From Octopus vulgaris (Eukaryota): DNA of 64,000 nucleotides. Positions 1-64,000 of the stretch are shown piece by piece. The notes under the pieces are model-generated. The model saw only the letters and a program-made list of their open reading frames with translations, made no database searches and was not told where the DNA came from. The stretch covers positions 89,094,001-89,158,000 of the forward strand of contig OX597822.1 in assembly GCA_951406725.2 (NCBI GenBank). Reading direction: 5' to 3'. Both the position numbers and the translations under genes were made by a program. How positions within the stretch are numbered: the first letter of the stretch is position 1; each line of letters starts with the position of its first letter.

Positions 1-608
1 CTCTTTCTCACTAAATGGTTGCACATGTTGATGATTGTTCCACCCCTTATCCTAACAGTACAAGTGAAACCGCTATTAGTCTCTTAGCCCTACTTAGTTC
101 CATTCATGAATACAATAATACCCCACTTGGTAGCAAAATTCACACCACCTATTACTATGATACTAAACTGAGGCAATCAATGTAAGGCTTCCCTCCTCCC
201 TTAACAGACATAATACTATGCCTTTTACCTGCTCCAGCCTCTGTTGGAGTATACTATTATCTATTTTTCCTGTGATAAATTATGTATAAAAATTCTTTTA
301 GTTTAAGTGATAATAAAAATACTTGTTTTAGAGAACAGTAACTCTGAATATAAACTCAATAGTAATTAGAAGGATGAAGTGTCTAGTCCAGCTCACATGA
401 TACCATCTTTGCTGCTGGTGCCATGGTAAAATGCATGCAGTGTACACTATAAGACATACACAACACCACAGTTAGTTTTTTTTCCTCTATTGCTGTGTGT
501 GCCAAAGGACATGAAGTGAGATGGCTCATCTAGCCTTTGTTAGCATTGAAAAATAGACATAAAAATAATGGTTTTGTTGTTTAATTATTCATTATTTTTT
601 AATTTTAG

Positions 609-780
609 AGTTGTCTGAAGTATTATGGACGATGGTGATGAGAAAAGCTTTAAACCAGTCAGGTTATGGTGGAGTTATTATGACGTTTATGATATTTCCA
701 TTATGGGCAGTTCTCACAGTAACAGTTTTATTGGTGATGGAAGGGTTATCAGCCTTCCTTCATGCTCTTCGATTACATTG
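609..780 (+). CDS. ATP6V0A1: V-type H+-ATPase 116 kDa subunit a, penultimate coding exon
   Basis: Acceptor ttttag at 603-608 and donor gtaagg at 781. Translates [57 protein letters not shown](W), containing the diagnostic [15 protein letters not shown] motif. Paralog number is uncertain. Confidence 0.95.
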
Positions 781-1143
781 GTAAGGCAAATATATATTAT
801 ATTTTTCCATAATTTCTATTTCAGTAAGTTTCTAATAAGATAAATATATAAATTTAATGAATTCATTAACTTTGCAATTGTTTTTCATTTGAAACTGCTT
901 AGTCTCCAAGCCACTAACCACACCCTTTATAAAACAATAGTTTATATAGAGAAAGTCCTTATTAAGAGGTTTGCTATAACCTCAGTCAAATGTGGCTAGA
1001 TTTCCTACGAATTCAGCATTATAAAGTGGTGACAATGTTACATGTAGTGTTTAAGATGAAAGCAGAATCAAAATAATATCTGATTTTTTATTATATTGTT
1101 GCTTGTATGCATGTTTACACACACACACACACACATATACATA

Positions 1144-1554
1144 TAGGGGTTGGACAAAATAATGAAAATACCTTAAAATTTCAAACAAATTTATTTTAAT
1201 ATGGGTAGGACCACCTTTGGCAGTAATTACAGCTTGAATTCTATGAGGTATGGATTTGTACAAAGTTTGAATTGTTTCCAAACGAATTTTTGTCCATTCT
1301 TCAGCTAAAACAGTCTCCAGTTCTTGTAGTGATGATGGGGGAGGATATTGACTCCTTACTTATTTTTCTAAAATGCACCATAAATGTTCAATAATATTGA
1401 AATCTGGGGACTGTGGTGGCCAGATAAGATGTTCAGCTTCACTGTTCCTCATGCCATTCAGTAACAACTTTAGCTGTGTGAATTGGTGCATTATCATCTT
1501 GAGATATTTCAAAATTATGATGCTAGGTGTTTCCATTATTTTGCCTAATCACTG
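1144..1554 (-). mobile_element. Internally deleted Tc1-family DNA transposon in the V-ATPase intron
   Basis: Imperfect TIRs (taggggttggacaaaataatgaaaatacc / ggtgtttccattattttgcctaatcactg). Minus strand reads IWPPQSPDFNIIEHLW and LYKSIPHRIQAVITAKGGPT, the Tc1 transposase C-terminus. Confidence 0.85.
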
Positions 1555-1679
1555 TGTGTGTGTATATATATACACACGCACACATTTATGTTCATCATAT
1601 TTTGTCTTATTGTTTTTGACTTTACACTTATGTGTGCGCATTTGTATCTATATTTGTTTATTTTTTATTTTATTTTCAG

Positions 1680-1773
1680 GGTTGAATTCCAGAACAAATT
1701 TTATCAAGGCTCTGGATATCTGTTTCAGCCATTCTCTTTTGAACACATTTTGGATTATGGAGGTGATGAATGA
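1680..1773 (+). CDS. ATP6V0A1: V-type H+-ATPase subunit a, last coding exon
   Basis: ttttcag acceptor; phase matches the previous exon (TG|G = W). Reads [31 protein letters not shown]. Confidence 0.95.
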
Positions 1774-4700
1774 GCTATTACTGTTGTAGTGCTGGGCCTT
1801 GTATCATCGTCACAGATCCAGTAGTTGATATGCTGCTACTAAAATTAGTAACATACCCTCATGAATTGTTGTTGTTGTTGCCATTGTTGTTATTCTTTCT
1901 CTTTTTTGGTTACAGTCATACTTTCACTGCTGCATTTAAACAGTCACAGTAAAAAAATACTGATCTGATGTTTTCCCCTTAGATATTTATTCGATTAACA
2001 TTATTAATTTGGGATTTTCATTAGTGATCAAATGTTTTAGAAAAGAATTTTTTTTCTTTTTTCTTAACTCTTCACACCAGTAAATTATGAGAAAATACTT
2101 TAATTTCCAGAATACTTTTCATTAATATAGTTGTTTATAATGATGCAAAGGTTAGTAGTTGGCAGAATGATGAACAAAATAATTGTGGTATTTAGTTGTT
2201 ACCTCCATGGAGGTGACTGCTTTTCCTCTTGAAACTTTTCATTTTTCTTGGACAGTAATCCTAAACATTTGACATTGATCTCTTAGTCTACTAAGAAATA
2301 TTTTTAATGTATTAGTCTGAATAAACTATGTGCAATACAAGTAAATTTTCTGAATGAATTTCAAGATATTTTCAGTTATGTTAGATATAGTCCTGTTTCC
2401 ACAATTTTATTTGTGCCACATGTGGAAAACAATTTTTCATTATTTCTCACACACATTAAGAAACTTAGTTTTCTTCATATAAAATCTTACTAATTTTGAT
2501 TGTAAAACTTAGGGGTACACATGACTACATTTTATCACTTCCAATTTTGTGCTAAAATTAAAATTTAGTTTCAACTTGTACAGATGGTTAAATCACAATC
2601 TGGTAAAATAATAATTTTTGACTTCTATGATATGATATATATATATATATGAGTTGTACTTGGTTAGCTAGTGACTCGATCCATTCTTGAAATGGAAATA
2701 ATTGCATCGTGTTGGTCATTTTTGCCATTTAAGCACATGCAAACAGTTTGTATTCATTTTTCTAGTGATAGTAGTATTGAGAAATAAAATGAGAATAACA
2801 GATGTATTTAAATGGTTAACACGACTTTTCCACAATGTAATTGTATTAACTAGGTCATATAAATTTATCTATGTAGAAATTGTGCTATTGTTGTCAATAG
2901 TTTTCAACTCAGTAAAGTATTTTCCATCTTAAACCCTTTTTTACTGTTTGGCAGTAAATTTAGTTTAAATTTTTCAAAAAACAAACCCATGTGCATGCAT
3001 GCACACACACACCTATATACATATACTTGTACTAATTCTAGATAAAAAATAAAATATTTGGACTTCAGTGTAAGTAGTTAGTTATTGAAAACTAAGTTTT
3101 GTATTTTTAGTGGCCTTTAGTGGGATAATACAGTAAGTTCTGCAACCTAATTTTGATCCTCAGTTGGAGTATTTTCACTTCACTTCACTTCATGGTTTCT
3201 TCTGAAAAGTATGTGAACATATTCTCATTTCACTTCTCTCAATCTGCAAGAAATTTTAATTCAGTCTCCATAATTCTTTCATAATGTTGTTAGTGTTTCT
3301 TTCTTTTTCTCTTTTTTTTTCATATTTTATTTAATTAAAATGTAAAAAAAAAAACTAAAAAAAATATTGATCTTGGCTGATCTGTGTATCATTTATATAT
3401 CTCTTCTCTCACTCTCCTTTTTGATATTTAGCTAATAACTTCTTCCATAATATTGTTATCCTCTGTATCTGCATAAAGCTGGCCAAATATGATGGAGGCA
3501 GGATAAACAGCAAACACCTTACCACTCTATCTAGATGGTATTGGTACCATTGTTGTCAGTAGAGGCAGGATCACAACGATTGTAATATGGAGATGGGGAG
3601 TTAAGTGTCCCCTACTCTCTTGAACTAGCTGTGTAGGCAGGGTCACAACGACTGAATCGAATGGAAGGCTGGGATTTGTTGAAAATACATAACCAATATG
3701 TTGCCTATTATTTTCATTTTTCTTGGAATATATAAGTAACCATTTTAGAATCAATTATATTAACTACCTGATTACAGTTCAACAGAATATAAAGCTCTAT
3801 AATAGTGTTTTTTAAGATGATAATTTTCTTAAATGAAAAATTCTCATTTTACTTAATTGAAATTTCAAACAAAATGCAATATCTAAATGAAATAATTTTA
3901 TTATTATTTTCCTTTGTTTGTTTCTGATAAACAATAATTTAGATTAAATTGATATTTTAGTAATACAACATTTCTGAATACAATTTCAAATACTTTAATA
4001 TTTCTTTGTCTTGAATTCTAATTATGTTGCGTTGGTTCCTATATTGATAAACTTGCCCCTATATAGGATGGACCTAATCTTTCTACTGTTTTCTTGTTTT
4101 CAATGGGATTACCAATACATCCTAAATTGGTTATGTATTGAGTCACGTCCATTTTTTACTGTGTTCTCCTCTCCCCCACCCACCCCAGCCTTCCCCCCCA
4201 TCTTAATAACCTACACATACCAGAAGTATTCTTTAATAGGGTTTTATTTATGTGTCTCCTGATTGTTGATATTTTCTTCCTCAAAATTTTAGCTTTGGTT
4301 TTTTTTTCCTTGTACTTTAATTTTCCTCATAAATTTCCTCTATTTTCCTAACTTATTCCCTTCATTTGACAGTGCCTATCATTTCAATACATCGACTCCT
4401 TTATACTATTAAAGGGCTATATTTTTTTTTCAACTGAATTTCTCTCTCATTTTAATTAAAAAAACAAATAGATATATACATATATTTTTCTCTTTATATA
4501 TATTTTCCCTTATTCGAAATAAAATAAGGATACAGTGGTTTTTCATTGTTCATTTCGTTTTTCCTTTATATATAAATACATCTGTAGAAATTTAGTGAAA
4601 TTTACCTGCCAAATAGAATAGAAAAGTGCCGAAAAGAAGTTGTTCTGGTTGTTCTATTCTTAATGATACCCACTGACTAAAATCAGTCTAATTTTACCAT

Positions 4701-7209
4701 TCATTGAGAAATTTGTAATTTTGCAATTTGTGGGAAATTTGCCTACCCTAACAGAAAAGCTATGATACCAAATATTTATTGATACATAGATAATTGCCAA
4801 GATCTAGTTAGGTTTTCTCTTTTACATATTGTCTCATTAATGAGTTGTGTGTCTGTTATATGTAAACTCTCCATTTCTTGCAAAAATACACAAAATAAAG
4901 TCTCTTGTAAGGGGATTTTGAAAAACTTAGTAATAAATTATAAGCATTCTTTACATCATTATTTTATACACTTAACTACTTAGTTCTTATTAAAAAATGA
5001 AATTATAAAGTATTACTTAAACTGAAAATCTAAATTTCACATTTTTTAAAAATTAATTTTTCTATTCTCATATCTAAAATTAGTTTATTTGTAATTTTAT
5101 TTTTCCCAAAATTTATACAAAGATCAATCAGAAATGAAGTGAATTCATTTAAATAGAAAATTTAAAATGTTTATTTTTATTATTTTTTGTAGCTTATGAA
5201 CCATAGCGTAGTGTGTGTGTGTAGAAGGATTGTATTAAGGTTTCAGATCTCTGTAGAAGCCATAGCCATTTAGACTATAAAACATTGAATATAGTATATA
5301 TGATCAAACAAGTGGAACACTCAGTTGTGAAAGCTAACATGAGACCTATACTTAAACATACACATAATTTGTAAACAAAAATAAGGCTAAATGTAGTAGA
5401 TAAAAATAGTAATATATATCTAATGCATTTATAAAATCGCAATTAAATGTTACTATTTTACCATGAGTTAAAGTTCCATGCTAATTAGATTGTTTTCCAG
5501 CTGGATATATTTATAAACATTTATAGAGTACAATCATATCAGTATTGTAGTAACCATGTTGGTGATTGAAGAGTTTTAGTATCAAAAGTATACATTGGAA
5601 ATGAGAAATTAGGAGGTGGAAATATATTCAAATATATAAACAAAATATTTAGAAGAGAAAATGTGAAGATGAAAATGAAAGAAAATAGACATAAGATGTC
5701 AGACTTAGGTGGCTTAGAAAATTTGCTATTTATTAAAAAATAAAGATTTTCCAGGAACAATGGTTGCTGAGGTAAAGCAATTCACATAGCTCTAAGCTTT
5801 ATGTACTTGTAACTATATATATTTAATTATAATAATTTTACCAATGGTAAAATAAAAATAAAAATGCACTGAATAGCTCTGAATATTTTACCAGTCTGTT
5901 CTGAACTCCTTATTTATAACTGTGTATGTGAGTAGTTATATAGTATACCTATATCAGAAATACATCTTTTCTGTTAGATAAAGATTTGTCCCTACTATTA
6001 AAAGAAAATAGTATTCTCTCATAGTTGTTTCAAATATCAGTGAATTGTTGTTTAACTTCATAAGAATAAAAATAGAATCATAAATGTTTATAATCTTTAG
6101 AAAATTCTGTGCTGACTTGAAATGGCAAGAATCTCAATTGTTGCATCATTGCAAAATTTTATATAAATTCCTTATTGTAGAAATTATAATTCAATATAAG
6201 TTTTCCTCTTCTAGTTTGTTTTACTTTTTACCCATGCTAGTGTAATTTGGATCATTCTGAAATTTTATATATTTACATAAACTGAAGTTGGGAACTGTTG
6301 TTGAGTTTTAGCTCTTCTTGATAGAGTGATATATCTTGCCCAAGGACATACTGTGATGCCATTGGTTACATGTGTAAGATGTTTTAATTGTACAAACATA
6401 ACAAGGGGAAAGGACAGGCATACAGAAAGATGGACATGGAAACATAAAGACAAACAAACATACAAATACACACACAGAAAGCAAGGAGAAACATGTGGAC
6501 ATCGGCCAGGCAGACAGATGGACATGCAAACATTACAAGGTTAGACATGCATAACAAAGACTGACTGACAGACATACAAAAAAAAAACTACTTTCATTAA
6601 TCTTTTAACCCCCTTCTCCCATTTGGATTCAAAAATTGTTTTTTTCTTTTTGTTATTGACAATATGTTTTTCCTCAGTAAACAATTTCTATTTTGAAATG
6701 TTACCAATATAAAGAACAATTAAAGCTAGATATTCTTTCAGCAGCGTTAGTCTTCATCTCTACCCTATATTTCTTTCTTTTATTTTCAACTTCTTGTTTT
6801 GGGGGGTTTTTGCTTTTTTTTTTGTTTTTGTTTTTTGTTGTTGTTTTTTTGGATGTCAGTTTGGAAAATTTTTAAGATTAAAGATTCTAGAATAGTAAAT
6901 GGAATTGAATGATTGTTTTTATTTGTTTTTCATTTCTGTTTTGATTTTTGTTTATATGTGCTTATACAGGTTGCTCATCTTCTCATGTGATTGTAAGGTT
7001 CGTTACCATTTTGCTGTTTTGAATCAGCTATCAAAATTATGAAAAAGATGAAGTGAAACCCAGAACAACTTTATATATAAAAGAATAAAATTAAATTAGT
7101 TTCGTACAAACTTACTACTCTTTTGGCTTATTAATACAAAAGCCACCTCTGATAAATATATATCTGTGTAGGTTATGTTTTCTTCAAACTTTATTCATTT
7201 TTAGTTTAA

Positions 7210-7420
7210 AGTGATGAGCTGACAGAATATTAAAGCATCAGACAAAATGCTCTGCAGCATTTCTTATGGTTCTTTACAGTTCTGCATTCAAATCCTGCTG
7301 AGGTCAGTTTTTACCTTACATCCTTTTGGGGTTGGTAAAATAGAATCCAATTCAAGTACTGGAGTTGATATAACCAACACCCCTTTCCCCTAAAATTGCA
7401 AGCCTTTGCTAAAACCATTA
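7210..7420 (+). mobile_element. Degenerate tRNA-derived SINE, same family as 21325 and 32284
   Basis: Resembles gagctggcagaa...gttcaaattccgccgaggtcgactttgcctttcatcctttcggggtcgataaa. Confidence 0.7.
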
Positions 7421-10124
7421 ATTCTTAGGTTAAGGAGAACTGGAAATGAAGTAGCTTCCTAAATTCTTCAATATTCAGAGTATTGAACCATTAAATTCAA
7501 TGTTGAATTTTTTTTTCATTGTTTTCATCATTTTATTTGTTGAAGGATCATACTTTACCAATGTTCTGTGTTCTTTATTATAAATTCATTTTCTATTTTT
7601 GCCAACCTCCTTTTAGCTATAAGGTAAATTTGTTCCTTATTTCTCAATTTATAAAGACATTTTCATGTTTTCCCATTTGTTTTTCTTTTGTTTTCAAGCC
7701 ATAATTAACTAATAAATAGGTTTAGATAATATATACATATATATTTACGGTATTTTTATCCAGTTATTTCATATTTCATTTACCTTTCATTGTTTATGAA
7801 GTACAATGTCTACAAAATCAACTTGATAACCTATTGACTGCATAGACATGAGATAATCTAGTAACCATATGGTCACAAGATAAAATGTTATTTATAGACC
7901 AATGTGTTTGTCCCTGGGCATGATAGATAACTGTTTGCTTTAATGTGCCTCAATAGCATATGGGTCCCATTGCTAATGGGTGGTGATTAGACAGATATTC
8001 AACAGTAACCTCTAACAATGTACAAATATCAAATATATAAATTTGCAGAAATCTTCCAACCTAGATTAGCCTGTAAAAATAGATATGAACAGAAATTAAA
8101 GAAAATTATATGTTTAGTTCAAACTGAAGGCCTTCAGGTTGGCTGTGAATTAGGTGTGAGCCCTGGAAGGGGCAGTGACACCAGAGGTTGTACCGACTGA
8201 ACACAAGCTACGGCTTAATCAAACTATTTTATTCTTTATTTTATGTTAAAAAAAACTTGGTGAGAATCTTGGTTTTTTTTACCTCTCAAAATTTTACTAG
8301 TTATCCTTTTAAAATTCAAATTCAAAATCTATCTAGGAAGATTATGACAAAAAAACTAGCCATATTACTGTTGACCAAGAAAATATGACAAAATAGCATA
8401 TCTTCTCTATACTATCAAGAGATGTAATCAATTTCATTTCTGTATTAAACTCAAGTAATCCTATTCTCAATTTATTTATTTTGATCCAATCAAAATGTTT
8501 TTAATGTCTAGAATATTTAATTATTTCTTAAGACAGTTTCAAATGTACAACAGAATTATTTTGGTGATTTAAGCATTGTGATTTTTAATCTTATGGTGAA
8601 TAAAATGTTGAATGTATGCAAAATGTGTTTCCATTTGATTATTTATATATTCCTTTTGTTAATTGTTAAAGATTGGTGTGTGTGTGTGTGTGTTAGGAGG
8701 ACAATTTACTGAGGGTAACTGGTTGGAGCAAAGCCTCTGCCAGACCAAGGGTGATGTGGCGGTGGAACAGTGATGTTGACAAGGCCATAAGAGAAGAGAC
8801 AGGTCTGGAAAAAATGGAAGGGAGGGGGTAGCAAAGACTCATATCAGAAAGCTAAAAGGGAAACCAGACATCAGGTTTATTTAGCTACAGTAGAAGTGAA
8901 GAAAAGGTGTTCCCAGGGAGGGGGTCGAAGGGGCAATTACCACAGGCTCCTGATAGATATTGGGCACCCCTGCTATGAAGAATATGCAGCACTCAATACA
9001 AGGAGGCCCCACTTCCCAGCAATCTTGCATGCAGAGGCTCCCTTTCAATAAACAAACATATCTTTAAAAATGTAATGGATCCTCTTTTTTTTTTTTTTGA
9101 CACCAATTCATTCAATTAAAAAACAGTTTGCTACCCACTCCTAAAGCAGCTACAATTCCCTTGGGAATTAATTGCAGCTGCTTTTGGGACAATGACAGGC
9201 AAAAGGAAAACAACAACACTCCTAAAAATGTATGTATGCATCTGTGTGTATGTATGTGAAAGAGAGTATGAATATATATAATGTAGAGATTGATAGACAG
9301 AAGTTATTGTCTCTACTTCAAATGGGTGTCTTGCTGTAGAGGCAGTACAACCTTGTACCTGGCCAAAGAGAGAAAGATCAGGAATGAGAGAAAGAGATGC
9401 TACAAAGGAGATACATGGTTACCCAACCTGAAGGGAATGCAGGATAAGAAGAGTGAGAGAGAGAGTGGGAGACATTAGGATAAAGAGGGTGGCAAAGTGC
9501 AGAGCATACTCACAAGGAACAGGGATCAGAATATAAATGGGATGGTCGAGTATAAGCAGAGAGAGATATAGATGGTGGCAAGTACCATCCCTTGAGGTTT
9601 GAAGGTCATAATATAAGTGACAGGATATTGCCAAAGGAGTGTGATTAGAGAGTGGGGAGGGGAAGGGTGTTGTGAAAACCTGAGTACATAGATGGGGAGC
9701 TACTGGCTTGCAATGATATAAAGAAACAGGCTGTAAGGACAGGATTGGGGAGAGGGAGGTAAGCATAGTCCATGAAGTGGAAATGTGAGGAAGAGATGTT
9801 TGGTTTTTTGTGGTAGGGTGTGAGACGTTTTCTTGTTATGTGTGGGTGGGACACAGCGCTTCTACATATATATGTATATATATAATGGATGCAATAGAAA
9901 AAGCTCAAATCAGGCAAACTACGGTTAACACATATATATGGGTTTAATTAAGATAAAAATAATTGTCCAAGCTGAAACATACATTGATATATTAGAAATA
10001 TAAAAATATATGAATACTAAAAATATACTTGGACATATAAATATATTAATATATAAACATAATAATAATGGAATATAGATAAAAATAATAATGGAATATA
10101 AATAAATACGTCTATTTTTTAATT

Positions 10125-10495
10125 AAAATTTGGTATAGAGAAAATAATAGCCATTAAAAAGAGTTTTCAGTTACATTCCAACAAATGCTTGTGAGGTTCA
10201 TTCATCCAAATAACAAATGAATCTTAAGATTCATTTTCAGAGGATGTCTCCTTCATCAGGGGGAAAAAAATGATGTTTACGCTAGATAGGCATTCAGTTC
10301 TTTGCCAAAGAACTGAACACATATGTAGTGTAAACATCATTTTTTTTTCTTTACTTTCATGAAGGAAACATTCTCTGAAAATGAATCTTAAGATTTGGAT
10401 GAATGAACCTCAGAAACAATTGTTGGAATACTTTTTCTTCTGACATGTAACCGAAAACTCTTTTTAATGCCTGTTATTTTCTCTATACCATATTT
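10125..10495. repeat. Imperfect ~370-bp fold-back (inverted repeat)
   Basis: Arms tggtatagagaaaataatagccattaaaaagagttttcagttaca / tgtaaccgaaaactctttttaatgcctgttattttctctatacca; centre cagttctttgccaaagaactg near 10305. Confidence 0.85.
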
Positions 10496-10520
10496 TATTT
10501 TTTTAAAACGTTTTTTTTAT

Positions 10521-13430
10521 CTATGGTAGGTCTAGTGAGATTGTAGAGATGCTTGAAAGAAGACGGGTTGATGTATGCTGCATACAAGAGGTAAGATGGA
10601 GAGGTGCTTCAGCTAGGGTCCTCACAGGCAAGGCACATAGGTATAAAATATTCTGGCAAGGTAACATGGATGGTGTAGGGGGTGTAGGCATTCTCCTTGC
10701 GGAGAAAGTCATAGAGGTTGTCAGGGTATGTGAGAGAGTGCTCAAGCTCAGGTTAGTCCTACAGAACGGCACAGCTACGATTATCTCCGCCTATGCCCCA
10801 CATGCGGGACTACCAAATGATCAGGAGGACCACTTTTATGATACCCTTCTACAGACGAGTGGCAAGGACCTCTTCAGGAAGCCAGACTGCCACCTTATAA
10901 CCTATCAGTCACGGGACTCCACTAGCCAAATAGACTTCATCCTCACCAGACAGCGGGATGTAAGGTTGCTCTTAAATGCAAAGACCCTCCCGGGTGAAGA
11001 ATGTACCCCTCAGCATAGGCTAGTCATTAGTGACTTTAGGCTTGTGGCCAGAAGGATACCAAGAAGCAGACCAATCTAGAAAAGAAGGATTTGGAAGCTA
11101 AAGAACCCTTCACATGGTCAGAGATTTAGGGACATCCTAATCAAGAAATTTGATGAGAGGGAGGAGGAGCTACAGACGTCGGACATAGAAGGTAGCTTGA
11201 AATTCCTACGGGACAGCTTTCTGAGTGCCACAGGACAAGTCTGCATGGTGCAAAGTCCCTTCCAGACCCAGAGTTATATGGTGGTGGAATAGAACAGTAG
11301 ACAAAGCCATTAGAGCAAAGAAACAGGCCTGGAAATCCTGGAGGGATGGGGGTAGCAGGGAACTGTACCAGGTACCCAGAAAGGAGGCTGGGTGGCAGGT
11401 ATACATAGCCAAGGGTGAAGCAGAAAAGAAGAAGTTTGCCAATGTCCAGCGACGTGAGGACCAAAGAACTGAGGTATTTCGGATTGCTAGACAGTGTGTG
11501 AGAGAAAATAGTGATGTCACAGGAGAGAAATGCGTCCACATGGATGATGGTGCACTTGCTTTCAATGTTTCAGAAAAGAAAGAGGCTTGGAGAAGCCATT
11601 ATGAAAGACTGCTGAATGTGAAGAATGAATGGGAGGAGGAGAACCTGCCAAATGTTGACCCAGTAGAGGGACCAGCTATCAGAATAGACAGCTCCCTAGT
11701 AGTTAAGGCAATTAAGGGTATGAAACCAGGAAAAGCCCCAGGCCCACCAGGAATCACTGCTGAGATGCTTAAAACATCTGGTTGTGTGAGCTATAACCTA
11801 GTCACCCGCATTGTAAACCAGGTAGTTCATAATGGAGTCATACCCAATGACTGGCATAGCAGCTCCATAGTCAATTGCTACAAGGGTAAAGGTGATGCTC
11901 TAGATAGAAATAACTACAGGGGTATTAAACTGTTTGATCAGATGATGAAGGTCACAGAGAGGGTCATAGCCCATTTCATTAGGGAGAGAATTTACTTAGA
12001 TGAGATGCAGTTTGGTTTTGTGCTGGTGAGAAGCACCACTGATGCCATATTCCTGGTACGACAACTGCAGGAGAAATACCTAGCTAAAGATAAACCCCTC
12101 TACACAGCTTTCATGGACTTGGAGAAAGCCTTTGACAGGTCCCCCAATCCCTTATCTGGTGGTCGATGCAGAAACTGGAGATTGATGAATGGTTAATAAG
12201 GGCTGTACAGGCCCTATACAGAGAAGCTGTCAGCAAGGTTAGGATTGACAATGAGTATAGTGAAGAATTCCAGGAAGATGTAGGTGTCCACCAAGGCTCA
12301 GCCCTCAGTCCCCTTTTATTCATCATAGTCCTCCAGGCAATAACAGAGGAATTCAAAACAGGTTGCCCCTGGGAGCTCCTCTATGCTGATGACCTGGCCC
12401 TCATAGCAGAATCACTACCGGAACTAAAAAAGAAATTTCGGGTGTGGAAGCAAGGTTAGAATCAAAGGGCCTAAGAGTAAATGTAGCAAAGACCAAAGTT
12501 CTAGTAAGCAGAAAGGCGAACTGATCACACACCCCCTCGGGCAGGTGGCCCTGCTCGATCTGTAGGAAAGGTGTAGGTAGAAACTCCATAAGATGTACCC
12601 AGTGTAAGCTATGGACGCATAAGAGGTGCAGCAACATCAAAGGGAAATTAACTGATAAGATAGCTTTCACGTGCGGCAGATGCACAGGGGCAATAGATAC
12701 CACAGATACTCAGAAAACAGATTCCATCACACTCCAGGGGGAGAAACTAGTTGATAGTTTCCACTACCTAGGTGACTAAGTTAGTAGTGGAGGTGGATGC
12801 TCAGAGAGTGTTACCACTAGAATATGAACAGCCGGGGCAAAGTTTAGAAAGCTCCTACCCCTACTGGTGACAGATTGTATGATGCATGTGTGCAAACCGC
12901 CATGCTTCACGGCTGTGACTGCAGACAACATACGTAGACTTGAAAGAAATGAAGCTAACATGATCCACTGGATGTGTAATGTCAGTGTGCACACACGACA
13001 GAGTGTAAGCGCCCTGAGAGAAATGTTGGACATATGAAGCATTAGATGTGGTGTGCAAGAGAGACACTTGTGATGGTATGGTCATGTACTGCGGATGGAT
13101 GAGGAGAGATGTGTGAAGAAGTGCCACTCCCAAACAGTTGAAGGTTTCAGGGGGAGAGGTAGACCCAGGAAGACATGGGATGAGGTAGTCAAGCATGACC
13201 TCCAAGCGTTGGGCCTCACAGAGGCAATGACGAAGGACGGAGATCTCTGGAGATATGCTGTGACTGCAAAGACCCAGGCTTCTTCCTGTACCAGTTTTGC
13301 ATAGCCCCAGCCCCTTCAAAGTACCTTGGATCGCAGAACGACCTGCTGTGCTTACCTTGGATCGTAGAGTGACCTGCTGTGCTTGAGGAGACCTATTGAG
13401 TCAAGAACATCAATATCAATATCAAAATAA
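10521..13430 (+). mobile_element. RTE-clade LINE, near full length, degenerate (APE endonuclease + RT)
   Basis: APE motifs VCCIQEVRW, ISAYAP, SQIDFIL, PQHRLV. RT motifs KAPGP, NYRGIKL, FMDLEKAFD, GVHQGSALSPLLF, LLYADDL. C-terminus RGRGRPRKTW. Contains stops and frameshifts. Confidence 0.95.
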
Positions 13431-14559
13431 ATATAACTTCGAAAATACAAACTTTTCTCAACAACGCTAAGAGTAAAAGATGTTCTATATGACACATTCT
13501 ACCAGTAGAAGTTTGAAAGTGTTTAGTTAAAAAAATTAATTTATCAACATGCCGATCAAAAGGAAAAGATCCCAAAACTTTTTCAAGGAGAGGTGCGATT
13601 CTGTATTAGCCCCAAATGCCCATCTGAGTATATTCAGCCCCCCCCCACCTGAAATACAAACTCCCAGCGCCTGCATTGGGAAACACTGTTCTAAACATTA
13701 CATTAGTTGATAGTGTACCTTGATATCCCAGCAACGGTTGATAGAAAAAAAGACTATTTTCAGAATCGGCGCTAAAATTTGCATAATATACACTTAGGAT
13801 AAACAAAACTTTTGCAAAATCTTGTAATATAGTGTTATTGACAGAAAGTCCACAGGAAAAGTAAAATCGGTACATTATCCCCCACAGTAGTCGGCATTGC
13901 TTCATTTTGAATCTCAGAGTTGTCAAAGAACTGTCATTATCTTCATTATCTAGATGGCAAAATAAACAGTGACTTATCTCCCTTCAACAGGGAAATCTTC
14001 CTTCTTCAACGTCAGAGGAAATTATTGGTGAGAATTTCTTTCTTTTATTAATTAATCTTTCGTTTGCAATTTCAGTTTATTATTTAAATCCTTTTCTTAG
14101 CGTGAGATCCCCCACCATCAAAAACTGGAGAAATGAAAGTAAAAAAAAGAAAAGAAAAAAACTCGGATAGTAGAAAATGCATAGGGAGCGGGTGAGACAA
14201 AATTAGTAAGCGGGGTAAAATGAGTAATTTCCGATTTCTTGTTGTTATCTCTCTACCTGTTTAGAATTGTTACATTGCAAATACTGCATCATCGTTTTGT
14301 ATTGTGGCATCATTTTTATGAGGAAAAATTGGTCAGCATAGATGTTGAAGTTGAGAGAGTCCGATACATAGTCAAGTGACACTTAGGGGTAGGGTAGAAT
14401 TAGTAACCAGAGCAAAATCATTAACTTTTGGTTTCTCGTTTTATTTTTTTTCTCTACCTGTTTAAAATCATTACATAGCAAGGTTAATGGTTCAGTATGG
14501 TTATATTAAAATAAATAAAAATTAAGTGGGAGATAAGTAATAAAAGAAGCAACTTATAT

Positions 14560-15185
14560 TTACACAGAATAAACACTAGCGGTCGCTGCCAGAAAGTGAA
14601 CAAATGTGGGCACTGTCATGCTTTTAGCTGTCGACGTAAATACACGAAGTTGACTACTTCTGACAGCTAAAAGCCTGACAGTGCCCAAATGTGTTCTTTT
14701 TACCCGTGGAATTACGCCATATAAATTCATGCAAATATGAAACAAACAATTCGTCCGATGTCCCAAACTGTCGTCGCAACATCCGTTTTACTCGCATCCA
14801 CATTTTGTGTGTGGACGTGTTGATCAGGAGGATCAACAAAATTTTGTTGATGTATAATCTCTCGTGCATGTAGGCACCATCATTCAGGATACCGATGTTA
14901 TTATACACTCGCCAGCCATCACTGACTATATGAGTCCCAGGTAAAATCCATCTTTGTATTAGCGCAGTTAAAGTTTGTTCAGTACGGACAGGTACTTCGA
15001 CCAAAAAACACTTTTTAGAGACTCTCTTTCTATGCCACCGAATACCCAATGGCCAAGGCGCCACTTACCTCGGTGATACTTAGGATGAAAGAACTTGCTT
15101 CCGTCAATTTCTACAACTAATGGCTGTCCATTAGCATCTAAACCGCCGATTTCTATGGGATTTTTTTGGAGCCAAACAGACGATC
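14560..15185 (-). pseudogene. Merlin (IS1595/ISXO2-like) DDE transposase relic
   Basis: Minus strand reads IGGLDANGQPLVVEIDGSKFF..KYHRG..HWVFGGIER, CFLVEVPVRT..LIQRWILPGTHIVSDGW, RRQFGTSDELFVSYLHEFIWR; frameshifted. Confidence 0.88.
14609..14685. mobile_element. 77-bp Merlin-type MITE
   Basis: 24-bp TIRs ggcactgtca(t/g)gcttttagctgtc beginning with GG; 8-bp TSD caaatgtg at 14601-14608 and 14686-14693. Confidence 0.88.
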
Positions 15186-15360
15186 TTTCGTTTGTAGTAG
15201 CACGTTTCCGTCGATGATTTCCGTAAAAAACTTTTATTTTTTTACATATGGGCTTGCGGGAACATTTGAAGTAATGAGAGCGAAAGAGACTAAGAGAAAA
15301 CGATTTTATGACGAGGGAATTTCTTTTGAAGTTACCGAAGCATTGATGTACATGTGTGTG

Positions 15361-16237
15361 TGTGTTTGATAGGGTGTGGGAGACAGACAGTATGTTGTGT
15401 AAGTGAAGTGCTTCTGTTAGTGTGTGTGAAGAGACAGAGAGAGTAATGTGTGAAAGAGAGATAACTGAAATTTTTTACTCGGTGTATGTGTATATGTATG
15501 TATGCATGTATGTGTGTGTGTGTGTGTATGTATGTATGTGTGTGTGTATGTATGTATGTATCTATGTATGTGTGTGTGTGTGTATGTATGTATGTATGGC
15601 CGATTCAGTGTAATTTTTTACTCGGTGTATGTGTATATGTATGTCTGAATGTATGTGTGTGTGTGTGTAAGTATGTGTGTGTATGTATGTATGTATGGCC
15701 GATTCAGTGTACACTGAATCAGCCATACATATATACATACATACACACATACACACACATACATAGATACATACACACACACACATACATGCAGACATAC
15801 ATATACACATACACCGAGTAAAAAATTACACTGAATCAGCCATACATACATACATACACACATACACACACACATACTTACACACACACACACATACATT
15901 CAGACATACATATACACATACACCGAGTAAAAAATTACACTGAATCGGCCATACATACATACATACACACACACATACATATACACATACACACATACAT
16001 ACACACACACATACACACACACATACATACACACACATACATACATACACACACACACATACATAGATACATACACACACGTACATACATGCATACATAC
16101 ATATACACATACACCAAGTAAAAACTTTCAGTTATCTCTCTCTTTCACACATTACTCTCTCTGTCTCTTCGCACACACTAACAGAAGCACTTCACTTACA
16201 CAACATATTTTCTGTCTCCCACACCCTATCAAACACA
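15361..16237. repeat. Long palindrome with internal microsatellite-bearing subunits
   Basis: Centre gattcagtgt|acactgaatc at 15710/15711. The outer ~125-bp unique arms are reverse complements. The right arm has extra copies of the ccgagtaaaaaattacactgaatc unit. Confidence 0.9.
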
Positions 16238-16339
16238 GATCGCCATTGTGCAGCATAGTTGTTGCTGAAGTTGAGAGAGTCTGAAACATAGTGAGGTTCC
16301 TTTTTTTTTCTTTTTTGTTTTTTTTTGCAAGAAATTTTT

Positions 16340-17211
16340 TTGACTAATCTAGAAACGTATGTTCTCAAATAACCTTTGCATTTGATTTTTTAATGTCTTT
16401 ACCCCCATACTTTCGTGAGTTGAATTGAGCAAACACTATATGAGAGAGATTTTCTTTAAGTATTAGAAATAGTTTTAAAAAAGTTTTTTTGGCTACTATT
16501 TCTAATGAGTTCAGTATGTGGCAAAGTAATTTATTTTACTAAGCCCTTTTATATAATGTAATAATTTGAATTCGCCTTAAATGGTCCCATTGCATACTGA
16601 ATACTTGGTGAAATTGATTAATAATTAATTAATTTTACCCTCAATTGTTGAAATTATAATTCATCTCTCTCTATTTAATGCTTCGGATTTTACCGAAAAA
16701 GCATAGTGTTTACTGATTTTAACCCACGCTGGTGGAAAGGGAGAGCAGAAATTCTTCGCTTGCATATTTTGGGTTTGCTGGCACTGTTAGTTTCGAGCAG
16801 ATCTTCAGAAGCGATAAGAAGCCGAAAGGGTATGCTCCCACTTTCAGTGTTTTCAAATCCAAACCAAGGAGTTCTGAGCTGATGATAGAAATGTTGAGTT
16901 GACTAATCTAGAAACGTACGTTCTCAAATAACCTTTGCATTTGATTTTTTAATGTCTTTACCCCCATACTTTCGTGAGTTGAATTGAGCAAACACTATAT
17001 GAGAGAGATTTTCTTTAAGTATTAGAAATAGTTTTAAAAAGTTTTTTGGCTACTATTTCTAATGAGTTCAGTATGTGGCAAAGTAATTTATTTTACTAAG
17101 CCCTTTTATATAATGTAATAATTTGAATTCGCCTTAAATGGTCCCTTTGCATACTGAATACTTGGTGAAATTGATTAATAATTAATTAATTTTACCCTCA
17201 ATTGTTGAAAT
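16340..17211 (+). mobile_element. Partial tandem (559-bp period) Penelope-pLTR/retrozyme-like element
   Basis: ~315-bp direct repeats at 16340-16654 and 16899-17211, with a hammerhead at the junction, ending in (TA)n. Confidence 0.8.
16875..16926 (+). ncRNA. Minimal type I hammerhead ribozyme
   Basis: tgag-CTGATGA-taga...tcta-GAAAC-gtac-GTT-ctca. Stem I tgag/ctca, stem II taga/tcta, palindromic stem III loop. Confidence 0.8.
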
Positions 17212-17479
17212 ATATATATATACATATATATATATATACACACATACACCTTTTTGCATCCAGGCAGCCCCCCCCTCTTTTCTGCTTTCCGGTTTTGGCT
17301 GATGGATCCTCGGTTCCCGCGTAGCGGGGCGTTCGAGGGCCTTTGCGCTCGCGCGCCTTGGCGCGCGCTGGGGGCTCGGTCGGCCCCTTTGGGCTTGCGT
17401 TGCACTGCTTGTGCGTTGTGTGCGTGAGCGCGCTTCGTGTGTGTGGGCTTGCTTCGGATGTGCGCTTGCGTATGTTTGC

Positions 17480-18852
17480 ATACATACCCACACACTCGCA
17501 TGCATCCCTACCCACATACATACACGCACACCTACTCACACACACACATACACACACACACATACCCGCACACACACACACATACATACATACACACACA
17601 TACCCACTTCAGACATACACACACACAGACATACACCCATACACCCACACTCACACGCATACACACACACACATACACACGCACACGTACACACACACAC
17701 ACACCTACATACATACATTACACTTGTATACACACACACTTACATTCATACACACACACACCTACACAGCCATACCCTCACTCAGACACACACATCTACC
17801 TACACACACACAAACACACACTGACACACACCCATACATACATACATCTACACACTCACGCCTACACACATACATACACACATACATAAACACACACACA
17901 TACACATACACACACATACGCACACACGCATATACTTATACACATGCACACACACACACATACATACATACACCCATATACATACACACACACATACCTA
18001 CATACTCCTATACGCACATACATACACACAGACATACACACATACACACTCACACAAACATACACACACACATACTTACACACACACTCACCTGCACGCG
18101 CACACACATGCATGACAAACACTCATACACTCACACTCACATACGCACACACCAACATAAACACGCACACGCACACACACACCTACACTCCCACACACAT
18201 ACACACGCACCTACATACACACACGCACGCATACACATGCATACACACATACATTACACACGTACACACACACCTACATACACATGCATACACACACACA
18301 CACAAACATGCACGGACACACCCAGACATACATACATACACCTATATACACACGCCTACACACCTACATACACACACATATACACACGCCCACACAGCTA
18401 CATACACACACATACATACACACATACACGGACACACCCATACATACTTACATACATACACCTATACACACACGCCTACACACCTACACACACACATGCA
18501 CACACACACACATGTACGCACATACACACACATATACGCACACACATATATACCCACACACATGCACACACACACACATACACACACACACATGCACACA
18601 CACACACATACGCACATACATGCACGCATGCACACGCGCACACCTACACGCATACACACACACACACGCACGTACACATACATACATACACACACTACAT
18701 ACACCCATACACATACATGCATCCTACACACACATACATACACACTCACACATACATACACACACACGCACTCACTCACACACCTGTATGTTCGCGCACA
18801 CACATGCACATACACACACTTCCCCACACCCACACGTACATACATACACACT

Positions 18853-18890
<38 letters not shown>

Positions 18891-19000
18891 CATACATCTA
18901 TGCACACACATATATACACACATACTCACATACATTCATCGGACACACTGCCACCCAGACATACACACAGACACACTCACACATCACACATACGTACGCG
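17480..19000. repeat. Long degenerate (CA)n/(CATA)n low-complexity tract
   Basis: Direct reading of the sequence; source of the spurious HT/CV-rich ORFs. Confidence 0.95.
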
Positions 19001-19746
19001 CACACTCGCAGGCTCGCGCACACACGCGTTTGCGCCGGTTCGCGCACGCATGCGCCCCGCATGCACCTCGCCCTTGGACCCGACGAGACCTCCCGCCCGT
19101 TCCTGGGATGTCGCTTGTCGTTGGGTTTTCCCACGCCCGTCTCCGCGGGACCACTCTTCCATCTTCCCCTCCGCTGGAGTCCTTTTCCTAAACCCCCCTT
19201 TTTTTTTTGTTACACACACGCGCACACATATACACACATTGCTTAAACATATACATCACTCTTACACACATTCAATCTACTCGCCACTAATACTACCACG
19301 ACACTGGACACACACACACACTACTACTCAACACACGCTGGCACGCTACATACGCCCCCACCCCTTCCCCTCCCTCCCTTCCTCCTTCCTCCCTTTTCTT
19401 ACTACTGACCTTTGTCTGCTATGCTGCTGCTATGCTGACCACCGTCTCGCCCTACCTCACACGCCTACACACAGACGCACACACTAACACATACATATAT
19501 TTTTTGTTTTTTTTATCTCGCCTCACACACACACATACACACACGCACACGCACACACTCACACATACACACACATCTGTTGCGTTACCAACCTTGTCTC
19601 CACTCTTTTGCCTTTAAAAACCCACTTTGCTCTTGTTATCGTAAACATCCGCCTTTCACCATGTGCTACTCCTAACACCTGCCGTTTTTTTCTCTATCTC
19701 CGTTGCCCGCTCCGGGATCTTTCTTTCCTCTCTCTTCCTTCTTTAT

Positions 19747-19781
19747 GTTTCCGACGAAGAGCTCCGCTCGAAACGTCATAC
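19747..19781 (+). ncRNA. Degenerate minimal hammerhead
   Basis: gttt-CCGACGA-a-gagc-tcc-gctc-GAAAC-GTC-atac. Core U4>C change and one stem I mismatch. Confidence 0.55.
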
Positions 19782-19932
19782 CTCCCTGCTTCCATTTTCT
19801 GAGCGCCTATTAATAATAATACTGTAATTGTTCCATTGTTGTTGTTTTTTTGTTTCCCGTTTGGATTAAAATTATATATATATATATATATATACATATA
19901 TATACATATATATATATACACACGCATGTATA

Positions 19933-19982
<50 letters not shown>

Positions 19983-20879
19983 TACATGCACACACATCCA
20001 TGCACCCCACACCCAGAAACACACACACATATATTCATATGTATACATATATGCATTTTGCTGGGTGGAGGTGCTTATCTCCCCTTTGAAAACATAAGGA
20101 CACAGAAAATGTGTCATGGCCAACTGGAAATGGTGTTTCCTAGGGCTAAATAGCAGTAGCATTCTTCCTATTCATGGGACTGCCGCATTAAGTTGGCAAC
20201 ATACCATCACTTTATCATGCTGCTACTGTATAAATCTCTTAGAGATTTAGAAATGTAATATTTCTACTTTTGAAATCAATGAATGTATTTCACTTGAAAT
20301 CTCCACGTTTCCAAAGGCAAATAGGCATTAACAGCTTGCAAGCCATGATTTTGTTGTTTTTTGAAGGACTCTAGGCGATTTTTTGTGAAACCACCATTGT
20401 TGGGTAGTAGTGAATAATTGAGATAAATGAGAAGTTGTGCGGAAGCTGCTGGAGGTCGAGTTCCCCTAGACCCAAGTGTGCTGAAATGGGAGATGTTGCA
20501 GTGGGAGGGAGAGCTGATAGTGAAATATGGTATTATGGTAGAGAAGGAAGAGTCAAATATAAAACTGACCCTGCCAGAGGAGGAAAAAGTGAAAATGGAA
20601 AAGAAGACAGTAATATTCAGATTGTTTTCAAATAAAAATAGAAGAATTGAAAATGCGCCACAGGAAGAAATGGAAGAAATTTTGGAAAGACAGATAAGCG
20701 ACAGCATAGAGTTCTTTATGAGAGGAAAGCGATACGTGTCTATTGTGGTAACCTTTGTATCAGGTGGGGAGGCAGAAAAAGTCTCCATCAGGATGATACA
20801 GGGAGAGAAATGGACATTGATGCCAAACTGTTTGGATAAACGGATTGTTAGAATTAGGGTGGGAAGAATCCCACGATGG

Positions 20880-21150
20880 ATAGATCCACCTCATCCCAGT
20901 TCTTCCTGGGTTTTCCTCTTCCACAGGTTCCCTCAACTGCTAGGAGTGTGGCAGTTTTTCACACAGCTATCCACATCCATTCTCACCACATGGCCATACC
21001 AACGCAGTCGTCTCTCTTGCACACCACATCTGATGCTTCTAAGGTCCAACATTTCTCTCAAGGTACTTACACTCTGTCGAGTATGCACACTGACATTATA
21101 CATCCATCGGAGCCTACTGGCTTCATTCCTTGCGAGCTTACGCATGTCCT
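20880..21150 (-). mobile_element. RTE LINE 3' fragment
   Basis: [50 protein letters not shown]. Confidence 0.9.
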
Positions 21151-21324
21151 TAGCAGTAAGCTCACAAGGAATAAAGCCAGTAAGCTCCAATGAATGTGTA
21201 ATATCTAATTATAATTTAGTAGACTCCTATCAAGCAGATATTATGGTTAGGTTTCTCAGTTGATGTAAGTTCACTCTCATGCTGCTTAAGAGAGACATGG
21301 GTATAATAATATCTGATTTCTGAA

Positions 21325-21538
21325 GGTGTTGAGCTGGCAGAAACGTTACCATGCCGGGCAAAACGCTTAGCGGTATTTCGTCTGTCTTTACATTCTGAGT
21401 TCAAATTCTGCCATGGTTGACTTTGTCTTTCATCCTTTCAGGGTCGATAAATTAAGTACCAGTTATGTACTGGAGTCGATCTTATTGACTGCCACCCCCT
21501 CCCCAAATATTTTGGGCCTTGTACCTAGAGTAGAAAAG
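21325..21538 (+). mobile_element. tRNA-derived SINE with 17-bp TSD
   Basis: TSD aatatctgatttctgaa at 21308-21324 and 21539-21555; A/B-box-like head; tttcatcctttcagggtcgataaa core. Confidence 0.9.
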
Positions 21539-21650
21539 AATATCTGATTTCTGAAAAATATTGGGCTTTTGTGCCTTGTCAAAATATTTGTAATATTTAA
21601 TTAATGAACTTCTGTTTGCTTTTGCAGGTGAATCTTTCTAAGGAAAAAAG

Positions 21651-22388
21651 ATGGGTGTTCAAGGGTTATTATCCTACTGTCTCAAGAACCAAAAACAATG
21701 CTGCACTTTTGTTGACCTTGTTGAAGTTGCACGTGAGCAAAAAGGAATTGAAATACTGGTTGATTATTACTGTTTTACAAATTGGGTTTATGAAAAGTTT
21801 ATAACAAATCTTACAAACAAAAATAAAAACAGATATCTATTACTTTATGGTGGGGAATATTCCTCTTTGTCCCTCTATGTAACTGCTCTGATAAAGAATT
21901 TACAGTCTGTGGATATCCATCTAAGATTTTTAGTTGATGGTGCAAGAGGCTCATGCAAGGAAACCACTAAGAGGAGATTAAACACATGGTTATCTCGTTC
22001 TCAAAATGATATGAGGAAGATTAAAAATATGTTATCTGTATTTTACAATGAAATCAGCATTGAAGACTTGTCATGTGATGACATTGTAAGGCCTGTTCTT
22101 CGTGATGTAATTTTCAATTCTGCTCTGACAGAATGTGGTTGTAAAATAGTGAATTGCTCAGGTGAAGCTGATGACATGATAGTCAAGCAGCTGTTGGATA
22201 GCAAAGCATTTGCGATTTTCAGTTATGATTCTGATTTCTGCCTTTTTAAAGACTGTTGTTTTATTCCACCAAAATTGTTTGATATTCACAATGACATGGA
22301 GCTAGAATATTGTGAAGAGTTTCCGAAAAAACCTTTACATCTTCAAACTGGACTGATAAATAATGAAAGAGTCAGTCATATGTTTGGC
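21651..22388 (+). CDS. PIN-domain (FEN1/XPG-like) Asteroid/FAM120B-like protein, coding exon 1
   Basis: Acceptor tttgcag at 21621-21627, ATG at 21651, donor gtaagt at 22389. Motifs MGVQGL, ILVD, YGGEY, FLVDG, GEADD, YDSDF. Confidence 0.9.
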
Positions 22389-23099
22389 GTAAGTTGTATT
22401 TTTCCATCTTTATTCAAAATTATTATTTAAAGAAATGATTTCTCATCTGTTTGGTTCTCTTTAAATTTACTGATAACTGGCCAAAACTAGTTGTATGTGG
22501 GAAACAGCCATTTATAGGAAGAATAAAAAAAAATTCAGGTATGTATTGGCTACATGTTTAAACTGTAAAACTTATTTTATTCAATCAATGATTCTAAAAT
22601 TTGGTCCATCTAACTTGATTTCTAAAATGTACATATTCAAAATTTATTAGCATAAAGGTTTGTTGCTTTTTATTTTGGATATTTGCCAAGATTTCATAGA
22701 AAATCTTCCTTCAGAGCTCATGTAGAGTTGTAAAATTTTGTCAACTTTCAGATCACAATTCCAGCTACTTATCTCGTTAGCAAGCAGACATTTATAATGT
22801 TAGGGCTTTGTCTTTAGCCACTTTTCAACAACATACTTATTGGATTTCTACAAATCCAATGACTATGTTGTTGGATGCTAGTGATCATCATCATCATCAT
22901 TTCATCATCACCATCCTCATTCATGGTTACCTGGATTGGATGGAGTTTAATGAGACAGATGTTTCATTGGCCAGATGCCCTTCTAATTGCCAACCCTCGC
23001 TTGTCTCCAGGCAAGGTAATATTTCCCCATGACCAGACTTAATAAAATATTGGAAATGAATGACATTGACTGTATGTTAGTGATACTCTTTTACAAATA

Positions 23100-25200
23100 T
23101 CACTTGGGTGTCCTCTCCTGCATGCCAAATTTAATTCTGCCTAACTTTCCTCTCAAAACAGTTGTGCTTTGTTGGCCATGCAGACTGATGTTGCTCATCC
23201 AACGGAGCATACTATCTTCATTCCTCTCCAGTCTATGCATGTCCTATGCATGTCCTCTGCATTCAGAGCCCATGTCTCACTGCCACGGAGTATAGCCATT
23301 CATAAACAAGCATCAATACAATCTACCTTTCACTCTGAGAGGGAGACTTTTTATTACCAACAGAGGTAGTAGCTCTCTGAACTTCCTCCATCCTATTCTT
23401 ATTCTAGAAACAATACTTTCAGAGCATCCATCATTGTTACTAATTTGGTCACCTAAGTAGCAGAAACTGTCTACTCCCTCAAGAGAGCCTCCTGGACATT
23501 GGAGAGAGTTTAAGTCTCATGTACTCTTAGTGCTTATTGTTCCTGCACATCTGCTACTCACAAAAGCTACCTTAATCTCTTAACCTACCTGTGATTCCAC
23601 TACATCTCTTACACTGGGTGTAAGCAAATGGAATTACTTCCCACTCCTTTCCTATAAATTGAGCAGGGCTGTTTATCTGATGGAAAGAGAGTCTTATCTG
23701 CTTTCTTGCTAACAACAACTTTAGTCTTTGCTAGGTTAACTTTAAGGCCCTTTGATTCCAAGTTTTGCTTCCATACCTGGAACTTCTCCAATCTGCTTCA
23801 GATTCTGCAATAAGAGGTAGATCATCAGCATATACCAGTTCCCATGGACATCCAGTATTGAATTCTGTTGTTATGGCCTGGAGAAACTATAATGAATAAG
23901 AATGGACTAACAACTGATCCCGGGTGAACTCCAACTTGTATGCTAAATTCATCACTGTATCCAACGCCAATTCTCACCTTACTGACAGCACCACTGTACA
24001 TGGCTTGTATGGCTCTAATAAGCCACTCCTCTACTCCTAGCTTCCTTAGAGACTACCAAATAAGAGTGGGGAACCCTGTTGAAAGCTTTCTCCAGTTCAA
24101 CAAAAGTTAAGTACAATGGTTTACTTTTGGCCAAATACTTTTCTTGCAACTGTATCACTAGGAAGATGGCATCTGTGGTACTTCTCCCAGAAACAAAACC
24201 AAACTGCATGTCATCTACTTTAATTCTATTCTTAATCAATTGAGCTATAACCCTCTCTGTAATTTTCATAACCTGGTCCAACAGTTTGATACCCCTATAG
24301 TTGTTTCTATCTAAGGCATCACTTTTACCCTTGTAGCAGCTAACTATAGTACTACTACATCAGTCTTTGGGAATGATGCCTTCCTGAATAACCTGGTTAG
24401 CTATGCAAGTGACTAGGCTGTATCCCACACCAGATATTTCAATCAGCTCAGCTGTGATACCTGATGGTCCAGGGGCTTTTCCAGCCTTCATATCCTTAAT
24501 TGCCTTATCTATTATACTACTATCACCTCTGGCTGGTCCCCCAATTGGTTTGATATTTGAAAGACTCTCCTTCTCCCAGTCATTCTCCACATTTAATAAA
24601 CCTTTCATAGCAGCATCTCCATATATCTTTCTTCTCTGAATCACTAAATGCAAGCACACCATTATCCACTCATACACATTTCTCACCCATCACATCACTA
24701 TTCTCTTTGATACACTGCTTTGCATTCCTGAGCACCTCATGCCTTTGATTCTTACACTGTAGAACATTGGCAAACCTCTTACCTTCTGCTGTTCCTTTTG
24801 CTATGTAAATCTGTTGCCTAGCCTCCCTTCTGGCTCCTTGATATAATGCTCTGCTTCCACCATTTTCCCAGTCTTTCCCAGTTCTGTCTCTCTGCTTTTA
24901 TAGTGCTGTCTATCTCCTTGTCTACCTCAGACTTTGCACCAGCCACAGATTTGGTCAGTGCCCCCCCATCCAGTAAATTGTCCCACAGGAACTTCCAGTT
25001 GTCCTCTAAGCTATATGCCTCTTCCTCCTCCTCCTCTTTATCATCAGAGGCCTCCAATAGAATGTCTCTAAATTTTTGTTAGTTTGCTTGGTCTTTGAGC
25101 TTCCATAATCTTCTTTTTCAGTATGATTTATTTCTGTGAGTTTTTCTAGCCCTAATTCTGAAGTCACTAACTAGTAGCCTATGTTGGAGTGTACTCTTCA
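23100..25200 (-). mobile_element. RTE LINE relic (intronic)
   Basis: KAPGPSGITAE, MQFGFVSGRSTTDAIF, ELEKAFNRVPH, KGLKVNLAKTKV; many stops. Confidence 0.92.
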
Positions 25201-25432
25201 CCTGGGAAAGACTTCACATATGTGTGCATCAGCCTATCTCGTTGCCATCTATGAAAGGCTTTGGTTGACCCAAGGCTATAGTAGAAAACACTTTCCTAAG
25301 GTGCTTCACAGTGGTACTGAACCCGGGAATCATGTGGTTGGGAAGCAAGCTTCCTACCACACAGTCATGCCTAACTAGAAAGGGTAATGCCTGTTCAGCC
25401 TGTAATGACATGCATAAGATCTGGTCATCATA

Positions 25433-25597
25433 GGCGCAGGAGTGGCTGTGTGGCAAGTAGCTTGCTAACCAACCACATGGTTTCGGGTTCAGTCCCACTG
25501 CGTGGCATCTTGGGCAAGTATCTTCTGCTATAGCCCCGGGCCGACCAATGCCTTGTGAGTGGATTTGGTAGACAGAAACTGAAAGAAGCCTGTTGTA

Positions 25598-25651
<54 letters not shown>

Positions 25652-25876
25652 CATATATATATGTATGTGTGTGTTTGTCCCCCTAGCATTGCTTGACAAC
25701 CGATGCTGGTATGTTTACGTCCCTGTCACTTAGCGGTTCGGCAAAAGAAACCGATAGAATAAGTACTGGTCTTACAAAGAATAAGTCCCGGGGTCGATTT
25801 GCTCGACTAAAGGCGGTGCTCCAGCATGGCCACAGTCAAATGACTGAAACAAGTAAAAGAGTAAAAGAGTAAAGAG
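25433..25876 (+). mobile_element. Full-length tRNA/CORE-like SINE with internal (TA)n
   Basis: Head ggcgcaggagtggctgtgtgg, cttgggcaagt core, 3' end ccagcatggccacagtcaaatgactgaaac plus (gtaaaaga)n tail. Same family at 53417-53797, 54222-54390, 54756-55058(-), 52810-52930, 34265-34400(-). Confidence 0.9.
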
Positions 25877-25889
25877 AGAGAGTAAATCT

Positions 25890-26345
25890 AAGTAGAGATT
25901 TCAAACTTAAAATCTTCAAAGCCACATTCGAACCAATTCTACTATATGGCTCAGAAACCTGGACGTTATCAAAGAAGCTTGAGAGGCGGTTGGATGAAAC
26001 TTACACTCACCTCCTTATGAGAGATCAAAATCTCTCGTAGAAACGGCATCCAACCAAAGTACAAATATATGGGAAATTACCACCTGTATCATCTCTTGTG
26101 AAAGGTAGAAGAGTCCAGTTTGCTGGACATTGTTGTAGAGCTAAAAACGAAGTAATTTCTACTCTTCTCCTCTGGAAGCCATCTGCTCGCAATACCAGAG
26201 GGCGCACACTCTCCTACCCTGATGTAATCTCCAGAGATACAGGCATCCTGCAATGGGACCTCCGTAATGCTATGATGGACCGTGAAGTCTGGTGTAACAT
26301 AGTGAATTCCATTGTCTCGGCCACAGTCGAACAATGATGATGAAT
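25890..26345 (+). mobile_element. RTE/RTE-X LINE 3' end
   Basis: LLYGSETWTL, RRVQFAGHC.R, LLLWKP..RGR; (GAT)n tail. Confidence 0.85.
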
Positions 26346-26449
26346 CATGCCCGTATCTGTAATGTATAAATAAATTTTAAATGTTTCTAAAAAAAGCTTT
26401 TTGTTTTATTGTCTACTTTTGGCTATTGAGAGAAGGATTTCTTTGGGAA

Positions 26450-27930
26450 ATCTTTTTTTGTGAGTGCTTCAAAGAAAATTTTATGTTGCAAAGCTTGAAG
26501 AATGGGATCTTGAAGGAGAGGCAAAACTACAAGAGTCATCAACTAAATATTCCTTCAGAAATAATGAAAATAACAATGTAAATGAACATCAGATGCCAAA
26601 TACTGAAGCAGCAGGGGACTTTTGGTCAGATATTTAGGGCAAAGAGGTTCAACATAACAGGGAAGCAGAATGGTTACAGAAATTTAAGAGTGAAATGAAA
26701 AATAGATAAAAACAAAAGAATATAAATATTACAGATGAGAAAGTGAAAAGGATGCGTAAAAACTACTAAATTGGAAAGCCCTTGGCCCAGATGGTGTCAG
26801 AAATTCTGGTTTAAAAAAACATCTCATAAGCACACTCAGCTTTATAAAACTGTTTCTTAATGACTGTAGAAAATGGAGCACCAATATGAATGACAAAAGG
26901 GAAAACAGTGCAAATACAGAAGAACAAAGAAATAGGAGGGTAAGTCAATAATTATAGGCCTATTACATGCTTACCATTACTCTGGAAATTATTAACTGGC
27001 CTTGTATCTGATGAAGTGTATGGTTTTCTGGAGGACGGGGTAGCAGCCGGCAGGTGTATGTCTCCGGTATCAGTCGGCATAATGCCGGAGATGTCAGCCA
27101 AAGACCCCGTCAGCCTGGTGGGTGGTTGCCGCCTTCACGCCACCATGATAAATCTGTGCCAGTGGCACGTAAAAAGCGCCAACCGATCGTGGCCGCTGCC
27201 AGCCTCCTCTGGCATGTAAAAAGCACCCACTACACTCATGGAGTGGTTGGCATTAGGAAGGGCATCTGGCTGTAGAAACTCTGCCAGATCAGACTAGAGC
27301 CTGGTGCAGCCTCCTGGCTTCCCAGACCCCGGTCGAACCGTCCAACCCGTGCTAGCACGGAAAACGGACGTTGAACGATGATGATGATGATTAATCTATT
27401 ACCAGAGGAGCAAAAGAGATGCTGAAAGAACTCAAAGGGAACTACTTGCCTGTTGTATATTAATAGCATGATACTAAGTGAGGTATGAATAATAAAGCAG
27501 AACTTGGATAGATTATAAGAAAGTATAACATAATGGCTTTTGACGTGAAAACAATCAGAGCAAAGAGAACATTAACAGTTTTTTAATAATATCATGGGAA
27601 GTAGAATTGAAATGTGGAAATATATTGTATGAAATGTGATAATATGCAGGACAATATTTCAGGGTGACTTGTTTCCTCCATTACTTTTCATCATTGTCTT
27701 AATCGCTCTGACAAGCATACTGAGAAAATCCAGGTCTGCTTGAGAGTTTGCCTAAACCAGGGTGAAAATAACTCATTTGCTCTGAATCAATGATCTCAAA
27801 TTGTACATGAGAGGTGAAAAAGACCTGGCTTCTCTGAGCCAAACGGTAAGACTATTTATCAAGGGTAGTGGTATGCAGTTTGGTGTAAGTTAATGTGCAG
27901 TTTTAATTATGAAGCGAAGCACATTATGAA
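26450..27930 (+). mobile_element. R4/Dong-like non-LTR retrotransposon relic, interrupted by an RTE-UTR repeat
   Basis: WKALGPDG, NYRPITCLPLLWKLLTG, LLPEEQK and a FQGD-like motif; degenerate. Confidence 0.75.
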
Positions 27931-28173
27931 ATAAAGGAATAGGTAGAAATTTTGTATAGTCAGTTGTAAACCACAAGCTCACAAGAACAGTACAATCAAA
28001 AGCAGCACCCATTAAATACTTTCAAATGCTCAGAGTACCTCAGAAGTAGTTAATAGCTTCAGGTACCCAGTTGGTAATTAGTAAAGTATAGCAACTAGAG
28101 TATGCCTGAAATGAAAGATGTTACTTCTGCTTAGATCTTCAAAAGGATTCTGTCTCTGAGTGAAGGACAGCTT

Positions 28174-28470
28174 CATCATCATCATCGTTTAACATCCACT
28201 TTCCATGCTAGCATGGGTTGGATGATTTGACTGAGGACTGGCAAACCAGATGGCTGCACCAGGCTCCAATCTGATCTGGCAGAGTTTCTACAGCTGGATG
28301 CCCTTCCTAATGCCAACCACTCCGAGAGTGTAGTGGGTGCTTTTACGTGCCACTGGCACGAGGGCCAGTCAGGCAGTACTGTCAACAGCCATGCTCAAGT
28401 GGTGTTTTTTACGTGCCACCTGCATAGGAGCCAGTCCAGCGGCACTGGCAACGACCTCACTCGAATGTTT
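28174..28470 (-). mobile_element. Dispersed (GAT)n-tailed repeat matching the RTE 3' UTR
   Basis: Core ggatgcccttcctaatgccaaccactccgagagtgtagtgggtgc. Other copies near 27150-27390, 30121-30497, 40790-41000, 55494-55925, 59300-59555, 60986-61209. Confidence 0.88.
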
Positions 28471-29894
28471 TTCATGAAATGCTATGCTACACTGTAGCAA
28501 AACATAGACAATGAATGAGAAGGATGTACCAAGGAATGAGATGTGTATACTTTGATGGATATGTAATGTTAGCTTTATAGATAGAGCAGATAGAGCAGAA
28601 ATAGACTGACAGAAAAATTAGGTATGCCAAGATTCAGATATAGTGTACAAGAGAGTCAACTGACCTGGTATGGACATGTGATGTGTATAGAAGATGACAT
28701 TTGAGTGAAGAAGTGCCAAATAATCCAAGATGAAGGAATGCATAGAAGAAAAAGACCAAGGAAGACATGGGATAAAGTAGTGTAAACTGAACCCAGGAAG
28801 TTGAATGTAATGAAAAAAATGACTAAGGACCAAAACCAATGGTGACATAGTATGCAACCCATACAAACATGGGATAAAACTAGACACAACAATGATAACT
28901 ATGATGGTGAATTTGATGTTAATCATCACTACTGATGTTGTCATCATCATGTTACATCCCTTTCCATGATTAAAGGTGTTGTACCTGTGACCATCTCATC
29001 TTTTTGTATATCAGAAACTACATTATTTTCTTTTCTTTACAACTTTAGGATGTATAACCTGCTATTTCTGGCAGGTTAAATAATCACTCAGAGGTTCTCC
29101 TGTTGGCTCAGGAGAAGCTTTTGAGATTATCACTGTAAGCTGAAAAAACATTCAATGGTTATATGATGTCTTTACTAATTTTGTTTATGAACTGTACTTT
29201 GACACAGAACATATTTACAGCAGGTGGTCAAGGCAGATGATAGTGTCTTTGCCAAGGAGATTATACGATGATAGGGTAAAATCTGTTGACCATTAGATTA
29301 CAACAATGGCATCTTTTCCTTTCTATTTTCAATTTCTCTCTTCCATTTCCATATGCAGCAGACCAGAATGCAAGCATGACTATATGGTTAAGAAGTTTGC
29401 TTTGTGACTATATGGTCTTTGACATTTTGGTGATATATCTCCTACCATAGATTTTGGTTGACCAAAGTTTTGAAATTTGGATAACAGAAACTGTGTGAAA
29501 GGTCGTTATAATGACCATTCTTGTTCTTGAGTAGTAAACTTCACCTATCACCCAGTTTAACACCACCACCTGGCTACCTTTGGGGTCCTTTAGTGAAGTC
29601 CATTTTATTGGAAATATTCAGGCTATGTCTCTTGCCTATGGACAACATCACCCCTTTCTCTCACCAGTCTTGGATGACCTTTCTCACTTGATTAAGCCAT
29701 GAAAAAAAGCAACATAGTGCACTCTGTACTAAGCATAACATTTTTGCAATTGGTTCATTATGGATCTCTGGCTGCATGTCTCAAGTTTGATAAAGTAAAA
29801 TAAACAAAATGAAAAGAAAAAAAAACTGAAAAAGCTTCAATGAAGTTGATGAGTATTTATTTTTAAAATTAAGTGATTGCTCTTTTTATTCCAG

Positions 29895-30086
29895 TTGTCT
29901 CCAAATGAATTGATTGAGCTGGCTATTGTATGCGGCAATGATCTAACATCACATTATATGAGGAACAATCAAAAGTTATTGTATAAGCTGGATATCAGAG
30001 AGAAAAAAAACCAACTCGAAAATATTGTTGCTTGGGTGAAGTCATATAAAAGGATTGAAAATCACCCCCTCTTGGATAAAGAGATG
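29895..30086 (+). CDS. PIN-domain gene coding exon 2 (H3TH motif)
   Basis: ttccag acceptor, gtaagt donor, phase 0/0. LSPNELIELAIVCGNDLT...DKEM. Confidence 0.9.
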
Positions 30087-31445
30087 GTAAGTACATTGAA
30101 TATTTTACATTATGTTAATTTCATCATCATCATCATCATCATCATTTAATGTCTGTTGTCCATACTTGCATGGATTGGACTGGTTGACTGGGCTGGCACG
30201 CTGGAAGGCTGCACCAGACTCCAGTCTGATTTGGCATGGTTTTCTATGGCTGGATGCCCTTCCTAATGCCAACCACTTTGAGAGTGTAATGGGTGCTTTT
30301 ACGTTACACTGGCATGGGTGCCAGTTTGCATGACACTGGTATCTGCCATGACTGCGATTTTGATCAACTTGATGGGTCTTCTTCCCAAGCATAATATAAT
30401 GCCAAAGTTGGTCATTGCCTCCGTGAGACCCAACACTTGAAAGGAACTCAGCCACTTCACCTATGTATGGCCCAATGCTCGAAAGGAACTCAGTCAATTT
30501 ATTCTGTAATTTTGTATTTAGTTTTTCATACCAACATTAAATGGACCTGTTCATCATTGTCATCATTATGATTACTGTAACGTTTGATAGAGGTTATTGA
30601 GGCAGATTTTCTATGGTCAGATACCCTTCTTGTCACCAAACTTTACCTGTTTTCAAGCAAGGTAATATTTCCCCATGACAAGATATGTTTTTGCAGAATA
30701 TTGGAAATGAATGACATTTTATAGCAATCACATGATACGATGAAAAGGAGAAACAAATGTACATACCTATACATGCATACACACACACACACATACATAC
30801 ATACATGCATGCATGCACATGTGCACATATACCATGTGTATATAACTTGGTACCATGTGTTTGGGAATCAGACTTCTTAACCACACACCCATGTCTGCAC
30901 TTATATTGATGAAGGGCTTTGGTGCTGCTTACATGAGCCAATAAGTTATGATATATTACTATATGTTTTTACAATGGATTATAGCTCGTTGGTGGATTGG
31001 CAAATCTTTTGAGCTTCAGAGAATTCTTTACATTTTACATTTTTAAGTTTAAATTTACATTTTTAAGTTTAAATCCTGCCTTGTTGAACTTTGCTTTCCA
31101 TCCTGCAGGGGTTGATAAAATAATACAGTACTAATCATGGCAGGGAGAGAGCAAGAGAGTGGGGGCAGCAAACCAAACTGGAAGTTATGTTATGGACAGA
31201 CAGATTTCACAAAAAATTTCACAAAAAATTGTAATAATGATTTCACTGTACATTCATGTATTGAGTATTTTCATTAGTAAATGTTGTTATTCATTTATAA
31301 ACAATTCTAAGGTTAATATATGTGTTTGTATATGCATGTGTGTGTGTATACATACATACACATACACACGAATTTGTGTGTGTATGTGTAACTAATTAAA
31401 CAGACATAAATACAATAGAAAGTATCTTTTTATTTGTTTCTTTAG

Positions 31446-31781
31446 AGAAATAACAGCGAGTTTGCCGTTGCAGTCCAGCAGTCTAGAAGTTTCTATAAAC
31501 TGGAACTGGTTCAAGATTATGATGACAACAACAAAGGGTCTTTGACTGAATTAGTAACTGAAAGACTCAAGACAAAAACTCTTCATCCTAAAATGTTAGG
31601 TGCACATCATGGAATGTACTGGCAGAAGGTTCTTTTTGAAGATTTATATAATTATTGGCCTGGGATTGAAACATTACTCTCGAAACTAAGGTCTTGTATT
31701 TATCAAATATTACTGCCATTGAATGAAATGGCTGTTATAGACTATGGCTGGGATCAGTCTTTAACTATTATGCCACACTCT
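31446..31781 (+). CDS. PIN-domain gene coding exon 3
   Basis: ctttag / gtaagt; 336 nt open, phase 0/0. RNNSEFAVAVQQSRSFY...YWQKVLFED...LRSCIYQILL...MPHS. Confidence 0.88.
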
Positions 31782-32283
31782 GTAAGTTCTTTGACTTTGT
31801 TTCCATTGCTTATCTTCATCCTTAACATCATTGAAGGAACCTGTGTGTGTTTGTGTGCTTTATCTGCTTGAAACAGTAGTTAAATCTCCCTTAAATCACA
31901 CCTTGCATCTTAAATAAGAAAAGATATTAGATAGCATAGTCCCATAATTGTATATTCCATAAAAGTACTTTATGGCTATGGCTCAAGTGCTTTTGGCTGT
32001 AGATATCTGCTCAATCAGAGTTGGCCCAGATCTAAACAAGAGCATACAATCACTGCCTACAATTGCATCATTGAGACTGAGTTTCCTCTTCAGATATGTA
32101 CAGTAGCTGATTGTATACAAAATGCAAATGTGCACTATATTAGAGTACTGCACTTATATTTGATTGAGATAGTGCTGCTGGCCATGTTGCTCATACAATC
32201 TCATACAAATTGTATTAAAACAAAATCTTTTTGCCTTGCAAAAACAATATACTGTATATGAAGGAACCATGGTATGGTCTCTT

Positions 32284-32516
32284 AAGACGGCGAGGTAGCA
32301 AAAACGTTAGCATGCTGGGCGAAATGCTTAGCGATATTTCGTCTGCCGTTACGTTGTGAGTTCAAATTCCGCCGAGGTCGACTTTGCCTTTCATCCTTTC
32401 GGGGTCGATAAATTAAATACACGTTACGCACTGGGGTCGATGTAATCAACTTAGTACTTATGTCTGTCCTTGTTTGTCCCCTCTATGTTTAGCCGCTTGT
32501 GGGTAATAAAGAAATA
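32284..32516 (+). mobile_element. tRNA-derived SINE with 13-bp TSD
   Basis: TSD ggtatggtctctt at 32271-32283 and 32517-32529; same family as 21325. Confidence 0.9.
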
Positions 32517-32791
32517 GGTATGGTCTCTTGATCTGCTAACAATAGCAGCTAAATCTACCTGAATCACTTAACGAGTATACATTGGATAGTGTAGTCCTAA
32601 ATACACTATGTATAAGGGGAAAAAAGATGATATGGTTATGGCTAGAACATCTTTGATCACAAGTTTGTTTGATTAGGGTTAAATAATCTCATCATGTTAA
32701 ACTCATCACTTAGTCCACGTCAGTAATCATTGAAATTATTTTTGCTACACTTCCAATTCACAGTTTTTTTTCTGAATATTTGTTGTGTCAG

Positions 32792-32915
32792 GTTTCAGTT
32801 GCGAAATGGAAATGGTTGCCCCGATTTGAAGATATAAAGAAAGAAAATATTTCATCTAATTTGAAGATTTTTCATAAAATAATAACCCAACAAGAACCAG
32901 GCTGGAGAACACAAG
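32792..32915 (+). CDS. PIN-domain gene coding exon 4
   Basis: tgtcag / gtcagt; 124 nt, phase 0/1. VSVAKWKWLPRFEDIKKENISSNLKIFHKIITQQEPGWRTQ. Confidence 0.82.
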
Positions 32916-33849
32916 GTCAGTAACAGTATATATTTTTAGCAATATCATTGAAGTTTTATTTTTGCCAAATTTCCTTTAACAAATGAGAAAGCTAACAAAT
33001 TTATTTATTTTCTATTAATATATTTGAGAGTTGTAATCTATCACAGACACTCAGCTGTATTCTTGCTAAACACTCTTAGCTCTCTCTTTAGTTCAGTCTA
33101 TATATTTGTAAAAAGACAACATATAGAGATACGTAGACATAAAATGTTTGGGTGTCTATGGCATCGAGTTCAAGTCTGTATCAAGCATTTCATTGTGTTT
33201 TTAAGCACAATAATTTCTGGTACTTGTTTTATTGACCCTAAAAAGATAAAAAGCAAAGTTAGCTTGGCAAGACTTGAGTTCAAAACAGAGAGGAATAAAA
33301 CTATACACTGTTATGGATTTACTTTGTCATACTTCCAATCTCAGCAGTTTCCATCTGGTTTGTCATGAAAAATAGAAGAAACAGAAAAGCATTTTTATAT
33401 TTTAAAAGTAATATTCAGTTAATGTAAAAAAACACGGAAGAATGAAATTAGCTTCAGTTAGGTCACTAATGCCTATAAGAAAGTTAAGTATATGTAGGCT
33501 TGCTGTAATCTTCAAAGTTGAAACCAGGGCCAACAGGAGTGGAAACTGAGATAAAAGGAACTGAAACTGAGACCCATCTGAGTAATTTTAATCTTCTTTT
33601 CTTTTCCAATGTCTTCCTGTTTTTCTTCAAGCTTTCACAGCAAGGCCTTTGCATATTGAGGTCCAGATTCACAGTTTTTCTTCCTTTTTCTGTATTTGTA
33701 ATCAGGTTTTACATTTCTGGTTTTATACCTATTACATTTGCATTATCCTTCTCTTTGACTGCCATTGAATGAAATGGCTGTTATAGACTATGGCTGTGAA
33801 TTGTTTGTTAAAAAGGTAATACTGACCAGCCCACGAACAAACCATAAAT

Positions 33850-34240
33850 ACATTCCTCAAAAATCATTTCCCAAAAAGTTCCTTTAGCTGTGATACATGA
33901 ACTGTGTATATGTGAAAAACTTGAAAATTTTCACTGTAAATGCTTCAATATCAAATGGTTATATAACAACAGCTGTTTGGAGGAAATTGTACACAATGTG
34001 TGAACCACAGCCAATGCCAACAAGATGCTGTCCAAGTTTGGTTTTACATTGGGCAAAACTGTTGTTCTTGCCTTTTTGTTTCATGCCAACAAAATTTACA
34101 TTACAGTTATCTCAAAATCCAACAAGTCTTGACACCAATATGTGTTTGATGGTAACTGAGATTAAAACATCAGTCAAGATCTCAGCTATCTTACCTGGCT
34201 GCAGTCCCACTGGAAAGTGGTTTCTTGAGAAGCTTCTTCT
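33850..34240 (-). pseudogene. hAT-superfamily transposase fragment
   Basis: Minus strand reads DNCNVNFVG..GKNNSF...LVGIGCGSHIVYN...PFDIEAFTVKIFKFF, including a CxxH motif; contains stops. Confidence 0.7.
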
Positions 34241-35210
34241 AAAGCCTCAAGCCTCAAAACATTACTCTTTACTCTCTTACTTGTTTCAGTCATTTGACTG
34301 TGGCTATGCTAGAGCACTGCTTTTAGTCAAGCAAATTGACCCCAGGACTTATTCTTTGTAAGCCTAGTACTTGTTCTGTCGGTCTCTATTGCCGAACTGC
34401 AATTTAGAAAAGAGAGGAAAACATACACAGGTCTCTCCTTTCTTCATACATTAAAGACTAACTAACATCAAGGTATTGTGTCTTTGTCATCAATGCAGGT
34501 TAAAAATCATAAAAGAAAATTTTTCCAAATTTCGAAAAAACCAGGACAGAATCTCAAACTTTGCTGATTTGAGTTAAACTGAGATATATGGCAAGCCAAA
34601 CTATATGTCATTTCCTAAATTCATCTTCCCCTGAAGTAAATTTTGTAAACTGCTCATTAATGACTAATGCTGTTAAAGAATCATTTCTACTTTGAATATA
34701 AAAAGATACTTTGATCTGCATTGAATAATGTTACTAAATTTATTCATAGACAAGAAATAATTGATGGTTTGGCTATCAAACATTATTTCCTGTTGGATGA
34801 AGGATTGACAAATGAGGAATAAAACTTGTTTGGCTCTGTTTATTCCTCTTAGGATTTAGTTTCTTTGAAAATTCCCACTAAGAATTTTGTTACTGCTGTA
34901 TAGTAAGATACTGTGTTGCAAGCCTTTCCAATCTGAGAATTTGACATTAAAATGACATGTATATGTGCATGTATGAGCAACAGAGGGAAAGAGAGAGAGA
35001 GAGGACAAAAGATTGACAAATGAAGAATAAAACTTGTTTGGCTCTATTTATTCCTACTAAGATGCTGTGGTGCAAGCCTTTCAAATCTATGAGAGTTTGT
35101 GTGTGTGAGTGAGTGAGTGAGAGAGAGAGAGAGAGAATGTTCAAAATACTGGAAAATATTAACCATTTTGCATTTCTTAAAAGACTTATCTTGATTTCTT
35201 CATTTTTCAG

Positions 35211-35434
35211 ATTGGCCGCGTAATTACTTTATACGATATGGTCGACATAATGGGTTCATCTTTTACTGTCTACGGTATTTTCTCCTTCTCAATTGGCAGC
35301 ACAACTTGTTTATAACTGAAAGAGAGTTCATAACTTTGACATGCCTTCTTTTTACACACAAAGAAGAAAAACAGTACCAACATTATCCAATAACTCCACA
35401 TTCACGATGTGTCACCATTAATAATTGGATACAG
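35211..35434 (+). CDS. PIN-domain gene coding exon 5
   Basis: ttttcag acceptor, cag|gt donor; 224 nt, phase 1/0. (D)WPRNYFIRYGRHNGFIFYCLRYFLLLNW...RCVTINNWIQ. Confidence 0.85.
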
Positions 35435-35974
35435 GTTACATTGATTCACTTCTATTTTTGTTTGTTATATATTTATAAACTAAAACACAACTGAATATCC
35501 CATACACTTAGCTATAATTTATAGCTAAATACCATTAGGATGAACACCCCACTGGTGTAAGCAGTGTAGACGCTATTCTTCTTAGTTGGTTGAAATAGCT
35601 TTAAAGAAAGAACAAAAGTGCAATAGGAGAATTCTTTAAACTTCTTAGAGCCATGGAAGCTCTACTAAACTTTTCAAAACAGTCTACAATTTTGAAAGAG
35701 ACAGGTTGTGTATATAGGAATCAGTTTTAAAAGATCCTACTCAAATTAGATTCAATCACCTCCTTCTTTCCATATCCCAAATTCATCCATATCCCATCAA
35801 TTTACAAGATATTTTCTATCCCAGTTATGTATTTTTAGTATCACAACAAATGAATGCTGTCTTTAAATACCATCTTGCTTGGCAGTGTGACCAAAATGTT
35901 ATTAGGTAAAATAACTATTTCCTGTGTAAATGTTTCCTTTCTAACACATGGTTAATATCTAATCTTCACCTTAC

Positions 35975-36795
35975 TGATGCTGCCAGTAAGGTGAAGGTTG
36001 GCAATGAGTATAGCAATGAATTCAGTTTACAAGTAGGAGTTCATCAAGGCTCAGTTCTCAACCCTCTCCTGTTTATCTTAGTCCTCAGGCAATTCAAGAC
36101 CGGCTGTCCCTGGGAGTTCTTCTATGCTGATGACCATGTTTTTATAGCTGAATCACTACCTGACCTAGAGAAAAAATTTTAAGTGTGGAAACAAGGTCTG
36201 GAATCTAAGAGCCTTAGAGTTCATTTAGCAAAAACCAAACCAAAGTCCTAGTGAGTAGGGAAACAGACAAATCACAAGTCCCTTCTGGGAGATGGCCCTG
36301 TTCAATATGTAAGAAGGTTGTTGGTAGAAACTCCATACATTGTACCCAGTGCAAGGTTTGGACACATAAGAGGTGTAGTGGTATCACACGAAGGTTAACG
36401 GAGGATATAGTCTTTGTGTATGGCACATGTGCAGGTACAGTAAGTGCTAAAAATGCACAGACAATAGGCTCCCTCAAATACTTGGTGGGATTTTTAGAAA
36501 TAGTTGATAGCTTCTGTTACCTAGGAGACCAAGTTAGCAGTGGTAGAGGAAGTTTGGAAAGTGTAGTTACTAGAATAAGAATGGCCTGAGCAAAGTTCAG
36601 AGAGCTTCTGCCTTTGTTAGTAATTGAGAGTGAAAGGCAGGTTGTATGATGCCTGTATATGGTCAGCTATATTACATGGCAGTGAAACATGGACTTGCGA
36701 AGGCTTAGAAATGAAGCTAGCATGCTCCACTGGATGGGTAATGTCTGTGCATGCATGACAGATTTAAGAGGAAAATAGGATATAAGAGGCATCAG
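35975..36795 (+). mobile_element. RTE LINE RT fragment
   Basis: VGVHQGSVLNPLLF, FFYADD, WPCSICKK, FCYLGD. Confidence 0.9.
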
Positions 36796-37405
36796 ATTTT
36801 TTAGAAATTTCTGTCAGCTTGCTTTTGAGACGCGTGCTTATAGTGATAAATTATATAGTTATTGACGATTAAGTCTATTTCAGCATATTTGGCATTGAAA
36901 TTTTTTTCTTGTGCCCTTGTTTATAAGTTGTTTATAAATTTAACCTTTAATGGTATTTTTTTAATATGCTGGCCATTGATAAAATTTTTTCGAAAATTTT
37001 ATCCTATATTAGATGTGAATTTAATACTATTCACTTCCGGACTCTTTCTATGAGAATTTTCAGTCCGATCACACGTGTCTCGAGGTATGGTGTGGAATTT
37101 CTATTTTGGATATATTTGGGGTACTTAAGTGTGTTCATGACTTAGTGTTTACTTCTTCCATGGGTACAAGTAAGTATTTCATTTATTTTCTTATCATATT
37201 TATCGCTGATGACAAGAAAATTCTAAATGAATTAACTCAGAAATTGAGACCAATCTGATAATAACAAAATTTTTTAGAAATTTCTATCGGCTTGCTTTTG
37301 AGACGTGTGCTTATAGTGATAAATTATATGGTTATTGATGATTAAGTCTATTTCAGCATATTTGGCATTGAAATTTTTTTCTTTTGCCCTTGTTTATAAG
37401 TTGTT

Positions 37406-37409
<4 letters not shown>
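36796..37409 (+). mobile_element. Partial tandem (473-bp period) Penelope-pLTR/retrozyme-like element
   Basis: ~140-bp direct repeats at 36796-36936 and 37269-37409; hammerhead just before the second copy; ends in (TA)n. Confidence 0.8.
37201..37260 (+). ncRNA. Type I hammerhead with eroded stem II
   Basis: tatcg-CTGATGA-caag..aattc taaat gaatt..ctca-GAAA-ttg-agac-caa-TC-tgata. Confidence 0.7.
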
Positions 37410-37465
<56 letters not shown>

Positions 37466-37569
37466 CAAAATGGGACAAGAATGCAAAACATCCGGACAAC
37501 TAAGTGATACAAAAAGGGACAACAAAACATCCAGATAGACGATACAAAAAACACGGACAGGTCATTCAA

Positions 37570-37635
37570 AGCCTTTAATCTTCAGTCAAGAACTGGATCA
37601 TCCTCGCAATTTCGGCTGATTAATCTTGAGATTGC
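37570..37635 (-). ncRNA. Candidate permuted/pseudoknotted hammerhead
   Basis: Minus strand: gcaa-TC-tcaaga-ttaatc-agcc-GAAA-ttgc-(14 nt)-tcttga-CTGAAGA-ttaaa-ggct. Stems I, II and III pair perfectly. Confidence 0.6.
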
Positions 37636-37733
37636 TCCAATCTGACCAGCCCCAAGGGAAAACTAAGCTAAGAGGTTATACATACATACATACATACATA
37701 CATACATAAATATAAGTATACATACACCCTATG

Positions 37734-37764
<31 letters not shown>

Positions 37765-38028
37765 AAACACCAGATTCGCTCCCATTGCATTCCATATTTG
37801 TTTTTGTCAAAAATTTAGGGTTGTCTTCCTTCTTCCTTGCTCTTTCTTTTTAACTACAATTAATCATTTTGATAATTCCACTCATCACTGTAATTTTTGA
37901 TTACTTAAGATTTTAGACGTTAATACATCATCAAGTATGCTAAGGTTTACTTGACTATTTTCCCCTTGTCGTTCTCTCACACGCACATAACATGCACATA
38001 TATTTATTATCTATTTGATATATTTCAG

Positions 38029-38155
38029 GATATTTTCCATCATGCCTATGGATACCTTGGAACGTTGCTCTTTCTAACAGAAGAATTTCCTAAACCTGCT
38101 AGTCTCTTTTCTGGCTCCACTTGGGTTGTTTATTATTGGTGTTTCTGTTTAGAAA
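38029..38155 (+). CDS. PIN-domain gene coding exon 6
   Basis: tttcag / gtaagt; 127 nt, phase 0/1. DIFHHAYGYLGTLLFLTEEFPKPASLFSGSTWVVYYWCFCLE. Confidence 0.87.
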
Positions 38156-39149
38156 GTAAGTACCCACCTAATCACCAGTTACCTTTGCAGAGCTGGGAGA
38201 ATTGTTATTATACCAGACAAAATACTTAGTAGCATTTCTTCTGCTCTTTATATTTTCAGTTCAAATTCTGCTGAGATCAACTTTGCCTTTCATTCTTTTG
38301 GGGTCAATAAAATGAAGTATCATTCAAGTACTGGGATTGATGTAGTCAACCAACCCCTTCTAGCTAAAATTGCTGGCATTGTGCTAAAATTTTGAAAACA
38401 GCAACACTATTAGTATTGTTTTGCAAAGAACAAGAATACGATGTGTTAGATTTTCTATGCTAATATGTATAATATGCAGCCAGGATTTTGAATCAACCCA
38501 ACTGAAACTGTCAGCAGCAAGAGCACTGATAGTCTTTTACTACTTTCAGTCATTGGACTGTTCCCTACCACCAGGATTTATTTTAATCTGGTATTTAATT
38601 CATTGAATAGTTAAATCACTTCAATTATTCAATATATGAAGGGACACAACTCATTTTACAACTCTGTACAATACAAAACCACAACATATTAAAATATAAA
38701 CACACACACACATATGTATTTGATAGGCTTTCTTTATATGATCGGTTTCTACACAGGTTCATCTACCAAATTGCACTGCAGGCAGAACTGAAGTAGCTGT
38801 AGAAGATGCTTAGCCCAAGGAATTGAATCTGAAACTTGATTGTGAACCTAACTTCTTAATCACACAGCTATATGTGGATCGTAATAATAATAAGAGTAAT
38901 ACTAATGGTTTTAAATTTTGGCAGAAGGCCAGCAATTTTAGAGGGAGGGAGTGAGCCTATTACAATGACCCAAGTGTGACTTATTTTGTTGACCCTAAAA
39001 GAATGAAAAGTCAAGTTGATCTCAGCAGTGTTTGAACTCAGAATGAATGAATCAGAAGAAATACCACTAGTCATATTATCCAATGTTCTAACGGTTCTGA
39101 TAATGACAACAACAACAATACCCCATGGCCAAGAAGTACTGGGCTGGCA

Positions 39150-42100
39150 TCTGATGAGGTTAAGATGTGTCTCATTGCCAGGAAGGGTCTTTAGCTTTGG
39201 TTGTTGGCTCTCTTGCTGGTAGTGTCACAAAAAAAAAATACTTGTGGGAAGGGAAACCCTTACAAACCTAACACATTAATAAACTGCTGCAAAATAATGA
39301 TTCAAATAATGACATAAATAGGATTGGGACCAGAGGCGAAAGTACCTTGCTCAACAAGAGCCTCATAGTACAGAGTGGGCCCAGTCATAATTCAGCTCCT
39401 GCTAACTATGAAAAGAAGTACAGTAAACAGGTAAATGCTGTTGCCATGGAGTGCTACTATTTGAGCAACCCAGTAGATGAAAATGGAGTTCTAGTAAGGG
39501 ATTATTGACCGAGAATGTACAGTGATTGGAAAAGGAGAGGACTGTTTGAAACTACAGAGCAGAGGATTTGCAACCAGGAAAGAGCAATTTGAAAGAATGG
39601 ATAATTACATGAGGTTGAACTTGAAGCCATCAAGAGACAAACAAATGAAAGTATTAAATGTGGTACAGCAGAATGAAGTAGAAATAGTGAAGCTGGATGA
39701 TACTGTTCAAAGTAATGGATCTAAAATGGTAGCAAATGGAAATTTTGATGACATTAATGTATCTTTGATCAACATGATACAGATACTGGTTGAGTGCTGA
39801 ATGAGGATTGATCAAATAATAATTAATAGGGTGTTTGAGTTAGTAAAATTCCCAACATATAGAATGAGCATGGGATTTCAAAAATGCTGATTAGAGAAAA
39901 TTGAACCTAAAAACAATGACAGTTAACAAAATTTTGGAGTATGAGAACACACAACATAACAAAAAGCAATAGCTTTATCAAGGCAGCAAGTAGTGTTGCT
40001 GTGGAAAACTCAAAAATAAAAGTCAATGAAAGAACAAGTAATACAAGAAATACACAAAATAAATACTTGAAGGATATAAGGAGATATAACTGATGTATCA
40101 GTAATGAAAAGAAAGAGAAAAATGTAAGCTTAGGAAAGGTTATAAATATGACATACTGAAGAAAACAGTATGGTGTTGACTGGAAAGGACTGAATTTTGT
40201 AATTGAAGAACTGAAACAGCATGTTTTGGATAAAAGAGGGAAAATTACAAGACCTGATCAAAGAGTGAAGCAGTAGAAACAAAATAGATTACTCCAAAAT
40301 GAGAAGGAAATTTTATCAAGAAATAAACGGGGGATTTCACAAACAAAAGAGTTATATCAGAAGCAGAAGGAAGTCATATATTTTGGAGCAAGATATGGAG
40401 TTAGGAAGAACAGCAAAATGCTGTGGCTGAGTAGCAACAAAATCTGAAGGAGTTCTTGTCTAGTGCAGGAAGAAATTCGAATTGAAAAGAGAATGTGCAA
40501 CAAGTATGTAGGAATTATTTACAAGCAAGATGAGGACAAATATCCATCAGATGTAAATAATGTACATAATTCCTCATCTCTCAAATATAGAACTGAAGTA
40601 TGTGGGAAGATGAGTAAAGCAGCTGGACCCGATGGTGTTGAGAGGTATTGGATAAAGAAGCTGGCAGGGTGCTGTAAAAGAAAAGCAGAACAGCTTAATG
40701 CACTGATCAATGGGAATGAAGAGATTCCTCAGTGGATAACTACTGGATAAACAATACTGTGTTTGGAGGATGCTTTAAAAGGGAATCATTATCATCATCA
40801 TCGTTTAGCGTCCGCTTTCCATGCTAGCATGGGTTGGACGGTTCAACTGGGGTCTGGGAAGCCAGAAGGCTGCACCAGGCCCAGTTATCTGGCAATGTTT
40901 CTACGGCTGGATGCCCTTCCTAATGCCAACCACTCCGTGAGTGTAGTGGGTGCTTTTTATGTGCCACCGGCACAGGTGCCAGACGAATCTGGCAAACAGC
41001 AAACCATTATATGCTGTGGATAATTACAGATGCATATTATGCCTCCTGCTGATGTTGAAGCTGGTCACTGGAATGATCGCTGATGAAATGTATATACTGC
41101 TTGATGATAATGGAATTTTCCCTTTATAGTAGAAGGGTTGTAAACGGATTTACTGGGGAACTGAAGACTATAGATAAAATGGTGATGAAAGATAGTATGC
41201 AAAGGAAAACAAGTTTAGTAATTACCTGGATAGATTGCTGCAAGATTTATGACATGACACCACATGGAGTTTTTTTAATAGAAACGGTACAGTATCTCAG
41301 AAAACTAAGCTCACATCATACAGACAATGTAGGAATATCAAGAATCAAGAGGGAGGTGTTTCAAGGAGACAGAGTGTCTCCTTTAACATTGCTACAAAGA
41401 AAGTAACATCTGGATATGAGTTTAAAGAAAAACAGCAAAAGATCAATCATACTTCTGTATGATATCAAGGATGATATCAAGCTGTTTGATAAGTATGAAG
41501 CTTTAGTAACACAGTTTATTGCTTTAGCAAGGACATCAGAATGGAATTTGATCCCCCAAAATGTGGAGTAATATTCCTAATGTGAGGGAAAGTCAACAGA
41601 TTTGAAAGTAAAGAATTACCATCAGGAGAAAACATGAAGAGGCTTGATGATCCTGGGTATTTATATAAATACTTGGTCATATTGGAGATGAATAAAGTGA
41701 TGGAAAAAGAAATGAAGAAAATCTTTCTGCAAGAATATCTCCAAAGACTTGAACCAGTATTGTGGTCAAAACTGAATGGAAGAAATAAATTTCATGCAAT
41801 CAATGTGTGGGCAATTGCATAAATGAAGTATGTTGCAAGTATTATCAATTAGAGGGAAGAGGAGATTCAGAAGTTATACCAAAAATTGAGAAAACTACTT
41901 ACAATGCATGGAGCATTCCACCTGAAGAGCAATGCTGACAGGCTGTATCTAATCAGACAGAAAGGTGTATGTAGGCTAATCAGCCATGAAAGTTGTATAT
42001 GCTCTGAAGAAAATAGCTTAGTGGGATATGTGAAGAGTACCATAGAAGCCTTGCTGGTTCAGGTGAGAATATCATATCTGATATACTCAGGACAGATATT

Positions 42101-42650
42101 TGCATGGAGACAGAGATGTGCAAAGAGAAATGAGTAAGGAAGATAAAAGAAAATGGAATGGAAAAAAGGTGTATGGGTAGTTTGCAAGGGATGTGAGCAG
42201 GAATACAGAAGCCTATGGAAGGTGGCATTGGCTAAGGAAGATGTAATGAGCCAATATCATCATCATCATTTAATTTAATATCATCATCATCATCATTTAA
42301 TGTCTGCTCTCCATGCTGGCATGGGTTAGACAGTTTGACTGGAGTTGATGAGCCGGAGAGCTGCACCAGGTTCGATCATGAAATTGAACAAGAAAAGCCA
42401 AATATTAATAAAGAGGGGGAAAAACCTCTTTTTAACCATAGATATTGCATGTTCTGGTACTAACAGCGTGTTGGGAAAAGGAATGATGCAGATCAGATAT
42501 GATGGTTTGAAGTGGAAGGTAAAATGACTGTGGCCATTGAAAAAGGTGAGTGTTGTAGCTGGCGTTATGTTCGAAGCTCACAAACTGGATTGGAAAGATA
42601 ACAGCATTGCTTAGAACTGTGAGAATCCTCTGCAGAATTCTTGAAATTTG
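39150..42650 (+). mobile_element. R4/Dong-like non-LTR retrotransposon relic (intronic)
   Basis: AGPDGVERYWIKK, WID..KIYD, VFQGD, DDIKLF, YKYL, KLNGRNK..AINVWA, RKLLTMHGAFH..DRLYL; heavily decayed. Confidence 0.82.
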
Positions 42651-43818
42651 AATGAAGAGTATTATCTTAGTTGTGGACAGCTTGGCATGTTACATTACCT
42701 GGCGACGTTGCTGTGTTAAACAACAGCAGGAGTAGTAGTAGTATTTGCATGAGCATTTGTTTTTAGTATAGACATGAGGATATATATTATTGTTATTTAA
42801 GCCTTGGTCAATTCTGATCAAGCAGACCTATGATCAGAAACATTCTAGTCATGACCAGCTTGTCTTTTTCCTATGTGCAAGGAACACAAGACCAAATTAT
42901 CCAATATCTTCTTTTCTTAGACAGTAGAGCCAATAATACTTGGCTGAGGAAGAGGTTTAGCTGATATGATTGACTCTGACTTGCTTGCTTTATCAAACCC
43001 TGGGACGGTAAAAGTAAAGTGCTTCTCCAATAATGATAATGATTTGTAGCCTGGGCACATGATCACAATTTTGGTGGGAAGGGGTATAGTCAACGTTTAG
43101 CCTAGGCACATGACCACAATTTTTGAGGAATGGATATAGTCAGTTGATCAACTGCTACTTCTCCTACACCATACATAGTGTATCTGACTAGTGTATTTTA
43201 TGGATACTAGAAGGATGGTTGTAGTTTGCTAACTGTAAAAATAACAGTAATGCTTGGGCCACTTCAGTTTACTTGAAGCATTTGCAATGTGTAAATGTTA
43301 TAAATATTTTTAAGAAGACTAAAGTAATGCAGGAGAGAAATTAGGCAAAATATGTACAGTGATACCAACAAAAAAAAAAGACAAGATGTTTTATCACCCA
43401 GCATAGGTTGTTTAATGATTCTGTTATATTTTAGGAAAGATTTCCCCCTTATCAAATATAAGATAGAAAATTATCCAAGAGTGCAGAATATTATTTTCCC
43501 CTTAGTTCAATGATACAAACTTCATATTTTAAAGTGATATAAAAAGTGATTTAAAATTTCATGTTAATTTATGTTCCAATAACCAGCTTAATAATGATTA
43601 AGTTATTTTACTAAATTTGTCATTATTTTCAAAATTACTTGAAACTAAGGCAGTGTATTTCAACAGAAATATTGTAAAAAGTAAAAAAGGGTTAAGGGAC
43701 TAAAATTGACCTGTATGATTTTGGAAAAGTTCTTGTGTGTTAATTGTTATTTTCCTGATTATTGAAACTTAAAATTAAATATTTATGCTGTGTGTGTGTG
43801 TGTGTGTGTGTGTGAATA

Positions 43819-45079
43819 CAAGGGTCAGCTGAAAAGTCCATAGGCCAACCAAGGTACTCCATGGAATGTGACCAAATGAGTTTTTTTATTCAAACATAGT
43901 CCCCCTTGTAGATTACACACAGTTTTCATTGGTGTTGCAGTGATTGGATCCCATTGGTGAAGATGTTTTCATCCTGTTGGTAAAATAAGCCATTAACAGC
44001 AGATATGATATCATCATAACTGCAATACTTGTTCCCTGTCAAGTGTTTTTTCATGATAGTCAGATGGGGCCAAATCAGGAGAATGGGAAAGGTGATCAAC
44101 CAGTTCAAAGGCACAGTCATGCACAGCAGCCATTGAAATCAAGAACTCATGTGCTGGAGCATTGTCCTGATGAAACAAGACCACCTTCATCAGTTTTCCT
44201 GAGCATTTGGCCTTGATATCCTTTTGTAACTAACTGCCTCAGCAAATTGTCATAGTACTCTCTATTGATGATGTGGCTCTTTTGAAGATAGTCAATAAAC
44301 ACAATGCCTTTTGCATCCCAAAAATCTGAGGCCATCATCTTCCCTGCAGATGAAACAACCTTGGCCTTCTTTGGAACAAGTGAGAAAGGGGTTTTCCATT
44401 GCTTGGATTGTCTCTTTGTCTCTGGTTCAAAGTGATGAAGCCAACACTCATCTGGGTTAGGAAATATTCAAGGAAACCAGCTAGATCTATCTCAAACAAT
44501 ATCAGATTTTTCCATGATGTGATAAGCTTGGTGTGTTTTTGATCAGGTGTCAGGAGACATGGCACACACTGAGCAGAAACCATCATGCCAAATTCATTGT
44601 ACAGAATATTCTCAGCTATTTCGTGGGATATGCTAATAGCATTGGCTATTTGATTTATAGCCAGTTACCTGTCATTCATCACTAAATGGTGAATACAACC
44701 AATGATTTCTTCGGTGATGGCAGTTGCATGATGTCCAGACCTTAAATCGTCTTCAAGACTTTTCTTTCCTCTCCTAAGCTCAGCTTCCCACTTTTGCACT
44801 GTTGATGAAGCTGAAGTGTCATCCTCTAATGTAGCAACCATGTCAGCATGAATGTCCTGAGAGTACTTGATAACACAATGATGCCAAATTTTGTCCATTT
44901 TCAAGAGAACTCACTACTAATTACTTTTGAAGTTTTCTTTGAACAGTCAGATGTCAGTTTATCTGGAGAAGAAACAATGCATTTATTAATAAGAAGTGTT
45001 GAAATTAATGCAGGCAAAGTTTCACAGCTCTAGCAGCACTCTTTCATAGTCAGCCGATGAACTTTTCAGCCCACTTTTA
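43819..45079 (-). mobile_element. Mariner transposon, full span, degenerate
   Basis: TIRs caagggtcagctgaaaagt / acttttcagcccactttta with TA on both sides, ~1.26 kb. MASDFWDAKGIVFIDYL, STVQKW, SLEDDLRSG. An orphan TIR of the same family lies at 49541-49601. Confidence 0.9.
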
Positions 45080-45193
45080 TAGATACATAATATGTATGTA
45101 TACATGTGTGTGTATATGTATGTATGTGTGTGTGTGTATATATATATGTATGTAAATGTATGTGTATATATATTGTTTTTCTTTCTCATTTAG

Positions 45194-45327
45194 GCTCCCC
45201 TGCACAATTAAACAGGGAACAGCGCATGCTTTTTGATGAAACAAGACACAAATTGAATGACATCATTTATGAGAAGCGTCACATGATCAAGTGTCTGGTG
45301 GATGGTGTTTTCCCATTTGAAGATTGA
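45194..45327 (+). CDS. PIN-domain gene last coding exon
   Basis: catttag acceptor, phase 1. (S)SPAQLNREQRMLFDETRHKLNDIIYEKRHMIKCLVDGVFPFED*. Spliced CDS is 1875 nt = 624 aa. Confidence 0.83.
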
Positions 45328-46013
45328 CAATATTTGGTCATCAATGACTAGTCCACTTGTTTTTTAACTTTAATAGGGTTCGGTTTTTCTTGGGGTGAGT
45401 TGAAGGCTCATAAAGATAATGCTCTGTTGTCATCATCTTCATTGTTGTTAACTAAATATTTATGTTCTGTGTTTGTGTGTGTGTGTGTATGTATGTATTA
45501 TGAAACCAACTTCAAAAATGAACACATATCCAACAACCCCTTCATAAAATTAAGTAAAACAAAACCAAATACCAACAGAACGGAACAACCACCAAGAAAT
45601 CCAAACACACCCTACACCAGAAAAATACATTTAAAACGCACTCCACACTACCTTCACCAACCCCAAAACACTTACAGGGGCCCACCACACCATTTCAAGA
45701 ACCAAAGGGCTACAACATACAATTCTATGAAATACAATCCACATAACCAAACTAAGACTCCACCACCAAACATCTACCCTAGGAACCAACCATACAAACC
45801 TAACAAACAACAAATACACTACGGAAGAAACAACTACCAACACAATATACCTGATAAACTAAGACGGAACACGAGGTACAAAAACACACTACAAAACAGA
45901 GCCCCACAAACTCACTCTGAAAATTATAACAACAGGAGACAGATAAACAGTATTTTTCAACATAACTACACCAACCATTTTTTAGACCTAACACACAGGA
46001 ACAGGGACACACG

Positions 46014-48356
46014 ATGGCAAAGGACAAACAAAGGAAACCACAGGTAATTAAAATAATCAATCTCTCGAATAAAGAACTTACACCTAACGAATTAAGCATA
46101 CTCTCCAAAGGACTTAAATTTACACCAACCCCACAACGTTCTAATTACTATGAAATGAAAGATGATATTTTGGAATTTTGTAGGAAACTAAGACTTACCG
46201 AGGAATTTCATGGCAAACAAATAGATGATGAATCAATAGCTAGAAACAACAGCAATTACACCCCTACCAAGGGAAAGAATAAAGTCTTAGACCGCTATTG
46301 TGACTACATAACTAATTTCCCTTTTCAATTCACCAAGAAACAAAAACACAGCCAAAACTTTAACAAAAGAGAATGGAACGACCTCATCAAACTAAGAGAA
46401 GACAAAACAATAACAATTAAGGAGGCAGATAAGGGCAACGCGGTAGTATTAATGAATACAAACGATTATAAAAATTTAGTGCTATCCCTATTAAGAGATG
46501 AAACGTATTATGAAAGGGTCCAACAGTATAATCAGCCAAAAATAATGTATAACCTCAGGACATTAATCAACACATACCGAGAAGGACTCATGGACAAGGA
46601 GTACGAATACATCACTAACTTTAAGTGCAAATCAAGTTTGTTCTACGATATCCCTAAAGTCCACAAAAGCCAAATAATTAGTGAAACATGCAAAACATCT
46701 ACCGATATACTCATCAAAATCCCTTCACCAAATGATCTTAAACTTAGACCGATAATAGCAGGCCCAGCATGTGAAACTCACTGCCTCAGCAATTTCTTAG
46801 ACACACTTCTTAAACCTTTCCTAAAGCACATCAAAAACTACGTAAGAGACGATATAGACATGCTTAACCACCTCCCAAAAACAGTCAATGAGAAAACCCT
46901 TCTAGTATCCTTCGACGTAATTAACCTTTATTCAAACATCCCTCACACCCTAGGAATAGAAGCGATCACTTTCTGGCTAAATAACTACTCCTTTGAACTC
47001 CCAACTCGCATAAAGAAAGAACTTATAATAGAAGGACTTAGATTTATTTTTGAAAACAATTACTTTATTTTTGACAATAATTTCTACAGACAAAGATCGG
47101 GAACAGCGATGGGCACGCGTACTGCGCCTTCTTTTGCCAACTTAGTGATGGGATACCTCGAGAAAATACTCTACCAGATAACACTCGAGAAATATGGAAA
47201 CACCTTCTCCACCTATATCCAGAACAACTGGAAAAGATACCTCGACGACTGCTTTATCCTCTGGGATAAAAGTATAGAGAAACTTGAGGAATTTAAAATA
47301 CTATTAAATGGTATAAATGATAATATACAGTTCACGATGGATCATAACGAAGAAGAATTACCATTTTTAGACATCCTCATTAAGAAAGTCGGCAACAAAA
47401 TAGAGACAGATATCTATTATAAACCGACAGACTCCAAGCAGTACCTACCCTTTGATTCATGCCACCCAAGACACACTAGAATAAATGTCCCTTTTTGTTT
47501 AGCTAGAAGGATTTGCACCATAATATCAGACACAAACACCCGACACATACGTCTCCAGGAACTTAGAACTATACTCATAAATAGAAATTATCCACTGCCC
47601 CTAATAGACAGTGCAATCCAACGGGCACTTAAATTAAGTATAGAAGACCTGAGACAAACAAAACCAAAAAAGAAAGAAAAATTAAAAACCCTTCCCTACA
47701 TCTCTACACACAACCCACTTAACAATGAGGCCTTCAGCACCGTACTACAAAGCACAGCCCTACTAAAGGGAGACCCAAAGATGAACCGGATCCTCGAAAC
47801 ACACACCATCATTAAAAGTAAATGGCAACCAAAATCCTTGAAAAGGATTTTAACCCAAGCTAAACTGCACTCAACATCAACCACAAAATCAGCAGTTAGA
47901 AAATGTGGAAAGCCCAACTGCGGGATCTGTGTCATCTTGGTAGAAGGTTCAGAATTTATACTAGAACAAGGCCATCAGTTCACCATTAGAACAAACTTCA
48001 CCTGTGCATCAGAAAACTTAATTTACGTCTTAACATGCGCAGGTTGCAGTAGGCAGTATATAGGCCATACAAAAAATAGCTTATGTAAAAGGATGGCGGT
48101 GCATAAATCCCAAATTAGAAACCCTGAATACCGGAAAATACCAGTCAGCGGACACATAGATAGATGTGCTTCAAATGAAAAACGGAAATTTACAACTTAC
48201 CCACTTTACAAATTCAGTGACAGCATAACCTTCACCCAATGCCAAAATAAAGAACTTTATTTCATCAAAAAATTTAGACCAAGTTTGAACACCCTGGGCC
48301 AACAAAACATTGGTCTTCCAAAAAGGAAAAATGAAATTCTACCACAACCACCATGA
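46014..48356 (+). CDS. Penelope-like RT + GIY-YIG endonuclease, 780 aa, uninterrupted
   Basis: LSKGLKFTP, IKEADKG, LRPIIAG, SFDVINLY, GTAMG, RYLDD, LPFLD, YYKPT, CxxxxCxxC linker, LIYVLTC..C..QYIGHT. Confidence 0.95.
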   Translation: MAKDKQRKPQVIKIINLSNKELTPNELSILSKGLKFTPTPQRSNYYEMKDDILEFCRKLRLTEEFHGKQIDDESIARNNSNYTPTKGKNKVLDRYCDYITNFPFQFTKKQKHSQNFNKREWNDLIKLREDKTITIKEADKGNAVVLMNTNDYKNLVLSLLRDETYYERVQQYNQPKIMYNLRTLINTYREGLMDKEYEYITNFKCKSSLFYDIPKVHKSQIISETCKTSTDILIKIPSPNDLKLRPIIAGPACETHCLSNFLDTLLKPFLKHIKNYVRDDIDMLNHLPKTVNEKTLLVSFDVINLYSNIPHTLGIEAITFWLNNYSFELPTRIKKELIIEGLRFIFENNYFIFDNNFYRQRSGTAMGTRTAPSFANLVMGYLEKILYQITLEKYGNTFSTYIQNNWKRYLDDCFILWDKSIEKLEEFKILLNGINDNIQFTMDHNEEELPFLDILIKKVGNKIETDIYYKPTDSKQYLPFDSCHPRHTRINVPFCLARRICTIISDTNTRHIRLQELRTILINRNYPLPLIDSAIQRALKLSIEDLRQTKPKKKEKLKTLPYISTHNPLNNEAFSTVLQSTALLKGDPKMNRILETHTIIKSKWQPKSLKRILTQAKLHSTSTTKSAVRKCGKPNCGICVILVEGSEFILEQGHQFTIRTNFTCASENLIYVLTCAGCSRQYIGHTKNSLCKRMAVHKSQIRNPEYRKIPVSGHIDRCASNEKRKFTTYPLYKFSDSITFTQCQNKELYFIKKFRPSLNTLGQQNIGLPKRKNEILPQPP

Positions 48357-49219
48357 CCACTACGACTGCTTCCACTATCACTACTACTACAACCACCATG
48401 GTCACTACTATTGCTGCTACAATCAACAGTCCTCTACTGCTGCTACGGCCACAGTGTGAGAATTAAAATAGTAAAAAAAGGGTGGAGGTGGGGGGAATTA
48501 CAGTTTCTCAGATCTGTAAACAGTCGCTTCCGCTTGCAGTGGTATGTTTTAGGGAAAGATGAATTTATAAAAAATTTTTTTCTGCGAGCAAATCTGATTT
48601 TGATTCGTTAAAAAATTGATGACGTTTTTCTTCCATGGTCAAGCTTGTTGTTCTGCTTGGTTGGTTTCCTTGCAGGATACAGTTATAGATCATTCCGGTT
48701 TGTTGGTTCTCTTAAAGGGTCTTTTCCTTGTATTCGTTGAAGTTTGGTTTTGATTGGTTTGGAATTATGTGACATCAGTGAACAGTGCCAATGAACAGTG
48801 TCACTACTATTGCTGCCAAGATCAACAGTCCTCTACTGCTGCTGCTGCTACGGCCACAGCTTAACTGCTACAACCCCAACCACCACCACCAAGGTTGCCA
48901 AAATTACGACCAACAGTAACTGCTGCTACTGCCATCTGCTGCTAGGACAGCCACAACCAATAAGCTACTGCGACCCCAACCACCACCACGGTTATTACTA
49001 CTACGACCAACAATCACTACTGCTACTACCATTCCATTGTAACACAAGGAAACAAAAGAAAGGTTCCTTTTGATGCCAGCAAGAAACAATAATGAACTTC
49101 TTCACTACACTCAACTGTAATATAGCGATTATACCAACTACCGACAAAACACCACCACATGGATTCTATTGAGACCAGTAAGAAACGATTATGAACTTTT
49201 CTATTGCACTTTTTATAAT

Positions 49220-49264
49220 ATTTTTGATAAAGTTCGTTTTTTCAAGAACCGAAACATGTAAAAT
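49220..49264 (+). ncRNA. Minimal hammerhead, U3-A8 core variant
   Basis: attt-TTGATAA-agttc...gaacc-GAAAC-at-GTA-aaat. Confidence 0.65.
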
Positions 49265-49429
49265 TCATAAGAAAATTAAAATTTATCTAATATAGTGGCG
49301 TTTTCAAACTTCTTTTTTACAAATATATATATATATATATATATTGAAATTTATAGAAAGCAAAAAATGAAGACAGGTGTATGAGCAACAAGCAAGTGTA
49401 TTAGTTTGATGCTCAGAAAAATTAAAAGT

Positions 49430-49465
49430 CTTTTGCATTTTGAGCCTATGCTCTTCAACAGAAAG
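49430..49465 (-). ncRNA. Decayed minimal hammerhead (same layout as 19747)
   Basis: Minus strand: cttt-CTGTTGA-a-gagc-atag-gctc-AAAATGCA-aaag; the GAAACG segment is mutated. Confidence 0.45.
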
Positions 49466-50389
49466 GAATAAGAGAAAATAAACAGAGACCGCATAAAAAA
49501 GAATGAAAAAATAAACAGAGATATATACACACACACACGCACAAGAGTCAGCTGAAAAGTTCATAAGTTGACCTAGATACTCTCATGAAATGTGACCAAA
49601 TTGTTGATATTGTTCTTGTTATTGTATCTGTGTTGATTTTGTTTTCCTTGCTGGTATAGGTTATACAAGACTTATTGTGGCAGTATTCTACAGCAGGATG
49701 CACTTTCTCTTAGACTTTACTGCAATTTTTTTTATTTTCAAATAAAGTGCTTTCACTTGTTTGCCACTGTTTGAAGCTGCCAAGTTCCAGAACATATGTT
49801 TTAGTGAAGACATCTGCACTACTTAATTGGTGTTATGCAAAGGAATAAATACTAATGTCCACACAAATGTGCACACACGTGAAGAGACACACACACACTC
49901 ATATATACATGTATACATACATAATTCATGCATACATATATGCACGCATACTTTCATGCATCATACAGACATACATGCATACATTCATATTTATATATAA
50001 ATACCATACATACATGCATACATGTGTATATACATCAAAGATTCATGGGGGGTGTACTTTCATACAATTTCCGTTTGTTCATTTCACTTACACGGCATTG
50101 GTCATTGTGAGCCTGTGTTAGAAACCCTTGCTCAAGGCAACACACAGTAACATGAAACCTAAAACTATGAGCTTACAAAGGAAATTTGTGTGTGTGTGAG
50201 TTGGGGTGTGGACTTGCATTTAGACTTATGAAAGAATATAAAAGTGTGGAAGAATTTGTGCTTACACGTAGTGAAGGCTTTGCTGTGTTTATTAAGCAAT
50301 TGTGGTGAGTTATGGGTTAAAATGGTAATGCTAGCATTGACATTGATACTAAAAATGACAGCAGTAATAACAGCAATATCACAATCGAT

Positions 50390-51120
50390 TCACCTAGTTC
50401 TACCTTAGACACTACAAGCACTACTTCATCTCTCTCTCCAATTAAACATCATAGAACTAATTAACTGTAACTGCAGATCTGGGACAGACTGCCTGCTGCA
50501 AGCCCAATGAAGAAGATTCAGCGTCATATACCAATGCACTGTTCACAACATAGTAAATTACTCCAATAGCTACTACATTGGATCTACTACAAAATTTAAA
50601 CAAAGATATTGTGCACATTTAAACTTGTTTAACCCTTTAGTGTTTAAACCGGCTATATCTGGCCCGAATATTCTACTCATTTTATGCTCAAACTGGCCAG
50701 AACCAGCATCTCACACCTACCCTGCAATGTCATTCTAAAAATAAACAATTACATCTTTCAAATCTTGAAGCTACAAGATGATATCAAATAATTTTTTTTA
50801 AATGTAAATGAATAAGGATTACTTCTGACATATTAATTTGAACGCTAAAGGGTTAAATATAAAAATAATAGCAATTCCACATCACTAGCCAACCATGTAC
50901 ACTAGCTAATTAATAGAAAAATACAATATAAACTTTCCTGGGCTATAATAGACTCGGGTATCCTGTATTAGAGCCAACACTCCATTTCTAGACTCTGCTT
51001 AAAAGAAGCCCTCAAAATTTTAACCCATATCTCACTACAATTGCTTAATAAACACAATGAAGCCTTCATTACATCTAAGCACAAATTCTTCTGCACTTTT
51101 AAATTCTTTTATAAATCTAA
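50390..51120 (+). pseudogene. Penelope-like (Naiad-type) GIY-YIG domain relic
   Basis: NCNCRSGTDCLLQAQ*RRFSVIYQCTV...YYIGSTTKFKQRY..H; continues after the MITE as STSLANHV..LSWAII. Related relic at 52280-52770 (CPLQTHC..IIYKC..YYIGST..CKLCLKD..LLNK). Confidence 0.8.
50633..50852. mobile_element. piggyBac-type MITE
   Basis: TTAA TSDs at 50629-50632 and 50853-50856; TIRs ccctttagtgtttaaa / tttgaacgctaaaggg. Confidence 0.9.
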
Positions 51121-52099
51121 ATACAAGTTCCACAAATTTCCTTTGTAAGCTCATAGTTTTAGGTTTCATGTCATTGTGTGTTACCTTGAGCAAGGGTTTC
51201 TAACACGGGCTCCTATGATCATTAACACAAACCCCTCTATATCTCTTCTATTTCTCCTATATCTCTCTATCTCTCATATCTACCTTATATCTTATATCTC
51301 CTCCATCTACCTTATCTGATCACTTTATGAGATAAATATTAATTCTTTAATTTATCCTTAATTTATTTTTAAACCTTAACCCAATAAATCCCCTAATATC
51401 TAATCTAACTACCACTCATAAATAATTTAACATTCAACTAGCTCATCCATTCTTGATGACCTATACATCCATAACCCCATTGCTAAAAATAACTCTACAG
51501 CCACTGACCTTAGCCAGAATGGACACAAGTATTTACTTCTAGATTTCCTCCCCAGCACTTATAGACAAGAAGACTACTACCGACACCTACTACTCTCTTT
51601 AAATTCTTTTCATTTTTGCTCTATTTTGTTTATTTTTTTAAGCTATCTTCCTCTACCTCCTCATCCTCTCTCTAATCTTCTCGGCTACCCCTGTACACAA
51701 TATTCTTAGACACCATATGCTTATACACCTTATTTTATCCTAAAGCCAATCCTTAACTTTCTCCCTCACTCTATTTACCTCTCTTTTTATTTATTTACTC
51801 TTTTTCCTCTTACTACTTATTAGCCATCTCCACAACCATTCTGTTATTGAACGTTGATATGTTCACATCTTTTTTTTCTCTAGATGTTTACAATATCAGG
51901 ATATTAACACACATGGATCTTCGTAGAATTGCACCTAAGGACTTATGCACTTTTTTCCACAACATTGGAAAGTTGAACTATGAACTTTTATGCTTCTTTT
52001 TTCTTCTCTCTCTTCATCTCCTTATTCCTTTACTCCCTTCCTCTATGTTGTCATTTCATTAATATATACCATTTTCATTTTCCCTATTTTTCCCGATTT

Positions 52100-52154
52100 G
52101 TCTCTGATGATGGAATATCCCATACTCGGGGTATCCCAGAAACAGCTGTAAGAC
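52100..52154 (+). ncRNA. Type I hammerhead ribozyme, canonical core
   Basis: gtct-CTGATGA-tggaatatccc-atactcg-gggtatccca-GAAAC-agct-GTA-agac. Confidence 0.88.
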
Positions 52155-53075
52155 TTTGAATCCATTATGGCACTTACCTAGCATACCTGTTTAGATCACC
52201 TGTGAACTAAACCCCCATACTTTGTATACATGTATATATATATACATATATATATGTATATATATATATATATGTTACCCTGTAACTATCATGTAACTTC
52301 CACCCTGGGACCATCTGCCCTCTACAAACCCATTGTAGAAGTTCTTGCATAATTTATAAATGCACCGTCCTCAACACGCTAAACAGTTCTACAACCATAT
52401 TATATAGGGTCAACTATAAATTTCAAATAGTGATATGCTCTGCATCTCAGTTCTTTTAGATATGAGTAACACAGTAAATCTACAACACTTTCCAGTCACA
52501 TACATCATCTCAAAAATAGAAATATTCCATACATCTTGTCATGGTCTATAATAGATTCACGGCTTCCACACCAGGGTGAACACTCAGCCTGTAAGTTATG
52601 CCTAAAAGATGCATTCTACATATTAAAACACAACTCTTCAATACTACTAAATAAATATAATGAGGCCCTAGGTACATGCAACCACCGCTTTTTTCATACG
52701 TTCAAATTTTACCACAAATCTAAATGCAACCTAAATAACCATGCAGTACATATCCTGAACACCCCTTAGGCAATCTCCAGTAACCCTACTTTACTTTCCA
52801 TTGTCTCTAGTACTTATAGAATAAGTACTAGGCTTACAAAGAATAAGTCCTGGGGTTGATTTACTCGACTAGAAGGCGGTGCTCCAGCATGGCCACAATC
52901 AAATGACTGAAACAAGTAAAAGAGTAAAAGAGAGAGAGATATATAGATATGTGTATATATGTATACCAGTGCTAATTGCATGAAATATGTAAAAAAAAAA
53001 GACAAGGGGAAAACAAGTGAAATACATAAACAATGAGAAAAAATGGAAAACAGGACAAGTTAACACAGAGAAAAG

Positions 53076-53138
53076 ACCCTTCATCAGTTGTCAGCTGTCT
53101 GTCTACTCCTCATTTCAAGCATTCAACAACAATATGAG
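53076..53138 (-). ncRNA. Candidate permuted/pseudoknotted hammerhead, second copy
   Basis: Minus strand: ctca-TA-ttgttg-ttgaa-tgctt-GAAA-tgag-(15 nt)-tgacaa-CTGATGA-agggt. Confidence 0.55.
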
Positions 53139-53886
53139 TCTTTAATGACAGTTGCTCCCATAAATTCTAAAATAAAATTTAGGATTTATGGAGGCTCAAA
53201 GTTGGGAAAAAGAAAATGACAGTTGAGACATACAATGAAACCGAATGAAAACAAACATGAAGGGTTGTTAGACCAGAACAAGAGGAAAATAGTGAATGCT
53301 GAGAAAAAAATACTTTCTTTTTGAAAAGAAAAAGATAGAAGAGAGAGAGAGAAAAAAACATGACCCTTGTTTAAACATCTATGCCAGAAAAGAAAGATGA
53401 TATATAAATGTATATAGGCGCAGGAGTGGCTGTGTGGTAAGTAGCTTGCTTACCAACCACATGGTTCCGGGTTCACTCCCATTGCGTGGCACCTTGGGCA
53501 AGTGTCTTCTACTATAGCCTTGGGCCGACCAAAGCCTTGTGAGTGGATTTGGTAGACAGAAACTGAAAGAAGCCCGTTGTATATATGTATATATATGTGC
53601 GTCTGTGTTTGTCCCCACAACATCGCTTGACAACCGATGCTGGTGTGTTTATGTTCCCGTAACCTAGAGGTTCGGCAAAAGAGACCGATAGAATAAGTAC
53701 TAGGCTTACAAAGAATAAGTCCTGGGGGTCGATTTCCTCGATTAAAGGCGGTGCTCCAGCATGGCCGCAGTCAAATGATTGAAACAAGTAAAAGAGTATA
53801 TATATGTGCTCTGTTTTTGGCGCAAAACAAAACCAGTTCCACAGTCAGAGTTTAATGTGAGAGTTATGGATTATAACCTGGAAGAC

Positions 53887-53940
53887 CACACTTGACGAAG
53901 CTCAGGGTTTAAATACTCAGAAGCCGAAACCTAGTTTGTG
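53887..53940 (+). ncRNA. Degenerate hammerhead
   Basis: caca-cTTGACGA-agct...agcc-GAAAC-cta-GTT-tgtg. Confidence 0.5.
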
Positions 53941-54413
53941 AATATCCTTAATTGCATAATATTTTTATTTGTGTTGTTAAATGTTTTAATCCTTTCTGTT
54001 TTCCTCACATACTGTTTTTCTCTGTTATCTTGGTGCGGTACGGTGGATAAATTTAAGACTTTAGCTCTTATTTATAGCAGGTGGATGCTTGTTAAGCATC
54101 CTTACGCTTTGTACAAATTTATAATTCATAGCTATTTAATGCTATTGTGCCTGCGATCCACCTATGTCACTGCTGGTGATATCATCAATTTTAAAATTTA
54201 TTCACAAATGATATATATATAGGCGCAGGTGTGGCTGTGTAGTAACAAACTTGGTTCCAAAACACATGGTGCTCAGTTCAGTCCCATTGTGTGGTAACTT
54301 GGCATGTGTCTTCTCTATAGCCTCAGACCAACCAAAGCCTTGTCAGTGGATTTTGTAGACAGAAACTGGAAGAAATCAATTGTATGTACATATGTAAGTC
54401 TATGTGTGTGTGT

Positions 54414-54457
<44 letters not shown>

Positions 54458-54519
54458 GGATTTCGTAGACAGGAATTGAAACAAATCAATCGTATATATA
54501 TATGTAAGTGTATGTGTTT

Positions 54520-54690
54520 TGGTAATGGCATCTTGAATAACATTGGTCAGAGACTATTTGAATTTTGCACATACCATAACCTATGCATCACTAACACATT
54601 CTTTGCCAACAAGACATCCCACAAGGCATTTTGGAGACATCCAAGATCTCACCACTGGCATCAGCTGGATCTCATCATTACACGAAGATC
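54520..54690 (+). mobile_element. RTE APE endonuclease fragment
   Basis: GQRLFEFCTYHNLCITNTFF...WRHPRSHHWHQLDLIITRR. Confidence 0.85.
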
Positions 54691-54723
54691 CTTATATATA
54701 TGTGTAAAAGAGTAAAGAGTATA

Positions 54724-54757
<34 letters not shown>

Positions 54758-55056
54758 CTCTTTACTCTTTTACTTGTTTCAGGCATTTGACTGCGGCCAT
54801 GCTGGAGCACTGCCTTTAGTTGAACAAATCGACCCCAGAACTTATTCTATCGGTCTCTTTTCCCGAACCACTAAGTTACAGGGATGTAAACACACCACCA
54901 TCGGTTGTCAAGCAAGTTGGGGGTGGGGGGACAAACAAACATACACAAACATATACACACACATACATGCATATATACATATATACGATGGGATTCTTTC
55001 AGTTTCTGTCTGCAAAATTCACTCACAAGGCTTTGGTCGGCCCGAGCGTTAGTAGA

Positions 55057-55261
<205 letters not shown>

Positions 55262-55274
55262 TATACAATATATA

Positions 55275-55496
<222 letters not shown>

Positions 55497-55922
55497 TCAT
55501 CATCATCATTTAATGTCTGCTTTCCATGCTAGCATGGGCTGGACGGTTCAACTGGGGTCTGGGGAGCCCGAAGACTGCACCAGGACAGTCAGATCTGGCA
55601 GTGTTTCTACAGCTGGATGCCCTTCCTAACGCCAACCACTCCGAGAGTGTAGTGGGTGATTTTATGTGCCACCGACACAGGTGCCAGACGAGGCTGGCGA
55701 ACGGCCACGCTCGGATGGTGTTTTTTATGTGCCACCAACACAGGTGCCAGATGAGGCTGGCGAACATCCACGATCGGATGGTGTTTGTTACGTGCCCACA
55801 GCACGGAGGCCAGTCGATGCGGTACTGGCTACGGCCACGTTCGGATGGTTTTCTTGTGTGCCACCAGCACTGGCACCACAAAGATACAAATTCCATTGAT
55901 GTTCATCTATTTTGGTTTGTTT

Positions 55923-55980
<58 letters not shown>

Positions 55981-55984
<4 letters not shown>

Positions 55985-56306
55985 AATTGCAGCGTGGGAG
56001 GTGTTTATAAGCCATTTAAGAAACACACAAAAGCCGTTCGATTCACTCCAACATTTAAGTTTAATTTGTCAAAATATTTTCGTCGCTAAAATCCGCGACC
56101 TGTTCACTGACAAAGTCCATGCTGCATCTAAGAAAGTAACAGTACTGTTACTTTCTTAGATGCAGCACGGACTTTGTCAGTGAACAGGTCGCGGATTTTA
56201 GCGACGAAAATATTTTGACAAATTAAACTTAAATGTTGGAGTGAATCGAACGGCTTTTGTGTGTTTCTTAAATGGCTTATAAACACCTCCCACGCTGCAA
56301 TTGTTT
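55981..56306. repeat. 326-bp near-perfect palindrome carrying a hammerhead in each arm
   Basis: Centre agt|act at 56143/56144; one mismatch seen (ccatgc vs gcacgg). Confidence 0.95.
56173..56222 (+). ncRNA. Minimal hammerhead, G3-C8 core variant (mirror copy 56065-56114 on minus)
   Basis: tttgtca-GTGAACA-g-gtcgc-ggatttta-gcgac-GAAA-atat-TT-tgacaaa. Confidence 0.72.
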
Positions 56307-56360
56307 TCGTTTCAGCACACGATCTCAGATCAAATTACTTGCTATGCGAGTACATCTCCG

Positions 56361-57906
<1,546 letters not shown>

Positions 57907-57940
57907 ATATATATATACACATATATATATATATATACAC

Positions 57941-58033
<93 letters not shown>

Positions 58034-58066
58034 CACACACACACACATATACACACACATACACAC

Positions 58067-58181
<115 letters not shown>

Positions 58182-58202
58182 TATATACACACACATACAT
58201 AC

Positions 58203-58303
<101 letters not shown>

Positions 58304-58304
58304 C

Positions 58305-59555
<1,251 letters not shown>

Positions 59556-59568
59556 TATATATATATAC

Positions 59569-59601
<33 letters not shown>

Positions 59602-59608
59602 TATATAC

Positions 59609-59642
<34 letters not shown>

Positions 59643-59679
59643 GTGTATATATGTATGTATATATATATATATATATATG

Positions 59680-59930
59680 CCTGAGAGACTTACATGGTGT
59701 GGATGTGGGTTTCTTTAAAACTAAACTGGATCTCTTCTTGTTGGGAGTCCCAGATGAACCTACCTCACGACAGGAGACACGGATGCGGGCAGCAGCATCG
59801 AACTCCCTTGTTGATCAAGTGCCACGTATCAGAGGTGGATTCACAAACTAGTGTAGCTCATTCAGCGGTGGTGCCCCAGCATGGCCGCGGCCTTCGGGCT
59901 AAAACATTTTTAAGGATTTTTAGGATTTAA

Positions 59931-59932
<2 letters not shown>
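59680..59932 (+). mobile_element. CR1-like LINE 3' end
   Basis: [16 protein letters not shown]...NSL parallels [16 protein letters not shown]...NSL of the 56833 element; (taaggattt)n tail. Confidence 0.8.
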
Positions 59933-59977
<45 letters not shown>

Positions 59978-60516
59978 TATATATATATGTGTGTGTGTGT
60001 GATTATGTATATAAATATACAGAAATATGTACGTAAATACATGTTCACACAAATATAAGTGTATATACGTATACATATACGTCCATGTACTATGTGCATA
60101 AATATAAACATACACATATACTTACACACATACACAGACACACAGATACGAATACATATGCATGCCTACAATGCATGTATTCACATATAGAGACGCATCT
60201 AGATCCCAACATATATATATAAACAACTTTTTAAAAAATTGCTCAGTGTATATAATAATAAAATCGGATAAAAGACATTTGCAAAATGCATAGACTTATC
60301 TATAAATATAACAATTAAAAAGATTTGTAAAATATAATAAAATAATAAAAGTTTAAACTTGAAAATAATATATATAACTGTTGAAGGCTTTCTTAAAGAA
60401 TATATAGGAATATATATATACATATAAATAGACATACATACATATATACATATGCATATGCATGCATATATATATATGTATATATGTTGATATAAATACA
60501 CATATATATGTATGTA

Positions 60517-60570
<54 letters not shown>

Positions 60571-60910
60571 GGCGCATGGCTCAGTGGTTAGAGCGTCGAC
60601 CTTACGATCGTGAGGTTGTGAGCTCGAATCCCGGACCGGGCTGCGTGTTGTGTTCTCGAGCAAGGCACTTTATTTCACGTTGCTCCAGTTCACTCAGCTG
60701 TAGAAATGAGTTGCGACGTCACTGGTGCCAAGCTGTATCGACCTTTGTCTTTCCCTTGGATAACACTGGTGGCGTGGAGAGGGAGGCTGGTATGCATGGG
60801 CGACTGCTGGCCTTCCATTAACAACCTTGCCCGGACTTGTATCTAGGAAGGTAACTTTCTAGGTACAATCCCATGGTCATTCATGACCGAAGGGGGTCTT
60901 TACCCCTTTT
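60571..60910 (+). mobile_element. tRNA-derived CORE-like SINE (partial minus-strand copy at 63815-64000)
   Basis: A box tggctcagtggtt, B-box-like gagctcgaatccc, gagcaaggcacttt core, unique 3' part. Confidence 0.88.
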
Positions 60911-61205
60911 ATATATTCATATATATATATACATATATACATATATATATAACACACACACAAATATATATATATATATATATATGTTTGCCAGCTCTGT
61001 CTGGCACCTGTGCAGGTGGCACGTAAAAAGCACCCACTACACTCACGGAGTGGTTGGCGTTAGGAAGGGCATCCAGCCGTAGAAACACTGCCAAATCTGA
61101 CTGGGCCTGATGAAGCCTTCCGGCTTCACAGACCCCAGTTAAACCGTCCAACCCATGCTAGCATGGAAAACGGATGCTAAATGATGATGATGATGATGAT
61201 GATGA

Positions 61206-61250
<45 letters not shown>

Positions 61251-61357
61251 TATTTATATATACACACACACACATATATATATATATACATACGCACACA
61301 TATATATATATGTATGTAGCTATATAAATATGTATATATATAGGTATGTATATATAT

Positions 61358-61431
<74 letters not shown>

Positions 61432-61540
61432 ATATATAAATGTATATATAGACCCGGTCAAACCATCCAACCCGTGCTAGCGCGGAAAGCGGACGTTAAA
61501 CGATGATGATGATGATGATGATGTATATGTGTGTGTGTGT

Positions 61541-62427
61541 ATAAAATACAGTGTACATTTAAACACATAAAGAGGTATCCATCTTAGGGCTCTCTTATGC
61601 TAGAAGGAACAGTTAAAGTCCAAACCACTAATTAGGGATAGATTCTCAAAAGGAATTAAAAATAATAACATCTACCATCTATTTCCTGGACCATGGTTTC
61701 TGACTTTTTTTTAGCAAAGTTTTCATTCCCTTCGAGAATTTATCCCTAATTAGTGGTTTGGACTTTAGCTGTTCCTTCTAGCATAAGGGAGTCCTATGAT
61801 GGATACCTCTGAATGTGTTTTAATGTACACTGTATTTTATATGAATAATATATGATCTATTGACTAATTTTTCTATACGCTAGGCCACTGATAGTAAAAA
61901 TTTCTAAAATGATATTATTATGTATAATGATTTCTGGGAAATTCGTTCGAAGAAATTGCTGGCATTTTTTTTTTGTTGCTGACAAAAAACTGCACTTGTG
62001 TGATGGATTTGAAAAATTAAAATGTATAATCCAGTGGCACATGCTGGATTGACCTTAGGTTTATATGCTTAATCTTGGCATACCTGTTGATGAAGACTTC
62101 GCCTGGTAAATTATTTTATTTGCTAAAAAAAGTCAGAAACCATGGTCCAAGAAATAGATGGTAAATGTTTTTATTTTTTTCATTCCCTTCGAGAATTTAT
62201 CCCTAATTAGTGGTTTGGACTTTAGCTGTTCCTTCTTGCATAAGGGTGTCCGATGATGAATACCTCTTAATATGTTTAAATGTACACTGTATTTTATATG
62301 AATAATATATAGTCTATTGACTTATTTTTCTATATGCCCAGGCAATTCTTATTCTAGTGGTAACGCTCTCCGATTTCTAAAATCTTTATTACTCTGACAT
62401 TATTAATTATATATGTGTGTGTGTATG

Positions 62428-62478
<51 letters not shown>

Positions 62479-63325
62479 ATCATTATTAATAAATTTTCAA
62501 GGTAGCAAAATATTATTTAGAAATTTTTTTGCTACCAGTGGTCTAGTGTGAAGAAAAAACTAGTCAATAGACTATATATTATTCATATAAATACAGTGTA
62601 CATAACAGGACATCTAACCCGCTAGAAGGAGTAGTTAAAATCCAAACCACTATAAGGGGTAATTTTGAAAAAGAATGAAAAATAAAGACATTTACCATCT
62701 ATTTCTTGTACCATGGTTTCAAGCTGTCTTCAGCAAATAGAATAATTTGCTAGGCACAGCTATTATCAGCAGGAAAGCCAAGATTAACATATAAATACGA
62801 GGCAATACAGAAATGCCTCGTGATTACATTTTATAATTTTTCAAATCCACCGCGCAAATGCAGATTTTTTTATTGGCAGCAAATAGAAAAAATGCCAATT
62901 TCTTCCAGTTTAGTCAAAAAATCCTTATTAATAAATTTCAGGGTAGCAAAAAATTATTTAGAAATTTTTTTGCTACTAGTGGTCTAGCATGAAGAAAAAA
63001 AACTAGTCAATAGACTATATATAAATACAGTGTACATTTAAACACATAAGAGATAGCCATAATAGGCCATAGGTGAAAAATTTTGGAAGAAAATTGGCAT
63101 TTTTTCTATTTGCTGCTGATAAAAAAAAATAAATATGTGCTTGCGCGGTGGATTTAAAAATTATAACATGCAAGCACAAGGCATATTCTGTATTGCCTCG
63201 TATTTATATGTTAATCTTGGCTTTCCTGCTGATGATAGCTGCACCTAGCAAATTATTCTATTTGCAGAAGATAGCTTGAAACCATGGTACAGGAAATAGA
63301 TGGAAAATGGTTTTATTTTACATTC
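61541..63325. mobile_element. Cluster of direct and inverted copies of a hammerhead-bearing pLTR-like repeat
   Basis: Recurrent blocks aatacagtgtacatt, tccaaaccact, gaaaccatggt on both strands. Confidence 0.8.
63222..63296 (+). ncRNA. Type I hammerhead ribozyme (decayed copies at 62083-62151 + and 62702-62776 -)
   Basis: tttcctg-CTGATGA-tagct...gcaaat tattct atttgc...agctt-GAAAC-catg-GTA-caggaaa. Confidence 0.88.
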
Positions 63326-63727
63326 CCTGTCACTCAATAATAAAGTTGACCAAAATATCAATTAATATAAAACCTAATTTACTTAAATGTAATACTACTT
63401 AATAAATATGCCACCTAATTATTAAATAATGTATTTTCTAACAAAATTAATTCTCAAATTAAATTATATAAAGGGAATTAGAGAAAGGATAAGATAGAAA
63501 ACAACACAGATGTGTAATGAAAGATTTCCAGACAATAGACATGAGTTAAAATAATAAAATAAGAATGGTAATAAACGAGTGAAGAAAAAAAATATATATT
63601 GCATGTTTATTTGCCAAAAAAATGAAAATATGACCATCCGAATACAACAATATCTGTTTCAACACAGGATTTCACATCAGGAATCTTGCAAAACGAATTG
63701 ATATGTGTGTGTGTGTATCTCTATCTC

Positions 63728-63770
<43 letters not shown>

Positions 63771-63776
63771 GTCCGT

Positions 63777-63817
<41 letters not shown>

Positions 63818-64000
63818 AGTGAGGAAACCCCTTTCAGTCATGAATGACCATGGGATTGCACCTAGAAAGTTACCCCACCAGGCACAAGTCCGGGCAAGGT
63901 TATTTGTGGAAGGCTTGCAGTCGCCCATGCATACCAACCTCCCCTCTCCACACCACTGATGTTAACCAAGGGAAAGGCAAAGGCCGATACAGCTCAGTAC

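Follow-up and report, generated by a model that had tools for sequence, protein, structure and literature searches.

A hammerhead-type motif, predicted to be opened between A9 and G10.1 and likely self-cleaving, in Penelope-like repeats of Octopus vulgaris

Penelope-like repeats of Octopus vulgaris carry a hammerhead-type motif in which the chain is most likely opened between A9 and G10.1, and this core-opened fold probably cuts the RNA of the element after an AUC triplet. The copy described here lies in a 64,000-nucleotide stretch of contig OX597822.1 (assembly GCA_951406725.2, positions 89,094,001 to 89,158,000 of the forward strand; hereafter the window, with positions counted from its first letter). 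Judged by sequence comparison, the motif is a real and conserved hammerhead-type structure that resembles the type-SGC permutation but fails to keep the intact block C of that type. The case is built on the sequence itself, copy numbers, pairings that covary across lineages, the linkage of one repeat family (family C) to the ends of Naiad open reading frames (ORFs) and a step in the distribution of insertion breakpoints, all of which are observed.

The window copy belongs to a 5'-truncated tail of a non-coding Penelope-like repeat (family A; 37459..37676, minus strand), which is set between (TA)n and (TATG)n microsatellites and is 95% identical to locus L020 over 215 bp. The whole motif spans 37563-37651, and all parts lie on the minus strand. 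Read 5' to 3', the 3' half of a hairpin, P1 (37652..37676), precedes the 5' strand of stem II (37646..37651), the first G of which is G10.1 and the partner of which is 37619-37614. Linker 1 (37636..37645) then leads into block S (37624..37635), comprising a stem III strand (37635-37632), U16.1-C17 (UC, 37631-37630) and a stem I strand (37629-37624), and block G (37606..37619) follows with the stem II 3' strand, GAAA (37613-37610) and the stem III partner (37609-37606). A 14-nt linker 3 (37592..37605) separates block G from the stem I partner (37591-37586) and CUGAAGA, that is C3 to A9 (37585-37579; together 37579..37591), after which the sequence continues UUAAA-GGCU, with GGCU inside the 3' strand of a closing helix, P0 (37563..37576). 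Linker 1 pairs with linker 3, which bears the 3' strand of the resulting helix P4, in a register that is uncertain in the A lineage. The cut is predicted between 37630 and 37629.

Stem I of this copy has six Watson-Crick pairs, and stem III has four pairs plus A15.1-U16.1. Every part claimed by the first-pass annotation of this DNA carries the letters and the place given for it, and the UC site, CUGAAGA, GAAA and stems I and III do make up a complete core; the same class core (CUGAnGA, GAAA, UH) is seen in 14 representatives, for which the core motifs were part of the search pattern and selection. Truncation has removed the 5' half of P1 and the 5' strand of P0, leaving the P0 3' strand partnerless, and the window copy is probably a weakened relic. 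Its nested fold has a z of -0.69, which is uninformative because a pseudoknot in a truncated copy is being scored. A second putative ribozyme of the same layout, diverged and decayed, lies at 53063..53204 (minus strand, U16.1 at 53134) and is treated as lineage E.

Standard descriptors pass the motif over, as had been anticipated. An Rfam scan of the window at E<=5 gave no hammerhead among the 150 matches listed of 182, and we rejected the listed matches as microsatellite artefacts; at the gathering score, nothing was returned for hammerhead in eight family loci. A descriptor for the S-G-C order (minimum lengths 5 bp for stem I, 4 bp for stem III and 5 bp for the upstream stem II) found two matches in the window against none in 60 shuffled windows, in which a single core-only match occurred. 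Equal frequency in shuffled sequence had been named as fatal to the claim, and it is not seen. Across the genome the core sequence has 2,866 exact copies and its reversed control has none. A GAAA-before-CUGAUGA pattern gave 4,706 matches against 435 in the control, and a pattern derived from Naiads (family C) gave 567 against 7.

The strand order S, G, CUGAnGA places the motif outside types I, II and III (CGS, GSC and SCG), in which the stems nest, as the first-pass annotation had recognized. Its accompanying statement that no natural example had been described fails for the order as drawn, because this order is type-SGC, which Eckert et al. 2023 (PMC10085705) had already published and validated in vitro. 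In the parts of that paper available to us, 583 type-SGC sequences and only two type-CSG sequences are reported, both types cleave in vitro, and rates for type-SGC range from 0.007 to 0.19 per min. There, CUGAnGA is held to be inseparable from its flanking stem I and stem II strands, which leaves six possible block orders, and known hammerhead alignments are said to have no more than 1-2 nt inserted between CUGAnGA and the stems. The octopus motif shares with types SGC, CSG and GCS, as those parts describe them, the ring order S-G-C, three crossing stems and a full core. Like type-SGC, it connects stem I to stem II by a short linker and joins the far ends of these stems by an additional helix, here P4, which is weak in the A lineage. 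Unlike type-SGC, it has its stem II 5' strand ahead of the whole core, and block C is split at A9/G10.1 and closed by P0 and P1. A stem II strand within 1-2 nt after CUGAnGA is not found; the partner lies upstream, and family D only has a weak downstream alternative of 4 bp (two of them G-U) at +1. The accessible part of the supplement to PMC10085705 contains neither octopus nor Acropora, and Penelope appears there in the references only.

With the partner of the pre-GAAA strand lying upstream of the cut site, the chain is predicted to be opened between A9 and G10.1; in this layout stems I, II and III all cross one another. An intact copy reads, 5' to 3', P0 strand, P1 hairpin, stem II strand, linker, III-UH-I, short linker, II-GAAA-III, linker, I-CUGAnGA and P0 partner; the GGCU region belongs to P0, whose other strand lies about 40 nt upstream of stem II, the gap being filled by the P1 hairpin. 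The earlier reading had instead formed stem II with GGCU after a 5-nt insertion, which is most likely wrong. That 4-bp stem can be drawn, but GGCU sits in a P0 of 14-15 bp in intact copies, and a 6-bp partner (37651-37646) lies just beyond the coordinates that had been annotated. Calculated duplex energies are -8.3 kcal/mol for the upstream stem II and -4.2 kcal/mol for the downstream partner. GGCU has been lost in the young tandem family B2 and is absent from the coral-type family.

To compare lineages we drew on a wider sample. Families C, D, F and G came from searches with the GAAA-before-CUGAUGA pattern, the Naiad-derived pattern and one further pattern, and the coral-type family K came from one metagenome scan. 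The repeat is also present in contig sets of four organisms from public sequencing runs. Lineages with little stem sequence in common retain CUGAnGA, GAAA and UH, the core being part of the search pattern, and stems I, II and III flank the core with covariation support. When strands were swapped among seven lineages, stem II with its own upstream partner ranked 1 of 5040 permutations, whereas the downstream partner ranked 268 of 5040, a borderline value; P4 ranked 3 and P0 33 of 5040, and stems I and III ranked 2 and 4 of 5040, both of these being selection criteria as well. These ranks are not true probabilities, because well-preserved copies were chosen and the lineages may be related by descent. 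Of the 14 representatives, 13 have an upstream stem II of 5-6 bp. Among metagenome loci (L177 was excluded from the structure scans and counts), an S-G-C core occurs in 34 of 118; in 21 of the 34 the upstream stem II reaches 5 bp or more, and in none does a downstream stem II of 4 bp or longer lie within 6 nt. In viral contigs, none of 22 pattern matches contained the core.

Within the A lineage, 10 aligned copies show two-sided change in 9 of 47 pairs, compared with 1.8 in shuffles and 1-3 in slid controls. The covariation that the first-pass annotation had proposed as a check is thus borne out for the stems of the revised layout but not for its own stem II, which has no two-sided change among the 10 relatives; the upstream partner has one two-sided and two one-sided changes. 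In B2, P0 has been kept by compensatory change across the five tandem units of L307 though the downstream GGCU is gone.

These data bear on the possibility that the motif is an ordinary type-SGC hammerhead as first drawn, with a GGCU stem II across a 5-nt bulge and the upstream strand serving as a competitor that switches it off. Type-SGC is proven active in the portion of PMC10085705 at hand, truncation leaves the GGCU strand free in the window copy, and several lineages still have a weak downstream partner: 4 bp of Watson-Crick pairs at +5 in A and B, 5 bp with one G-U in A3, and weak, G-U-rich forms in C and D. That partner is nonetheless absent in B2, E, G, K1 and K2 and far off in F, its spacing varies from 0 to +17, and it shows no two-sided change, is taken up by P0 in intact copies and occurs in none of the 34 metagenome cores. 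We therefore consider this reading quite unlikely; a second fold that uses the downstream partner may exist beside the core-opened one.

The helices that close the opened core were defined by a joint search for P0 and P1. The nested minimum-energy fold of the intact copy L028 already includes P0, P1 and the upstream stem II, and for 10 of 17 representatives no more than 4 of 200 shuffles gave a P0 and P1 as good. Significance was not reached by families C and G, by G2, D3 and A4 or by the truncated window copy; for C2 the count was 8 of 200. The start of P0 is at most 2 nt from A9, and the end of P1 at most 2 nt from G10.1; no junction base is unpaired in A3, D, D2, D4, K1 and K2, nor in G, where the helices are not significant, and in A and B a 2x2 mismatch sits at the foot of P0. 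A joint of this kind could place P0 on P1 and stem II on the G12-A9 pair and so hold the catalytic core in position. Where no base is unpaired, the geometry we infer is a four-way junction in which this stacking of stem II would persist as the backbone crosses over. P4, which pairs the two long linkers with each other, would hold stems I and II together. It is the weakest helix in the A lineage, with 83% of positions paired, no two-sided change and two possible registers; an extension of stem III as the linker helix was considered for this lineage and could not be separated from the P4 register.

Given three crossing stems, a strained topology, and the frequent tandem arrangement of copies, cleavage could be imagined to occur only in dimers or in trans, with strands swapped between tandem units; the minimal hammerheads of Penelope-like elements (PLEs) are thought to be dimeric in the accessible part of PMC4209133. 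Stems I and III are, however, full-length and non-palindromic in every lineage, so that a monomer has all its partners, and P0 and P4 close the domain inside one unit. An obligate dimer is accordingly highly unlikely. As for a chance look-alike amplified passively by the repeat, a short motif may arise by chance and then be copied, but the layout is found again, built from different stem sequences, in at least seven lineages and, by eye, in Naiad consensus sequences from three phyla. Together with the shuffled windows, covariation across lineages effectively refutes this explanation, and we regard it as next to impossible.

Several matches of other kinds turned up in the same searches. Family F (L323, L325, L336, L337, L339-L351) is a short repeat that combines the core-opened layout with a second CUGAAGA upstream and a second GAAA downstream; the doubled motifs are possibly overlapping or relic ribozymes, and a G-run in the stem II strand is highly unstable. 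CUGAUGA followed by CGAAAC 40-65 nt on has 10,538 matches in the genome against 633 in the control, and most of those listed (L309-L338) resemble minimal type I hammerheads with a very long stem II, in several families. One plain type-SGC descriptor match, with stems of 7, 6 and 7 bp and no insertion, occurs in L051 (about 1648-1740, on the minus of the GIY-YIG strand); it is a single copy and overlaps the GIY-YIG region.

The motif resides in repeats with the habit of Penelope-like elements. A DNA search of the 2.8-Gb genome returned 3,253 first-look candidates, of which the top 40 are 95-100% identical, and the copies show variable 5' truncation, insertion inside (TA)n, head-to-tail as well as inverted arrangement and a short tail at the end. 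Craig et al. (PMC8557442, as far as its text was accessible) describe such features as hallmarks of PLEs, and each of them is found here. The tandem units are non-coding, and no ORF was found in the A, B and B2 units examined: about 800 bp in family A (L020), about 770 bp in family B (L067/L282-L284), the top 40 matches of which are 99-100% identical, and five units of about 724 bp in B2 (L307). As far as sequence allows, families A, B, B2, D, F and G are placed as Penelope-like, and a Naiad placement is suggested for family C only. A genome search for GIY-YIG domains did not yield an autonomous, ORF-bearing partner of families A and B. An active element with a C-terminal endonuclease (781-aa ORFs) was considered and set aside: its repeat bears a minimal type I-like motif, with no link to the ribozyme described here.

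Unit starts in L020 and L307 consist of the short tail, a GTAAGT motif resembling a splice donor and a long CT-rich tract. The last two are presumably reminiscent of the Penelope 5' intron. Other elements lie nearby in the window, all on the plus strand. The family A copy is inserted in the (TA)n that ends a different Penelope-like repeat, which carries a decayed canonical type I hammerhead at 37200-37262 (CUGAUGA at 37206, GAAA at 37240); the tail of this repeat is duplicated at about 36800-36935 and 37270-37410, and L042 holds a better-kept relative. An open Penelope-like ORF of 780 aa with reverse transcriptase and C-terminal GIY-YIG occupies 45966-48305 and is 91% identical to a family that is active, has an upstream ORF and is represented by many 781-aa copies. 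The repeat end of this element, at about 49200-49260, is minimal type I-like, with a UUGAUAA core (U3-A8 covariant) and a palindromic stem III. Decayed reverse-transcriptase-like sequence at 35950-36790 is, by eye, probably an RTE/LINE fragment.

Three known systems invite comparison, each as presented in the portions of the sources we could consult. Naiads (PMC8557442) likewise insert into (TA)n, are 5'-truncated, occur in tandem and inverted copies and have a 30-40-bp tail, whereas families A, B and B2 are non-coding. Non-LTR retrozymes (PMC7229834; Li et al. 2026, 10.64898/2026.07.22.740005), which are regarded as non-autonomous PLE derivatives, also form non-coding tandem units with one hammerhead each; theirs are type I hammerheads in units mostly of 150-450 bp (51-972 bp in Li et al.), and here the hammerhead is core-opened, not type I, in units of about 720-800 bp. 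The minimal type I hammerheads in PLE terminal repeats (PMC4209133) share the place in the element and the proposed role, and a single bulged base between A9 and stem II is common among them, but they have the canonical ring order, a tiny palindromic stem III, a dimeric form and no helices at A9/G10.1.

Naiads are of particular relevance: in the available text of Craig et al. 2021 (PMC8557442) they are without canonical hammerheads, and some are flagged as having a core or half core, for which the same text gives no structure. The 3' ends of Naiad_Obim and Naiad_Ovul match family C; that source flags Naiad_Ovul as 'HHR_half_core'. Near ORF-end loci of Naiad type, family C lies 0.85-1.37 kb downstream on the same strand in 11 of 30, the ORF remnants upstream of it having been matched by eye to the PMC8557442 consensus. 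We read 53 of the 54 Naiad consensus ends (the last 260-380 nt) by eye. Six of the 53 (Obim, Ovul, Amil, Aacu, Anas and the ctenophore Bfor) have the core-opened layout, which is thus shared by octopus, coral and ctenophore ends; P0 is clear in coral and ctenophore and weak in octopus. The link between the coral-type family and Naiads rests on the PMC8557442 consensus. Six of the eight nematode ends (Nbra 1-3, Hcon, Hpol and Asuum) are, again by eye, clean type-CSG and have the I-II helix, and in the part displayed the remaining 41 of the 53 are neither core-opened nor type-CSG. Naiads of oyster, scallop, a hemichordate and Clytia have a common GC-rich motif near the 3' end. We take this motif to resemble an HDV-like ribozyme, which suggests replacement of one ribozyme by another within Naiads.

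If it is cut RNA that is copied, insertions should start just after the cut. Counting one row per locus on the minus strand, we found TATATA no more than 30 nt upstream of the GAAA block in 368 A/B loci, only 70 of which retain both bases that precede the cut. Breakpoint density is about 37 per position at or after the cut and 3 before it, a roughly tenfold step, which we estimate to be nearer eightfold because copies mutated in the 8-mer are counted as post-cut. TATATA is joined exactly at the predicted cut in 79 loci, and starts are also frequent at a second hot spot, -11 relative to the cut (8 vs 12 minus-strand loci on C1-C8). Among the loci listed, by eye, 15 of 18 A/B copies and 19 of 22 family D copies start after the cut (p about 1e-7 each under uniform truncation). 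The A/B step is confounded by AT-rich microhomology after the cut, and family D shows the same step without an AT-rich stretch. The step fits cleavage in vivo, and self-cleavage of the motif is considered likely.

The breakpoints could also be read as microhomology or stalling at a fold that is conserved yet non-catalytic or weak, perhaps one that binds protein or signals in reverse transcription. They spread from +1 to +9 rather than falling on one base, and the sequence after the cut is AT-rich in A and B, as such a reading would have it. Against it stand the family D step and the retention of CUGAnGA, GAAA and UH across lineages with dissimilar stems, with the reservation that the core belongs to the search pattern. 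A reverse transcriptase at +7 to +1 would, moreover, already have unwound stems I, II, III and P4, leaving no structure at which to stall. We judge this reading unlikely and favour catalysis by the core-opened fold.

From these observations we infer a mechanism in which the RNA would be cut just after AUC in the terminal repeat of the element, so that cuts in two successive tandem repeats would release RNA of unit length. Such RNA, perhaps circularised as proposed for retrozymes, would be copied into (TA)n by an autonomous Penelope-like element, the presumed partner of families A and B. Copying that runs off the cut end would give many insertions starting just after the cut.

The S-G-C order is already known; what appears to be new is the predicted opening of the SGC/CSG/GCS ring at the A9-G10.1 link. 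A literature search returned no description of the core-opened layout or of helices at A9/G10.1, and the accessible portions of Forgia 2023, Perreault 2011 and PMC6765202 yielded no passage on the layout. In the available text of PMC13725137, Weinberg et al. 2015 is cited for 'variants containing additional helices', and a variant with an extra helix at the A9/G10.1 junction may thus have been described before. On balance we lean towards a broader reading: that the motif is an active hammerhead permutation beyond the six of Eckert et al., pseudoknotted and core-opened with a P0/P1 junction; that it is an ancient terminal ribozyme of Naiads and related PLEs, extending from ctenophores to cephalopods; that it is one of several non-circular forms, with the nematode type-CSG, common in animal genomes; and that its cut sets the start of the RNA that is copied.

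If this is true, the rule of six block orders for the hammerhead would be broken, and a backbone link of the core would apparently be openable when bridged by a helical junction. Non-circular permutations, so far a matter of some hundreds of environmental RNAs, would then number thousands of copies in a single animal genome. The motif offers an answer to the missing canonical hammerheads of Naiads and would thereby reopen the question of self-cleavage as a general trait of Penelope-like elements, and the breakpoint step at the predicted cut would provide a genomic handle on the role of the ribozyme in retrotransposition.
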